Positions 1 to 64,000 of a stretch of DNA of 64,000 nt are shown here, piece by piece. The translations under genes were made by a program, and so were the position numbers. Source of the stretch: Escherichia coli (lineage in GTDB: Bacteria > Pseudomonadota > Gammaproteobacteria > Enterobacterales > Enterobacteriaceae); the NCBI RefSeq assembly GCF_003334405.1, contig NZ_QOWM01000005.1. One strand, written 5' to 3'. How positions within the stretch are numbered: position 1 is the stretch's first letter; the number at the start of each line of letters is the position of its first letter. The notes beneath the pieces were generated by a model. It had not been told where the DNA came from. It was given only the letters and a program-made list of their open reading frames with translations, and ran no database searches.

Positions 1-25772: not shown

Positions 25773-27188
25773 TTATTCGTCGTCGTACTGCGGCCCCGCA
25801 TAGTTGTCGAAGCGCGACCATTGACCGTTAAAGGTCAGGCGTACCGTCCCGATTGGGCCGTTACGTTGTTTACCGATAATAATTTCCGCGATGCCTTTTA
25901 AATCACTGTTTTCGTGATACACCTCATCACGATAGATAAACATGATCAAGTCCGCATCCTGCTCGATAGAGCCAGATTCACGCAGGTCGGAGTTGACCGG
26001 GCGTTTGTCGGCACGTTGTTCCAGAGAACGGTTCAACTGGGACAGCGCCACCACCGGCACGTTCAGTTCTTTCGCCAGTGCTTTCAGCGAGCGAGAGATT
26101 TCTGCAATTTCCAGCGTACGGTTATCGGAAAGCGCCGGTACGCGCATCAGTTGCAGGTAGTCGATCATGATAAGCCCGATGCCGCCGTGTTCACGGGCAA
26201 TACGGCGTGCGCGGGAACGCACTTCCGTTGGCGTCAGGCCGGAGGAGTCATCGATATAGATATTGCGTTTTTCGAGCAAAATACCCATGGTGCCGGAAAT
26301 GCGCGCCCAGTCTTCGTCATCGAGCTGCCCGGTACGGATTTTAGTCTGGTCAACGCGCGACAGCGACGCCAGAGAACGCATCATGATCTGTTCTGATGGC
26401 ATCTCCAGCGAGAAGATAAGTACCGGTTTATCCTGCAACATCGCCGCGTTTTCGACGAGGTTCATCGCAAATGTTGTTTTACCCATCGACGGACGCGCGG
26501 CGACGATGATCAAATCCGACGGCTGCAAGCCAGCGGTTTTTTTGTTGAGATCGTCATAACCGGTGTTTACCCCGGTAACGCCATCGTGTGGCTGCTGAAA
26601 CAACTGCTCAATACGCGCCACGGTTGCGTCGAGCACATCGGCGATGTTCTTCGGCCCTTCGTCTTTGTTCGCACGACTTTCGGCAATTTTAAAGACGCGG
26701 GATTCAGCCAGATCCAGCAGATCTTCGCTGGTACGCCCCTGCGGATCAAAACCAGCTTCGGCAATCTCATTCGCAACCGAGATCATCTCACGGACAACGG
26801 CACGTTCACGCACGATGTCCGCATAGGCACTGATGTTAGCCGCACTTGGCGTATTTTTTGACAGCTCTGCCAGATAAGCAAAACCACCGACGCTATCGAG
26901 TTGCCCCTGGCGTTCCAGCGATTCCGCAAGAGTAATCAGATCGATAGGGCTACCGCTTTCCTGCAAACGCGCCATTTCAGTAAAGATATGACGGTGTGGG
27001 CGGGTGTAAAAATCGTCTGCTACCACACGCTCGGCTACATCATCCCAGCGTTCGTTATCTAGCATTAAACCGCCCAACACCGACTGCTCCGCTTCGATCG
27101 AGTGCGGAGGCACTTTCAGCCCGGCAACTTGTGGATCGCGTTCGCGGGGTTCAGCCTGCTGTTTGTTGAAGGGTTTATTTCCTGCCAT
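25773..27188 (-). CDS. dnaB: Replicative DNA helicase DnaB
   Basis: ORF 25773..27188 (471 aa); Walker A ARPSMGKTT; helicase motifs. Confidence 0.98.
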   Translation of the reverse strand: MAGNKPFNKQQAEPRERDPQVAGLKVPPHSIEAEQSVLGGLMLDNERWDDVAERVVADDFYTRPHRHIFTEMARLQESGSPIDLITLAESLERQGQLDSVGGFAYLAELSKNTPSAANISAYADIVRERAVVREMISVANEIAEAGFDPQGRTSEDLLDLAESRVFKIAESRANKDEGPKNIADVLDATVARIEQLFQQPHDGVTGVNTGYDDLNKKTAGLQPSDLIIVAARPSMGKTTFAMNLVENAAMLQDKPVLIFSLEMPSEQIMMRSLASLSRVDQTKIRTGQLDDEDWARISGTMGILLEKRNIYIDDSSGLTPTEVRSRARRIAREHGGIGLIMIDYLQLMRVPALSDNRTLEIAEISRSLKALAKELNVPVVALSQLNRSLEQRADKRPVNSDLRESGSIEQDADLIMFIYRDEVYHENSDLKGIAEIIIGKQRNGPIGTVRLTFNGQWSRFDNYAGPQYDDE

Positions 27189-27270
27189 AGTGAATGGAGT
27201 TACCGAGATAAAGAATGGGTCGAAACTTTATCATATGAAGCAGACCCTGACGATACGTTCTGGAGGACAC

Positions 27271-28254
27271 ATGGCAACACGAATTGAATTTCACAAGCAC
27301 GGTGGCCCGGAAGTACTTCAAGCCGTAGAGTTCACTCCTGCCGATCCGGCGGAGAATGAAATCCAGGTCGAAAATAAAGCCATCGGCATCAATTTTATCG
27401 ACACATATATCCGCAGCGGCCTTTACCCGCCGCCATCGCTACCCAGCGGATTAGGCACCGAAGCAGCAGGCATCGTGAGTAAAGTCGGCAGTGGTGTAAA
27501 GCATATTAAGGCAGGCGATCGTGTAGTCTATGCGCAGTCGGCGTTAGGCGCTTACAGCTCTGTGCATAACATTATTGCGGATAAAGCGGCGATTCTGCCT
27601 GCGGCAATTTCTTTTGAGCAAGCTGCGGCATCCTTCCTGAAAGGCTTAACGGTTTATTATCTGCTGCGCAAAACCTATGAAATTAAACCCGATGAACAGT
27701 TCCTGTTCCACGCAGCGGCTGGCGGCGTTGGCTTAATTGCCTGCCAGTGGGCAAAAGCCCTGGGCGCGAAACTTATCGGCACCGTAGGAACCGCGCAAAA
27801 AGCGCAGAGCGCGCTAAAAGCGGGCGCGTGGCAGGTTATTAACTATCGTGAAGAGGATCTGGTCGAGCGGTTAAAAGAGATCACCGGCGGTAAGAAAGTG
27901 CGCGTGGTGTACGATTCCGTGGGCAGAGACACCTGGGAACGGTCGCTGGATTGCCTGCAACGCCGCGGCTTAATGGTCAGTTTTGGCAACTCATCAGGTG
28001 CGGTTACCGGTGTGAACTTAGGCATTCTCAATCAAAAAGGCTCGTTGTATGTGACACGCCCTTCCCTGCAAGGCTATATCACCACGCGGGAGGAATTAAC
28101 CGAGGCCAGTAATGAACTGTTCTCTTTGATTGCCAGCGGTGTGATTAAGGTCGATGTCGCCGAGCAGCAGAAATATCCGCTGAAGGATGCGCAGCGTGCG
28201 CATGAGATTCTGGAAAGCCGGGCGACGCAAGGTTCCAGCCTGCTGATTCCATAA
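27271..28254 (+). CDS. qorA: NADPH:quinone oxidoreductase (zeta-crystallin-like MDR family)
   Basis: ORF track 27163..28254; ATG at 27271 with GGAGGA upstream gives 327 aa; AAAGGVG nucleotide-binding motif. Confidence 0.93.
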   Translation: MATRIEFHKHGGPEVLQAVEFTPADPAENEIQVENKAIGINFIDTYIRSGLYPPPSLPSGLGTEAAGIVSKVGSGVKHIKAGDRVVYAQSALGAYSSVHNIIADKAAILPAAISFEQAAASFLKGLTVYYLLRKTYEIKPDEQFLFHAAAGGVGLIACQWAKALGAKLIGTVGTAQKAQSALKAGAWQVINYREEDLVERLKEITGGKKVRVVYDSVGRDTWERSLDCLQRRGLMVSFGNSSGAVTGVNLGILNQKGSLYVTRPSLQGYITTREELTEASNELFSLIASGVIKVDVAEQQKYPLKDAQRAHEILESRATQGSSLLIP

Positions 28255-28261
28255 AAGAAAT

Positions 28262-28293
28262 AGGGCTTCCACCTGGGAAGCCCTTTCTTTTTA
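28262..28293. terminator. Bidirectional terminator after qorA (also nearest terminator for pspG)
   Basis: agggcttcc-acctg-ggaagccct stem with TTCTTTTT tail; A-run upstream gives T-run on minus strand. Confidence 0.8.
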
Positions 28294-28419
28294 TAGTTCG
28301 GCTGTATGTAGGGTACAGCACGATGAATCTGTTAGAGGCGCAATAGTGACAGATTTGATTATCAATTCCTATTTTGTTCTAAGGATAAAACCTTAGGTTG
28401 TGATCATCCGCACAATCCC

Positions 28420-28662
28420 TTAGTAACGCCAGCGGTCATAACGCTGATATTTCGGCACTTTTGGTGCTTTAATCGCCTTAATAACCCACACCACCGCAAT
28501 CGCCAGTAGTAACCACGGCAGCAACTTAATCATCAATGCCAGCATACCGCCGAGGAACATAATGGCCGTCGCCACAACCAGCGCGGCGATAATGCCCAGC
28601 AACGAAACGCCGGTGACCATCAGCATGACAAAAAAGCCAATCACAAAAAGTAGTTCCAGCAT
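28420..28662 (-). CDS. pspG: Phage-shock protein G, small inner-membrane protein
   Basis: ORF track 28420..28872; ATG at 28662 with GGGAGAG upstream gives 80 aa, entirely hydrophobic helices. Confidence 0.8.
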   Translation of the reverse strand: MLELLFVIGFFVMLMVTGVSLLGIIAALVVATAIMFLGGMLALMIKLLPWLLLAIAVVWVIKAIKAPKVPKYQRYDRWRY

Positions 28663-28695
28663 GATGCTCTCCCAAATATGAAATCTCTTGCTGGC

Positions 28696-28713
28696 ATTAC
28701 AAGAATCATGCCA
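28696..28713 (-). promoter_or_regulatory. Candidate sigma-54 promoter TGGCATGATTCTTGTAAT upstream of pspG
   Basis: GG-N10-GT spacing resembles -24/-12 element (TGGCAC-N5-TTGC); sits about 35-50 nt upstream of pspG start; psp genes are known sigma-54/PspF dependent. Confidence 0.45.
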
Positions 28714-28795
28714 AAAATAATCTATTGATTTAACAGCAAAACGCCCCGCGACGGTGCGCAGGGCGTGGTGAATTTGACTACTTTTTGGTGAAAAG

Positions 28796-29833
28796 TTAAC
28801 GCTTATCCGCCACCAGTTTGAGCGCGTGTTCCAGCACATTAATGTCTGCACCCGCTTTATGGGCATTTTCACTTAAATAACGCCGCCACTGCCGCGCGCC
28901 AGGAATACCCTGGAACAAGCCCAACATATGCCGGGTAATATGGCCGAGATACGTCCCCTGGCTGAGTTCACGCTCAATGTACGGATACATGGCGCGCACT
29001 ACCGCCACCGGATCGGCATCGGTATCCGAGGAACCAAAGATCTCCCGGTCTACCGCCGCCAGAATACCCGGATTCTGATACGCCTCGCGCCCGACCATCA
29101 CGCCATCCATATGTTGCAGGTGTGCTTTGGCCTCTTCCAGCGACTTGATACCACCGTTAATCGACATTGTCAGATGCGGAAAGTCACGCTTCAGTTGATA
29201 CACACGCGGATAATCGAGCGGCGGGATTTCACGGTTTTCTTTCGGGCTTAACCCCGAAAGCCAGGCTTTACGTGCGTGGATGATGAACATCTCACACTCG
29301 CCTTTGCCGGAAACGGTATTGATGAAATCGCAGAGAAATTCATAGCTGTCCTGGTCGTCGATGCCAATACGCGTTTTCACCGTCACCGGAATCGACACCA
29401 CATCGCGCATCGCTTTCACGCAGTCGGCAACCAGCTGCGCATTACCCATCAGACACGCACCAAACATGCCGTTCTGCACCCGGTCAGACGGGCAGCCGAC
29501 ATTCAGGTTGATCTCATCATATCCGCGCGCTTCTGCCAGCTTTGCACACTGCGCCAGCGCCGCCGGATCGCTACCGCCCAGTTGCAACGCTACCGGATGT
29601 TCTTCTTCACTGTACGCCAGATAATCACCTTTACCGTGAATAATCGCCCCTGTGGTCACCATTTCGGTATACAGCAACGTATTGCGGGAAAGCAGACGCA
29701 AGAAATAGCGGCAATGTCTGTCCGTCCAGTCGAGCATTGGTGCAACGCTAAACCGACCACTCCAGTGAACGTCAGTTTTTTCAGGCATTGCGCTGGTTTG
29801 GTTGATTTTTTGCATTTCAGAATTACCGTGCAT
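28796..29833 (-). CDS. dusA: tRNA-dihydrouridine synthase A
   Basis: ORF track 28796..29839; ATG at 29833 (345 aa); FMN-binding TIM-barrel Dus family sequence. Confidence 0.9.
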
Positions 29834-30126
29834 TTTCAAATGTAGAGATTATTTTATCGATATATCATGGGGTTATGTTATTCAGCATCACTATTCAGGA
29901 GGCTCAATAGCGGGGTACTATACCATAACAACAGGAAGCGCCTGTCTCATTGCAAAAGAAAATTGAGATCCTCTCAAGGCATGAAGCTCTCACGAAGTGA
30001 TGGAAATAATCTTATTAGCCGTTAACTTTGTTAAGGCCAATGATAAACAATCCAGGTTCGACGATAAATAAAAAATCACACATTAAACTCTGGTGATATA
30101 TCTCCCTGCTAATAGCATTGATAGAG

Positions 30127-30160
30127 AAAAAAGAACCCAATAAATATTGGGTCCTTTTAT
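30127..30160. terminator. Terminator hairpin acccaat-aaat-attgggt flanked by A-run and T-run, downstream of yjbM
   Basis: Read in sequence 36 nt past yjbM stop; symmetric A/T flanks suggest bidirectional function. Confidence 0.65.
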
Positions 30161-30195
30161 ATAATGCCTTCCATACTATCGAAGAACTTCACATA

Positions 30196-30903
30196 TTATT
30201 TCTCCGATTTAACCCCGAACAAATCATAAATTAATTTAGAAGTGTCTGTAAGTATTTTAATCTCTTCCTTTGAGGTTGGGTCAAACGACTTCGCGAAGCT
30301 AATTAATTGTGGTGCAGCATCTCGCATTTTGCTTAAAATATCAGGATCGAGCGTTCCTTCATTCACCAGATGTGACATCTTATCCAGATAGCCATCAAAA
30401 TTCATTTCTCCCCCATCAGCCAGACGCTTCATCTCTCCCAGGTACTTCTTCATATCACGTTGAGATAATTTTTCAAACTGAGCTTTCAGGTAGCTCTCAT
30501 TATTTTCATTAATATACACTGTTTCTGATAAATCTGCGTAGGCACTAGAATATGAAAGTGAAATTAACAGCGAAGCAAATAATTTTAAGCTGTTGTCATC
30601 ATGTTCCTGGCAGGCATTAACAAACGTTAAAAAACCAGAACCTATTGCTTGAAAATGTATATTCGCTAAAGGTTCATTATCCTTAGATTCCTCATAAAAT
30701 AGCTGAACCGTGGAGGGAAGGTCATTCTTAGTTTCTACATCAAAAGTACATTGTTCAATGGGCATTGCATCTTTATTATCCCCAGGATTACATATACTAT
30801 TAATCGCGAAATGAAAAATAGCCCGGTCAACAACTGATGCAATAAAGTCACGATCGTTTAAATCCTCATCAGTGCAATCGTCAATATACTTATTGACCCA
30901 CAT
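30196..30903 (-). CDS. yjbM: Hypothetical protein YjbM, function unknown, low GC
   Basis: ORF track 30196..30936; ATG at 30903 gives 235 aa; acidic, no recognisable catalytic motif; AT-rich. Confidence 0.7.
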   Translation of the reverse strand: MWVNKYIDDCTDEDLNDRDFIASVVDRAIFHFAINSICNPGDNKDAMPIEQCTFDVETKNDLPSTVQLFYEESKDNEPLANIHFQAIGSGFLTFVNACQEHDDNSLKLFASLLISLSYSSAYADLSETVYINENNESYLKAQFEKLSQRDMKKYLGEMKRLADGGEMNFDGYLDKMSHLVNEGTLDPDILSKMRDAAPQLISFAKSFDPTSKEEIKILTDTSKLIYDLFGVKSEK

Positions 30904-30926
30904 TTTGAGATCATTTATTTGCACAA

Positions 30927-31181
30927 TTAAAAACACATTTTTTTACGTGCATGCCATAAATTATGCGTGATTCGTTGAATAAACAAATCTATTTTTGCAA
31001 TAATTATATCCCGATGACGCAGCGCTGCATAATCAATAGATTTACCATATATATTATTTAATTTACCTTTGATTGAACCTCTATTATCTAATTTATCTTT
31101 GATTGCATCTTCATTATCGAATTGATTTGAATTGAGTGTTTTATTAAAGTATCCAGTTGCACCGGGTATTATCTTCAACAT
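30927..31181 (-). CDS. yjbL: Hypothetical protein YjbL (84 aa), function unknown, low GC
   Basis: ORF 30927..31181; immediately upstream of and co-oriented with yjbM. Confidence 0.65.
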
Positions 31182-31498
31182 GATTCATCTACCTTTTTTG
31201 TCGTACCGTGTCCTCCTTATAATTCTTTTGCCATCTGGTCACTATCAAAAATCGCTCATAATTTCTGAACTACAGGTATGCGTTTAAACCCAGTTAAATA
31301 AATAGCGAGTTAACTTGAAGCAATTTATTTAAAAATGAATTATTAATTATTATCGTGTTGATAATGGTACGACAAGGCAACATAACACCTTACCTACAAA
31401 ACAGAAAATCAACATTACGGCAACAATAAGGGTTCTCGGTGTTTTTCCTGGAACATGGTAAAGTAAGGACATTCTTAACCCCCACTTTGAGGTGCCCG

Positions 31499-32014
31499 AT
31501 GGAAAAGACCACAACGCAGGAGTTATTAGCGCAGGCTGAAAAAATCTGCGCGCAGCGTAATGTGCGCCTGACCCCACAGCGCCTGGAAGTGTTGCGCCTG
31601 ATGAGTCTGCAGGATGGCGCTATCAGCGCTTATGATCTGCTTGATTTACTGCGCGAAGCTGAACCGCAAGCCAAGCCGCCAACGGTTTATCGCGCGCTGG
31701 ATTTTCTGCTTGAGCAAGGTTTTGTGCATAAGGTGGAATCCACCAACAGTTATGTGCTCTGTCATCTGTTCGATCAGCCCACCCATACGTCAGCCATGTT
31801 TATTTGCGATCGCTGCGGCGCAGTGAAAGAAGAGTGTGCAGAAGGCGTGGAAGACATTATGCATACGCTGGCGGCAAAAATGGGGTTTGCCCTGCGGCAT
31901 AATGTGATTGAAGCACATGGGCTCTGTGCGGCATGTGTAGAAGTGGAAGCGTGTCGTCATCCTGAACAGTGCCAGCATGATCACTCTGTGCAGGTGAAAA
32001 AGAAACCGCGTTAA
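31499..32014 (+). CDS. zur: Zinc uptake regulator (Fur family)
   Basis: ORF track 31439..32014; ATG at 31499 gives 171 aa; Fur-family HTH and CxxC metal sites. Confidence 0.93.
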   Translation: MEKTTTQELLAQAEKICAQRNVRLTPQRLEVLRLMSLQDGAISAYDLLDLLREAEPQAKPPTVYRALDFLLEQGFVHKVESTNSYVLCHLFDQPTHTSAMFICDRCGAVKEECAEGVEDIMHTLAAKMGFALRHNVIEAHGLCAACVEVEACRHPEQCQHDHSVQVKKKPR

Positions 32015-32055
32015 GAGGGCGTACATCCTTGTACACGTCGGGCAGGAGGGATTAA

Positions 32056-32265
32056 TTACCAGCGATATTCATTGCGGGTTTCCCAATCCACGACCTCTTT
32101 TTCTGCCTGATCTTTCTGATAACCATAACGTTCCTGGATTTTACCGACCAGTTGATCACGTTTACCTTCAATGATCGTCATATCATCATCGGTCAGTTTG
32201 CCCCATTGCTCTTTCACTTTACCTTTAAACTGTTTCCAGTTACCGCCGGCTTCATCTTTATTCAT
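32056..32265 (-). CDS. yjbJ: CsbD-family stress protein YjbJ
   Basis: ORF track 32056..32271; ATG at 32265 gives 69 aa; KEQWGKLTDDD CsbD-like motif; C-terminal codons checked against sequence. Confidence 0.85.
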   Translation of the reverse strand: MNKDEAGGNWKQFKGKVKEQWGKLTDDDMTIIEGKRDQLVGKIQERYGYQKDQAEKEVVDWETRNEYRW

Positions 32266-32380
32266 AATCAAGACCTCATCGTTAGGTTGTGAATGAGAGT
32301 ACGTTCACTTTTCTTCTGAACGTGAGATTAAGTGTAGTCAGCAATTTGGCTTAGGATTATTTATTCAGAATTTTTAACCG

Positions 32381-33760
32381 TCACGTTGCGGCAAACCAGG
32401 TACCATTGCGCCAGTGACGCCGCCAGATAGCCGCCAGAGAAAGCCCGCGCAACGCCAGAAAGACGGTTAATGCCAGCCACAAAGCATGATTACCCAGCCA
32501 CGGCAGCGTAAGGAGCGTCAGCGCAAAACCTGCGGCGGCCACCGCCATACTGTTACGCATTTCGGTGGCACGCGTTGCGCCTATAAACATGCCGTCCAGC
32601 AGATAACACCAGACGCCAACCACCGGCAAAATCACCTGCCAGATAAGATAGCGGTCAGCCAGCTGCTGAATCTGGGTTAACGACGTCAGTAACGCAATGA
32701 TGTGTTCCCCAGCCAGCAAATAAACCACCGAAAACAGTAACGCTACGATCCCCGACTGGCGGCACGCTGCCCGCCAGACATCCAGCAACTGGCTACCGTC
32801 GCGCGCACCGTATGCCTGACCGGAGTGCGCTTCAACCGCGTAGGCAAAACCATCCAGCGCATAGGCGGTAAAGGTGAGTAGCGTCATCAGAACCGCGTTA
32901 ACAGCGATAATGTCACTCCCCAGTCGCGCGCCAAGTACGGTGATCGCGCCGAAACAGAGTTGCAACAACAGCGAACGCAGCATGATATCGCGGTTAAGCG
33001 CCAGCAAGCGACGGAAGTTTCCTCGCCAGGCAGTTTTCAGCATTTCGCCGGAAATTCCGCGTAGTTTGAGGATTTTACGCACCATTAGCAGACCAATCAG
33101 CAATGTTGCATATTCCGCAATAACCGTCGCCAGCGCCGCGCCCTGCACGTTCATATGCAGCCCCATCACCAGCCAGACATCCAGCACAATGTTGAGGATA
33201 TTGCCGACCACTAACAAAATTACTGGCGCACGGGCATATTGCACGCCGAGTAACCAACCGAGTAATACCAGATTCGCCAGCGACGCCGGTGCGCTTAACC
33301 AGCGGATTTCAAGAAAGCGCCGCGCCTGTTCCAGGACTGCCTCACTACCGCCAACAATATGCAGCGCCAGATCGATAATCGGCGTACGCAGCAGCGCAAT
33401 TAACGCCCCAGCCCCCAACGCCAACAGCAACGGTTGCACCAGCGTACGGGCTAATGCCTGAGGATTTTTGGCACCATAAGCCTGCGCAGTCAGCCCGGTG
33501 GTGCTCATGCGTAAAAACAGCAACAGCATAAAGAGAAAGCTGGTCGCCGTTGCACCAACCGCCACGCCGCCCAAATAAACCGGGCTATCAAGATGACCAA
33601 TTACCGCCGTATCGACCAGTCCCAGCAACGGAACGGTGATATTGGAGAAAATCATGGGTAAGGCGAGATGCCAGAGTGCTTTATCAGATGAAGTGAGGAA
33701 TGCCATGCAGACAAGCCTGATGAAGAGAGATGAAAAACAAACCGCGACGCCAGGCGGCAT
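32381..33760 (-). CDS. dinF: DinF, MATE-family efflux protein, SOS-induced (lexA-dinF operon)
   Basis: ORF 32381..33760 (459 aa); 12-TM MATE-like; 18 nt downstream of lexA; an internal ATG 18 codons in is an alternative start. Confidence 0.88.
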   Translation of the reverse strand: MPPGVAVCFSSLFIRLVCMAFLTSSDKALWHLALPMIFSNITVPLLGLVDTAVIGHLDSPVYLGGVAVGATATSFLFMLLLFLRMSTTGLTAQAYGAKNPQALARTLVQPLLLALGAGALIALLRTPIIDLALHIVGGSEAVLEQARRFLEIRWLSAPASLANLVLLGWLLGVQYARAPVILLVVGNILNIVLDVWLVMGLHMNVQGAALATVIAEYATLLIGLLMVRKILKLRGISGEMLKTAWRGNFRRLLALNRDIMLRSLLLQLCFGAITVLGARLGSDIIAVNAVLMTLLTFTAYALDGFAYAVEAHSGQAYGARDGSQLLDVWRAACRQSGIVALLFSVVYLLAGEHIIALLTSLTQIQQLADRYLIWQVILPVVGVWCYLLDGMFIGATRATEMRNSMAVAAAGFALTLLTLPWLGNHALWLALTVFLALRGLSLAAIWRRHWRNGTWFAAT

Positions 33761-33778
33761 CGCGGTCTCAGAGATATG

Positions 33779-34387
33779 TTACAGCCAGTCGCCGTTGCGA
33801 ATAACCCCAACCGCCAGCCCTTCAATGGTGAAGCTCTGCTGACGAAGGTCAACGACAATTGGTTTAAACTCGCTATTTTCTGGCAACAGTTCGACTTTAT
33901 TGCCCTGTTTTTTCAGGCGCTTAACGGTAACTTCGTCATCAATACGTGCGACAACGACCTGACCGTTACGTACATCCTGAGTTTTATGCACTGCCAGCAA
34001 GTCACCATCCATAATGCCGATATCTTTCATCGACATCCCGCTGACGCGCAGCAGGAAATCAGCATTCGGCTTGAATAAGGAAGGATCGACCTGATAATGA
34101 CCTTCAATATGCTGTTGCGCCAGAAGTGGTTCACCGGCAGCCACACGACCTACCAGCGGCAACCCTTCTTCCTCTTCCTGCAACAGACGAATCCCGCGTG
34201 ATGCGCCGGAAACAATTTCAATAACGCCTTTGCGTGCCAGCGCCTTCAGATGTTCTTCAGCCGCGTTTGGGGAACGGAACCCCAAACGCTGCGCGATTTC
34301 CGCACGCGTCGGCGGCATACCTGTCTGGCTGATGTGATCACGGATGAGATCAAACACCTCTTGTTGCCTGGCCGTTAACGCTTTCAT
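33779..34387 (-). CDS. lexA: LexA repressor
   Basis: ORF 33779..34387 (202 aa); Ala-Gly cleavage site, Ser/Lys dyad (GMSMKD ... K), N-terminal wHTH. Confidence 0.98.
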
Positions 34388-34395
34388 TCCGCCCC

Positions 34396-34432
34396 CTGGG
34401 TGTATATACAGTTATGCTGTGAGTATATACAG
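34396..34432. promoter_or_regulatory. Two tandem LexA boxes (CTGTATATACACCCAG and CTGTATATACTCACAG on the lexA strand)
   Basis: Both CTGT-N8-CAG palindromes read in sequence directly upstream of lexA start. Confidence 0.9.
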
Positions 34433-34496
34433 CAAAAGGCGATTTTGGAACCATAAACTGCACAATAAACCAGAGATTTATCGAATTCTGGAAGGG

Positions 34497-34865
34497 TTAT
34501 CCAAAATGCGACCATAACAGAATGCACCAGGTAATCACGGCGACGATAATGGCAATCAGCACCGCAGCGGATCCCATATCTTTTGCGCGTCCGGAAAGCT
34601 CATGGTATTCAGAGCCAATTCGGTCAACCACTGCTTCGATGGCGCTATTGAGGATTTCCACAATCATCACCAGCATCACGGAGCTGATAAGCAGCACGCG
34701 GGTAATCGCGTCCACATCCAGCCAGCAGGCGATGACCACCGCCAACAATACCGCTACGCCTTCCTGACGGAATGCCGCTTCGTTGATCCATGCAGCGCGT
34801 AAACCTTTCCAGGAATAGCCAGCAGCTTTGATAATTCGGGTGAATCCAGTGGTATTATTGGCCAT
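34497..34865 (-). CDS. dgkA: Diacylglycerol kinase
   Basis: ORF 34497..34865 (122 aa); three-TM small kinase. Confidence 0.95.
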   Translation of the reverse strand: MANNTTGFTRIIKAAGYSWKGLRAAWINEAAFRQEGVAVLLAVVIACWLDVDAITRVLLISSVMLVMIVEILNSAIEAVVDRIGSEYHELSGRAKDMGSAAVLIAIIVAVITWCILLWSHFG

Positions 34866-35035
34866 TGAAAGAACCTTTTTACATTATGAGCGTCAATATC
34901 AGTGTACCGTTAAATCCGATGATTCGGGTTTGCGTAGCGCCGCGCGAAACATGAGCGGATACCACAGAATTTCCCATGACTTTCTGCTATCCTTGCCGCG
35001 CATTTGCATTATTAACCAGAGGCTTTACATCGTTT

Positions 35036-49247: not shown

Positions 49248-50723
49248 ATGAATACCCAGTATAATTCCAGTTATATATTTTCGATTACCTTAGTCGCTAC
49301 ATTAGGTGGTTTATTATTTGGCTACGACACCGCCGTTATTTCCGGTACTGTTGAGTCACTCAATACCGTCTTTGTTGCTCCACAAAACTTAAGTGAATCC
49401 GCTGCCAACTCCCTGTTAGGGTTTTGCGTGGCCAGCGCTCTGATTGGTTGCATCATCGGCGGTGCCCTCGGTGGTTATTGCAGTAACCGCTTCGGTCGTC
49501 GTGATTCACTTAAGATTGCTGCTGTCCTGTTTTTTATTTCTGGTGTAGGTTCTGCCTGGCCAGAACTTGGTTTTACCTCTATAAACCCGGACAACACTGT
49601 GCCTGTTTATCTGGCAGGTTATGTCCCGGAATTTGTTATTTATCGCATTATTGGCGGTATTGGCGTTGGTTTAGCCTCAATGCTCTCGCCAATGTATATT
49701 GCGGAACTGGCTCCAGCTCATATTCGCGGGAAACTGGTCTCTTTTAACCAGTTTGCGATTATTTTCGGGCAACTTTTAGTTTACTGCGTAAACTATTTTA
49801 TTGCCCGTTCCGGTGATGCCAGCTGGCTGAATACTGACGGCTGGCGTTATATGTTTGCCTCGGAATGTATCCCTGCACTGCTGTTCTTAATGCTGCTGTA
49901 TACCGTGCCAGAAAGTCCTCGCTGGCTGATGTCGCGCGGCAAGCAAGAACAGGCGGAAGGTATCCTGCGCAAAATTATGGGCAACACGCTTGCAACTCAG
50001 GCAGTACAGGAAATTAAACACTCCCTGGATCATGGCCGCAAAACCGGTGGTCGTCTGCTGATGTTTGGCGTGGGCGTGATTGTAATCGGCGTAATGCTCT
50101 CCATCTTCCAGCAATTTGTCGGCATCAATGTGGTGCTGTACTACGCGCCGGAAGTGTTCAAAACGCTGGGGGCCAGCACGGATATCGCGCTGTTGCAGAC
50201 CATTATTGTCGGAGTTATCAACCTCACCTTCACCGTTCTGGCAATTATGACGGTGGATAAATTTGGTCGTAAGCCACTGCAAATTATCGGCGCACTCGGA
50301 ATGGCAATCGGTATGTTTAGCCTCGGTACCGCGTTTTACACTCAGGCACCGGGTATTGTGGCGCTACTGTCGATGCTGTTCTATGTTGCCGCCTTTGCCA
50401 TGTCCTGGGGTCCGGTATGCTGGGTACTGCTGTCGGAAATCTTCCCGAATGCTATTCGTGGTAAAGCGCTGGCAATCGCGGTGGCGGCCCAGTGGCTGGC
50501 GAACTACTTCGTCTCCTGGACCTTCCCGATGATGGACAAAAACTCCTGGCTGGTGGCCCATTTCCACAACGGTTTCTCCTACTGGATTTACGGTTGTATG
50601 GGCGTTCTGGCAGCACTGTTTATGTGGAAATTTGTCCCGGAAACCAAAGGTAAAACCCTTGAGGAGCTGGAAGCGCTCTGGGAACCGGAAACGAAGAAAA
50701 CACAACAAACTGCTACGCTGTAA
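49248..50723 (+). CDS. xylE: D-xylose:proton symporter (MFS sugar porter)
   Basis: ORF 49248..50723 (491 aa); MFS sugar-porter motifs (GRR, PESPRW). Confidence 0.96.
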   Translation: MNTQYNSSYIFSITLVATLGGLLFGYDTAVISGTVESLNTVFVAPQNLSESAANSLLGFCVASALIGCIIGGALGGYCSNRFGRRDSLKIAAVLFFISGVGSAWPELGFTSINPDNTVPVYLAGYVPEFVIYRIIGGIGVGLASMLSPMYIAELAPAHIRGKLVSFNQFAIIFGQLLVYCVNYFIARSGDASWLNTDGWRYMFASECIPALLFLMLLYTVPESPRWLMSRGKQEQAEGILRKIMGNTLATQAVQEIKHSLDHGRKTGGRLLMFGVGVIVIGVMLSIFQQFVGINVVLYYAPEVFKTLGASTDIALLQTIIVGVINLTFTVLAIMTVDKFGRKPLQIIGALGMAIGMFSLGTAFYTQAPGIVALLSMLFYVAAFAMSWGPVCWVLLSEIFPNAIRGKALAIAVAAQWLANYFVSWTFPMMDKNSWLVAHFHNGFSYWIYGCMGVLAALFMWKFVPETKGKTLEELEALWEPETKKTQQTATL

Positions 50724-50733
50724 TCTTCCTGTC

Positions 50734-50768
50734 CAGCACGCCGCGCCATTTCGGCGTGCTGACTTTTT
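50734..50768. terminator. Terminator hairpin between convergent xylE and psiE
   Basis: cagcacgccg-N8-cggcgtgctg stem plus TTTTT; abuts psiE stop codon. Confidence 0.75.
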
Positions 50769-51177
50769 ACTCCCGCTTCAGCCGTTTCGAATTACACAGC
50801 CACAGGGTGATCACCAGTAACAGGATCGCAGCCGAGTAGATCAACACATCCAGTGGCGATTTATGATCGACGATGATCAAGCGCACAATGGCGGTGATCC
50901 CAATATAGACAAAGTAACGTAGCGGGAAGTGAAAACCGGACTGAAAGTACTTCACAATCAGCGCGATAAATTCGAAATAGAGAAAGTAAACCACCAGTCC
51001 TTCTACCAGCTCATATTTGCTGGTTTGTTCTGGCGCGAACAGCACATCAGCCAGATGCACCGTTTCTTTGCCGAGGAAGACAACCAAAATCAGGCCGAGG
51101 CACAGCAGGCCAAGATTGAGTACGGTCTGCAAAATGGTGGAGATAAACTCCACGCGCGGACGAGAGAGTGACGTCAT
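50767..51177 (-). CDS. psiE: Phosphate-starvation-inducible inner-membrane protein PsiE
   Basis: ORF 50767..51177 (136 aa); four hydrophobic helices. Confidence 0.9.
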
Positions 51178-51308
51178 AGCAGTACCTCCTTCACAGTGGC
51201 GAGCTTCCTGTATAACGCAAAAATGTGACGGAGATCTATATTTTTTGTGTATGTTTTGTTCAACCTGGATTTGGAGCGCGCCTCCACCAAAGCCGGATAT
51301 ACCTACCC

Positions 51309-51346
51309 GTAGGCCGGATAAGCCGCGCCTGGCGGCGCATCCGGCA
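51309..51346. repeat. REP-like palindrome in psiE-yjbT spacer
   Basis: gtaggccggataagccgcgcctggcggcgcatccggca; nearby 13-bp perfect palindrome ggagcgcgcctcc at about 51271-51283. Confidence 0.7.
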
Positions 51347-51446
51347 AGACAAACCGCACCAAAGCCGGTAATTCAAAAATCACCCATTCAGGTGATTCCC
51401 AGCCACCAGCAATGCGCGAAAAATCGACAATGTTCCTCTGGAACAA

Positions 51447-51725
51447 ATGAAACGTAACCTGATAAAGGTGGTAAAAATGAAGCCTTATTTTGCTGCTTTG
51501 ATGTTATCAGTCTCTGTTCTTCCTGCTTATGCTGGTCCGCTCGGTACTGCTGATAAAGCCGACCTACCGCAAAGCAATGTCTCCAGCCCAATGATGGCCC
51601 AGTCGCTCAGGCAACCAGACCTGCAACCGATATCGACGGACAGGAAGACAGAATGTTTTCGCCTTTACACACCAGATCGCAAACCGGGAGTGAACTGCGT
51701 TCCTGATGGCTCGACAGGCCATTAA
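51447..51725 (+). CDS. yjbT: Small secreted hypothetical protein YjbT
   Basis: ORF 51447..51725 (92 aa); second ATG at 51477 has the better Shine-Dalgarno (AAGGTGG) and would give 82 aa starting with a signal peptide. Confidence 0.55.
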   Translation: MKRNLIKVVKMKPYFAALMLSVSVLPAYAGPLGTADKADLPQSNVSSPMMAQSLRQPDLQPISTDRKTECFRLYTPDRKPGVNCVPDGSTGH

Positions 51726-51771
51726 GAATGAAGGTGCCAGTGAGTGCGAAAACTGGCACCTTTCCCATGAC

Positions 51772-53868
51772 TTAGCGGAAATTGACGCTACGGTCGCTGG
51801 TCATGTCATACAACTGGAACTTACGCCCAAGTTGCTGACCACCGTCACGCGTCAGCGGCGTCCAGCCAATCGCCGCACGGCTGCGTGTCGGGCCAGACGA
51901 GAAGAGATCCAACGGTACCGAGACATACACGCCTTTGGTGAAGTCCCCTTCGCCGTACTCCTCTTTCGAAACATTAGTGATCGTGGCATAGCCACCCACC
52001 ACCACGCCGCTATCAAAGCGTTTGGCGATCTCCAGCGTGCCGCCTTTATCCCCTGCCAGATACTGCCCGACGCTGGCTTTAACTAACACATCCTGAGCGA
52101 AAGATGGCGTCCAGTAGGCGGTCAGATGTCCGGTTTTCACGCTGTAGTCGGTGAATTTCATCATATCTTTTGCACTACGCCAGTCGCGCTGTTTAACGTA
52201 GTTGGCATCCAGACCAAACGCCCAGTTGCTGTCCAGCGGGCGATACAACACTTCTGCCCCCGCACCGCCAAACATGGTTTCGAGATAACCACCGTAGACC
52301 TGACCGTAGAAGCCGTTGCCCAGATGCTGGAAGTAGTTGGCTTGCAGGTTATTCACATAGACATCGTTCTGCACATACTCGCGCACATGGGTACGCACGC
52401 GCGGTAAGTGCGAGTCCTGCGGAGGATTAGTGTAGTTAAACTTGTCGTAGTTGTTGGCAAGATTTGCAAACAGGCTGCCGGTGGTCAGCAGATGGTCCGT
52501 CAGCCACAAATCTGCCGTTCCCATCACGCCCAGCTGATACATGTAAAAGTTTTCCGGGCCACCGACCGACTGGTTCAGCACCGGATCGATATGGAAATCA
52601 AAGCGTGATTTGTCGATATACCAGCCCTGCTCGGTGGACTGCGGAACCACTGGCTCGACGCGTTTTTGCGCCAGCGTCGTTTCGTGGCCCAACGGCTCTC
52701 CGGCGAGATGATTTTTCAGGCTGGCGACATCGGTTTCCGTCGTCACCTGCGGCATGTTAAGGCGATTTTCCGTAATGCGGATCGTTTTGATCCCATCCGG
52801 CAGATCGTTCATCACGATCCGATTCGCACGGATGATCCCTTCGCGCGAATCACGATATTTCACCTGCTCGCCGGTAACATACAGCGTATCGCCTTTCGCC
52901 TGGATCTGTGGATCGGCAAGTCCGGCATTGTATTTCAACAGCGTTAACTGATTCGCCACCACCGAATGCTGCAAAATGGCATCCTGCGGCTGCGGTTGAT
53001 ATTGCGGGCGGGCGTTATCGTTGTAAGACGGGCGCAGATCGTTAAAGTTGGTGCGCAACGTAACGCCAAACATAAAGGTGTTGCCACGTTCATAGCTAAG
53101 GTTAACGTCGGCCCAATCGGTAACGCGATAAATCGCACCGACGTTAAACTTACTTTTTTGCTCCAGCTTCCCGGCAAAATCCTGCTGATAATTATTGCCT
53201 TCATACTCCAGTTTCAGGCGCAGCGGTTGCCAGGGCGTCTGGTATTCCACGCCGCCAAACAGTGAGGCAGGACCGTGGAACATCTGGCTACCGTCGATAG
53301 ATCCCGCCTGTTTGTAGCTGTTATCGCGATAGCAATATTTATCACTGGCTGAACAGAGCGGATTTTTCACATTACCGCTGGTGCCCAAATATCCCCAGCC
53401 CAGGCCGAGCGTAAAATCGAACGGCCCCCAGGCTTTGCTGGCAACAAGATATTCCGCATCAAACAGCCCCGTACCGCCGATATCCCGCGCACCAACCGCC
53501 ACTTGCGGCAGCCAGTAACTCTCTTCCCACAAACGCAGTTTGAGATCGAAGGCTTTATCTTTATACGTTTGATCGCCAGAGAACGCTTCGACGCTGCTGT
53601 ACTGCCGGGTGCGCACGTCGGTGTAGCGCAGCGTTGTTTCCAGCCACGGGAAGAGTTGCACTGAAGCTGAGTAATAACGGTACTGATCGTTATCGCGATA
53701 GTTCAGACTCAACTCCCCTTCCCGTGCCATACGCGCGGTGGGCGTTTGTAATAATCCTACGCCACCGAAATCCGACTGCGACGGACCAATGGGCGCAGGA
53801 TATGTTTCGCCGTAGCAAGCTGTGCTAATGCCCAGCGCCAGTAAGCTAAGCAGATGTCTTTTTTTCAT
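51772..53868 (-). CDS. yjbH: YjbH, large outer-membrane beta-barrel-like protein of the yjbEFGH exopolysaccharide-associated operon
   Basis: ORF 51772..53868 (698 aa); signal peptide, aromatic-rich C-terminus ending in F; start overlaps yjbG stop (TAATG). Confidence 0.85.
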
Positions 53869-54605
53869 TATTGAGGTATCCGCTGCGTCAGAGTCTGAAG
53901 AATGTCGGCGTTAAGGGCATCAGGCGTCTCACTCCAGACGGAGTCCGCGAGGCCAACATAAATAATGCTGCCGGGCATCGGCTCTACGTGACGCTTGTTC
54001 CAGTAAGCCACCGGCGCTTTTTGCGTGCGTCCGTCCGGGTAAACCACCCACGCGTAGCTGCGATCCGCACCGCTGAGCAGGCTCTGGTCAGAGAGATAGC
54101 TCGCCACGTCGCGACCTGGAGTGAATGGCTGCTTGCCAGGACGGCTGATAAGCCCGAACAACGTGACCGTGGACGGCGGTGGTCCGACCCACAGCGTGTA
54201 GTTGCCCTGCAACGGCGGGTTACCGCGTTCGGCAACGCGGACGATATCGGGATCAAGATTGATTTTTTGCCTGCCCGTCACTTTCAACGCCTGAATTTGC
54301 TGGCGTAAGGCGTTAATCGCAGCGGCATCGTCGGCGCTGGAATCTGCGCCCTGTTCTGCCAGCCGTGTCAGCAACGCCTGCTGCTGACGCAATGCTGCCG
54401 CCGTTGCCAGCTCTTCGCTAATCACCGCACCGGGCCACCAGCTGTTTGCCAGCCGCGGTTGGCCTACCAGATCGATTAAATGCTCTGCGCCCGTTAGCGT
54501 TTTGGCCTCACTGCTGCCATTGCTGAACACCTTGACGGTTCCTGCCGCGAAGACCGATGACGCTCCCACACTCAAAAGCAACGCGACAATAGTTTGTTTA
54601 ATCAT
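53868..54605 (-). CDS. yjbG: YjbG, periplasmic protein of the yjbEFGH operon
   Basis: ORF track 53868..54701; ATG at 54605 gives 245 aa with signal peptide; ATGA overlap with yjbF stop. Confidence 0.82.
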
Positions 54606-55240
54606 TGTTTTGCCGCCTTGATGAGAGTGGTTTTCACCGGAAAATAATCCGCGCCGAGATACTGTTCCGACTGGCGAATTTGCCCTTCGCTGTCGATCCA
54701 ATAGCGGTTATGCCAGCGCGCCTGGTCGGTGGAGACTTCTTCGTCCAGCACGCGAACCGGGGTTTCATCGCTGCCGACTTTGACGGTATCGGTGCCATCC
54801 CATTTGAAGACTGAGCGTGCGGTGGCGTAGCGTACCTGCTGGTACTCGGTCCAGCCCATCGTGCGCGTCCAGCTTGCGCCATCAACGATTTGTGCGGGTT
54901 TAATCAGCGGGTCGGCAGCAAGGTTATTCACTTCAATCAGGTTGTCGCCGCCGAGCAGAGTCTTCACCAGACGGCCATGTTGGGTAACGAGAGTAGCCTG
55001 ATCCTGAGTGACCCATTTTTGTTGTCCGTCTTCAGCGAAGGCCAGCACCACAAATAACTGCGGCCCGCCATTAAGCTGCATGTACTGGCTGGCGTAGGGC
55101 ATATTTTGAATATCATCATCCGTCAGCTGTACGCCTGGCGTGCCGAACAGACTGTCCCACAGTGAATTGCCCAGCTCTTTAGTCGTGGCTGAACAGGCCT
55201 GTAATAACAGGCAGATAAGAATGAGTGCAGGTCGCTTCAC
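54602..55240 (-). CDS. yjbF: YjbF, predicted lipoprotein of the yjbEFGH operon
   Basis: ORF track 54602..55270; GTG at 55240 gives 212 aa beginning MKRPALILICLLLQAC (lipobox-like LQAC). Confidence 0.8.
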   Translation of the reverse strand: MKRPALILICLLLQACSATTKELGNSLWDSLFGTPGVQLTDDDIQNMPYASQYMQLNGGPQLFVVLAFAEDGQQKWVTQDQATLVTQHGRLVKTLLGGDNLIEVNNLAADPLIKPAQIVDGASWTRTMGWTEYQQVRYATARSVFKWDGTDTVKVGSDETPVRVLDEEVSTDQARWHNRYWIDSEGQIRQSEQYLGADYFPVKTTLIKAAKQ

Positions 55241-55353
55241 GACTCTTCTCCAGAGGGGCAGAATAACCACACCGGAGTGTGGTTATGGTTAATCCCTTCA
55301 TACTTCTAGCCACAGATGCAATGACTCGAATTATTTTGGGGATACATACTTTA

Positions 55354-55596
55354 TTACTGGGTACTGGTGGTCGTGGTTGTGGTGGTCCCGGTATTAGAAC
55401 CATCACCGCCACCGGTTGCCGCAAGCGCGACACCCACCGCCGAGCTTACGGTGCTGACGCTGGTCGCGGAGGAACTCCCCGCCGAAACCGACGTTGCTGC
55501 CGACCCTGCCGCTTCGCCCACCTGTACAGGTGCAGCCCACGCAGAAGTCGCCGCAAGCGCAGATATGGCAAAAATGCCATACAGAACTTTTTTCAT
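55354..55596 (-). CDS. yjbE: YjbE, small secreted Ser/Thr/Gly/Ala-rich low-complexity protein
   Basis: ORF 55354..55596 (80 aa); signal peptide then low-complexity tract ending in a poly-Thr run. Confidence 0.75.
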
Positions 55597-55902
55597 AACA
55601 ATTTCCCTTCATTGAATGAATGGAGATTTACCCAAAAACATTTCGGGCGGGATCGAGTATACACAACTAAAGCATGCGAATTACGGCGCGGGGAATTAGC
55701 GATGGCGTTTTAGGATAATTGGAATGAATATCAAATATAAGTTTCAACTTATATTTAAATAACAATAAAAATCATAAACTTAAAATAAAAACAAAAGCAA
55801 TTAATCTGCGTATTTTCCGAAATAAACAACGATTAAAAATCTATTTTAGGATTAACCTCATGGTATGATTTCCGTTAAATCACAGACAAGGGGATTTATC
55901 TG

Positions 55903-55931
55903 ATAAAAAAATGCCGACATAACGTCGGCAT
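55903..55931 (-). terminator. Rho-independent terminator of pgi
   Basis: atgccgac-ataac-gtcggcat stem; minus strand followed by TTTTTTT. Confidence 0.8.
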
Positions 55932-56004
55932 TGTTATTAAGGTTATTTAATCAATCGTGCTATGTATTAATTGCCGAATACGATGTACATATCGGCATCG
56001 ACCT

Positions 56005-56081
56005 GTAGGCCTGATAAGACGCGACCGCGTCGCATCAGGCATCGGTTGCCGGATGCGGCGTGAACGCCTTATCCGGCCTAC
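56005..56081. repeat. REP/BIME pair between pgi stop and its terminator
   Basis: gtaggcctgataagacgcgaccgcgtcgcatcaggc and gccggatgcggcgtgaacgccttatccggcctac. Confidence 0.85.
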
Positions 56082-56094
56082 ATATCGACGATGA

Positions 56095-57744
56095 TTAACC
56101 GCGCCACGCTTTATAGCGGTTAATCAGACCATTGGTCGAGCTATCGTGGCTGCTGATTTCTTTATCATCTTTCAGCTCTGGCAGAATACGGTTCGCCAGC
56201 TGTTTACCCAGTTCCACGCCCCACTGGTCGAAGGTGAAGATGTTCAGGATCACGCCCTGAGTAAAGATTTTGTGCTCATACAGCGCAATCAACGCACCCA
56301 GGCTGAACGGAGTGATTTCACGCAGCAGGATGGAGTTGGTCGGGCGGTTACCTTCGAATACTTTGAACGGCACCACGTAGTCAAGCGTTGCCGGATCTTT
56401 ACCCTGATCACGATATTCCTGCTCAACCACTTCGCGGGATTTACCAAACGCCAGCGCTTCGGTCTGGGCGAAGAAGTTAGACAGCAGTTTCTGGTGATGA
56501 TCAGAGAGCGGGTTATGGGTGATAGCCGGAGCGATGAAATCGCACGGTACCATTTTGGTTCCCTGGTGGATCAGCTGGTAGAACGCGTGCTGACCGTTAG
56601 TGCCTGGTTCACCCCAGATAATCGGGCCAGTCTGGTAATCCACAACGTTACCGTTACGGTCAACATACTTACCGTTGGACTCCATATTGCCCTGCTGGAA
56701 GTACGCCGCGAAACGGTGCATATACTGGTCATACGGCAGAATCGCTTCAGTTTCCGCACCAAAGAAATTGTTGTACCAGATGCCAATCAGCGCCAGCAGT
56801 ACAGGCAGGTTTTTCTCGGCAGGCGTGGTGGAGAAATGCTTGTCCATCGCGTGTGCGCCGGAAAGCAGTTCAACGAAGTTATCAAAGCCGATGGAGAGAA
56901 CAATCGACAGGCCAATCGCTGACCACAAAGAGTAACGGCCGCCAACCCAGTCCCAGAACTCGAACATGTTGGCAGTATCAATACCAAACTCGCCAACGGC
57001 TTTGGCATTGGTGGAAAGCGCCGCAAAGTGTTTTGCAACGTGTTTTTCATCACCTGCCGCTTTCAGGAACCAGTCACGCGCGCTATGGGCGTTGGTCATA
57101 GTTTCCTGAGTGGTGAAGGTTTTAGATGCTACCAGGAACAGCGTGGTTTCCGGGTTTACTTTTTTCAGCACTTCCGCGATGTGAGTCCCATCGACGTTAG
57201 AAACAAAGTGCATGTTCAGGTGGTTTTTGTACGGACGCAGAGCTTCGGTCACCATGTATGGGCCGAGGTCAGAACCGCCGATCCCGATGTTCACTACGTC
57301 AGTGATTGCTTTGCCGGTATAACCTTTCCACTCACCGGAAATAATCGCTTCTGAGAAGGTTTTCATCTTCTCCAGCACCGCGTTGACTTCCGGCATTACG
57401 TCTTTGCCATCAACCAAAATCGGGGTATTGCTACGGTTACGCAGCGCTACGTGCAGCACGGCGCGGTTTTCAGTGCGGTTGATCTTCTCGCCAGAGAACA
57501 TCGACTTAATCGCGCCCGCCAGATCGCACTCTTTCGCCAGATCCTGTAATTTCGCCAGCGTCTCTTCAGTGATGCGGTTTTTGGAGTAATCCACCAGCAT
57601 CTGATCGTCGAAGGTTGCGGAGAACTTAGAAAAACGATCGCCGTCTTTAGCAAAAAGATCGGCGATCGTAACGTCTTTCATTTCATCGAAGTGTTTCTGT
57701 AGTGCCTGCCAGGCAGCGGTCTGCGTTGGATTGATGTTTTTCAT
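56095..57744 (-). CDS. pgi: Glucose-6-phosphate isomerase
   Basis: ORF track 56095..57750; ATG at 57744 gives 549 aa; PGI family sequence. Confidence 0.97.
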
Positions 57745-57984
57745 TAGCAATACTCTTCTGATTTTGAGAATTGTGACTTTGGAAGATTGTAGCGCCAGTC
57801 ACAGAAAAATGTGATGGTTTTAGTGCCGTTAGCGTAATGTTGAGTGTAAACCCTTAGCGCAGTGAAGCATTTATTAGCTGAACTACTGACCGCCAGGAGT
57901 GGATGAAAAATCCGCATGACCCCATCGTTGACAACCGCCCCGCTCACCCTTTATTTATAAATGTACTACCTGCGCTAGCGCAGG

Positions 57985-58210
57985 CCAGAAGAGGCGCGTT
58001 GCCCAAGTAACGGTGTTGGAGGAGCCAGTCCTGTGATAACACCTGAGGGGGTGCATCGCCGAGGTGATTGAACGGCTGGCCACGTTCATCATCGGCTACA
58101 GGGGCTGAATCCCCTGGGTTGTCACCAGAAGCGTTCGCAGTCGGGCGTTTCGCAAGTGGTGGAGCACTTCTGGGTGAAAATAGTAGCGAAGTATCGCTCT
58201 GCGCCCACCC
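57985..58210 (+). promoter_or_regulatory. Lysine riboswitch (L-box) in lysC 5' leader
   Basis: Leader begins with AGAGGCGC and contains GGTGAAA...CGAAG...CGCC segments characteristic of the L-box; about 280 nt untranslated leader before lysC ATG; boundaries approximate. Confidence 0.7.
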
Positions 58211-58268
58211 GTCTTCCGCTCTTCCCTTGTGCCAAGGCTGAAAATGGATCCCCTGACACGAGGTAGTT

Positions 58269-59618
58269 ATGTCTGAAATTGTTGTCTCCAAATTTGGCGG
58301 TACCAGCGTAGCTGATTTTGACGCCATGAACCGCAGCGCTGATATTGTGCTTTCTGATGCCAACGTGCGTTTAGTTGTCCTCTCGGCTTCTGCTGGTATC
58401 ACTAATCTGCTGGTCGCTTTAGCTGAAGGACTGGAACCTGGCGAGCGATTCGAAAAACTCGACGCTATCCGCAACATCCAGTTTGCCATTCTGGAACGTC
58501 TGCGTTACCCGAACGTTATCCGTGAAGAGATTGAACGTCTGCTGGAGAACATTACTGTTCTGGCAGAAGCGGCGGCGCTGGCAACGTCTCCGGCGCTGAC
58601 AGATGAGCTGGTCAGCCACGGCGAGCTGATGTCGACCCTGCTGTTTGTTGAGATCCTGCGCGAACGCGATGTTCAGGCACAGTGGTTTGATGTACGTAAA
58701 GTGATGCGTACCAACGACCGATTTGGTCGTGCAGAGCCAGATATAGCCGCGCTGGCGGAACTGGCCGCGCTGCAGCTGCTCCCACGTCTCAATGAAGGCT
58801 TAGTGATCACCCAGGGATTTATCGGTAGCGAAAATAAAGGTCGTACAACGACGCTTGGCCGTGGAGGCAGCGATTATACGGCAGCCTTGCTGGCGGAGGC
58901 TTTACACGCATCTCGTGTTGATATCTGGACCGACGTCCCGGGCATCTACACCACCGATCCACGCGTAGTTTCCGCAGCAAAACGCATTGATGAAATCGCG
59001 TTTGCCGAAGCGGCAGAGATGGCAACTTTTGGTGCAAAAGTACTGCATCCGGCAACGTTGCTACCCGCAGTACGCAGCGATATCCCGGTCTTTGTCGGCT
59101 CCAGCAAAGACCCACGCGCAGGTGGTACGCTGGTGTGCAATAAAACTGAAAATCCGCCGCTGTTCCGCGCTCTGGCGCTTCGTCGCAATCAGACTCTGCT
59201 CACTTTGCACAGCCTGAATATGCTGCATTCTCGCGGTTTCCTCGCGGAAGTTTTCGGCATCCTCGCGCGGCATAATATTTCGGTAGACTTAATCACCACG
59301 TCAGAAGTGAGCGTGGCATTAACCCTTGATACCACCGGTTCAACCTCCACTGGCGATACGTTGCTGACGCAATCTCTGCTGATGGAGCTTTCCGCACTGT
59401 GTCGGGTGGAGGTGGAAGAAGGTCTGGCGCTGGTCGCGTTGATTGGCAATGACCTGTCAAAAGCCTGCGGCGTTGGCAAAGAGGTATTCGGCGTACTGGA
59501 ACCGTTCAACATTCGCATGATTTGTTATGGCGCATCCAGCCATAACCTGTGCTTCCTGGTGCCCGGCGAAGATGCCGAGCAGGTGGTGCAAAAACTGCAT
59601 AGTAATTTGTTTGAGTAA
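58269..59618 (+). CDS. lysC: Aspartokinase III (lysine-sensitive)
   Basis: ORF 58269..59618 (449 aa); KFGGTSV kinase motif, C-terminal ACT domains. Confidence 0.97.
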   Translation: MSEIVVSKFGGTSVADFDAMNRSADIVLSDANVRLVVLSASAGITNLLVALAEGLEPGERFEKLDAIRNIQFAILERLRYPNVIREEIERLLENITVLAEAAALATSPALTDELVSHGELMSTLLFVEILRERDVQAQWFDVRKVMRTNDRFGRAEPDIAALAELAALQLLPRLNEGLVITQGFIGSENKGRTTTLGRGGSDYTAALLAEALHASRVDIWTDVPGIYTTDPRVVSAAKRIDEIAFAEAAEMATFGAKVLHPATLLPAVRSDIPVFVGSSKDPRAGGTLVCNKTENPPLFRALALRRNQTLLTLHSLNMLHSRGFLAEVFGILARHNISVDLITTSEVSVALTLDTTGSTSTGDTLLTQSLLMELSALCRVEVEEGLALVALIGNDLSKACGVGKEVFGVLEPFNIRMICYGASSHNLCFLVPGEDAEQVVQKLHSNLFE

Positions 59619-59870
59619 ATACTGTATGGCCTGGAAGCTATATTTCGGGCCGTATTGATTTTCTTGTCACTATGCTCATCAATAAACGAGCCTGTACTCT
59701 GTTAACCAGCGTCTTTATCGGAGAATAATTGCCTTTAATTTTTTTATCTGCATCTCTAATTAATTATCGAAAGAGATAAATAGTTAAGAGAAGGCAAAAT
59801 GAATATTATCAGTTCTGCTCGCAAACGAATTCCCGTACACTGAACTCTCTGGCTCACTGAGGGCACCATC

Positions 59871-60143
59871 ATGGCACTCCCCCGTATTACCCAAAAAGAG
59901 ATGACTGAACGCGAGCAGCGTGAACTTAAAACACTGCTGGATCGGGCGCGGATTGCGCATGGTCGCGTATTGACCAACTCCGAAACCAACAGCATTAAGA
60001 AAGATTACATCGATAAATTAATGGTTGAGCGTGAGGCTGAAGCGAAAAAAGCCCGCCAGTTGAAGAAAAAGCAGGCTTATAAACCGGATCCTGAAGCGTC
60101 ATTTAGCTGGTCAGCAAATACGTCGACGCGCGGCAGGCGCTAA
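59871..60143 (+). CDS. yjbD: Small basic hypothetical protein YjbD (DUF3811-like)
   Basis: ORF 59871..60143 (90 aa); highly charged, coiled-coil-like. Confidence 0.75.
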   Translation: MALPRITQKEMTEREQRELKTLLDRARIAHGRVLTNSETNSIKKDYIDKLMVEREAEAKKARQLKKKQAYKPDPEASFSWSANTSTRGRR

Positions 60144-60275
60144 TCCACAATCAACGCCTGAGATTTTCACTCGTCAGTGTGAACACAATTTTCCCCTCAC
60201 CCTAACCCTTTTCCCGAAGGGGCGAGGGGACTGTCCGGGCACTTTTGGGCCGTTTTCATCAGTCTGAGGCGTTAA

Positions 60276-64000: not shown

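What the first reader, a model, noticed from the sequence alone, without database searches (positions are those of the whole stretch)
28663..28795. pspG promoter: sigma-54-like element embedded in an inverted repeat
The candidate -24/-12 element TGGCATGATTCTTGTAAT (minus strand) lies inside the near-palindrome CTGGCAT...ATGCCAG (28691-28713). Further upstream, acgcccCGCGACGGTGCGCAgggcgt (about 28740-28765) is another inverted repeat that could be an enhancer-binding-protein (PspF-type) site. The -12 element reads GT rather than GC, so the assignment is tentative.
Basis: partly seen in the sequence, partly recalled or inferred. Interest (0 to 1): 0.3.

Follow-up and report, generated by a model that had tools for sequence, protein, structure and literature searches.

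The report
Known sigma-54 promoter of E. coli pspG

Summary
The window is E. coli and is identical to K-12 MG1655 across this region. The stretch 28663-28795 is the whole dusA-pspG intergenic region.

The -24/-12 element TTGGCATGATTCTTGTA (28714..28698, minus strand) is real. It is the best sigma-54 PWM hit in the 64-kb window and is present upstream of pspG in 80 of 80 orthologous loci. It is also a published sigma-54 ChIP-seq, ChIP-chip and gSELEX site. The "GT" at -12 is the family norm (75 of 80 loci, and also at pspA), not a weakness.

The "palindrome" around the -24 element has only 6+6 bases. It is no more than chance gives, and 1 of 80 orthologs keeps it.

The GC-rich inverted repeat (28766..28741) is real but is not the activator site. 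It follows the dusA stop codon, is followed by a T-run, and keeps its stem by compensatory changes while its loop varies. It is the dusA intrinsic terminator.

The likely PspF enhancer is the conserved dyad TAGTCAAATTCACCA (28780..28766), immediately upstream of the hairpin. A consensus IHF site (28730..28718) lies between the hairpin and the promoter.

Verdict: already known and ordinary.

The parts
28420..28662 (-). pspG coding sequence (80 aa; ATG at 28662)
   Evidence: ORF. Annotated as pspG in 5,426 of 5,426 E. coli genomes. Identical to K-12 b4050.
28667..28673 (-). Shine-Dalgarno-like GGGAGAG, 4 nt upstream of the ATG
   Evidence: Read from the sequence. GGGAGA is retained in most orthologs.
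28687..28687 (-). Predicted transcription start (G), 12 nt downstream of the -12 T; 25-nt leader; K-12 coordinate 4262815
   Evidence: Inferred from the motif geometry. It agrees with 'distance 25' in Bonocora et al. 2015 Table 1. Not measured here.
28698..28714 (-). Sigma-54 -24/-12 promoter element TTGGCATGATTCTTGTA (GG at 28712-28711, GT at 28700-28699)
   Evidence: PWM score 17.1 bits, top of the window. Present in 80 of 80 orthologous loci. Published as a ChIP-seq site (OS40), a Salmonella ChIP-chip site and an RpoN gSELEX peak.
28692..28713 (.). Judged to be chance.
   Evidence: I7. Chance level. Kept in 1 of 80 orthologs.
28718..28730 (-). IHF-consensus site AATCAATAGATTA (WATCAANNNNTTR), at -31 to -43
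   Evidence: Exact consensus match: 5 in the window against 2.7 expected. Its position is fixed, 17 nt before TGGCA in orthologs. The strict consensus is present in 31 of 80 loci and a relaxed form in 44 of 80; C, A and TTA are invariant or nearly so.
28731..28740 (-). T-tract TTTGCTGTTA following the hairpin (the U-tract of the dusA terminator)
   Evidence: At least 5 T in the 8 nt after the stem in 73 of 75 orthologs.
28741..28766 (-).
   Evidence: Terminator-like in the scan. RNA fold -21.5 kcal/mol, z -2.7. 95.6% of cells paired, 8 of 10 pairs with compensatory changes, 0 of 500 shuffles as good, slid controls 39-56%. It is the only helix RNAalifold predicts. The loop is the least conserved part of the region.
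28766..28780 (-). Probable PspF enhancer (UAS): imperfect dyad TAGTCAAATTCACCA, centred at about -86
   Evidence: Positions T1, G3, T4, C13 and A15 are invariant in 75 sequences. A PWM from non-Escherichia pspG loci finds the pspA enhancer. It aligns with the published PspF consensus TAGTGTAATTCGCTAACT. The distance to the -24 GG is fixed at 61-63 nt, rising to 69-71 and 83 nt in distant genera.
28781..28794 (-). Conserved block TTTTCACCAAAAAG. TTCACCA repeats the right half of the UAS 20 bp upstream, so this may be a second, partial PspF site.
   Evidence: Direct repeat D5 with 20-bp spacing. pspA has the same 20-bp arrangement. Conserved as TTTCRCYAAAA. The 30-mer PWM hits the pspA enhancer at 14.3 and 12.0 bits against a null maximum of 5.6.
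28796..29833 (-). dusA coding sequence (stop codon TAA at 28798-28796); the upstream gene, on the same strand as pspG
   Evidence: dusA is upstream of pspG in 79 of 80 loci.

Best explanation
The region is the complete control region of E. coli pspG, read on the minus strand, and it shares its space with the 3' end of dusA.

The order of elements is: dusA stop codon; PspF enhancer (conserved dyad TAGTCAAATTCACCA at about -86, with a partial repeat 20 bp further upstream); dusA intrinsic terminator (10-bp GC-rich stem, 6-nt loop, U-tract) at -79 to -44; IHF site at -43 to -31; sigma-54 -24/-12 element TTGGCATGATTCTTGTA; start site at about 28687; a 25-nt leader with a Shine-Dalgarno sequence; pspG.

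RNA polymerase carrying sigma-54 sits on the -24/-12 element as a closed complex. Under envelope stress PspF is released from PspA. Bound at the enhancer and brought to the polymerase by an IHF-induced bend, PspF uses ATP to open the promoter.

The GC-rich inverted repeat acts in RNA, not as a protein site in DNA: it ends dusA transcripts inside the enhancer-promoter loop.

Shown (literature plus this analysis): the sigma-54 site and its binding, the dependence of pspG on PspF and sigma-54, and the conservation and covariation patterns. Inferred: the exact TSS, the exact PspF and IHF contacts, and terminator activity.
For: Identity: the 601 bp around pspG are identical to K-12 MG1655, and pspG and dusA are annotated in all 5,426 E. 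coli genomes.

Sigma-54 element: PWM 17.1 bits, the best hit in the window. Present in 80 of 80 orthologs, with TTGTA at -12 in 75 of 80. ChIP-seq site OS40 is marked as confirmed, and pspG is up-regulated when sigma-54 is overexpressed. Salmonella ChIP-chip enrichment is 39 on TGGCATGATTTTTGTAAG. RpoN holoenzyme gives a gSELEX peak in the dusA-pspG spacer.

PspF dependence: stated, including that pspG has one UAS and is induced 20-fold.

Enhancer position: the conserved dyad; the pspG-derived PWM recovers pspA sites at L001 212-228 and 232-248, 20 bp apart, and the second coincides with the published PspF consensus; the phasing is conserved at 61-63, 69-71 and 83 nt.

Terminator. In Yersinia the stem has a wholly different sequence but still pairs. 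In Biostraticola the hairpin is absent, and in Brenneria it lies on the other side of the UAS; the UAS, IHF site and promoter persist in all three.

IHF: a perfect consensus at a conserved position. The UAS-IHF-promoter layout is the one described for pspA.
Against: I could not read the primary paper (Lloyd et al. 2004). The measured PspF and IHF footprints and any mapped TSS at pspG are therefore not cited directly.

The match of the pspG block to the published 18-nt PspF 'consensus' is only 11 of 18, and 119 sites in the window match as well or better. The enhancer assignment therefore rests on conservation and the PWM cross-check, not on that match.

The strict IHF consensus holds in only 31 of 80 orthologs.

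No 3'-end data for dusA were available, so terminator activity is inferred.

The outer 5' arm of the hairpin (CACGCC) abuts the UAS, so a PspF footprint could extend a few bases into the stem.
Confidence: 0.85

Rival explanations
1. One reading: the GC-rich inverted repeat (28741-28766) is the PspF (enhancer-binding protein) site in DNA.
For: It is a real, non-chance inverted repeat. It sits upstream of a sigma-54 promoter at -54 to -79, and bEBP sites are often dyads. Its outer arm is well conserved.
Against: Stem positions change in a compensatory way and the loop is unconserved. That pattern indicates RNA pairing, not protein recognition. Yersinia has a different stem sequence, Biostraticola lacks the hairpin, and Brenneria has it on the other side of the UAS. 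It matches the published PspF consensus at only 5 of 18 positions. It is followed by a T-run in 73 of 75 orthologs and lies right after dusA. A neighbouring block explains the enhancer better.
Confidence: 0.06
2. The hairpin has two roles. It terminates dusA, and it also serves pspG control as a fixed-length spacer or bendable segment in the enhancer-promoter loop, or as a point where dusA transcription interferes with PspF occupancy of the UAS, which lies in the dusA 3' UTR.
For: The UAS-to-promoter distance is held at 61-63 nt in 75 loci and changes only by about one or two helical turns elsewhere, so the length of the hairpin is constrained. dusA-pspG synteny is kept in 79 of 80 loci. Every dusA transcript must cross the UAS.
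Against: Length constancy follows from the phasing requirement alone, whatever fills the gap. Biostraticola and Brenneria manage without a hairpin in that position. There are no expression data linking dusA and pspG.
Confidence: 0.12
3. The 6+6 palindrome TGGCAT/ATGCCA around the -24 and -12 elements is functional, for example as an operator for a repressor or as a second, divergent sigma-54 site.
For: One arm is the -24 element itself and the other lies at -10 to -5, where a bound protein would block the polymerase.
Against: It is at chance level. The downstream arm varies even among Escherichia species, and 1 of 80 loci keeps it. On the plus strand TGGCAT is followed by no TTGC-like -12 element, and the plus strand gives no PWM hit there.
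Confidence: 0.02

Closest known systems
E. coli pspG (yjbO) promoter, as characterised by Lloyd et al. 2004 (J Biol Chem 279:55707) and mapped in later sigma-54 genome-wide studies
   Same: It is the same locus and the same sequence: 100% identical to K-12. The motif is the same one listed in ChIP-seq, TTGGCATGATTCTTGTA, 25 nt from pspG.
   Different: Nothing differs. This is that promoter.
E. coli pspA (pspABCDE) promoter: sigma-54, PspF UAS I and II, IHF
   Same: Same layout, UAS then IHF site then -24/-12 element. Same unusual TTGT at -12. Related enhancer sequences with TTCRCYA repeats 20 bp apart.
   Different: pspA is reported to have two UAS and 100-fold induction, against one UAS and 20-fold for pspG. 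The pspA enhancer lies at about -96 and -116, against about -86 (and a partial site at -103) at pspG. pspA has no terminator hairpin inside the loop; its enhancer overlaps the divergent pspF promoter instead.
Rho-independent (intrinsic) terminators
   Same: GC-rich 10-bp stem, 6-nt loop and a U-rich tail, placed 30 nt after the stop codon of dusA, with covariation in the stem.
   Different: It lies between the enhancer and the IHF site of the next gene's promoter, an unusually tight packing. Its activity has not been measured here.

Membership tests
Sigma-54 (-24/-12) promoter | GG and GC doublets exactly one helical turn apart within TGGCAC-N5-TTGC, scoring like known sites | tested here: met
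   TGGCAT-GATTC-TTGT. PWM 17.1 bits, which would rank 14th of 42 real sites, and is the top hit of the window. The -12 doublet is GT rather than GC. This variant is conserved in 75 of 80 orthologs and shared with pspA.
Sigma-54 (-24/-12) promoter | Bound by sigma-54 holoenzyme | tested here: met
   From the literature on the identical sequence (identity shown): ChIP-seq OS40 with FAT 15, in vitro gSELEX peak, Salmonella ChIP-chip. No binding experiment can be run with these tools.
Sigma-54 (-24/-12) promoter | Transcription depends on rpoN and on an enhancer-binding ATPase | tested here: met
   Literature statements that pspG transcription requires sigma-54 RNA polymerase activated by PspF, and that pspG is up-regulated on sigma-54 overexpression. 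The primary paper was not readable.
Sigma-54 (-24/-12) promoter | Start site about 12 nt downstream of the -12 element | not testable with these tools
   Predicted at 28687 from the geometry. The dRNA-seq paper I tried is not held.
PspF enhancer (UAS) | Sequence related to the experimentally defined pspA UAS | tested here: met
   A PWM from 68 non-Escherichia pspG blocks hits pspA at L001 212-228 (14.9 bits, above all 104 null chunks) and at 232-248 (7.6 bits), which is the published consensus TAGTGTAATTCGCTAACT. The direct match to that consensus is only 11 of 18 and is not specific on its own.
PspF enhancer (UAS) | Conserved in sequence and in helical phase relative to the promoter | tested here: met
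   Five invariant positions in 75 sequences. Distances of 61-63 nt (75 loci), 69-71 nt (3 loci) and 83 nt (2 loci).
PspF enhancer (UAS) | Protected by PspF in footprinting, and required for induction | not testable with these tools
   PspF binding to a pspG UAS is stated, but no coordinates were available to me.
Intrinsic terminator (of dusA) | Stable GC-rich hairpin followed by a U-tract, downstream of a stop codon on the same strand | tested here: met
   The stop codon is at 28798-28796 and the hairpin at 28766-28741. T-rich tail in 73 of 75 orthologs.
Intrinsic terminator (of dusA) | Pairing, not sequence, is what is conserved | tested here: met
   95.6% of cells paired, 8 of 10 pairs with changes on both sides, 0 of 500 shuffles as good, slid controls 39-56%. 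RNAalifold agrees.
Intrinsic terminator (of dusA) | dusA transcripts end in the U-tract | not testable with these tools
   No 3'-end mapping data were accessible.
IHF binding site | Match to WATCAANNNNTTR, placed between the enhancer and the promoter | tested here: met
   AATCAATAGATTA at 28730..28718. Its position is fixed in orthologs, but the strict consensus holds in only 31 of 80.
IHF binding site | Bound by IHF, and IHF stimulates transcription | not testable with these tools
   From my recollection of the Lloyd et al. 2004 abstract, IHF activates pspG. That paper is not held.

The most novel reading that the evidence does not exclude
The dusA terminator is nested inside the pspG enhancer-promoter loop, and the PspF enhancer lies in the dusA 3' UTR. 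This arrangement is kept from Escherichia to Yersinia. The most novel reading not excluded is that it is a functional coupling: dusA transcription crossing the UAS, or PspF bound there acting as a roadblock, tunes pspG basal expression or dusA termination.
Probability: 0.1. Interest if true: 0.35.

Novelty: already known. Interest (0 to 1): 0.07.

Why it matters
It matters little as a discovery. pspG and its sigma-54, PspF-dependent promoter have been textbook members of the phage-shock regulon since 2004.

The useful outcome is a corrected, base-level map of a very compact control region, showing which repeat is the activator site, which is the neighbour's terminator and which is chance. It is also a reminder that a GT at -12 is a conserved signature of psp promoters and not a defect.

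Tried and rejected
- **Rfam:** a scan of 27500-29500 at permissive E-values gave only two sub-threshold ctRNA hits, both on the qorA/pspG terminator, and nothing in the finding.
- **Leader folding:** neither the native 5' leader nor a dusA read-through leader folds better than shuffles (z +0.5 and -0.1). The 15-nt inverted repeat I1 (28650-64 / 28686-700), which would cover the start codon, is therefore not supported.
- **Published PspF consensus:** direct matching to the 18-mer is non-specific, with 119 sites in the window at 11 of 18 or better. I did not use it as evidence on its own.
- **REP element or other repeated sequence for the hairpin:** rejected. The locus is single-copy per genome, and the hairpin is conserved in position, with covariation, across genera.
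- **Sigma-70 promoter scan:** nothing on the minus strand upstream of pspG.
- **Papers I could not obtain:** Lloyd et al. 2004, the Thomason et al. dRNA-seq paper, Weiner et al. 1995 and Jovanovic et al. 1996.

Full report
**What the region is.** The window is E. coli chromosome. The ORFs around the finding are dnaB, qorA, an 80-aa membrane protein and dusA. A 601-bp query across the finding hits all 5,426 complete E. coli genomes, where the features are annotated pspG and dusA. The 601 bp around pspG are identical, base for base, to K-12 MG1655, so K-12 experiments apply directly. The finding's coordinates, 28663-28795, are exactly the dusA-pspG intergenic region. Both genes are on the minus strand, with the dusA stop codon at 28798-28796 and the pspG ATG at 28662.

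**Observation 1: the -24/-12 element.** The minus strand reads TTGGCATGATTCTTGTA at 28714..28698. The loose pattern TGGCAYN5TTGY is not rare in itself: 2 matches in the window against 0.99 expected. I therefore built a PWM from the 41 other intergenic sigma-54 sites bound in ChIP-seq (Bonocora et al. 2015) and scanned both strands. The pspG site scores 17.1 bits. That is the best hit in the window, would rank 14th of 42 real sites, and is reached 0.16 times per random window. Changing GT to GC would add about 4 bits.

The site is also in the literature. It is ChIP-seq peak OS40, with exactly this motif, 25 nt from pspG, flagged as confirmed in EcoCyc. RpoN holoenzyme gives an in vitro gSELEX peak in the dusA-pspG spacer. 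The Salmonella ortholog has a ChIP-chip enrichment of 39 on TGGCATGATTTTTGTAAG. Held papers state that pspG transcription requires sigma-54 RNA polymerase activated by PspF.

From the geometry, the start site should be the G at 28687 (K-12 4262815), which leaves a 25-nt leader.

**The GT at -12.** In 80 orthologous loci from Escherichia to Yersinia, Rahnella and Brenneria, a sigma-54 motif lies upstream of pspG in all 80. The -12 region reads TTGTA in 75 of them, TTGCT in one and TTGAA or TTGGA in four. pspA has the same TTGT. Huvet et al. 2011 noted that at pspA GT replaces GC in almost all species. GT is thus a signature of psp promoters.

**Observation 2: the palindrome.** On one strand the arms are TGGCAT (28692-28697) and ATGCCA (28708-28713), six bases each with ten between them. 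Perfect 6-nt inverted repeats with a 3-20 nt spacer occur 0.71 times on average in shuffles of this 133-nt region. Two are observed, and 19% of shuffles do as well. The downstream arm (-10 to -5) varies even among Escherichia species, and only 1 of 80 loci keeps an inverted copy of its -24 hexamer there. I take it as chance.

**Observation 3: the GC-rich inverted repeat.** It is real, with arms at 28741-28750 and 28757-28766, and unlikely by chance: the shuffle mean is 0.03, and 2.5% of shuffles have one. Read on the minus strand it is ACGCCCTGCG-CACCGT-CGCGGGGCGT followed by TTTGCTGTTA. It begins 30 nt after the dusA stop codon and is picked up as terminator-like. As RNA it folds at -21.5 kcal/mol (z -2.7).

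In a 75-sequence alignment, 95.6% of cells in the ten pairs form standard pairs, against 39-56% when the partner column is slid. Eight of ten pairs show changes on both sides, and none of 500 shuffles reaches the observed values. RNAalifold predicts this helix and no other. The loop is the least conserved stretch of the whole region. The 8 nt after the stem contain at least 5 T in 73 of 75 sequences.

dusA is the upstream neighbour in 79 of 80 loci; the exception is a 547-bp locus. In Yersinia the stem has an unrelated sequence (GCCTGCCAG/CTGGCAGGT) but still pairs. In Biostraticola there is no hairpin between the enhancer-like block and the IHF site. In Brenneria roseae a hairpin lies upstream of that block instead. 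Conserved pairing, a free loop, a U-tract and a movable position are what an RNA terminator shows, not a protein-binding site. The repeat matches the published PspF consensus at only 5 of 18 positions.

**Where the enhancer probably is.** Immediately upstream of the hairpin lies TAGTCAAATTCACCA (28780..28766). In 75 sequences, positions T1, G3, T4, C13 and A15 are invariant and most other positions nearly so. The commonest form, TGGTCAAATTCACCA, is an imperfect dyad, TGGT...ACCA. Twenty base pairs further upstream, TTCACCA recurs (28792..28786) inside a conserved TTTCRCYAAAA block that runs up to the dusA stop codon. The pspA control region has the same arrangement, AATTCGCCA-N11-AATTCGCTA.

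A PWM built only from the 68 non-Escherichia pspG sequences, when scanned over the K-12 pspF-pspA region, puts its best hit at L001 212-228 (14.9 bits, above the maximum of 104 null chunks of equal size). Its second hit is at 232-248, which is 20 bp away and coincides with TAGTGTAATTCGCTAACT, the PspF enhancer consensus cited to Lloyd et al. 2004. The 30-mer PWM gives 14.3 and 12.0 bits against a null maximum of 5.6.

The distance from the dyad centre to the -24 GG is 61-63 nt in all 75 Enterobacteriaceae loci, 69-71 nt in Biostraticola and the two Brenneria, and 83 nt in Yersinia and Rahnella. These are steps of about one and two helical turns, as expected for an activator that must face the polymerase across an IHF bend.

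One caveat applies. The raw 11 of 18 match to the published consensus is not specific, since 119 sites in the window do as well, and I could not read the footprint data. Mehta et al. 2013 state that pspG has one UAS and pspA two. That fits a single strong dyad plus a partial repeat.

**IHF.** Between the terminator's T-tract and the promoter lies AATCAATAGATTA (28730..28718), a perfect WATCAANNNNTTR. Its position is fixed in orthologs, 17 nt before TGGCA. The strict consensus survives in 31 of 80 loci and a relaxed form in 44 of 80, and the CA...TTA core is invariant or nearly so. The UAS-IHF-promoter order is the one described for pspA. That IHF stimulates pspG is my recollection of the Lloyd et al. 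abstract, not something I could cite from a held text.

**Mechanism.** Sigma-54 holoenzyme forms a closed complex on 28714..28698. PspF, freed from PspA under envelope stress, acts from the enhancer at about -86. IHF bends the DNA at about -37, and ATP hydrolysis by PspF opens the promoter. Transcription then starts near 28687. dusA transcripts cross the enhancer and stop at the hairpin inside the loop. The binding of sigma-54 and the PspF dependence are shown in the literature. The exact contacts, the start site and the terminator activity are inferred.

**Comparison and novelty.** This is not merely like a known system: it is the known pspG promoter. The only points I did not find stated in the held papers are the nesting of the dusA terminator between enhancer and IHF site, and the helical-turn steps in spacing across genera. 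Both are modest and expected consequences of a compact intergenic region. A functional coupling between dusA transcription and pspG control is not excluded, but nothing here supports it.

**Verdict.** Already known; low interest.

Noticed in passing
window 28253-28363 (minus strand): K-12 annotates the sRNA PspH (b4758) here, just downstream of pspG. It is described as derived from the pspG 3' UTR, as a sponge of the sRNA Spf, and as possibly having its own promoter. The stretch folds far better than shuffles (-37 kcal/mol, z -5.4). Rfam gave no family match.
   Followed up: partly
window 28262-28284 (both strands): A 9-bp GC-rich hairpin with T-runs on both sides lies between the convergent genes qorA (+) and pspG/pspH (-). 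It looks like a bidirectional intrinsic terminator. It also produced the two weak ctRNA_p42d Rfam hits, which I regard as spurious.
   Followed up: partly
window 35216-35232 (plus strand): A second sigma-54-like motif, CTGGCACATGACTTGCC (PWM 14.0 bits), lies in the sense orientation inside an 827-aa ORF at 34976-37459. From K-12 coordinates the ORF is probably plsB; this is my inference and was not checked. The motif sequence does not appear in the main text of Bonocora et al. 2015.
   Followed up: partly
window 28765-28794 (dusA-pspG spacer): Shimada et al. 2021 list an in vitro gSELEX peak for NtrC, not only for RpoN, in the dusA-pspG spacer. The PspF-type half-site TTCACCA differs by one base from the NtrC half-site TGCACCA given. 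That might explain cross-binding in vitro.
   Followed up: no
L079 about 1296-1316 and L081 (Brenneria loci): In Brenneria roseae the enhancer-like block is a perfect dyad, TTAGTC-N5-GACTAA, and the IHF-like site sits inside its own inverted repeat (GCTGATAAATCAATAAGTTATCAGC). The pspG leaders there are 93-116 nt, against 25 nt in E. coli.
   Followed up: no
window 29834-29839: The mechanical ORF for dusA starts at a TTG two codons upstream of the ATG used in the K-12 annotation: 347 aa against 345 aa. This is of no consequence for the finding.
   Followed up: no

Follow-up and report, generated by a model that had tools for sequence, protein, structure and literature searches.

Two probable separate acquisitions and one frameshifted DUF2713 gene upstream of dusA in Escherichia coli

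The AT-rich DNA between dusA and zur in Escherichia coli raises two questions: what it encodes, and how it came to lie next to a gene that is a known target of integrating elements. In the window analyzed here, the whole 64,000-nt stretch of E. coli DNA, a preliminary description had taken this interval for a cassette of two genes, yjbL and yjbM, at the dusA integration hotspot. We instead read the interval, with a probability of about 0.78, as two separate acquisitions and one dead gene. None of the findings constitutes a new kind of system. The coordinates of the features are collected in Table 1.

The ∼1.6 kb between dusA and zur had been described as AT-rich compared with the flanking genes, and the windowed GC content and the GC content at third codon positions (GC3) both agree. 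GC content is 0.29–0.39 over ∼29800–31450, compared with 0.52–0.58 in dusA and zur, and GC3 is 0.20 in yjbL and 0.33 in yjbM, compared with 0.53–0.62 in the neighboring genes. For reference, 1400-nt windows across the 64-kb stretch have a mean GC content of 0.505 (sd 0.053). Two pentapeptide-repeat islets also occur elsewhere within the 64-kb window.

Table 1. Features of the dusA-zur interval and the adjoining dusA 5′ end (positions in the window).
Feature	Position	Strand	Remarks
dusA att crossover core, ATGCTCGA	29730–29737	-	phage homology stops; CFT073/E. albertii dusA homology begins
Phage-type surrogate dusA 5′ end, fossil attR arm	29730–29836	-	DusA codons 1–35
Putative right half of native dusA promoter region, TGTTATGGTATAGTA	29916–29930	-	homologous to CFT073 GTTATGCTATAGTA
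AT-rich insertion (∼1.41 kb) with single DUF2713 gene	29938–31349		GC 0.341; edges ± ∼20 nt
Terminator-like hairpin and T run	30129–30158	-	13 pairs; inverted repeat; 38 nt past stop codon
DUF2713 gene, frameshifted here	30196–31181	-	fragments: yjbL 30927–31181, yjbM 30196–30903
A7 homopolymer with -1 nt frameshift	30938–30944	-	A8 in intact close alleles
Two tandem 30-nt repeats	31052–31111	-	10-aa unit (DAxKDKLDNx); repeat search
Putative left remnant of split native promoter region, TGTTATG TTGCCTTGTCGTA	31368–31387	-	aligns with HH97 and CFT073

The AT-rich block carries two co-oriented open reading frames, yjbL (84 aa) and yjbM (235 aa), which overlap in different frames. These frames lie where the preliminary description placed two genes, but the addition of one A to the A7 run fuses them into a single 328-aa ORF without a stop codon, and this is the sole lesion in the gene. 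The restored ORF is 96–99.7% identical to intact proteins of other E. coli, in which intact alleles of 318–340 aa occupy the same site (e.g., 334 aa in XH992 and 318 aa in ETEC4067). The A7 run reads CGTAAAAAAATG here, and the intact alleles P0023 and P0061 read CGTAAAAAAAATG at this position; additionally, identical DNA in other strains is annotated by NCBI PGAP as a single “frameshifted” DUF2713 pseudogene. As judged from these alignments, a change from A8 to A7 has split a single ∼330-aa gene into the halves yjbL and yjbM, and we consider this gene a probable pseudogene in the E. coli strain analyzed here. The terminator previously assigned to the gene pair corresponds to a terminator-like hairpin, identified by consensus match only, that is conserved across allele classes. 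The copy number of the 10-aa repeat varies by allele in the alignment, from 0–1 up to three copies.

The split allele is common, occurring in roughly 2000 of 5426 genomes. Since the run is a coding homopolymer in a hypervariable accessory gene, with both A7 and A8 present in the species, it could be a contingency (phase-variable) site at which lineages switch the gene between on and off states. The A run is apparently not switching, because its exact 96-nt context occurs with A7 in 866 genomes and with A8 in only one, and in an even sample of rows across the ranking nearly all have the A7 length. Furthermore, in E. coli with functional mismatch repair, a run of eight bases offers little length for efficient switching, and we regard phase variation as extremely improbable.

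It had also been suggested that the small protein and its larger partner form a toxin-antitoxin or immunity pair, which would make yjbL-yjbM an operon of two functional genes produced by gene fission. The two frames are open, co-oriented, and overlapping, like many coupled pairs, the split allele is frequent, and yjbL-yjbM appears in the literature as a young operon of two genes without a known function (PMC12218254). However, the split is a 1-nt homopolymer loss relative to intact close alleles, the supposed small partner is the N-terminal portion of the larger protein, and relatives encode one fused protein rather than a maintained gene pair. The split also cuts the conserved core of the family, because the best conserved motif (residues 60–76) lies in the “YjbL” half, and a Shine-Dalgarno-like sequence is absent before both candidate yjbM starts. 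No toxin-antitoxin, defense, or immunity family matches either half: neither fragment matches any family in PADLOC-DB 2.0 at E-values up to 1, the NCBIfam and toxin-antitoxin Pfam models do not match YjbL or YjbM, and a Pfam scan of YjbL returned nothing. Between two A7 alleles, dN/dS is 0.98 (i.e., ∼1), in a comparison that comprises only 17 differences and is almost without power. Taken together, these observations make a pair of functional genes highly improbable.

The frameshift might alternatively be bypassed by a -1 ribosomal slip (T AAA AAA) or by transcriptional slippage on A7, in which case the gene would be recoded or attenuated. Reading on from yjbL into yjbM indeed requires a -1 shift, and a slip would restore the exact 10-residue sequence of the intact alleles; the frameshift being the only lesion in the gene, and the wide distribution of the A7 allele, would also be consistent with bypass. 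However, T AAA AAA is not a canonical slippery heptamer, and the AT-rich surroundings show neither an evident Shine-Dalgarno-like stimulator upstream nor an evident structure downstream. Homologs are in frame with A8 or GA7, and thus the shift is not conserved. Efficient transcriptional slippage is known for runs of at least nine, and A7 is shorter than this. The dN/dS of ∼1 across the 17 differences between A7 alleles counts against bypass as well, and we judge it very unlikely. Even with one split gene, the strain might still produce the two fragments or a product of slippage.

YjbM matches the Pfam family DUF2713 (PF10897) over positions 1–235 of 235 (E = 1.7e-167). This model covers residues 94–328 of the full protein; its 235 positions were built on the K-12 fragment, and it leaves out the N-terminal motif in “YjbL,” which is the best conserved of the family. 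A family search of 5.8 billion sequences returned matches from E. coli proteins only, and an exhaustive HMMER search of 1.84 billion representatives added only ∼8 distant relatives. DUF2713 is absent from ∼19% of E. coli genomes, as well as from E. albertii and other Escherichia species, and in these collections the family is almost confined to E. coli. Among phage and plasmid records, no bona fide carrier of a DUF2713 gene was found, and the apparent “plasmid” matches were mislabelled chromosome pieces. The phage protein families phrog_29005 and phrog_28007 match YjbM and YjbL, respectively, near-perfectly, but are read as flanking chromosomal DNA that was included in prophage calls at dusA, because no phage record encodes a DUF2713 protein. 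In the literature searched, no paper on DUF2713 by name was found. The ∼330-aa protein lacks a signal peptide and membrane segments, and it is predicted to be soluble, acidic, mostly helical, and cytoplasmic. Sequence searches of the PDB with two profiles gave only E-values > 0.5, and two AlphaFold2 runs reached pLDDT values of 57 and 59, too low for fold assessment.

At the dusA edge of the interval, where no att-like feature had been seen, there is a fossil attR arm. This 107-nt segment is 84.1% identical to the attP arm of phage mEp460 (L088:3498-3604; blastn E = 1e-28), which adjoins the dusA-specific integrase of mEp460 itself. In tblastn searches, the dusA 5′ end has 71–74% amino acid identity to mEp460, 1720a-02, PhiR40_1, and phiSTEC1575-Stx2k, with several of the phage matches falling at record ends. 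The native DusA N-terminus in CFT073 and other Escherichia is MPAESHTVYPAYRFSI. Modern prophages recombine exactly at ATGCTCGA, where the homology of the scar ends. In strain YD786, the same dusA 5′ end runs to …CCAATGCTCGA at attL before phage DNA begins, and at attR the phage arm runs to …CCTATGCTCGA and continues into CTGGACGG; this strain also carries a displaced native dusA 5′ fragment. A live mEp460-type integrase is located beside dusA in 728 of 5426 E. coli genomes. We considered whether the MHGNSEM-type end could be ancestral and copied by phages from E. coli, which is disfavored because every outgroup Escherichia has a native-type end. That dusA-specific elements replace the dusA 5′ end is established (PMC4482086; PMC13136901), and by homology the dusA 5′ end in this genome is likewise shown to be of the phage-supplied replacement type.

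Upstream of this arm, TGTTATGGTATAGTA contains an extended -10-like motif (TGnTATAGT) that many genera share upstream of native dusA, visible there as an “LCYSSAP” read-through; for this region we infer a promoter role. Beyond the opposite edge of the block, the left remnant aligns with HH97 and with CFT073 ATTGCCTG(G/A)TCGCA. The AT-rich block interrupts this native dusA promoter DNA ∼200 bp upstream of the att core. The ∼80 nt from the -10-like motif to the phage arm have no significant match to phage or native sequence. Because mEp460 int, read as its reverse complement, begins ATGGCGTACTATAACATA, the sequence TATGGTATAGTAC was considered as a relic of the region around the integrase start codon, but it is not assignable to either phage or host, because the motif is a conserved native upstream element of dusA in many genera.

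The dusA-zur interval is short in 1052 of 5426 E. coli genomes (∼19%; e.g., CFT073 and Nissle), and the spacer measures 124–128 bp in CFT073, E. albertii, E. whittamii, and three more Escherichia lineages. Because CFT073-type strains and other Escherichia keep this ∼125-bp spacer, the AT-rich block is read as an insertion. Loss of the block in CFT073-type strains was rejected, since the short spacer is common to all outgroup Escherichia. In addition, two rare haplotypes, HH45 and HH97, have the phage scar and no AT-rich block. In strain HH45, both flanks are identical and 27 nt of native-like promoter sequence are present where the block would be. HH97 is a second empty haplotype with the same flanks and an uninterrupted native-like promoter sequence, of which 30 of 33 nt match CFT073 (a score reached in 0 of 500 shuffles). 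HH97 was rejected as a simple empty site, as HH45 placed the junction ∼20 nt further in. By these DNA comparisons, the block is of foreign origin and was inserted in only part of the species. A repeat search found no terminal repeats at the block edges, and no clear target duplication was found around it, the sole candidate being an ambiguous 7-bp TGTTATG. An Rfam scan gave nothing above gathering thresholds. In other strains, IS1, IS5, and IS200 insertions and IS1-associated loss occur at the locus, and the intact DUF2713 protein is dispensable and often lost.

A single acquisition could also be envisaged, in which the block is the last cargo of the same dusA element that left the scar, with internal deletions having removed the integrase and att sites. 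The block lies directly upstream of the surrogate end, which is the integrase-proximal position of such an element, and other genera with an MH-type dusA end carry unrelated cargo at the equivalent site, including an alcohol dehydrogenase in S. enterica arizonae, where the first 12 integrase codons are kept, and, in Leclercia, a higBA-like pair. A high AT content is also common in prophage cargo genes close to int, which would be consistent with this origin. However, both junctions of the block are native-type promoter DNA rather than phage DNA, and the scar-only haplotypes keep native sequence that the occupied alleles lack. The absence of an integrase noted earlier agrees with the ORF list and with a tblastn search of the mEp460 integrase against 29600–31520 (best E = 0.99), and no integrase remnant was found there. 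No further ATGCTNGA occurs on either strand in 29838–31520, leaving the single core in Table 1 and no attL-attR direct-repeat pair around the block. When the native dusA 5′ end of CFT073 was used in a blastn-short search for a displaced fragment, the only matches were chance words no longer than 9 nt. Additionally, no phage record encodes the DUF2713 protein, and in YD786 the block lies outside the resident dusA prophage. A decayed island is thus rather improbable. The earlier hotspot idea is borne out for the phage-derived dusA 5′ end, but not for the AT-rich block, which lies ∼200 bp upstream without att sites and interrupts the native promoter.

For the two separate acquisitions, we reconstruct the following history. 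A mEp460-like phage or island with a dusA-specific (Rci-like) tyrosine integrase once recombined at ATGCTCGA, in dusA codons 33–36, supplying its own replacement dusA 5′ end, as such elements do. The element was later lost, leaving the 107-nt surrogate end that now encodes DusA residues 1–35; modern phages continue to use the dusA core, swapping the 5′ end again. In the second layer, ∼1.41 kb of AT-rich DNA, comprising a single gene together with an upstream region and a terminator of its own, entered the native dusA promoter region between the -35-side and the extended -10-like motif. The insertion itself is shown; illegitimate recombination is the proposed mechanism, and the recipient was the ancestor of those E. 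coli lineages that are not of the CFT073/Nissle type. In the strain analyzed here, a slip from A8 to A7 has split the gene, leaving the N-terminal 84 aa as “YjbL” and the C-terminal 235 aa as “YjbM.” That the layers are independent, and in which order they arose, is drawn from the rare haplotypes HH45 and HH97, which in principle could be secondary.

The yjbL and yjbM genes of the reference E. coli genome are therefore best read as one pseudogene. Pfam DUF2713 describes a truncated protein, and so functional work needs an intact allele (the 328-aa A8 form or the 334-aa form of XH992). The N-terminus of the DusA used in E. coli K-12 biochemistry is phage-derived rather than native enterobacterial, and this end, along with the split promoter, matters for studies of dusA expression and for the reading of integration sites.

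The DUF2713 coding sequence is 69–79% identical between allele classes, compared with 94–97.5% for the flanks within the block and 98–99% for dusA and zur. Between classes, dS is 0.51–0.88 and dN is 0.23–0.39, compared with a dS of 0.05–0.085 and a dN of 0 for the dusA control. We take this synonymous divergence to be comparable to that between E. coli and Salmonella orthologs. The allele classes are thus much older than the DNA around them, a pattern suggestive of balancing or diversifying selection, and DUF2713 is a clean candidate for balancing selection, being E. coli-restricted with divergent alleles and near-identical flanks. By analogy, the pattern would be that of proteins facing an antagonist (host, phage, or competitor).

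Our best guess for the protein, reached by inference and doubtful, is that it may be type III-secreted and effector-like, or another interaction protein. Distant relatives and some alleles carry a WxxSE(K) motif; the W is invariant, and the K-12 clade reads WHARK, without the E. The N-terminal 20 residues are polar and conserved, and one distant relative adjoins a PipB2-like pentapeptide protein on a single, plasmid-like metagenomic contig. The effector idea draws on that one neighboring gene in one contig and on the partly conserved motif. It is unlikely that DUF2713 is a new secreted or injected interaction family, such as an ETT2/LEE substrate or a sensor in phage-host conflict. If it were, such a family would have been kept as ancient allele classes by balancing selection and hidden by the fragment-based K-12 annotation and the Pfam model.

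Elements with dusA-specific integrases, such as mEp460, have their core in the dusA 5′ end and bring a replacement for the promoter-proximal 5′ end (Farrugia et al. 2015, PMC4482086). The locus resembles them in that its dusA end is homologous to the mEp460 attP arm and this homology stops at the core of modern prophages. In contrast to these elements, it keeps the attR arm only, without integrase, attL, displaced 5′ fragment, or element genes, and its AT-rich block has no att sites at its edges and lies within native promoter DNA. Effectors with a WxxxE motif, and PipB2- and EspX-like pentapeptide effectors, are encoded in AT-rich backbone islets or on plasmids. DUF2713 resembles type III effectors in its AT-rich islet, polar N-terminus, and partial WxxSE(K), whereas in WxxxE effectors, which a type III system translocates, the motif is invariant and lies within a SopE-like helical fold, and the K-12 clade of DUF2713 does not keep it; the PDB profile searches and low-pLDDT models gave no sequence or fold match to any effector. 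In E. coli, the fliC, fimA, and O-antigen genes are under long-term balancing or diversifying selection with recombining flanks. These loci encode surface structures, whereas the DUF2713 protein is predicted to be cytoplasmic, yet DUF2713 is like them in having deep allele classes at one site, divergence confined to the coding sequence, and near-identical flanks.

The genes annotated as yjbL and yjbM are the two parts of one frameshifted gene of the DUF2713 family (Pfam PF10897), set in the E. coli gene order qorA-pspG-dusA-[yjbM-yjbL]-zur-yjbJ-dinF-lexA. The preliminary description correctly saw an AT-rich interval here: GC is 0.29-0.39 across about 29800-31450, against 0.52-0.58 in dusA and zur; the inserted block has a GC of 0.341 (1400-nt windows over the whole sequence: mean 0.505, sd 0.053), and GC3 is 0.20 in yjbL and 0.33 in yjbM, compared with 0.53-0.62 in adjacent genes. 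It also placed the two ORFs accurately, both on the minus strand here and accompanied by a terminator-like hairpin, but took them for separate genes. The yjbL stop codon overlaps, out of frame, the ORF containing yjbM, and a single "DUF2713 family protein" spans both ORFs in strains XH992 (334 aa) and ETEC4067 (318 aa). The sole frame-breaking difference in the locus alignment is one base in a run of A, which reads CGTAA-AAAAATG in the window strain. Adding one A to this run of seven (A7) gives a 328-aa ORF without a stop, with 96-99.7% identity to intact proteins from other E. coli, and P0023 and P0061, two close alleles that are intact, have eight (A8) at this site. The NCBI pipeline labels DNA matching the window at 100%, 99.7%, and 97.3% identity as one "frameshifted" pseudogene.

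Features of the dusA-zur interval and of two other AT-rich islets in the window
Feature	Position (nt)	Strand	Remark
AT-rich islet	8428-9720	+	430-aa pentapeptide-repeat protein
Phage-type dusA 5' end (scar)	29730-29836	-	
Codons between the two DusA Met	29786-29833		
Native dusA upstream motif	29916-29930		TATGCTATAGTA
AT-rich block	29938-31349		
Terminator-like hairpin	30158-30129		consensus-type match
DUF2713 gene	30196-31181	-	
yjbM	30196-30903	-	annotated fragment
yjbL	30927-31181	-	annotated fragment
yjbL stop codon	30927-30929	-	
A7 run	30938-30944		frameshift site
13-nt inverted repeat	31294-31332		TTAAATAAATAGC / GCAATTTATTTAA
AT-rich islet	39219-40547	-	442-aa pentapeptide-repeat protein

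The best-conserved motif of the family (residues 60-76) falls within "YjbL"; with the two ORFs being halves of one gene, the proposed small protein with a larger partner, of the toxin-antitoxin or immunity type, therefore does not hold, and neither half matches PADLOC, NCBIfam, or the toxin-antitoxin Pfam families. The PF10897 model has 235 positions, equal to residues 94-328 of the complete protein; it was built from the fragment that the frameshift creates in K-12 and leaves this motif out. Two PHROG families (phrog_29005 for YjbM, phrog_28007 for YjbL) match almost perfectly, yet the protein is encoded by no phage record, and they probably stem from prophage calls at dusA overrunning into the chromosomal flank. 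The two other AT-rich islets, with a GC of about 0.32-0.34, probably hold yjcF and yjbI, which we take to be backbone "EspX-like" loci.

Of 5426 complete E. coli genomes, 866 have A7 within an exact 96-nt context and only one has A8 there; about 2060 genomes have the local haplotype (identity at least 97.9%), and evenly sampled rows of its ranking nearly all have the A7 length. These counts argue against the A run acting as a fast on-off switch. Low-level bypass of the frameshift may occur, since a ribosome that slipped by -1 on the run would restore the intact sequence. Two frameshifted alleles have a dN/dS of 0.98, as would be expected of a pseudogene, in a comparison of 17 differences only. 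In other strains, IS1, IS5, or IS200 is inserted in the DUF2713 gene, or IS1 replaces the block. In several strains (H131-H136 and H138, e.g., Iso00270 and A30), dusA and zur are separated by an IS1 and stand too close together to leave room for the block, which suggests IS1-associated loss.

Both dusA and zur are present in all 5426 genomes and are close together in 1052, examples being CFT073, Nissle 1917, LF82, ATCC 25922, and ABU 83972, all of phylogroup B2. The CFT073 spacer is about 125 bp, and a scan of one genome per species with Zur as the query gave spacers of 124-128 bp in E. albertii, E. whittamii, and three further Escherichia lineages, so that the short state is ancestral in the genus. 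The interval in other genera (one genome per species) is 678-3484 bp of unrelated DNA with normal GC, and encodes no DUF2713 relative. Two rare haplotypes, HH97 and HH45, have the scar and lack the block. HH97 reads ATTGCCTGGTCGCATATTTGTTATGGTATAGTA, with a 30/33 nt match to the CFT073 promoter region, a score reached in 0 of 500 shuffles. In HH45, both flanks are exactly as in occupied alleles (those with the block), and the block is replaced by 27 nt, TGTCACATTATCTTGATACGCATATTC, homologous to native TGTCACATTGCCTGATCGCATATTC. Part of this native sequence is missing from occupied alleles, so that both haplotypes are more easily explained as states before the insertion than as deletions. The block breaks into native promoter DNA, some 200 bp upstream of the att core, and an extended -10-like TGnTATAGT remains on its dusA side. 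No terminal repeats or clear target duplication were found at the block, so we infer insertion by illegitimate recombination. The inverted repeat in the conserved region upstream of the DUF2713 gene could be a regulator binding site.

Compared with CFT073 and E. albertii, the window dusA is near-identical only from ...CCAATGCTCGACTGGACGGA onwards (codons APMLDWTD) and is unrelated or strongly diverged upstream; its DusA N-terminus differs from the native type (e.g., MPAESHTVYPAYRFSI) of all outgroup Escherichia and most genera. A tblastn search of this N-terminus against 50,697 phage records matched unannotated DNA in mEp460, 1720a-02, PhiR40_1, PhiR55_1, and phiSTEC1575-Stx2k, over residues 1-35 only and, in several phages, at the very record ends. 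In mEp460, named among the phages encoding a dusA-associated integrase (PMC4482086), the match lies 88 nt from the start of an Rci-like integrase gene, and the DNA match to the scar is 84.1% over 107 nt, ending at ATGCTCGA. The K-12 DusA N-terminus is phage-derived. A full mEp460-type integrase and arm lie beside dusA in 728 of the 5426 genomes. The order in strain YD786 is zur, an intact 338-aa DUF2713 gene, a 105-nt dusA 5' pseudogene fragment, a 42-kb prophage, the integrase gene, and dusA. The displaced fragment equals the window dusA 5' end up to ...CCAATGCTCGA and continues into the phage arm TAGGATGTACCG, as in the mEp460 attP, while the new dusA begins with the phage's own surrogate end, joined between ...CCTATGCTCGA and CTGGACGG. 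These junctions are direct evidence of where the crossover lies, and the dusA 5' end found in the window is thus an exchangeable phage-type module, and hence a fossil attR.

The earlier proposal of a decayed, foreign acquisition at the dusA integrase hotspot, with neither integrase nor att-like feature, thus holds in part. The spacer comparison bears out an insertion in part of the species, the integrase is indeed absent, and the hotspot was right in an unexpected way, the dusA 5' end being a phage scar with a fossil attR, but the AT-rich block seems not to belong to the element behind that scar. A single event, in which the block came as cargo of a lost dusA element, is improbable: 29838-31520 shows no similarity to an integrase and holds neither a second att core nor a displaced piece of native dusA, and HH45 and HH97 keep native sequence that occupied alleles partly miss.

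In Escherichia sp. MOD1-EC7003, an mEp460-like arm adjoins the native dusA promoter and zur (L008:1245-1580), an attL on a native-type background. The MH-type dusA end also occurs in S. enterica arizonae, diarizonae, and houtenae, and the arizonae locus retains the first 12 integrase codons. Other genera have such element-derived ends with differing adjacent cargo (L027, L029, L034, L037, L054, L070, L077); the cargo is a zinc alcohol dehydrogenase in S. enterica arizonae and a HigB/HigA-like pair in Leclercia. The first integrase codons of mEp460, ATGGCGTACTATAACATA (L088:3380-3412), are an opposite-strand near copy of the conserved native dusA upstream motif, which resembles an extended -10; in this phage, a surrogate promoter for dusA seems to overlap the start of int. 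DusA is annotated with 345 aa and begins MHGNSEM, but a second in-frame Met (MPEKTD) lies 16 codons further in and lines up with MPAESH, the native start, which makes the annotated start uncertain for the window strain.

A word-indexed search of 5.8 billion proteins (single sequence and profile) returned only E. coli DUF2713 proteins and one "Klebsiella" fragment. Exhaustive HMMER against 1.84 billion representatives added about eight distant relatives (300-430 aa, E 1e-14 to 1e-4) from metagenomes and one "E. coli" assembly contig, in IS-rich or plasmid-like surroundings that include the following: ISL3 and mutator transposases; hok/gef and an AIDA autotransporter; KfrA and a 311-aa PipB2-like pentapeptide protein. 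The core common to all is residues 55-255, with invariant K63, D65, W76, L108, and F123 and the family motif AKLDxFxxITxG(L/S)WxxSEK. The protein is acidic (pI about 5) and lacks membrane segments. Predictions make it largely helical, with a disordered stretch of 50 residues at the N-terminus that includes a 10-aa repeat whose copy number varies. Structure predictions were of poor quality, and fold searches were uninformative.

Three deep allele classes occupy the same site, and the XH992-like and ETEC4067-like classes have 45 and 50% amino acid identity, respectively, to the K-12-like class. Between classes, identity is 69-79% in the CDS, 94-97.5% in non-coding DNA of the block, and 98-99% in dusA and zur; dS is 0.51-0.88 and dN 0.23-0.39 (ratio 0.37-0.59), against 0.05-0.085 and 0 for dusA of the same strains. 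Synonymous sites have thus diverged about tenfold more than in adjacent dusA, which selection on amino acids alone cannot explain and which implies allele lineages much older than their flanks. Balancing selection with recombining flanks, or import from unsampled donors, would account for this deep polymorphism.

As an accessory AT-rich gene, it is hypervariable and often inactivated; its N-terminal residues are conserved, and one distant relative has an effector-like neighbour (the PipB2-like protein). This profile is compatible, tentatively, with a secreted effector-like or conflict-related protein. The feature is real and ordinary in kind: an orphan gene, now a pseudogene, within a small insertion of foreign DNA beside a fossil phage att site. 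The result corrects a Pfam model (DUF2713) and the reference annotation of yjbL and yjbM, which the literature covered here mentions solely as a young operon of two genes with unknown function (PMC12218254). That elements of the dusA-associated integrase type provide the dusA 5' end is established (PMC4482086) and restated in a later paper (PMC13136901).

Follow-up and report, generated by a model that had tools for sequence, protein, structure and literature searches.

The stretch of Escherichia coli DNA analysed here (contig NZ_QOWM01000005.1; 64,000 nucleotides, called the window below, whose numbering is used throughout) contains the gene order xylE-psiE-yjbT-yjbH. In the list of open reading frames, xylE occupies positions 49248-50723 of the plus strand, and yjbT appears as a plus-strand reading frame of 92 codons that extends from 51447 to 51725, with the stop codon included at its end. 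Its neighbors, identified from the same list and from the RefSeq annotation, which for psiE was that of identical DNA, are the psiE coding sequence (50767-51177, minus strand), which lies upstream and is divergent, and yjbH (51772-53868, minus strand), which lies downstream and is convergent. The name yjbT had been assigned by the initial annotation from inspection of the sequence, and it is borne out both by this gene order and by a full-length match to the Pfam family PF17089 (YjbT; E = 1.5e-65), in which residues 1-92 of the product correspond to model positions 1-92. All of the homologues that we found also carry PF17089. The 92-residue product is identical to RefSeq WP_001295279.1, a protein annotated as a 'periplasmic protein' and found in the position psiE-yjbT-yjbH. 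The gene is therefore the known yjbT of E. coli, an ordinary gene of an uncharacterized family; it shares with E. coli K-12 yjbT both the protein and the position between psiE and yjbH, and no difference was seen in the gene itself. A 751-nt region around it was matched in 5,417 of 5,426 complete E. coli genomes, at an identity of at least 99% in 4,391 of them, and yjbT is absent from approximately 12 of the 5,426. It is a real, self-contained, single-gene unit.

The YjbT family is small and limited to a few enterobacterial genera. Homologues were found in Kluyvera georgiana, Pseudocitrobacter sp., Buttiauxella izardii, Buttiauxella sp., Shimwellia pseudoproteus and three metagenome lineages. 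In Pseudocitrobacter and in one of the metagenome lineages, yjbT likewise lies between psiE and yjbH and, because the position is the same, these genes are positional orthologues of the E. coli gene and not merely paralogues. Searches with the YjbT protein returned no matches in NCBIfam, PHROGs, PADLOC or the PDB sequences. In the literature, yjbT is named in a table of FlhDC SELEX results and in a machine-learning feature list, neither of which informs its start or its function; our literature search found no published functional study of the gene, nor any experimental initiation-site or transcription-start data for it.

The DNA that separates psiE from yjbT is composite. The segment at 51178-51262 (minus strand) comprises the 5' part and promoter region of psiE and belongs to that gene rather than to yjbT. 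It is near-invariant in Escherichia and is kept in EC42405, which is without yjbT: there, positions 51263-51768 are replaced by 37 bp containing a hairpin with a 10-bp stem, and xylE is also missing. A little beyond this segment, the initial annotation had placed a perfect 13-bp palindrome, ggagcgcgcctcc (51273-51285), a description that does not survive comparison with its reverse complement, ggaggcgcgctcc. Five positions differ between the two and only the four outer pairs match, leaving 4-bp arms around a 5-nt center. Such an arrangement is not significant, since 338 13-mers with at least four outer complementary pairs occur in the window, or approximately one per 189 nt. The stretch was not reported by the inverted-repeat search, and conservation of it is seen neither in other Escherichia species nor in E. 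coli that lack the adjacent REP element.

That REP element, which had been described as REP-like, is real and complete (51309-51345, minus strand). We took as diagnostic of a REP an imperfect, GC-rich palindrome of about 35 nt, a tail of the form CTTATC(A/C)GGCCTAC, an extragenic position and multiple copies, and each of these properties, which are those of REP/BIME elements in general, is present. The inverted repeat at 51313-51345 folds at -25.5 kcal/mol, and the consensus tail CTTATCCGGCCTAC is found exactly at 51309-51322 on the minus strand; it occurs 14 times in the window, where chance alone would give 0.25 occurrences. Next to it, at 51292-51306 on the plus strand, an alignment revealed the remnant of a second REP in the opposite orientation (GCCGGAT..CCTAC), at which other Escherichia species have GCCGGATGCGGCGTGAACGCCTTATCCG(T/G)CCTAC. 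The locus thus differs from those species, which have two inverted REPs, in having one complete REP and a truncated partner. A search against the Rfam family RF02564 (naRNA4) gave 29.3 bits, below the gathering threshold of 59.5 bits, and this resemblance reflects the shared REP only. The REP is absent from approximately 1,224 of the 5,426 complete E. coli genomes (about 23%), from which it follows that it is not needed for yjbT and is a dispensable passenger; no evidence was found that it regulates yjbT. Overlying the REP on the minus strand is a reading frame for 47 residues (51303-51446), listed by RefSeq as the hypothetical protein WP_000487766.1. It is unannotated in the REP-less strain R14 and matches no NCBIfam family, and it is probably spurious.

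From approximately position 51376 onward, the leader of yjbT is conserved even in genera in which the gene lies in another neighborhood. Two palindromes are found in it. The first, AATCACC-N6-GGTGATT (51378-51397, plus strand), folds at -7.8 kcal/mol, is conserved in unrelated genomic contexts and may be an operator or a part of the promoter region. The second, TGTTCC-TCT-GGAACA (51431-51445, plus strand), folds at -5.8 kcal/mol and ends 1 nt before the first ATG of the reading frame; its GTTCC..GGAAC arms are kept in nine of ten orthologues, with loops of 3-5 nt. Evidence of covariation in both is weak and suggestive at best. The palindromes are preserved as sequences and do not co-vary, so they may act either as RNA hairpins or as DNA sites for a protein.

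A strict scan for the sigma-70 consensus found no yjbT promoter. The best candidate from our own looser scan, TTCCCA-17 nt-AAAAAT (51396-51424, plus strand), is a weak one that scores 8 of 12; it would put the start of the transcript near 51431, where the second palindrome begins, and a -10-like hexamer is present at alignment columns 71-74 in six of ten orthologues. Two other arrangements were considered and dropped. The first was a sigma-E promoter composed of GGAAC ... TCTGA, elements that stand about 5 nt closer together in the yjbT leader than the consensus spacing of sigma-E promoters. The second was a leaderless mRNA with a TGaTAAGGT extended -10, which fits Kluyvera-type sequences but not that of E. 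coli, where an extra A is present.

At the other end of the gene, yjbT terminates at 51725 and the stop codon of yjbH begins at 51772, so that the convergent arrangement with a gap of 46 nt is exactly as first described. A hairpin with a perfect 11-bp stem (51731-51762; 100% complementary arms) occupies 32 of the 46 nt and folds at -25.3 and -23.5 kcal/mol on the two strands. No run of five or more U follows it on either strand, nor is it among the calls of the terminator scan. Hairpins are also found downstream of yjbT in other genera, including Kluyvera, where the genomic context is different and the hairpin is of another sequence, which speaks for a terminator proper to yjbT. The hairpin in the gap is a probable bidirectional terminator for both convergent genes, albeit one without the canonical U-tract.

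The central question raised by yjbT is where its translation begins. The reading frame contains two in-frame ATG codons, ATG1 at 51447 and ATG2 at 51477, which would give products of 92 and 82 residues, respectively, and the ambiguity that the initial annotation pointed out is real in the databases: RefSeq and more than 1,000 contigs carry the 92-residue form, and 68 contigs from other annotators carry the 82-residue form. Uncertain starts of this kind are frequent in annotation, and some public annotations already give the shorter form. To compare the two codons, the strength of the Shine-Dalgarno (SD) sequence was calculated as the duplex energy between the 20 nt upstream of each ATG and the 3' end of 16S rRNA, with all 1,992 ATG triplets in the window as the background. 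ATG1 yields -3.3 kcal/mol, essentially no SD pairing, a value equalled or beaten by 33% of these triplets, while ATG2 yields -8.5 to -9.3 kcal/mol and ranks within the top 1.4%. The weak ribosome-binding site at 51447 and the strong one at 51477 that had been read from the sequence are thus both confirmed by calculation. The SD of ATG2, AAGGTGG (51465-51471, plus strand), is separated from it by a 5-nt spacer and is present as (A/G)AGG(T)G(G) in ten of ten orthologues. Close to ATG1, the sole SD-like GGA sits in the 3' arm of the predicted TGTTCC-TCT-GGAACA hairpin.

The E. coli sequence, folded singly, forms a hairpin that would sequester the SD of ATG2; RNAalifold leaves the surroundings of the SD and ATG2 unpaired, so this hairpin is not conserved. 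In the same region, CUGAUAA (51459-51465) is complementary to UUAUCAG (51504-51510), a pair that brackets the SD and ATG2 and that shows seemingly compensatory changes in two genera, with weak statistics and nothing predicted by RNAalifold.

Comparison with other genera favors ATG2. All homologues outside Escherichia are 75-85 residues long and begin with the N-terminus M-[KRT]-x-Y-[FW], the methionine of which aligns with that of ATG2. The DNA context, (C/T)TGAT-AAGGTGGT-AAAA-ATG, is nearly invariant across these genera; relative to them, the Escherichia sequence carries a 1-nt insertion within this stretch. None of the non-Escherichia homologues has an ATG ten codons upstream of the ATG2 equivalent, and in-frame stop codons lie upstream of it at codon -8 in Pseudocitrobacter, -9 in Buttiauxella sp. 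and -7 in Shimwellia. The family profile that we built is 82 positions long, and distant homologues align with it from their first residue; in this respect our reading departs from the PF17089 annotation, as the family N-terminus is here placed at the methionine that is residue 11 of the 92-residue model. Within Escherichia, four further species-level genomes, E. albertii and E. whittamii among them, keep the 92-codon frame and ATG1. ATG1 and the nine codons that follow it (MKRNLIKVVK; 51447-51476, plus strand) are without an SD and missing outside Escherichia, and ATG1 is, as described below, mutated in natural strains. This segment is an in-frame extension specific to Escherichia and most likely forms part of an untranslated 5' leader.

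Natural variants within Escherichia were sought in metagenome contigs, using a pattern that allowed any base over the 32 nt separating the hairpin from ATG2, together with the contigs for which an 82-residue product had been called; the ATA allele of ATG1 was also searched for in the collection of complete genomes. ATG1 is changed to ATA in exactly five complete E. coli genomes (IAI39, CE10, AR_0013, N32 and AF57) and in one metagenome contig (L054), and to AGG in the E. coli assembly GCA_048666525.1 (L033). All of the genomes and contigs with ATA or AGG retain an intact SD and the complete reading frame of 82 codons from ATG2; ATG1 can thus be dispensed with. The extension also carries the substitutions K2T, R3C and N4K. 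Moreover, in two sequences (L025 and L027) the SD is changed from AAGGTGG to AAGGAGG, which in the long frame would amount to V8E and which improves the SD; the idea that AAGGAGG is a common allele was dropped, as it occurs in one complete genome only. The exact window sequence of a 57-nt region around ATG1 was found in 4,602 of the 5,414 genomes with a match. To judge from the low divergence of these sequences, retention of ATG1 in most Escherichia is also what would be expected of neutral DNA.

These variants bear directly on the model that stands in the databases, in which ATG1 is the sole start and YjbT is made as a 92-residue precursor with a 29-residue signal peptide. This model is annotated by RefSeq, corresponds to the longest open reading frame and is covered over all of its 92 residues by the Pfam model, the 92 positions of which, however, probably reflect its having been built on the Escherichia form of the protein. 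In the strains with ATA, RefSeq annotates a 279-nt coding sequence (92 residues) that starts at the ATA and is given the K-12 protein accession, so that an ATA start has to be invoked in IAI39-type strains; this indicates that the long model has been propagated and is not supported by the sequence. Contradicted as it is by all of the comparative and energetic evidence, ATG1 as the only start is very improbable. The case has the marks of a longest-ORF annotation artifact, in which an upstream ATG without an SD is preferred over one with a strong SD and conserved N-termini, and a similar artifact occurs elsewhere in the family, where the annotation of one Buttiauxella metagenome-assembled genome adds another extension, of five residues (MRWSV). 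Where yjbT differs from the usual case is that the long model is retained even when the upstream codon is ATA.

We therefore consider it very likely that translation of yjbT starts, mainly or only, at ATG2 (51477), and the preference for this codon implied by the initial annotation is strongly backed by the comparative data. Initiation at 51477 would be driven by the conserved AAGGTGG sequence 5 nt upstream, and ATG1 with its nine following codons would belong to the 5' leader, having come to lie in frame by accident in the lineage of Escherichia. Annotation pipelines that favor the longest reading frame would then have spread the ATG1 model to RefSeq, UniProt and Pfam.

A softer version of the database model, in which both codons are used in Escherichia, with ATG2 as the major start and ATG1 as a minor one, would add a longer and more basic front to the signal peptide and leave the mature protein the same. 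ATG1 is in frame and is followed by a lysine- and arginine-rich stretch that would suit the front end of a signal peptide, it is retained in most Escherichia, and it would lie on the mRNA if the transcript starts near 51431, as the weak promoter prediction has it. However, ATG1 has no SD and is abutted by a hairpin, it occurs in no other genus, and it has been lost at least twice, and probably three times, with no damage to the rest of the gene; nor is there any sign of selection on the ten codons of the extension. Dual initiation thus appears distinctly unlikely, and we retain ATG2 as the main or only start.

Counted from ATG2, the product begins directly with a predicted Sec-type signal peptide, as had been proposed, and the classic features of one are present. 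The 19 residues MKPYFAALMLSVSVLPAYA (51477-51533, plus strand) carry the family N-terminus M-[KRT]-x-Y-[FW], a charged n-region, a hydrophobic core and suitable residues at -3 and -1. They can be divided into MK, the 13 hydrophobic residues PYFAALMLSVSVL, with a mean Kyte-Doolittle hydropathy of 2.41 (calculated with our own, untrained script), and PAYA, which is followed by GP at the start of the predicted mature protein. The basic front, the core of 10-15 residues, the small uncharged residues at -3 and -1 and the freedom from proline at +1 that are expected of substrates of Sec signal peptidase I are all found. The same features are seen in every member of the YjbT family when counted from the conserved methionine, with the equivalent cleavage site kept; when codons were compared one by one with those of distant orthologues, conservation of the signal peptide was moderate. 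A lipoprotein signal is not indicated: the lipobox [LVI][ASTVI][GAS]C finds no counterpart in the 82-residue E. coli YjbT, in which no cysteine precedes residue 60, and in the Buttiauxella and Shimwellia relatives the residue before the cysteine is proline (A-P-C), contrary to the lipobox.

Signal-peptide prediction on both variants had been suggested as a means of choosing between the starts. Both forms do look valid, as the 29-residue N-terminus of the ATG1 form, with a net charge of +5 before the hydrophobic core, is also a plausible signal peptide, but for that very reason the prediction does not discriminate between them. Signal peptidase I would cut the 82-residue precursor after AYA, releasing a 63-residue periplasmic protein made up of a variable linker and a conserved C-terminal segment. 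Because this cleavage would remove the N-terminus, the choice of start alters only the charged front of the signal peptide and the predicted mature protein is the same either way. It follows that N-terminal proteomics of the mature protein, which had been put forward as a check, cannot settle the start, since both precursors share the predicted cut site.

The two parts of the mature protein have evolved very differently. In the linker (51534-51644, plus strand), 24-31 of 34-37 aligned codons are non-synonymous relative to distant orthologues, which marks it as fast-evolving; it is probably disordered, as far as modeling can tell. It is followed by the C-terminal segment (K)TECFRLYTPDRKPGVNCVPDGSTGH (51645-51725, plus strand), delimited by codon comparison, which contains two invariant cysteines and ends in the stop codon. 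When the C-terminal 26 codons were compared with those of the homologue in L005, 7 were identical, 18 synonymous and one non-synonymous, a pattern of extreme purifying selection. The invariant residues are T58, C60, P70, G71, N73, C74, P76 and D77 (82-residue numbering), of which the two cysteines, 13 residues apart in the chain, presumably form a disulfide loop. An AlphaFold2 model built from an 11-sequence alignment was unstructured and uninformative (pLDDT 53.5, pTM 0.14).

These codon data also bear on whether yjbT is a gene at all. The reading frame is short and taxonomically restricted, and no function has been assigned to it; it is also lacking in the approximately 12 complete genomes mentioned above and gave a structure model of low confidence, all of which could suggest a chance reading frame within a REP-containing spacer. 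Against this stands the very large excess of synonymous over non-synonymous changes in the C-terminal segment, which effectively refutes it, and five genera, with differing genomic contexts, have kept the start, the SD, the signal peptide, the cysteines and the terminator hairpin. That yjbT is a chance frame is hence scarcely credible, and we treat it as a genuine gene in what follows.

In much of its design, YjbT resembles the ordinary Sec-exported periplasmic proteins of enterobacteria, with one or two basic residues, a core of about 13 residues, a proline, AYA followed by G at the predicted cleavage site and two cysteines in the mature part. It differs from ordinary small periplasmic proteins in that the mature protein is conserved only in its last 25 or so residues, with export, cleavage and the disulfide all being predicted here. 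One could imagine that YjbT is a Sec-exported precursor whose sole functional part is a C-terminal disulfide-loop peptide of about 25 residues (T-x-C-[FY]-x9-P-G-x-N-C-x-P-D), with the spacer and signal peptide serving as a delivery vehicle. We regard this proposal as rather unlikely. If it were true, yjbT would move as one unit of approximately 390 bp, with two conserved palindromes in its leader and its own terminator, situated between psiE and yjbH in some genera and elsewhere in others, and the layout would fit a periplasmic or secreted signaling or effector peptide under the control of a palindrome-binding regulator.

In summary, the RefSeq annotation of yjbT and the PF17089 model probably include ten residues that are not translated, and the gene provides a clean worked example of how a start codon can be resolved by comparative genomics. 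The corrected start is relevant to the cloning and tagging of YjbT and to the prediction of its localization. Its biological consequence is small, as the same mature protein is predicted from either start. For the family itself, what is mildly interesting is the combination of a variable spacer with a very strongly conserved C-terminal segment that carries two cysteines.

The first ATG of yjbT (window 51447-51449) is replaced by ATA in the complete genomes of five E. coli strains (IAI39, CE10, AR_0013, N32 and AF57); this codon lies at positions 379-381 of the comparison loci L059, L060 and L061. The RefSeq coding sequence of yjbT in these genomes is still 92 amino acids long and begins at the ATA codon, and in some of the five it has been given the K-12 protein accession. 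Such an annotation looks like an artefact in which an existing protein model was propagated.

The Shine-Dalgarno sequence that serves the second ATG is itself subject to rare variation, with AAGGTGG changed to the consensus AAGGAGG at window 51469 in one complete genome (NZ_CP148382.1) and two metagenome contigs (L025 and L027). This Shine-Dalgarno sequence and the second ATG are flanked by two complementary segments, CUGAUAA (51459-51465) and UUAUCAG (51504-51510), in which paired changes were observed in Pseudocitrobacter (UUGAUAA/UUAUCAA) and in a Buttiauxella sp. (CAGAUAA/UUAUCUG), with weak statistics. RNAalifold predicted no pairs for this bracket.

Further upstream, the yjbT leader carries two palindromes, AATCACC-N6-GGTGATT (51378-51397) and TGTTCC-N3-GGAACA (51431-51445), both of which are kept in Escherichia, Kluyvera, Pseudocitrobacter and Buttiauxella, even at unrelated genomic neighbourhoods. 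No convincing covariation was found in either palindrome. They could be either protein-binding sites or RNA hairpins.

The spacer between psiE and yjbT (51263-51375) differs among lineages. Other Escherichia species have two inverted repetitive extragenic palindromes (REPs) at this location, the window has one and a remnant, and approximately 1,224 of the 5,426 complete E. coli genomes have none. In the window, the REP is flanked by a direct repeat, CACCAAAGCCGG, at 51285-51296 and 51357-51368. A 47-amino acid "hypothetical protein" (WP_000487766.1; 96 cluster members) is annotated across the REP on the minus strand (51303-51446), in an open reading frame which adjoins the first ATG of yjbT and is left unannotated in strains devoid of the REP; this gene call is probably spurious.

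The whole yjbT unit (window 51263-51768) is missing from E. coli strain EC42405 (locus L004, 1577-1698), where approximately 506 bp have been exchanged for 37 bp containing a hairpin with a perfect 10-bp stem, CGCCGAATAC..GTATTCGGCG. In this strain xylE is likewise absent between malG and psiE. In all, yjbT is missing from about a dozen complete genomes. Separately, one complete genome, that of strain CX21 (locus L003), carries a 94-bp tandem duplication covering the start of psiE and the DNA upstream of it (approximately window 51117-51210), which could be real or an assembly artefact.

Relative to a homologue 52% identical overall, the final 26 codons of yjbT (51645-51722) differ by 18 synonymous changes and a single non-synonymous one. 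Approximately 75% of the 37-codon linker preceding this C-terminal segment has been replaced. From this codon comparison, selection in yjbT appears to be limited to the C-terminal segment with its two cysteines.

Follow-up and report, generated by a model that had tools for sequence, protein, structure and literature searches.

Positions 51772-56094 of the window (the whole stretch of 64,000 nucleotides that was analysed) carry, on the minus strand, E. coli K-12 yjbEFGH together with the complete 498-bp spacer between pgi and yjbE. The locus is the stress-induced yjbEFGH operon of E. coli K-12 (b4026-b4029) and is already known; its primary paper is said to be that of Ferrieres et al. 2007. 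Alignment with MG1655 gave 3 mismatches in 4801 nt, the sequence being a K-12-like variant and not an exact match to MG1655, and the gene order pgi-yjbEFGH-yjbT-psiE-xylE is identical to that of the b4026-b4029 locus, with the same neighbours and nothing of substance differing. MG1655 coordinates are obtained as 4291502 minus the window coordinate. A search of 5426 complete E. coli genomes located the operon in 5414. Gene calls were based on the ORF listing, on reads of the sequence and on RefSeq annotation of a near-identical K-12-type genome and of MG1655, all of which were concordant, and they place the following features at the coding part of the locus.

55354..55596, minus strand: yjbE, 80 aa, ATG start; Sec signal peptide (..SAWA/AP) and a 58-aa Ser/Thr/Ala/Gly-rich mature peptide; Pfam PF11106, E = 5.5e-33
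54602..55240, minus strand: yjbF, 212-aa outer-membrane lipoprotein of the GfcB/YmcC family; GTG start after GGAGAAGAG; lipobox LLQAC; Pfam PF11102, E = 8.6e-64
53868..54605, minus strand: yjbG, 245-aa periplasmic GfcC-family protein; start overlaps the yjbF stop (ATGA); Pfam PF20616 and PF06251
51772..53868, minus strand: yjbH, 698-aa outer-membrane protein; start overlaps the yjbG stop (TAATG); predicted N-terminal barrel of ~12 strands, central alpha/beta domain and C-terminal barrel; Pfam PF06082
51731..51762: hairpin AAGGTGCCAGT-N10-ACTGGCACCTT, between convergent yjbH and yjbT, read directly from the sequence

No NCBIfam model was found for any of the four products. The identity of the operon, given as yjbEFGH in the first-pass annotation, was borne out by RefSeq and by the MG1655 alignment, as were the co-directional arrangement of the four genes, all on the minus strand with the starts it had assigned, and the GTG start of yjbF. 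Its description of the genes as tightly overlapped holds for two of the three junctions, since yjbF and yjbG share ATGA (4-nt overlap) and yjbG and yjbH share TAATG (1-nt overlap), whereas yjbE and yjbF lie 113 nt apart without overlap. Among other Enterobacteriaceae loci, the yjbF GTG start is kept in 74 of 77, ATGA at yjbF/yjbG in 68 of 77, and TAATG or TGATG at yjbG/yjbH in 63 of 76. The translational coupling read from these overlaps agrees with an earlier proposal for this gene family (PMC8592465). The hairpin at 51731-51762 likely marks the end of the operon; it lacks a strong T-run and was not called in the terminator scan.

By sequence comparison, YjbF, YjbG and YjbH are clear paralogues of GfcB, GfcC and GfcD (39, 42 and 65% identity, respectively), with YjbF matching PDB 2IN5 (YmcC; E = 3.3e-43) and YjbG matching PDB 3P42 (E = 2.2e-55). 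The comparison yielded, as had been anticipated, a lipoprotein, a periplasmic protein and an outer-membrane protein in the same order and encoded by overlapping genes. The paralogy earlier claimed for the whole of gfcABCD therefore stands for three of the products, while homology of YjbE and GfcA cannot be shown: BLASTP between the two gave E = 65, GfcA had no match to Pfam YjbE, and their order-dependent similarity in local alignment reached a z of only ~2.4 above shuffles. YjbE and GfcA share position, size, a signal peptide, Thr/Ser/Ala/Gly composition and a C-terminal GDG...T-run. In the group 4 capsule operon gfcABCDE-etp-etk, the genes gfcABCD make up the 5' half, and gene order and product sizes are alike (101/214/248/698 aa for gfcABCD, 80/212/245/698 aa for yjbEFGH). 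Like yjb, the gfc locus has overlaps of 4 nt and 1 nt and a GTG start for gfcB, and its gfcA-gfcB spacer (~106 nt, with a hairpin and then a T-run) can be likened to the yjbE-yjbF spacer. Unlike gfc, yjb has no Wza/Wzb/Wzc homologues (gfcE-etp-etk) after yjbH, where convergent yjbT and then psiE are found instead. In K-12, which lacks O-antigen, an IS1 element lies just upstream of gfcA, whereas the yjb upstream region is intact. A YjbG-like N-terminal segment is present in at least 33 of 76 long YjbH homologues; these natural G-H fusions, the conserved 1-nt overlap and the published binding of GfcC and GfcB to GfcD (PMC9603273; PMC8592465) together point to a physical coupling of YjbG and YjbH.

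YjbH is confidently predicted to adopt a transmembrane beta-barrel fold resembling solved outer-membrane barrels, in agreement with the outer-membrane beta-barrel-like character first ascribed to it, and the predicted fold consists of two barrels and a soluble domain. Foldseek found no solved structure that covers the whole chain, the query-normalised TM-score being at most ~0.2. In the predicted structure the C-terminal barrel resembles polysaccharide porins (PgaA, BcsC, PelB) and the N-terminal barrel resembles the amyloid channel FapF and KdgM; unlike PgaA, BcsC, PelB and FapF, YjbH would hold two barrels plus a soluble domain in a single chain. The family to which the operon belongs has been described in the literature as the largest group of multi-barrel outer-membrane proteins.

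The pgi-yjbE spacer (55597-56094) had been described as an AT-rich upstream region of 500 bp; the length is correct at 498 bp, while the AT-richness is confined to 55600-55900, where GC is 0.25-0.32 against ~0.5-0.6 around it. In the 190 bp next to pgi lie a GC-rich REP pair and the terminator hairpin of pgi, and the spacer as a whole holds the following elements.

56008..56078, minus strand: REP/BIME pair just after the pgi stop; Rfam naRNA4 (REP-derived) RF02564, 79.5 bits (gathering score 59.5)
55910..55932: pgi intrinsic terminator hairpin, AATGCCGACGTTATGTCGGCATT then a T-run; 10 pairs then TTTTTATCAG in the terminator scan
55793..55942, plus strand: match to Rfam STnc430 (enterobacterial sRNA candidate), RF02053, full length, 79 bits against a gathering score of 47
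55847..55860, minus strand: Box 1, TGAGGTTAATCCTA, RcsAB-box-like site, 264 nt before the yjbE ATG
55807..55820, minus strand: Box 2, TCGGAAAATACGCA, second conserved site, with RcsB half-site TNRGA
55711..55724, minus strand: Box 3, TTCCAATTATCCTA, promoter-proximal site with conserved half-site TCYNAAA
55653..55667, minus strand: invariant block GTTGTGTATACTCGA, holding the -10-like hexamer TATACT (55661-55656)

That the genome search gave a median of 33 matching places in each E. coli genome is due to the REP element. A 45-aa ORF at 55957-56094 (plus strand) was rejected as a gene, being a translation of the REP repeat. According to the Rfam alignment, the hairpin at 55910-55932 doubles, on the other strand, as the 3' hairpin of the STnc430 model.

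A strict pattern found the block TGTGTATACT in 73 of 76 species and a relaxed one found it in the three remaining species; it lies 65-71 nt before the yjbE ATG in all species but one (~69 nt in E. coli). We infer a yjbE transcription start near 55649 (MG1655 about 4235853) and a 5' UTR of ~53 nt; transcription of yjbEFGH would begin at that distance before the ATG, from a conserved promoter with a weak -35. Since the distance from the invariant -10-like block to the ATG is ~69 nt and the conserved boxes are found farther upstream, the AT-rich tract probably serves regulation as DNA and is not transcribed, which makes the long AT-rich leader first proposed upstream of yjbE unlikely.

Phylogenetic footprinting of the spacer across 76 Enterobacteriaceae species revealed three conserved RcsB-type boxes upstream of the -10-like block, with spacings that vary by ~11 bp between genera. 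The RcsAB box that the first-pass annotation had proposed to look for is thus recovered as a footprint, but not as a consensus match: the strict RcsAB consensus TAAGAATATTCCTA has no match with three or fewer mismatches in 55597-56094. In Box 1, T1, A3, G4, T10, C11 and A14 are invariant in all 76 species while the flanks vary, and these invariant letters are the conserved letters of the RcsAB consensus TaAGaatatTCcta (PMC4325325). Box 1 departs from the full consensus at 4 positions, as does TAAGGATTATCCGA upstream of rcsA; a limit of three mismatches is therefore too strict to exclude membership. In Box 2, T1, G4 and A5 are invariant (76/76) and A14 is kept in 75/76. Counted from the start of Box 1, Box 2 begins 51 bp downstream in 58 species, 50 bp downstream in 7, and 40 bp downstream in another 7, E. 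coli among them. In Box 3, TC-Y-N-AAA is invariant in 74 of 74, and the distance from this box to the TGTGTATACT block downstream is 50 bp for most species and 38-39 bp for a few. RcsA-RcsB would activate the yjbE promoter through these three boxes, ~60-210 bp upstream and on one helix face. Like RcsAB-box promoters (rcsA, wza/cps), yjbE keeps all conserved consensus letters in Box 1, which is one or two substitutions from rcsA TAAGGATTATCCGA; unlike them, it has three predicted boxes instead of one, two of them far upstream (~-160 to -210) and helically phased. It counts against such an arrangement that Box 1 and Box 2 are ~160-210 bp away from the inferred promoter, far for simple activation, and that they fall inside the STnc430 match.

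Regulation by Rcs, as claimed at the outset, is also what the literature reports (PMC5461412, PMC3599342, PMC5105897, PMC8117528, PMC11494523). Rcs-inducing envelope stress switches on yjbE, yjbF, yjbG and yjbH (PMC3599342; PMC5105897): colicin M induces all four genes together, with log2 values of 4.3-5.7 (PMC3599342), a LolCDE inhibitor likewise induces all four (PMC5105897), and RcsA-dependent induction has been reported in Salmonella (PMC5461412). Published work also describes yjb expression as dependent on RcsB and RcsA (PMC5461412, PMC8117528, PMC3599342, PMC5105897).

Two further elements lie between yjbE and yjbF.

55263..55286, minus strand: hairpin AUAACCACAC-UCCG-GUGUGGUUAU then UCUG, terminator-like or stabiliser-like, from the MFE fold
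55291..55350: internally deleted repeat-element remnant between the yjbE stop and the hairpin; aligns with both ends of a 124-nt insert of a Citrobacter locus (L032)

The stem of the hairpin (9+9 nt) is identical in 79 of 79 sequences, all of which have a UNCG loop (UUCG 71, UCCG 3, UGCG 3, UACG 2); the folding energy with a 10-pair stem is about -14 to -15 kcal/mol. It is followed by UUAUUUUG in most genera and by only UUAUUCUG in E. coli, where the terminator scan did not call it, and the same stem occurs in Pantoea with six U after it. The remnant, which we take to be ERIC-like, is absent in most genera, whose yjbE-yjbF spacer is 60-65 nt. The UNCG hairpin may terminate part of the transcripts or protect the yjbE segment, giving YjbE in excess of YjbFGH, and the overlapping stop and start codons would then couple translation of yjbF, yjbG and yjbH. 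Genes of one operon can be expressed unequally through a hairpin between them, examples being the malE-malF REP and the papB-papA hairpin; as in these, the stable yjb stem-loop immediately follows a small first gene, of whose product an excess is probably required. In contrast to them, the yjb stem keeps the same sequence from genus to genus and ends in a UNCG tetraloop. yjbE and yjbF show similar induction ratios (PMC3599342), which speaks neither for nor against attenuation.

For both sets of elements another cause of conservation was considered. Box 1 and Box 2 could be conserved as parts of the divergent sRNA STnc430 and not as RcsAB sites: the match, which runs from yjbE toward pgi and includes both boxes, is full length and above the gathering score in E. 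coli and is also found in 10 of 16 other genera tested, a sigma-70-like site (55759-55786, plus strand) ends 7 nt before its 5' end, and the two boxes pair as a helix in the Rfam model. This helix, however, shows no covariation, the half-sites being perfectly complementary in 14 of 76 species against 27 expected if independent, with nothing to suggest compensatory change; such independent variation is evidence against RNA pairing. Conservation is moreover restricted to RcsAB/RcsB consensus positions, with free variation elsewhere, the distance to the yjbE promoter block shifts in ~11-bp steps, a DNA-level property, and a literature search gave no validating paper, so that we consider the sRNA quite unlikely to account for the boxes and retain them as putative RcsB-type sites. 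As to the yjbE-yjbF hairpin, it is doubtful, though conceivable, that it is a sequence-specific recognition site (a DNA operator palindrome, or an RNA bound by a protein or RNase) and not a plain attenuator or stabiliser. All 18 stem nucleotides lack substitution or compensatory change in the 79 sequences and in Pantoea, amid variable flanks, which speaks for a recognition site; yet within Enterobacteriaceae only loop position 2 varies and UNCG is kept, a signature of RNA stability unlike a DNA spacer, and in most genera the stem is followed by a U-rich tract. The reading as attenuator or stabiliser is preferred.

The function of the products raises a comparable choice. All four carry export signals, and family searches found no sugar-activating, glycosyltransferase, flippase or polymerase function among them. 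Glycosyltransferase, Wzx/Wzy and ABC-transporter genes are absent in and beside the operon, whose neighbours are pgi, yjbT, psiE and xylE; in contrast, a distant homologue (L087) lies directly 3' of glycosyltransferase and sugar-nucleotide genes. With four exported products and no glycosyltransferase, yjbEFGH would thus be an outer-membrane export or anchoring module rather than a biosynthetic locus. That it is a self-contained exopolysaccharide biosynthesis locus, as the product name 'exopolysaccharide production protein' in RefSeq and the Pfam names imply, and as might be gathered from the polysaccharide distinct from colanic acid reported upon overexpression (PMC5461412; PMC8117528), is highly improbable, given the export signals, the lack of any enzyme-family match and the missing neighbours. 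Disruption of yjbEFGH leads to colanic-acid mucoidy (PMC8540638, PMC8117528, PMC7414163), and the operon is a frequent mutation target in mucoid, phage-tolerant or predator-resistant E. coli (PMC8117528, PMC7414163, PMC8540638). That its substrate is not established, as the first reading held, is the position of the literature too (PMC5461412, PMC11494523).

The other choice concerns YjbE, for which the initial description as a small, low-complexity secreted protein is accurate: a Sec signal precedes a 58-aa mature peptide made up of 22% T, 21% S, 17% A and 16% G. It is under strong constraint at the peptide level, its mature part averaging 90.5% identity across 77 loci and its C-terminal 30 aa being 97.7% identical across 57 loci with an 80-aa YjbE, with synonymous codons differing. 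The operon might then serve mainly for peptide secretion or display, YjbE being cargo that passes through the FapF-like N-terminal YjbH barrel to form a surface layer or anchor, with the polysaccharide phenotypes secondary; we regard this as unlikely. A more elaborate version, which we offer as a long shot, has YjbE as a sequence-specific secreted peptide and not disordered filler, a cargo or surface anchor made in excess via a sequence-specifically recognised UNCG hairpin and exported through the FapF-like N-terminal barrel, with the C-terminal barrel handling glycan.

Taken jointly, these data make it probable that core-genome yjbEFGH is an outer-membrane export or anchoring module, activated by Rcs, in which the hairpin and coupled translation set the stoichiometry. 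The module would act at the outer membrane, where YjbF, YjbG and YjbH may assemble into a complex for exporting or anchoring a polymer whose synthesis takes place elsewhere. The first-pass finding as written added nothing on the identity of the polymer or the role of the small first gene; the boxes, promoter, hairpin, YjbE constraint and YjbG-YjbH fusions described here are refinements of a known system and offer targets for experiment. The operon itself is one of the standard members of the Rcs envelope-stress regulon, and if YjbE did prove to be a cargo or anchor, the widespread GfcABCD/YjbEFGH family would represent a combined peptide-plus-polysaccharide surface-assembly system.

Of 5426 complete E. 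coli genomes, 5414 contain the segment 51400-56200 by megablast, under the gene names yjbE, yjbF, yjbG and yjbH; it differs from MG1655 by 3 mismatches in 4801 nt (MG1655 position = 4291502 minus the window coordinate). The ORF listing bore out the four co-directional genes of the first-pass annotation, with products of 80, 212, 245 and 698 aa encoded on the minus strand within 51772-55596. The gene limits below, from yjbE to yjbH, were carried over from a RefSeq K-12-type genome and MG1655.

Genes and intergenic hairpin of the yjbEFGH operon
56095-57750, minus strand like yjbEFGH: pgi, the neighbour upstream of yjbE
55596-55354, minus: yjbE, 80 aa
55263-55286, minus: yjbE-yjbF hairpin, UAACCACAC-UNCG-GUGUGGUUA across 79 sequences, most of which continue with UUUUG
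55240-54602, minus: yjbF, 212 aa
54605-53868, minus: yjbG, 245 aa
53868-51772, minus: yjbH, 698 aa

The GTG start of yjbF was confirmed at 55240, behind GGAGAAGAG, in a gene that encodes the lipobox LLQAC. The tight overlaps described earlier hold for yjbF/yjbG (ATGA) and yjbG/yjbH (TAATG), but yjbE and yjbF are separated by 113 nt. Among the other Enterobacteriaceae loci (77 analysed from 80 fetched), the GTG start is kept in 74/77 and the ATGA junction in 68/77, while the yjbG/yjbH junction is TAATG or TGATG in 63/76. Downstream of yjbH lie the convergent yjbT, then psiE and xylE; a hairpin with an 11-bp stem between yjbH and yjbT (51731-51762) lacks a strong T-run in either orientation and probably serves as a common transcript end. 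A weaker naRNA4/REP match lies at 51312-51404, and a 47-aa "hypothetical protein" annotated by PGAP in the K-12-type genome (51303-51446, minus strand) resembles translated REP sequence; MG1655 annotates no gene there. What a riboswitch-entropy paper lists is an interval, in old K-12 coordinates, located downstream of yjbEFGH toward psiE. In the best-matching genome, NZ_CP073996.1 (strain PM7), an IS1A is inserted within yjbEFGH, giving a two-piece match of 5578 bp for the 4801-nt query, reminiscent of sedimentation-resistant mutants, for which IS1 insertions have been reported in yjbF and in the yjbE-yjbF spacer (PMC8117528).

The pgi-yjbE spacer measures 498 bp, in agreement with the upstream region of about 500 bp noted previously, but it is AT-rich (GC 0.25-0.32) only within 55600-55900. 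The RcsAB-box scan proposed for this region gave no match to the full consensus TAAGAATATTCCTA at up to three mismatches in the spacer; across the whole window the strict consensus matched seven times versus 3.6 expected, with none of these matches in the yjbE spacer. When the 400-nt regions preceding yjbE in 76 species were aligned, three short conserved blocks, designated Box 1 to Box 3 as candidate RcsB-type sites, stood out from unconserved flanks, and an invariant 15-nt block appeared downstream of them.

Features of the pgi-yjbE spacer
56008-56078, minus: REP pair (Rfam naRNA4, 79.5 bits), in the pgi-proximal part
55932-55910, minus: pgi terminator hairpin (terminator scan), in the pgi-proximal part
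55793-55942, plus: full-length match to the Rfam sRNA candidate family STnc430 (79 bits vs gathering score 47), divergent from yjbE
55759-55786, plus: sigma-70-like site, just before the 5' end of the STnc430 match
55860-55847, minus: Box 1, TGAGGTTAATCCTA, with T1, A3, G4, T10, C11 and A14 invariant in 76/76
55820-55807, minus: Box 2, TNRGA kept
55724-55711, minus: Box 3, TCYNAAA kept
55667-55653, minus: invariant block GTTGTGTATACTCGA with the hexamer TATACT

An ORF at 55957-56094 (plus strand) resembles translated REP sequence. Box 1 departs from the full consensus at four positions, the same number as TAAGGATTATCCGA upstream of rcsA, which we take to be the known rcsA box. Its invariant positions include all conserved (capital) letters of the consensus TaAGaatatTCcta (PMC4325325), and its variable positions are those left free by the RcsB pattern TN(G/A)GAN4TC(T/C)NA (PMC7913699). 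The Box 1-Box 2 distance is 51 or 50 bp in 65 species and 40 bp in seven; Box 1 lies 205-207 bp (47 species), 192-196 bp (20) or 181-183 bp (7) from the putative -10 block GTTGTGTATACTCGA, and Box 3 lies 50 bp or 38-39 bp from it. These distance classes differ by about 11 bp, so that helical phase is kept, a property of DNA-bound proteins.

The distal blocks might alternatively be conserved as RNA-level features of STnc430, whose model pairs Box 1 with Box 2. The match is full-length, exceeds the gathering score, is preceded by a sigma-70-like site and terminates in the pgi terminator hairpin, and of 16 further genera tested, 10 contain the family as well; a literature search on STnc430 returned no relevant paper. 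However, perfect complementarity between the box half-sites occurs in only 14 of the 76 species, where independent variation would give 27, and because covariation is thus lacking, the RNA-level reading is unlikely. Conservation of the distal blocks looks instead like that of putative protein-binding sites.

The block GTTGTGTATACTCGA lies 65-71 nt before the yjbE ATG in all species but one. Its invariance across genera exceeds the need of a -10 element, and most of 55597-55645, up to the ATG, is likewise conserved. A sigma-70 consensus scan found no minus-strand site before yjbE, so that conservation is the sole guide to the inferred promoter, from which transcription would begin near 55649 and leave about 53 nt of 5' UTR; a literature search on the yjbE promoter found no paper. 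Given such a promoter, the AT-rich tract, earlier described as a long leader, would be regulatory DNA upstream of the transcription start. The predicted 5' UTR folds no differently from its shuffles (z = -0.35), and leader structure is therefore not claimed.

The hairpin between yjbE and yjbF, found also in the relatives' yjb loci (L003-L082) and in L084 (2557-2580), has a folding energy of about -14 to -15 kcal/mol. All 18 stem bases are unchanged in 79/79 Enterobacteriaceae sequences, with no compensatory changes among them, and loop variation is confined to the second base (UUCG 71, UCCG 3, UGCG 3, UACG 2); Pantoea has the identical stem with a GCCU loop, followed by six U. The hairpin is read as a putative partial terminator or 3'-end stabiliser that would raise yjbE over yjbFGH. 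In E. coli and E. whittamii, an internally deleted repeat-element remnant of 50-60 nt, presumably ERIC-like, occupies part of the stretch from the yjbE stop codon to the hairpin (55291-55350; 60 nt in E. coli). At this position Citrobacter sp. L032 has the complete insert, some 124 nt long; in other Citrobacter and Enterobacter species a REP-like insert follows the hairpin instead.

The four products belong to Pfam families PF11106 (YjbE), PF11102 (YjbF), GfcC_N and GfcC_C (YjbG) and PF06082 (YjbH), whereas an NCBIfam scan of these proteins and YjbT matched no family. Comparison with MG1655 gfcABCD (L002), the 5' half of the group 4 capsule operon, upheld the proposed paralogy for three of them: identity is 65% between YjbH and GfcD over 696 residues, 42% between YjbG and GfcC and 39% between YjbF and GfcB. 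Among solved structures, YjbG matches that of GfcC (3P42, E = 2e-55) and YjbF that of YmcC/GfcB (2IN5, E = 3e-43). For YjbE and GfcA, homology could not be demonstrated (BLASTP E = 65; GfcA does not match the Pfam YjbE family); their alignment scores z ~2.4 above shuffles, and both have a signal peptide, a Thr/Ser/Ala/Gly composition and a C-terminal GDG...T-run. Like yjb, the gfc locus has 4-nt and 1-nt gene overlaps, a GTG start (gfcB) and, after gfcA, 106 nt of spacer containing a hairpin followed by a T-run. In contrast to the intact yjb upstream region, that of the K-12 gfc operon is disrupted by an IS1D element that lies 33 bp from the gfcA start codon (L002 9779-10546).

Searching the PDB by sequence with YjbH yielded no relative. 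In an AlphaFold2 model (47 diverse homologues as input; pLDDT 88.6, pTM 0.85), N-terminal (52-274) and C-terminal (401-669) beta-strand blocks flank an alpha/beta domain (301-389), matching the published two-barrel description (PMC8346858, PMC9603273, PMC11494523) and the beta-barrel character suggested earlier. Among 76 long YjbH-family representatives, at least 33 have a YjbG-like segment at the N-terminus; natural fusions of this kind, with a GfcC/YjbG-like segment, occur in many distant homologues of 900-1400 aa (P0125, P0126, P0152, P0180 and others). These fusions support a physical YjbG-YjbH complex, consistent with published binding of GfcC/GfcB to GfcD (PMC8592465, PMC9603273). In locus L087, a distant homologue comes immediately after genes for WecG-type and WecA-type transferases and a sugar-nucleotide dehydrogenase, a context that links the family to polysaccharides; the fusion there (4277-8003) is preceded by a yjbF-like gene and polysaccharide biosynthesis genes.

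Relative to E. coli, mature YjbE averages 90.5% identity, YjbH 88%, YjbF 80% and YjbG 66%. Over its C-terminal 30 residues YjbE is 97.7% identical, with the same codon at only 61% of conserved residues; by this measure YjbE is constrained as a peptide, which is compatible with its being a specific cargo or anchor. For the FapF-like barrel of GfcD, a published suggestion is a peptide or amyloid cargo; GfcA is not named in the consulted passages of that source (PMC9603273).

The Rcs regulation stated earlier is matched by reports of Rcs-dependent and RcsA-dependent induction (PMC5461412). Colicin M induces all four genes jointly (log2 5.74, 5.67, 4.29 and 5.23; PMC3599342), as does a LolCDE inhibitor (PMC5105897). 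An exopolysaccharide other than colanic acid has been reported without a structure, in line with the earlier statement that the substrate is not established (PMC5461412, PMC11494523), and mutating the operon is associated with a mucoid phenotype, changes in phage selection and anchoring of colanic acid (PMC8117528, PMC7414163, PMC8540638). The first-pass finding is accurate and its interpretation essentially right; operon, paralogue and regulation were already known, and the refinements added here are modest. Export signals are present in each of the four products, no enzyme family is matched by any of them, and the neighbourhood annotation contains no glycosyltransferase, flippase or polymerase genes within or adjoining yjbEFGH, which together argue that the operon most likely specifies an outer-membrane module rather than a biosynthetic locus.

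Follow-up and report, generated by a model that had tools for sequence, protein, structure and literature searches.

The lysC Leader of an Escherichia coli Contig Carries the Known Lysine Riboswitch, with Two Mutually Exclusive Conserved Helices in Its Expression Platform

The element located in the 5' leader of lysC in the sequence analyzed here is the lysine riboswitch of Escherichia coli, which is already known, annotated in RefSeq and experimentally characterized. The window, i.e., the whole stretch of DNA analyzed in this work, comprises 64,000 nucleotides of E. coli contig NZ_QOWM01000005.1 (assembly GCF_003334405.1), and all positions given below refer to it unless another sequence is named. 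We put at about 97% the probability of the whole account, according to which a lysine aptamer switches the leader between a helix sequestering the Shine-Dalgarno sequence and an anti-sequester helix, with exposure of the sites recognized by Rho and RNase E. It should be pointed out that this analysis itself established the identity and the covariation of the aptamer as well as two conserved helices that exclude each other, and that the dependence on lysine and the roles of RNase E and Rho were taken from the literature (PMC10946432).

Genomic Context and Transcript Start

The riboswitch-regulated gene lysC (58269-59618, + strand) encodes lysine-sensitive aspartokinase 3; its 449-aa product matches the NCBIfam equivalog NF006570 with 767.9 bits (cutoff 455), and the RefSeq annotation is the same. 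Its divergent neighbor is pgi (56095-57744, - strand), the ORF of a glucose-6-phosphate isomerase matching the equivalog NF001211 with 909 bits. According to the ORF coordinates, the spacer between them (57745-58268) is 524 bp long, which bears out the approximately 500 bp of non-coding DNA that the first-pass annotation had noted between these genes. Megablast searches revealed this spacer in every one of the 5426 complete E. coli genomes, with at least 99% identity in 5421 of them, which identifies the window as E. coli chromosome. In a genome carrying a 100% identical spacer, the order of RefSeq features is yjbE, pgi, "riboswitch", lysC, yjbD, and rluF, and the riboswitch feature spans the equivalent of positions 57981-58177.

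The transcription start of lysC was placed at position 57963 (+ strand) on the basis of the published numbering, in which G309 is the G of the AUG codon and nucleotides 250-253 constitute RNase E Site1 (PMC10946432). Since the AUG is located at 58269-58271, this numbering gives a 5' UTR of 306 nt. Thus, of the long leader that had been proposed for the spacer, the 306 nt beginning at 57963 stand as such, and the remaining part of about 218 bp (57745-57962) is promoter DNA, because it lies upstream of the start of the lysC transcript. Within it, a perfect -35 sequence TTGACA (57928-57933) and a -10-like sequence TATTTA (57952-57957), separated by an 18-nt spacer, were read from the + strand as the putative lysC promoter. 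Its location agrees with the transcription start obtained from the published numbering, and TTGACA and TATTT are conserved in 14 insertion-free leaders of Enterobacterales. The consensus promoter scan did not flag this lysC promoter, as its -10 element is weak. The same scan indicated a promoter-like site for pgi on the opposite strand (57815-57786, ATCACA-18-TACAAT), which is a match to the consensus only.

The Rfam scan of the window also revealed several other RNA families. A match to the enterobacterial sRNA STnc430 (RF02053, 79 bits) is located between yjbE and pgi (55793-55942, + strand); Escherichia sp. L052 and the Enterobacteriaceae MAG L092 carry it at the corresponding place as well. 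A full-length match to the Hfq-binding sRNA sraL (RF01408, 153.3 bits) occupies positions 13436-13576 (+ strand). Finally, there are four matches to naRNA4 (RF02564, 67-84 bits), all on the - strand (6128-6198, 42108-42178, 46337-46407, and 56008-56078), one of them just downstream of pgi; presumably, these are intergenic repeats of the REP/BIME type.

Identity and Structure of the Lysine Aptamer

The Rfam covariance model Lysine (RF00168) matched positions 57981-58177 (+ strand) over its full length (model positions 1-182 of 182), with a score of 99.5 bits and an E-value of 3.1e-25 in the 64-kb window (3e-27 when the spacer alone was scanned). The first-pass annotation had considered the lysC leader to be a lysine riboswitch and had named a covariance-model score below the threshold as the outcome that would speak against it; the score obtained is more than three times the gathering score of 30. 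The identical span of the RefSeq riboswitch feature and the published lysine-dependent control agree with this assignment. In a permissive re-scan of both strands of the region 57700-58320, no other RNA family was found in the spacer at E <= 1.

A distance of 91 nt separates the aptamer from lysC, which follows it on the same (+) strand. The L-box had previously been drawn at 57985-58210, which overlaps the real aptamer and misplaces its 3' end, as 58173 is the closing position of helix P1 and 58177 the last one covered by the model. Nor does the aptamer end just before the ribosome-binding site of lysC, as had been supposed: the Shine-Dalgarno sequence GAGG is located at 58260-58263, so the aptamer stops about 85 nt short of it, with the expression platform in between.

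Transfer of the model structure to the sequence yielded five helices, P1-P5, arranged around a central junction, with 47 of the 51 model pairs canonical in the window. These are P1 (57985-57991/58167-58173), P2 (57996-58004/58051-58059) with P2b (58011-58018/58037-58044), P3 (58063-58074/58083-58093), P4 (58094-58104/58111-58120), and P5 (58122-58127/58157-58162). The four non-canonical model pairs are situated in P2/P2b and at the top of P5; three of them (57999/58056, 58003/58052, and 58011/58044) fall where the kink-turn and loop E motifs are expected. In comparison with the RF00168 model, P5 of E. coli has about 18 extra nucleotides, which were folded into a 10-bp extension (58128-58137/58142-58151). 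Six complementary bases, GCCAGU (58024-58029) and GCUGGC (58075-58080), correspond to the L2-L3 loop-loop (kissing) contact. All core motifs are present in the window, i.e., AGAGG after P1, GCCGA after P2, UGUCA before P5, and GGAG before the 3' strand of P1, and their columns are invariant or nearly so (at least 90%) across 23 leaders of Enterobacterales.

It is also worth mentioning that the 5' strand of P1, CCAGAAG (57985-57991), is repeated inside P5 (58125-58131), where it belongs to a 12-nt inverted repeat (58125-58136/58162-58173) that is 83% complementary. The 3' strand of P1 consequently has a second, local partner. As this repeat is absent as a conserved feature in Erwiniaceae, the second copy is probably incidental.

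Comparative Analysis of the Aptamer

Orthologous leaders were sought by a DNA-pattern scan of species-representative genomes, in which the J1/2 motif, the J5/1 motif and a KFGGT-coding stretch were required with E. coli-like spacing. This resulted in 104 loci of Enterobacterales, Pasteurellaceae, Orbaceae, Aeromonadaceae, Vibrionaceae, and Alteromonadales, together with a few genomes of Bacillales, Acidobacteria, KSB1 and Bdellovibrio-like bacteria. All 14 Enterobacterales loci that were re-scanned carried full-length matches to the Lysine model before lysC (78.6-99.9 bits). Among the recovered sequences, the leaders of two loci of Pasteurellaceae bacterium Macca (L066 and L067, two contigs of one assembly) are identical over about 150 nt, reaching from the end of the aptamer into the first codons of the gene, which reflects either a duplication or redundancy of the assembly.

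For the analysis of covariation, 23 Enterobacterales leaders were aligned with MAFFT (an alignment that is not structure-aware), and the changes were counted over the 82 pairs of the proposed OFF structure, with controls in which the 3' partners were slid by 1-3 columns and with 500 shuffles. Overall, 91.1% of the cells were paired, compared with 40-45% in the slid controls. Changes on both sides were found in 26 of the 82 pairs, 21 of which belong to helices P1-P5 (23 in the breakdown by helix) and three to the L2-L3 contact; counted by helix, there were three in P2, five in P2b, nine in P3, one in P4, and five in the P5 extension. None of the 500 shuffles reached the observed covariation score. 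Considering the five measures used, the observed values were matched by none of the 500 shuffles on four of them and by nine shuffles on the measure of further pair types. In addition, RNAalifold applied to the 23 leaders recovered P1-P5 with no constraints imposed.

The compensatory changes in five of its pairs argue that the P5 extension is a real, lineage-specific part of the aptamer, as judged from the alignment. The comparative support for the L2-L3 contact is moderate: three of its six pairs changed on both sides, with a compensatory replacement of G-C by A-U in E. albertii and of A-U by G-C in Pluralibacter, and 67% of its cells were paired, a value that is low because the alignment is not structure-aware.

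Expression Platform

The region between the end of the aptamer and the lysC start codon (58178-58271, + strand) constitutes the expression platform. Consensus folding of the 23 leaders indicated a linker hairpin (58182-58186/58199-58203) in both the ON and the OFF fold, with 94.5% of its cells paired and with one-sided changes only. Downstream of it, two helices compete for the same segment, 58225-58231.

The first of them is the OFF, or sequester, helix, in which CCUUGUG (58225-58231) pairs with CACGAGG (58257-58263), burying the Shine-Dalgarno sequence. Consensus folding gave this helix for the isolated platform as well as for the complete leader, and it adds inner pairs at 58233-58234/58254-58255 and 58236-58237/58252-58253. 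The second is the ON, or anti-sequester (anti-P1), helix, in which CCUUGUG, together with positions 58209-58222, is paired with 58151-58173, i.e., with the 3' side of P5, J5/1 and the 3' strand of P1 (58151-58155/58227-58231, 58158-58159/58225-58226, 58161-58165/58218-58222, and 58172-58173/58209-58210). The minimum-energy fold of the single sequence contains this helix, and so does the consensus fold calculated after omission of the 5' half of the aptamer. As it takes the 3' strands of both P5 and P1, it excludes the lysine-bound aptamer.

Across the 23 leaders, 98.8% of the cells of the OFF helix are paired, with no both-side changes within Enterobacterales, and the ON helix has 97% of its cells paired, compared with 42-62% in the slid controls, again with no both-side changes. 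The columns of both helices are almost invariant, and within Enterobacterales the platform helices are thus backed by conservation and one-sided changes, with no covariation. The predicted accessibility of the Shine-Dalgarno sequence was higher in the ON than in the OFF context in 22 of the 23 Enterobacterales leaders (medians 0.38 and 0.02, respectively), the ON context being a crude one, which leaves the 3' half of the aptamer available for pairing with the platform. When the window sequence was taken by itself, the predicted values were 0.47 (OFF) and 0.51 (ON), so that thermodynamic prediction reveals no switch for this single sequence. Folded without constraints, the full leader adopts a minimum-energy structure that differs from the aptamer and has a z-score of only -1.78; the fold with the aptamer enforced is 16-19 kcal/mol less stable than the alternatives, with the energy of the ligand and of the tertiary contacts uncounted.

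Outside Enterobacterales, consensus helices burying the Shine-Dalgarno sequence were found in Orbaceae, Vibrionaceae, and Aeromonadaceae, and they are made of quite different sequences. In Pasteurellaceae, the Shine-Dalgarno sequence is largely buried in both contexts, with an accessibility of 0.25 or lower in all leaders except one; the crude ON context probably misses the anti-sequester of this family. The Pasteurellaceae platform alignment was too divergent, and no consensus structure was therefore returned for it.

Two other pairings involving the platform were considered and rejected. The long-range pairing of AGGGGGU (58046-58052) with AUCCCCU (58248-58254), present in the minimum-energy fold, is regarded as an artefact, because its partner is unconserved, being replaced by the non-compensating UUCCCU in Citrobacter and by UUAACCU in Erwinia. 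For a local hairpin, CCUUG-UGC-CAAGG (58225-58237), proposed as the alternative pairing of CCUUG, consensus folding favored the Shine-Dalgarno partner instead.

The structure of the platform also bears on the question of how the riboswitch acts. In the recovered loci of Bacillales, Acidobacteria, and KSB1, the same class of aptamer is followed by a GC-rich hairpin and a U-run before the aspartokinase gene (10 loci), and one could expect a riboswitch of the B. subtilis type, acting through an intrinsic terminator in the leader, here as well. This is highly improbable, as no terminator-like site was found on the + strand between 57963 and 58268, the platform is devoid of any run of four or more U, and its conserved helix pairs the Shine-Dalgarno sequence instead. 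Moreover, the published termination requires Rho and NusG, and mostly full-length product is formed when Rho is absent (PMC10946432).

The 5' Leader Hairpin and Insertions at the Aptamer Borders

Folding of the leader revealed an additional hairpin of 7 bp at its 5' end (CCUGCGC-UA-GCGCAGG, 57969-57984, + strand; -9.3 kcal/mol), which begins 6 nt downstream of the transcription start and runs right up to P1. All 14 insertion-free Enterobacterales leaders have a hairpin at this position, with compensatory changes in Mixta (CUUGCGCA/UGCGCAAG) and Tatumella (UACGUA/UACGUA). In Pantoea, it includes a U.G wobble, and a constraint acting at the RNA level is therefore favored. This hairpin is not mentioned in the study of the K-12 riboswitch (PMC10946432). 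That it represents a functional module of the lysC leader of enterobacteria that has so far gone undescribed is a tentative proposal, to which we assign a rather low probability. If it were true, the hairpin might cap the 5' end against the 5'-end-dependent entry of RNase E, which would make decay reliant on the internal sites gated by the riboswitch; alternatively, it might tune the lysine threshold through coaxial stacking on P1.

In several genomes, natural insertions are present at the borders of the aptamer. In E. albertii, an 87-nt element (positions 2008-2094 of locus L003) is inserted exactly between the 5' hairpin and P1, and a longer relative of it occupies the same border in Kosakonia arachidis (about 11030-11160 of locus L051). 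The same type of insert was also found in Enterobacter EA-1 and in two uncultured genomes (UBA3516 and a soil MAG). BLAST searches showed that the Kosakonia insert belongs to a dispersed repeat: E. coli genomes contain a median of 8 copies, which match it with about 75% identity, and no annotation lies under its E. coli matches among those listed. This repeat fits an ERIC/IRU element; the ERIC2 primer sequence was not found in the Kosakonia locus with up to 3 mismatches allowed.

The opposite border is interrupted in E. coli EECO1006, a human blood isolate (NZ_CP090319.1, positions 3444-4141 of locus L106), in which a copy of IS1 is located immediately after the aptamer, at the equivalent of about window position 58175. 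This IS1 parts the aptamer from the Shine-Dalgarno platform and from lysC, and it probably uncouples the gene from lysine control.

Rho, RNase E and the Proposed Mechanism

A C-rich, G-poor stretch is located in the platform at 58205-58225 (+ strand) and coincides with the published Rho-utilization site and RNase E sites. In 25-nt windows centered on +243 to +253, the content of C is 52-56% and that of G is 12-16%. Site1 (+250-253), which corresponds to 58212-58215, reads UCUU. Another UCUU, present at 58220-58223, is putatively the second RNase E site reported by Caron and co-workers (2012).

The functional data for this region come from the study of the same element in K-12. It placed a rut site near +240 of the lysC leader and showed that lysine brings about translational repression as well as RNase E cleavage at Site1 (PMC10946432). 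In vitro, Rho/NusG-dependent termination at G309 rose from 31% to 56% with lysine, and without lysine the anti-sequestering stem permits translation and hides the region containing the rut and RNase E sites (PMC10946432). Of the translational and transcriptional control by lysine that the first-pass annotation had suggested, both arms thus have published support (PMC10946432), with the specification that the transcriptional one depends on Rho and not on an intrinsic terminator. Furthermore, regulatory mutations conferring AEC resistance map mainly to the lysC riboswitch (PMC6254735).

In the mechanism that we propose, which agrees with the published experimental model (PMC10946432), the lysC mRNA begins at about 57963 with its 306-nt leader, of which the part 57981-58177 folds as the five-helix aptamer. 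When lysine is scarce, P1 would remain open, and the segment 58151-58173, comprising the 3' strands of P5 and P1, would pair with 58209-58231; the C-rich stretch would then be hidden and GAGG (58260-58263) free, which would allow lysC to be translated. Upon lysine binding, P1 and P5 would lock, and the freed CCUUGUG (58225-58231) would pair with CACGAGG (58257-58263), burying the Shine-Dalgarno sequence. The single-stranded segment 58205-58225 would at the same time be open to Rho, leading to termination at the start codon, and RNase E would cut at UCUU within the exposed C-rich stretch. As a net effect of lysine, translation, completion of the transcript and stability of the mRNA would drop together.

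One may ask whether lysine could instead control lysC through the promoter DNA alone, by means of a regulatory protein, with the structure of the leader being incidental. In principle, a protein might bind the palindrome at 57969-57984. ArgP is one of the promoter-level regulators of lysC. Additional regulation of lysC at this level has been reported (Liao and Hseu 1998, as quoted in PMC10946432). Against such an exclusive role of the promoter, reporter fusions driven by the foreign lacUV5 promoter are still repressed by lysine in vivo, from about 2-fold to 8.5-fold depending on the length of the fusion, and this repression occurs only with the riboswitch present (PMC10946432). Furthermore, the covariation described above maintains RNA base pairs, and the U.G wobble of the Pantoea 5' hairpin points to a constraint on RNA and not on DNA. 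Control by the promoter alone is as improbable as an intrinsic terminator, and promoter control is an added layer over the riboswitch, not an alternative to it. Less probable still is attenuation by ribosome stalling on a leader peptide that would sense charged lysyl-tRNA, since the only ORF of the leader (57 codons, TTG start, 58068-58241, + strand) has no lysine codon, starts inside P3 and is followed by no terminator.

Considering the above, the lysC riboswitch is a textbook case of a single RNA sensor with three outputs, i.e., translation, Rho termination and RNase E decay, and lysine analogues such as AEC are known to target it. To this picture, which remains unchanged, the present analysis makes small additions: the conserved 5' hairpin, the P5 extension supported by covariation, and the ERIC-like and IS1 insertions at the borders of the aptamer.

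Comparison with Known Systems

The lysine riboswitch of E. coli K-12 lysC has reportedly been studied by Caron and co-workers in 2012, and the L-box, or lysine riboswitch, of B. subtilis lysC is said to have been studied in 2003 by Sudarsan and co-workers as well as by Grundy and co-workers. The element of the window is the same as that of K-12 (RF00168; Ghosh et al. 2024, PMC10946432). The landmarks of the K-12 leader fit the window exactly, with G309 being the G of the AUG, Site1 reading UCUU, and the C-rich rut lying near +240, and no functional difference between the two was found.

The L box of B. subtilis represents the same aptamer family and shares with the window the five-way junction, the L2-L3 contact, the AGAGG/GCCGA/UGUCA/GGAG core and the aspartokinase gene that follows. 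The difference is limited to the expression platform and to P5, which is extended in the enterobacterial aptamer: the Bacillales loci have an intrinsic terminator, whereas in the window the Shine-Dalgarno sequence is sequestered and the sites of Rho and RNase E are exposed.

Within E. coli itself, the closest parallels are the thiC and ribB riboswitches, in which folding in response to the ligand uncovers a C-rich rut site within the riboswitch and thereby gates Rho directly (PMC10946432). The lysC riboswitch resembles them in that Rho termination is gated directly by the structure of the RNA. They differ from it in their ligands and aptamer families (TPP and FMN, respectively), and in lysC, RNase E sites are additionally exposed in the same segment.

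What the first reader, a model, noticed from the sequence alone, without database searches (positions are those of the whole stretch)
60144..60275. GC-rich nested inverted-repeat element between convergent yjbD and rluF
The 132-bp gap contains ttttcccctcaccctaacccttttcccgaaggggcgaggggac (about 60190-60232) with nested complementary arms (cccctc/gagggg, ccc/ggg), followed by gggcacttttgggccgttttc. It is not a canonical REP and not a simple terminator; it could be a compound bidirectional terminator or a member of a small dispersed repeat family.
Basis: seen in the sequence. Interest (0 to 1): 0.35.

Follow-up and report, generated by a model that had tools for sequence, protein, structure and literature searches.

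The report
Decayed BoxC repeat between yjbD and rluF
The GC-rich nested palindrome is a slightly decayed copy of BoxC, a known E. coli repeat family, inserted between two genes that otherwise touch; it is not a terminator, but the end of the yjbD mRNA maps at its hairpin.

Summary
The window is identical to E. coli K-12 MG1655 here, and the 132-bp yjbD/rluF spacer holds the nested arms described.

The element is one copy of BoxC, also published as the PIT element, TMECO and the HPG1 G-quadruplex motif. E. coli genomes carry a median of 18 copies. This copy matches the commonest K-12 type at 33 of 36 bases. Two G-to-A changes in the middle block make it fail the strict TMECO pattern, but strains HS and Z1323CEC0005 carry the intact form at the same locus. 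Its G-rich strand has already been melted in vitro as the "yjbD" G-quadruplex oligo.

The whole spacer is a derived insertion. About two-thirds of 5,426 E. coli genomes, and Salmonella, Yokenella and Enterobacter, have the two stop codons abutting or overlapping. The insert is flanked by a 10-11-nt direct repeat.

Published data argue against a bidirectional terminator. With Rho inhibited, transcripts read fully through in both directions. A strong yjbD-sense RNA 3' end maps 2 nt past the BoxC hairpin, most likely an exonuclease stop.

Verdict: a known family and a known copy, of low interest. How the family spreads, and why its core recurs in distant phyla, remains open.

The parts
60144..60275 (.). 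Whole yjbD/rluF spacer. It is a lineage-specific 132-bp insertion: about 121 bp of new DNA plus one copy of a 10-11-nt target repeat.
   Evidence: It is present in 1,770-1,773 of 5,426 E. coli genomes. The others have a locus exactly 132 bp shorter, with the stop codons abutting. Outgroups also have no spacer.
60135..60145 (+). Left direct repeat AGGCGCTAATC. It contains the yjbD stop codon TAA (60141-60143).
   Evidence: Read from the sequence. In the HS/Z1323 allele the last base differs, which leaves a 10-nt repeat.
60267..60277 (+). Right direct repeat AGGCGTTAATC. It supplies the first bases of the rluF stop codon (TCA on the + strand, 60276-60278).
   Evidence: It lies 132 bp from the left copy and starts exactly where homology to other BoxC loci ends.
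60146..60189 (+). Left part of the insert, unique to this locus. It holds ATCAACGCCTGAGA (60150-60163), which is complementary to 60263-60276, and TTTTCACTCGTCAGTGTGA (60164-60182), which resembles the BoxC tail end TTTTCATCAGTCTGA.
   Evidence: This part has one place per genome, and only in genomes that carry the spacer. The inverted repeat is I1, 14 nt and 86% complementary. The tail resemblance is my reading of the sequence.
60193..60229 (-). BoxC / TMECO core, type A. Read on the minus strand it is CCCCTCGCCCC-TTC-GGGAAAAGGG-TTA-GGGTGAGGGG. On the + strand the blocks are CCCCTCACCC 60193-60202, TAA 60203-60205, CCCTTTTCCC 60206-60215, GAA 60216-60218 and GGGGCGAGGGG 60219-60229.
   Evidence: 33 of 36 bases match the modal K-12 copies listed in Holder 2015 Table 1. 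It fails the strict TMECO pattern because of the T bases at 60210 and 60212, whereas the HS and Z1323CEC0005 alleles have C there and fit.
60192..60230 (+). Outer hairpin: TCCCCTCACCC / GGGCGAGGGGA with a 17-nt loop. It is the dominant predicted fold on both strands.
   Evidence: As RNA the hairpin alone folds at -19.7 kcal/mol (yjbD sense) and -23.0 kcal/mol (rluF sense).
60193..60215 (-). G-quadruplex motif GGGAAAAGGGTTAGGGTGAGGGG on the rluF-sense strand.
   Evidence: A regular-expression scan finds it. A review lists this oligo under 'yjbD', with a FRET melting temperature of 53.1 C in 100 mM K+. ViennaRNA with the G-quadruplex option still prefers the hairpin.
60230..60266 (+). BoxC 'tail', ACTGTCCGGGCACTTTTGGGCCGTTTTCATCAGTCTG. 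It is homologous to the sequence that follows BoxC at fimH/gntP, ygfF/gcvP and alx/sstT.
   Evidence: It includes a weak terminator-like hairpin with TTTTC at 60233-60250.
60232..60232 (+). Mapped RNA 3' end of the yjbD-sense transcript, 2 nt past the hairpin.
   Evidence: Adams et al. 2021 Term-seq, MG1655 position 4231270, minus strand, average read count 42,362.8. I mapped the coordinate to the window.
60268..60283 (+). Small palindrome GGCGTTAATCAGCGCC, formed by the last codons of the two genes and followed by CCTTCTTTTT.
   Evidence: It scores as a terminator-like site. The same palindrome exists in the empty allele (GGCGCTGATTAGCG).

Best explanation
The element is a single, slightly decayed copy of the BoxC repeat (also called the PIT element, TMECO, or the HPG1 G-quadruplex motif) together with its conserved tail.

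Origin. It arrived as part of an insertion of about 121 bp, flanked by a 10-11-nt duplication of the target. The insertion landed exactly between the abutting stop codons of the convergent genes yjbD and rluF, in an ancestor of the K-12-like third of E. coli. That the spacer is derived is shown. How it was inserted (transposition-like or repair-mediated) is inferred and not known.

What it is not. It is not a REP element and not an intrinsic terminator.

What it does. Both convergent transcripts cross the spacer and are stopped by Rho inside the opposite gene (published data). On the yjbD-sense RNA the C-rich strand folds into a hairpin of about -20 kcal/mol. The dominant yjbD mRNA 3' end maps 2 nt past this hairpin. 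The most likely reason is that 3'-to-5' exonucleases, trimming back from the Rho termination zone, stall at the hairpin, as they do at REP hairpins. The 3' end is shown; the trimming mechanism is inferred.

Other structures. The G-rich (rluF-sense) strand keeps four G-tracts and forms a G-quadruplex as an isolated oligo in vitro. The two G-to-A changes weaken the inner hairpin and the published triplex geometry. I see no evidence for a function specific to this locus beyond these by-products.
For: Identity:
- The core has a median of 18 places per E. coli genome.
- It matches the modal TMECO type A copies at 33 of 36 bases.
- HS and Z1323CEC0005 carry the canonical form at the same locus.
- The tail is homologous to the tails of other BoxC loci.
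- The family is described in PMC4666352, PMC5100583 and PMC2267715.
- This exact G-run appears as the 'yjbD' G-quadruplex oligo in PMC11170735.

Insertion:
- 1,773 of 5,426 genomes have the spacer, and the rest are exactly 132 bp shorter with abutting stops.
- Salmonella, Yokenella, Enterobacter soli and a divergent 'E. coli' all have abutting or 4-bp-overlapping stops.
- The direct repeat is AGGCG[C/T]TAAT(C), and the right end of family homology is flush with it.

Transcript behaviour:
- The Term-seq 3' end maps to window position 60232.
- The lldD BoxC shows a 3' end at the same relative position, and the cstA BoxC shows one nearby.
- Rho termination regions lie at about 60411 (+ strand) and 59933 (- strand), with full read-through when bicyclomycin is added.
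- No U-tract follows the hairpin.
Against: - Fold z-scores for the core are unremarkable (-1.0 to -1.8).
- The Rho-region calls use 800-nt windows, so their positions are coarse. Bicyclomycin also raises other antisense transcription.
- The 3' end is listed in only one of three growth conditions.
- No 3' end is listed on G-rich-strand transcripts at any BoxC, although that hairpin is predicted to be at least as stable. A pure exonuclease-block model does not explain this asymmetry.
- The direct repeat overlaps a target that is itself a palindrome and under selection (two stop codons), so it may not be a true target-site duplication.
- The other polymorphic BoxC locus I aligned (tauD/hemB) shows replacement of the spacer, not a clean insertion with flanking repeats.
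Confidence: 0.8

Rival explanations
1. The spacer is a compound bidirectional intrinsic terminator that ends both yjbD and rluF transcription.
For: - The spacer sits between convergent genes.
- Stable hairpins are predicted on both strands.
- Two weak terminator-like sites lie on the + strand, at 60233-60250 and 60268-60283.
- A strong yjbD-sense 3' end maps in the spacer.
Against: - No U-tract follows the BoxC hairpin on either strand.
- The scan finds 3 terminator-like sites where shuffles give 1.6, and none on the minus strand.
- With Rho inhibited, coverage downstream equals coverage upstream in both directions.
- No rluF-sense 3' end is listed in the spacer.
- The literature reports no terminator activity for PIT/BoxC elements.
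- Two-thirds of E. coli genomes and all outgroups examined manage without any spacer.
Confidence: 0.07
2. The element is a regulatory DNA switch (intrastrand triplex, G-quadruplex, hairpin or duplex) kept by selection to control neighbouring genes or replication.
For: - Isolated family oligos form a triplex and a G-quadruplex in vitro.
- This copy's G-run melts at 53.1 C as a G-quadruplex.
- The core is conserved across distant bacteria.
Against: - In-vivo DMS footprinting and double-stranded CD/NMR gave no triplex signal.
- The family shows no bias in position, orientation or neighbouring gene function.
- This copy lies at the 3' ends of both genes, is absent from most E. coli, and has lost the canonical middle block.
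- The hairpin outcompetes the G-quadruplex in the folding model.
Confidence: 0.08
3. The element is the inactive half of a palindromic mobile element of the REPIN or MITE kind. The inverted BoxC doublet is the mobile form, moved by an unidentified transposase, and this locus records one transposition event with a target-site duplication.
For: - The insertion is clean and flanked by a 10-11-nt direct repeat.
- The family is polymorphic in presence and copy number, from 1 to 143 per genome in the literature.
- Doublets (unit, spacer, inverted unit) are the rule in Pseudomonas and in Verrucomicrobia and Deltaproteobacteria genomes assembled from metagenomes (MAGs).
- In one Chloroflexi MAG the core sits inside a MITE of about 165 bp with IS5-type terminal repeats and CTAA/TTAG duplications.
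Against: - No transposase is linked to BoxC in E. coli, and Holder et al. found no link to mobile elements.
- The IS5-type terminal repeat is confined to that one Chloroflexi MAG.
- The E. coli tails are not significantly similar to the IS5 terminal repeat (mean z = 0.33).
- The left 44 nt of this insert match no other copy.
- tauD/hemB shows replacement without flanking repeats.
Confidence: 0.3
4. The palindrome is a chance GC-rich sequence of no particular identity.
For: Fold z-scores for the core are weak. The 16-mer occurs once in the window, where 0.21 is expected with up to 3 mismatches.
Against: The core has 18 copies per genome, matches published copies at 33 of 36 bases, shares a homologous tail with them, and has a canonical ortholog in other strains.
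Confidence: 0.01

Closest known systems
BoxC, also published as PIT (potential intrastrand triplex) element, TMECO, and the HPG1 'G-quadruplex-hairpin-duplex switch' motif (Bergler 1992 and Bachellier 1990s, cited; Hoyne/Maher 2000-2002; Holder 2015, PMC4666352; Kaplan 2016, PMC5100583)
   Same: - The three-block architecture and the TTA second loop of type A are the same.
- It matches the modal K-12 copy at 33 of 36 bases.
- It is intergenic and dispersed in many copies.
- The tail is homologous.
- The locus is variable between strains, as reported for the family.
   Different: - The middle block is GGGAAAAGGG instead of GGGGAGAGGG. It therefore fails the strict TMECO pattern and is absent from Holder's list of 23 and Kaplan's HPG1 list of 16.
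- It is a single unit, not one of the inverted pairs.
REP / BIME elements as mRNA 3'-end stabilisers
   Same: It works alike. Both are GC-rich extragenic hairpins in a 3' UTR, with the stable RNA 3' end mapping at the foot of the hairpin, downstream of which transcription continues. This comparison rests on established knowledge of REP function.
   Different: The sequence is unrelated and lacks the GTAG/CTAC signature. No RAYT transposase is known for BoxC. The family has 18-31 copies per genome rather than hundreds. Stabilisation itself has not been measured here.
Intrinsic (Rho-independent) terminators
   Same: Both have a GC-rich stem-loop at the end of a gene with an RNA 3' end nearby.
   Different: There is no U-tract. 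The 3' end lies 2 nt after the stem rather than 7-9 nt into a U-run. Read-through is complete when Rho is inhibited.
MITEs and REPINs (non-autonomous palindromic mobile elements)
   Same: It is short and palindromic, varies in copy number, appears here as an insertion flanked by a short direct repeat, and related elements elsewhere occur as doublets.
   Different: There are no defined terminal inverted repeats at the unit ends in E. coli, no partner transposase, and no consistent duplication at the second locus examined.

Membership tests
BoxC / PIT / TMECO | Strict pattern CCCTCNCCC-N3-6-GGGNGAGGG-N3-GGGNGAGGG (Holder 2015) | tested here: not met
   The window copy reads CCCTCGCCCC-TTC-GGGAAAAGGG-TTA-GGGTGAGGGG, so the middle block fails. 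The alleles of HS and Z1323CEC0005 at the same locus do fit. The failure is therefore decay of a true member, by two C-to-T changes at 60210 and 60212.
BoxC / PIT / TMECO | Sequence similarity to the family consensus | tested here: met
   33 of 36 bases are identical to six of the 23 listed MG1655 copies, and 32 of 36 to seven more.
BoxC / PIT / TMECO | Dispersed, multi-copy and intergenic | tested here: met
   The core has a median of 18 places per genome and up to 31, in 5,425 of 5,426 genomes. This copy lies between two stop codons.
BoxC / PIT / TMECO | Shared flanking sequence beyond the 36-nt motif | tested here: met
   The tail GGGGACTGTCCGGGCAC...CATCAGTCTGA aligns with the tails at fimH/gntP, ygfF/gcvP and alx/sstT.
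BoxC / PIT / TMECO | Elevated between-strain variability of the locus | tested here: met
   The spacer is polymorphic for presence (1,773 of 5,426 genomes). The two filled alleles differ at 10-12 positions, all but one of them inside the 132-bp spacer.
BoxC / PIT / TMECO | Single strand forms a triplex or G-quadruplex in vitro | not testable with these tools
   A review reports a FRET melting temperature of 53.1 C for this exact G-run. Triplex formation was shown only for canonical copies.
REP / BIME | Imperfect palindrome of about 35 nt with a conserved GTAG/CTAC end, hundreds of copies, bound by RAYT | tested here: not met
   The sequence has no such motif. It has 18 copies per genome, not hundreds. 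The literature treats BoxC and PU-BIME as separate families.
Intrinsic terminator | GC-rich hairpin directly followed by a U-tract | tested here: not met
   The hairpin is followed by CTGTCCGGG on the + strand and AAAATTGTG on the - strand. Only weak + strand sites are found elsewhere in the spacer.
Intrinsic terminator | Termination independent of Rho | tested here: not met
   Published coverage with bicyclomycin, downstream/upstream, is 392/355 (yjbD sense) and 93/100 (rluF sense). These are literature data, not my own experiment.
MITE | Terminal inverted repeats plus a target-site duplication of fixed length | tested here: inconclusive
   A 10-11-nt direct repeat and a 14-nt inverted repeat (86% complementary) flank the insert. 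However, the target is itself a palindrome, the unit ends are not inverted repeats, and tauD/hemB shows no duplication.
Rfam RNA families | Match to any curated covariance model | tested here: not met
   The only match is a chance-level one (Antizyme_FSE, 18 bits against a gathering score of 40, E = 0.83). Eight related loci gave no matches.

The most novel reading that the evidence does not exclude
BoxC singletons such as this one are dead halves of a mobile palindromic doublet found across bacteria (unit, spacer, inverted unit; about 115-150 nt). The 37-nt core is nearly identical in Proteobacteria and in Chloroflexi, Verrucomicrobia, Thermodesulfobacteriota, Aerophobetes and Planctomycetes genomes, where it rides inside lineage-specific carriers. 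The yjbD/rluF spacer would then be a rare clean record of one insertion event, with an ancestral empty site and a 10-11-nt duplication. The C-strand RNA hairpin would be a general mRNA 3'-end former.
Probability: 0.25. Interest if true: 0.5.

Novelty: already known. Interest (0 to 1): 0.18.

Why it matters
For the scan, this closes the finding. It is a known repeat family, and this very copy has been used as a G-quadruplex test oligo.

Three small additions may be useful to people who work on bacterial repeats.

1. This locus gives an unusually clean polarity. A zero-length spacer is ancestral across Enterobacteriaceae, so the BoxC-bearing 132 bp is an insertion with a short flanking duplication. 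That bears on the unresolved question of how BoxC spreads.

2. Published Term-seq rows place RNA 3' ends at the foot of BoxC hairpins at three loci (yjbD, lldD, cstA), and only on C-rich-strand transcripts. Earlier reporter assays found no terminator activity. A REP-like role as an exonuclease stop would reconcile the two results.

3. The core recurs, with its hairpin partner, well outside the Proteobacteria.

Tried and rejected
1. IS5-derived MITE hypothesis for E. coli BoxC. In the Chloroflexi MAG SB0662_bin_28 the core lies in a MITE whose ends (GGAAagTCTgAAcAAGTCCCC) resemble the E. coli IS5 terminal repeat (GGAAGGTGCGAACAAGTCCCT). I confirmed the IS5 ends from IS5A. The same terminal repeat is not enriched next to the core in any other lineage. 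The 13 E. coli tails align to the IS5 repeat no better than shuffles do (mean z = 0.33, best p about 0.08). Rejected for E. coli.

2. Structured-RNA family. Rfam gave nothing. The Pseudomonas and Verrucomicrobia doublets fold as one long palindromic stem (z = -4 to -15) rather than a specific multi-helix RNA. I did not build a covariance model, because copies within one genome are not independent.

3. Empty sites at other BoxC loci, as a test for target duplications. At tauD/hemB the alternative allele is a different 39-nt spacer, which is a replacement. zntA/tusA and aaeR/tldD are nearly fixed. frlR/yhfS is confounded by gain and loss of the frl region.

4. Further 3'-end datasets. The TERMITe supplements do not mention these genes, and the nanopore paper has no supplements held.

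5. Lost or uninformative calls. The first two literature searches returned nothing relevant.

Full report
**The observation.** The window around the finding is identical to E. coli K-12 MG1655. lysC, yjbD, rluF and pepE are recognisable from the open reading frames and from the RefSeq annotation of the matching stretch. yjbD (59871-60143, +) and rluF (60276-61148, -) converge on a 132-bp gap. The quoted string is at 60189-60231. The main inverted repeat has arms at 60192-60202 and 60220-60230, 11 nt long, 91% complementary, with 17 nt between them.

Folding alone is only modestly better than shuffles. The spacer as RNA gives z = -2.6 and -1.8. The 49-nt core as DNA gives z = -1.4 to -1.7. By that criterion the finding would be borderline.

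**Identity.** The 51-nt core has a median of 18 and up to 31 places per E. coli genome, in 5,425 of 5,426 complete genomes. A full-text search for the sequence led to three relevant papers:
- Holder et al. 2015 (PMC4666352).
- Kaplan et al. 2016 (PMC5100583).
- A 2024 review of bacterial G-quadruplexes (PMC11170735).

Holder et al. state that the motif was first described as BoxC in the 1990s. It was rediscovered as the PIT (potential intrastrand triplex) element by the Maher laboratory in 2000, and they rename it TMECO. Their pattern is CCCTCNCCC-N3-6-GGGNGAGGG-N3-GGGNGAGGG. An independent survey also lists BoxC among the known E. coli stem-loop families, next to PU-BIME and ERIC.

On its minus strand the window copy reads CCCTCGCCCC-TTC-GGGAAAAGGG-TTA-GGGTGAGGGG. 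It matches the commonest MG1655 type ('A mm') at 33 of 36 positions. Two G-to-A changes in the middle block make it fail the strict pattern. This explains why it is missing from Holder's table of 23 copies and from Kaplan's HPG1 list.

Strains HS and Z1323CEC0005 carry the canonical CCCTCTCCCC at the same locus. The K-12 copy is therefore a decayed true member, not a look-alike. The review lists exactly GGGAAAAGGGTTAGGGTGAGGG under 'yjbD', with a FRET melting temperature of 53.1 C in 100 mM K+. This very copy has thus already been handled as a G-quadruplex oligo. Rfam has no family for it.

**The unit is longer than the published motif.** The 40 nt to the right of the core (GACTGTCCGGGCACTTTTGGGCCGTTTTCATCAGTCTGAG) have extra matches at fimH/gntP and alx/sstT. 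I aligned twelve MG1655 BoxC loci in the same orientation. They share a tail, GGGGAC[CT]G..CG.GC.C, which continues in a subset up to ...TTGTCATCAGTCTGA. The unit in the window runs from about 60190 to 60266. The 47 nt to the left of the core (60146-60192) occur nowhere else in any E. coli genome.

**The spacer is a derived insertion.** A 432-bp query spanning both gene ends matches all 5,426 genomes. Only 1,773 hold the spacer. In every sampled record without it the matched stretch is exactly 132 bp shorter.

In three such genomes (2017.15.01CC, UTI89 and CFSAN027346) the annotation puts the last base of yjbD next to the first base of rluF. The alignment shows ...GGCAGGCGCTGA|TTAGCG.... I reached outgroups through YjbD homologues:
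- Salmonella enterica and Yokenella have the two genes overlapping by 4 bp.
- Enterobacter soli and a divergent 'E. coli' have them abutting.

A zero-length spacer is therefore ancestral.

The filled allele carries AGGCGCTAAT(C) at 60135-60145 and AGGCGTTAAT(C) at 60267-60277. The right end of family homology is flush with the right copy. This looks like a target-site duplication, but I hold that loosely for three reasons:
- The target is itself a palindrome, because both proteins end in Gly-Arg-stop.
- Both repeat copies are under selection, because they supply the stop codons.
- The left 44 nt of the insert are unexplained. They hold an inverted copy of the right junction and a stretch that resembles the tail end.

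The two alleles also use swapped stop codons: TAA/TGA in the filled allele and TGA/TAA in the empty one. At the only other polymorphic locus I could resolve, tauD/hemB, the alternative allele is a different 39-nt spacer with its own hairpin. That is a replacement, with no flanking repeats. It fits the 'intergenic changes' category of Holder et al..

**What it does.** The literature reports the following for this family:
- No promoter or terminator activity.
- No effect on polymerases in vivo.
- No triplex signal in double-stranded DNA or by in-vivo DMS footprinting.
- No bias in the function or orientation of neighbouring genes.
- Elevated local variability between strains.

For this locus there is direct published evidence. 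Supplementary file 1 of Adams et al. 2021 (PMC7815308) lists a Term-seq 3' end at MG1655 position 4231270 on the minus strand, with an average read count of 42,362.8. I checked the row format against the sgrS row, which shows that the 3' nucleotide is position 51 of the 61-nt string. I checked the coordinate against the RefSeq gene positions. The end is the T at window 60232, 2 nt past the last pair of the BoxC hairpin, on the yjbD-sense strand.

The same file holds a 'primary' lldD 3' end at the same relative position of another BoxC, and one about 10 nt further along at the cstA/ybdD BoxC. No row contains the G-rich strand.

Supplementary file 2 of the same paper lists Rho termination regions on both strands beyond the spacer:

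| MG1655 position | Strand | Window position | Rho score | Coverage without bicyclomycin (upstream / downstream) | Coverage with bicyclomycin (upstream / downstream) |
|---|---|---|---|---|---|
| 4231091 | minus (yjbD sense) | about 60411, inside rluF | 4.27 | 120 / 31 | 355 / 392 |
| 4231569 | plus (rluF sense) | about 59933, inside yjbD | 3.15 | 88 / 26 | 100 / 93 |

With Rho inhibited, coverage does not drop across the spacer in either direction. This argues against Rho-independent termination there.

The simplest reading is as follows. Both transcripts cross the spacer and are ended by Rho in the opposite gene. The yjbD mRNA is then trimmed back to the hairpin, which folds at -19.7 kcal/mol, much as happens at REP hairpins. 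The trimming step is my inference. The absence of matching ends on G-rich-strand transcripts is not explained by it.

**Structure of this copy.** The two substitutions leave three mismatches in the inner stem. On both strands the predicted fold is therefore the outer stem with a 17-nt loop. The four G-tracts remain. ViennaRNA with its G-quadruplex option still prefers the hairpin.

**Beyond E. coli.** By my own arithmetic, about 140 chance matches are expected over the whole 298-Gb collection. The hits, however, are clumped within genomes: 36 in one Chloroflexi MAG, 26 in Pseudomonas nitritireducens and 9 in Ensifer sesbaniae.

About 100 of the 128 copies carry the hairpin partner, which the search pattern did not require. 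The flanks are lineage-specific. In Pseudomonas, Verrucomicrobia and some Deltaproteobacteria the element is an inverted doublet that folds as one long palindrome. In the Chloroflexi MAG it sits in an IS5-type MITE, but that link does not extend to other lineages or to E. coli.

Holder et al. reported the strict motif only in proteobacterial genomes. The wider spread is therefore an incremental extension. I did not pursue it further.

**Verdict.** The 'dispersed repeat family' reading is right and the 'bidirectional terminator' reading is not supported. The family and this copy are already known, so interest is low. The open questions belong to the family, not to this locus: how it is inserted, and why its core is so widely conserved.

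Noticed in passing
window 60135-60145 and 60267-60283; L121, L122, L124 at 440-460: The ends of yjbD and rluF form a palindrome (GGCGCTNATNAGCGCC) because both proteins end in Gly-Arg-stop. The filled and empty alleles use swapped stop codons: TAA/TGA in the filled allele and TGA/TAA in the empty one. The central hexamers, TAATCA and TGATTA, are reverse complements of each other. On the + strand the palindrome followed by CCTTCTTTTT scores as a terminator-like site lying inside the rluF coding end.
   Followed up: partly
L048-L077 (Chloroflexi MAG SB0662_bin_28): A MITE of about 165 bp is present in more than 25 copies. Its ends resemble the E. coli IS5 terminal repeat, and it is flanked by CTAA/TTAG/CTAG duplications. 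It carries a BoxC-like three-block motif just inside each end. The IS5-type repeat is not associated with the core in the other 20 or so genomes sampled.
   Followed up: partly
L095-L120 (Pseudomonas nitritireducens), L088-L093, L025/L029/L030 (Verrucomicrobia), L013/L014: Here BoxC occurs as an inverted doublet: CCCCTCACCC-TAA-hairpin, then a 45-70-nt spacer, then hairpin-CTG-GGGTGAGGG, 102-196 nt in all. It folds as one long palindrome (z = -4 to -15). This is a circular permutation of the E. coli type B / type A pairs. The first bases of the spacer (GGGGACTGTCCGG) match the tail of the E. coli window copy.
   Followed up: partly
MG1655 3781065 (+) at the lldD BoxC and 632098 (+) at the cstA/ybdD BoxC, in Adams 2021 supplementary file 1: Other BoxC copies also have Term-seq 3' ends at or near the foot of the hairpin on C-rich-strand transcripts. 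No listed 3' end lies downstream of the G-rich strand of any BoxC.
   Followed up: partly
L137 (K-12 tauD/hemB) against L146, L147 and L148: About one-third of E. coli genomes have, instead of the BoxC-bearing tauD/hemB spacer, an unrelated 39-nt spacer with a hairpin (ATGCCGGGTT...AACCCGGCAT). One isolate from mussels has a further 51-bp insertion next to the BoxC core, bounded by GGACGGTC / GGACAGTC.
   Followed up: partly
window 59619-59870; L126, L128, L129, L130: In Salmonella, Yokenella and Enterobacter soli a gene for a 313-314-aa SBF-like transporter (PF01758/PF13593) lies just upstream of yjbD, between lysC and yjbD in L130. In the E. coli window only 252 bp separate lysC from yjbD.
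   Followed up: no
window 60130-60290 against L149 (HS) and L123 (Z1323CEC0005): The two versions of the filled allele differ at 10-12 positions, all but one of them inside the 132-bp spacer. Three of these changes lie in the small tail hairpin. I did not measure divergence in the flanking genes, so I cannot say whether the spacer evolves faster than its surroundings.
   Followed up: partly
window 60193-60237: The only Rfam match is a sub-threshold hit to the antizyme frameshift element (18 bits against a gathering score of 40, E = 0.83). I take it as chance.
   Followed up: no
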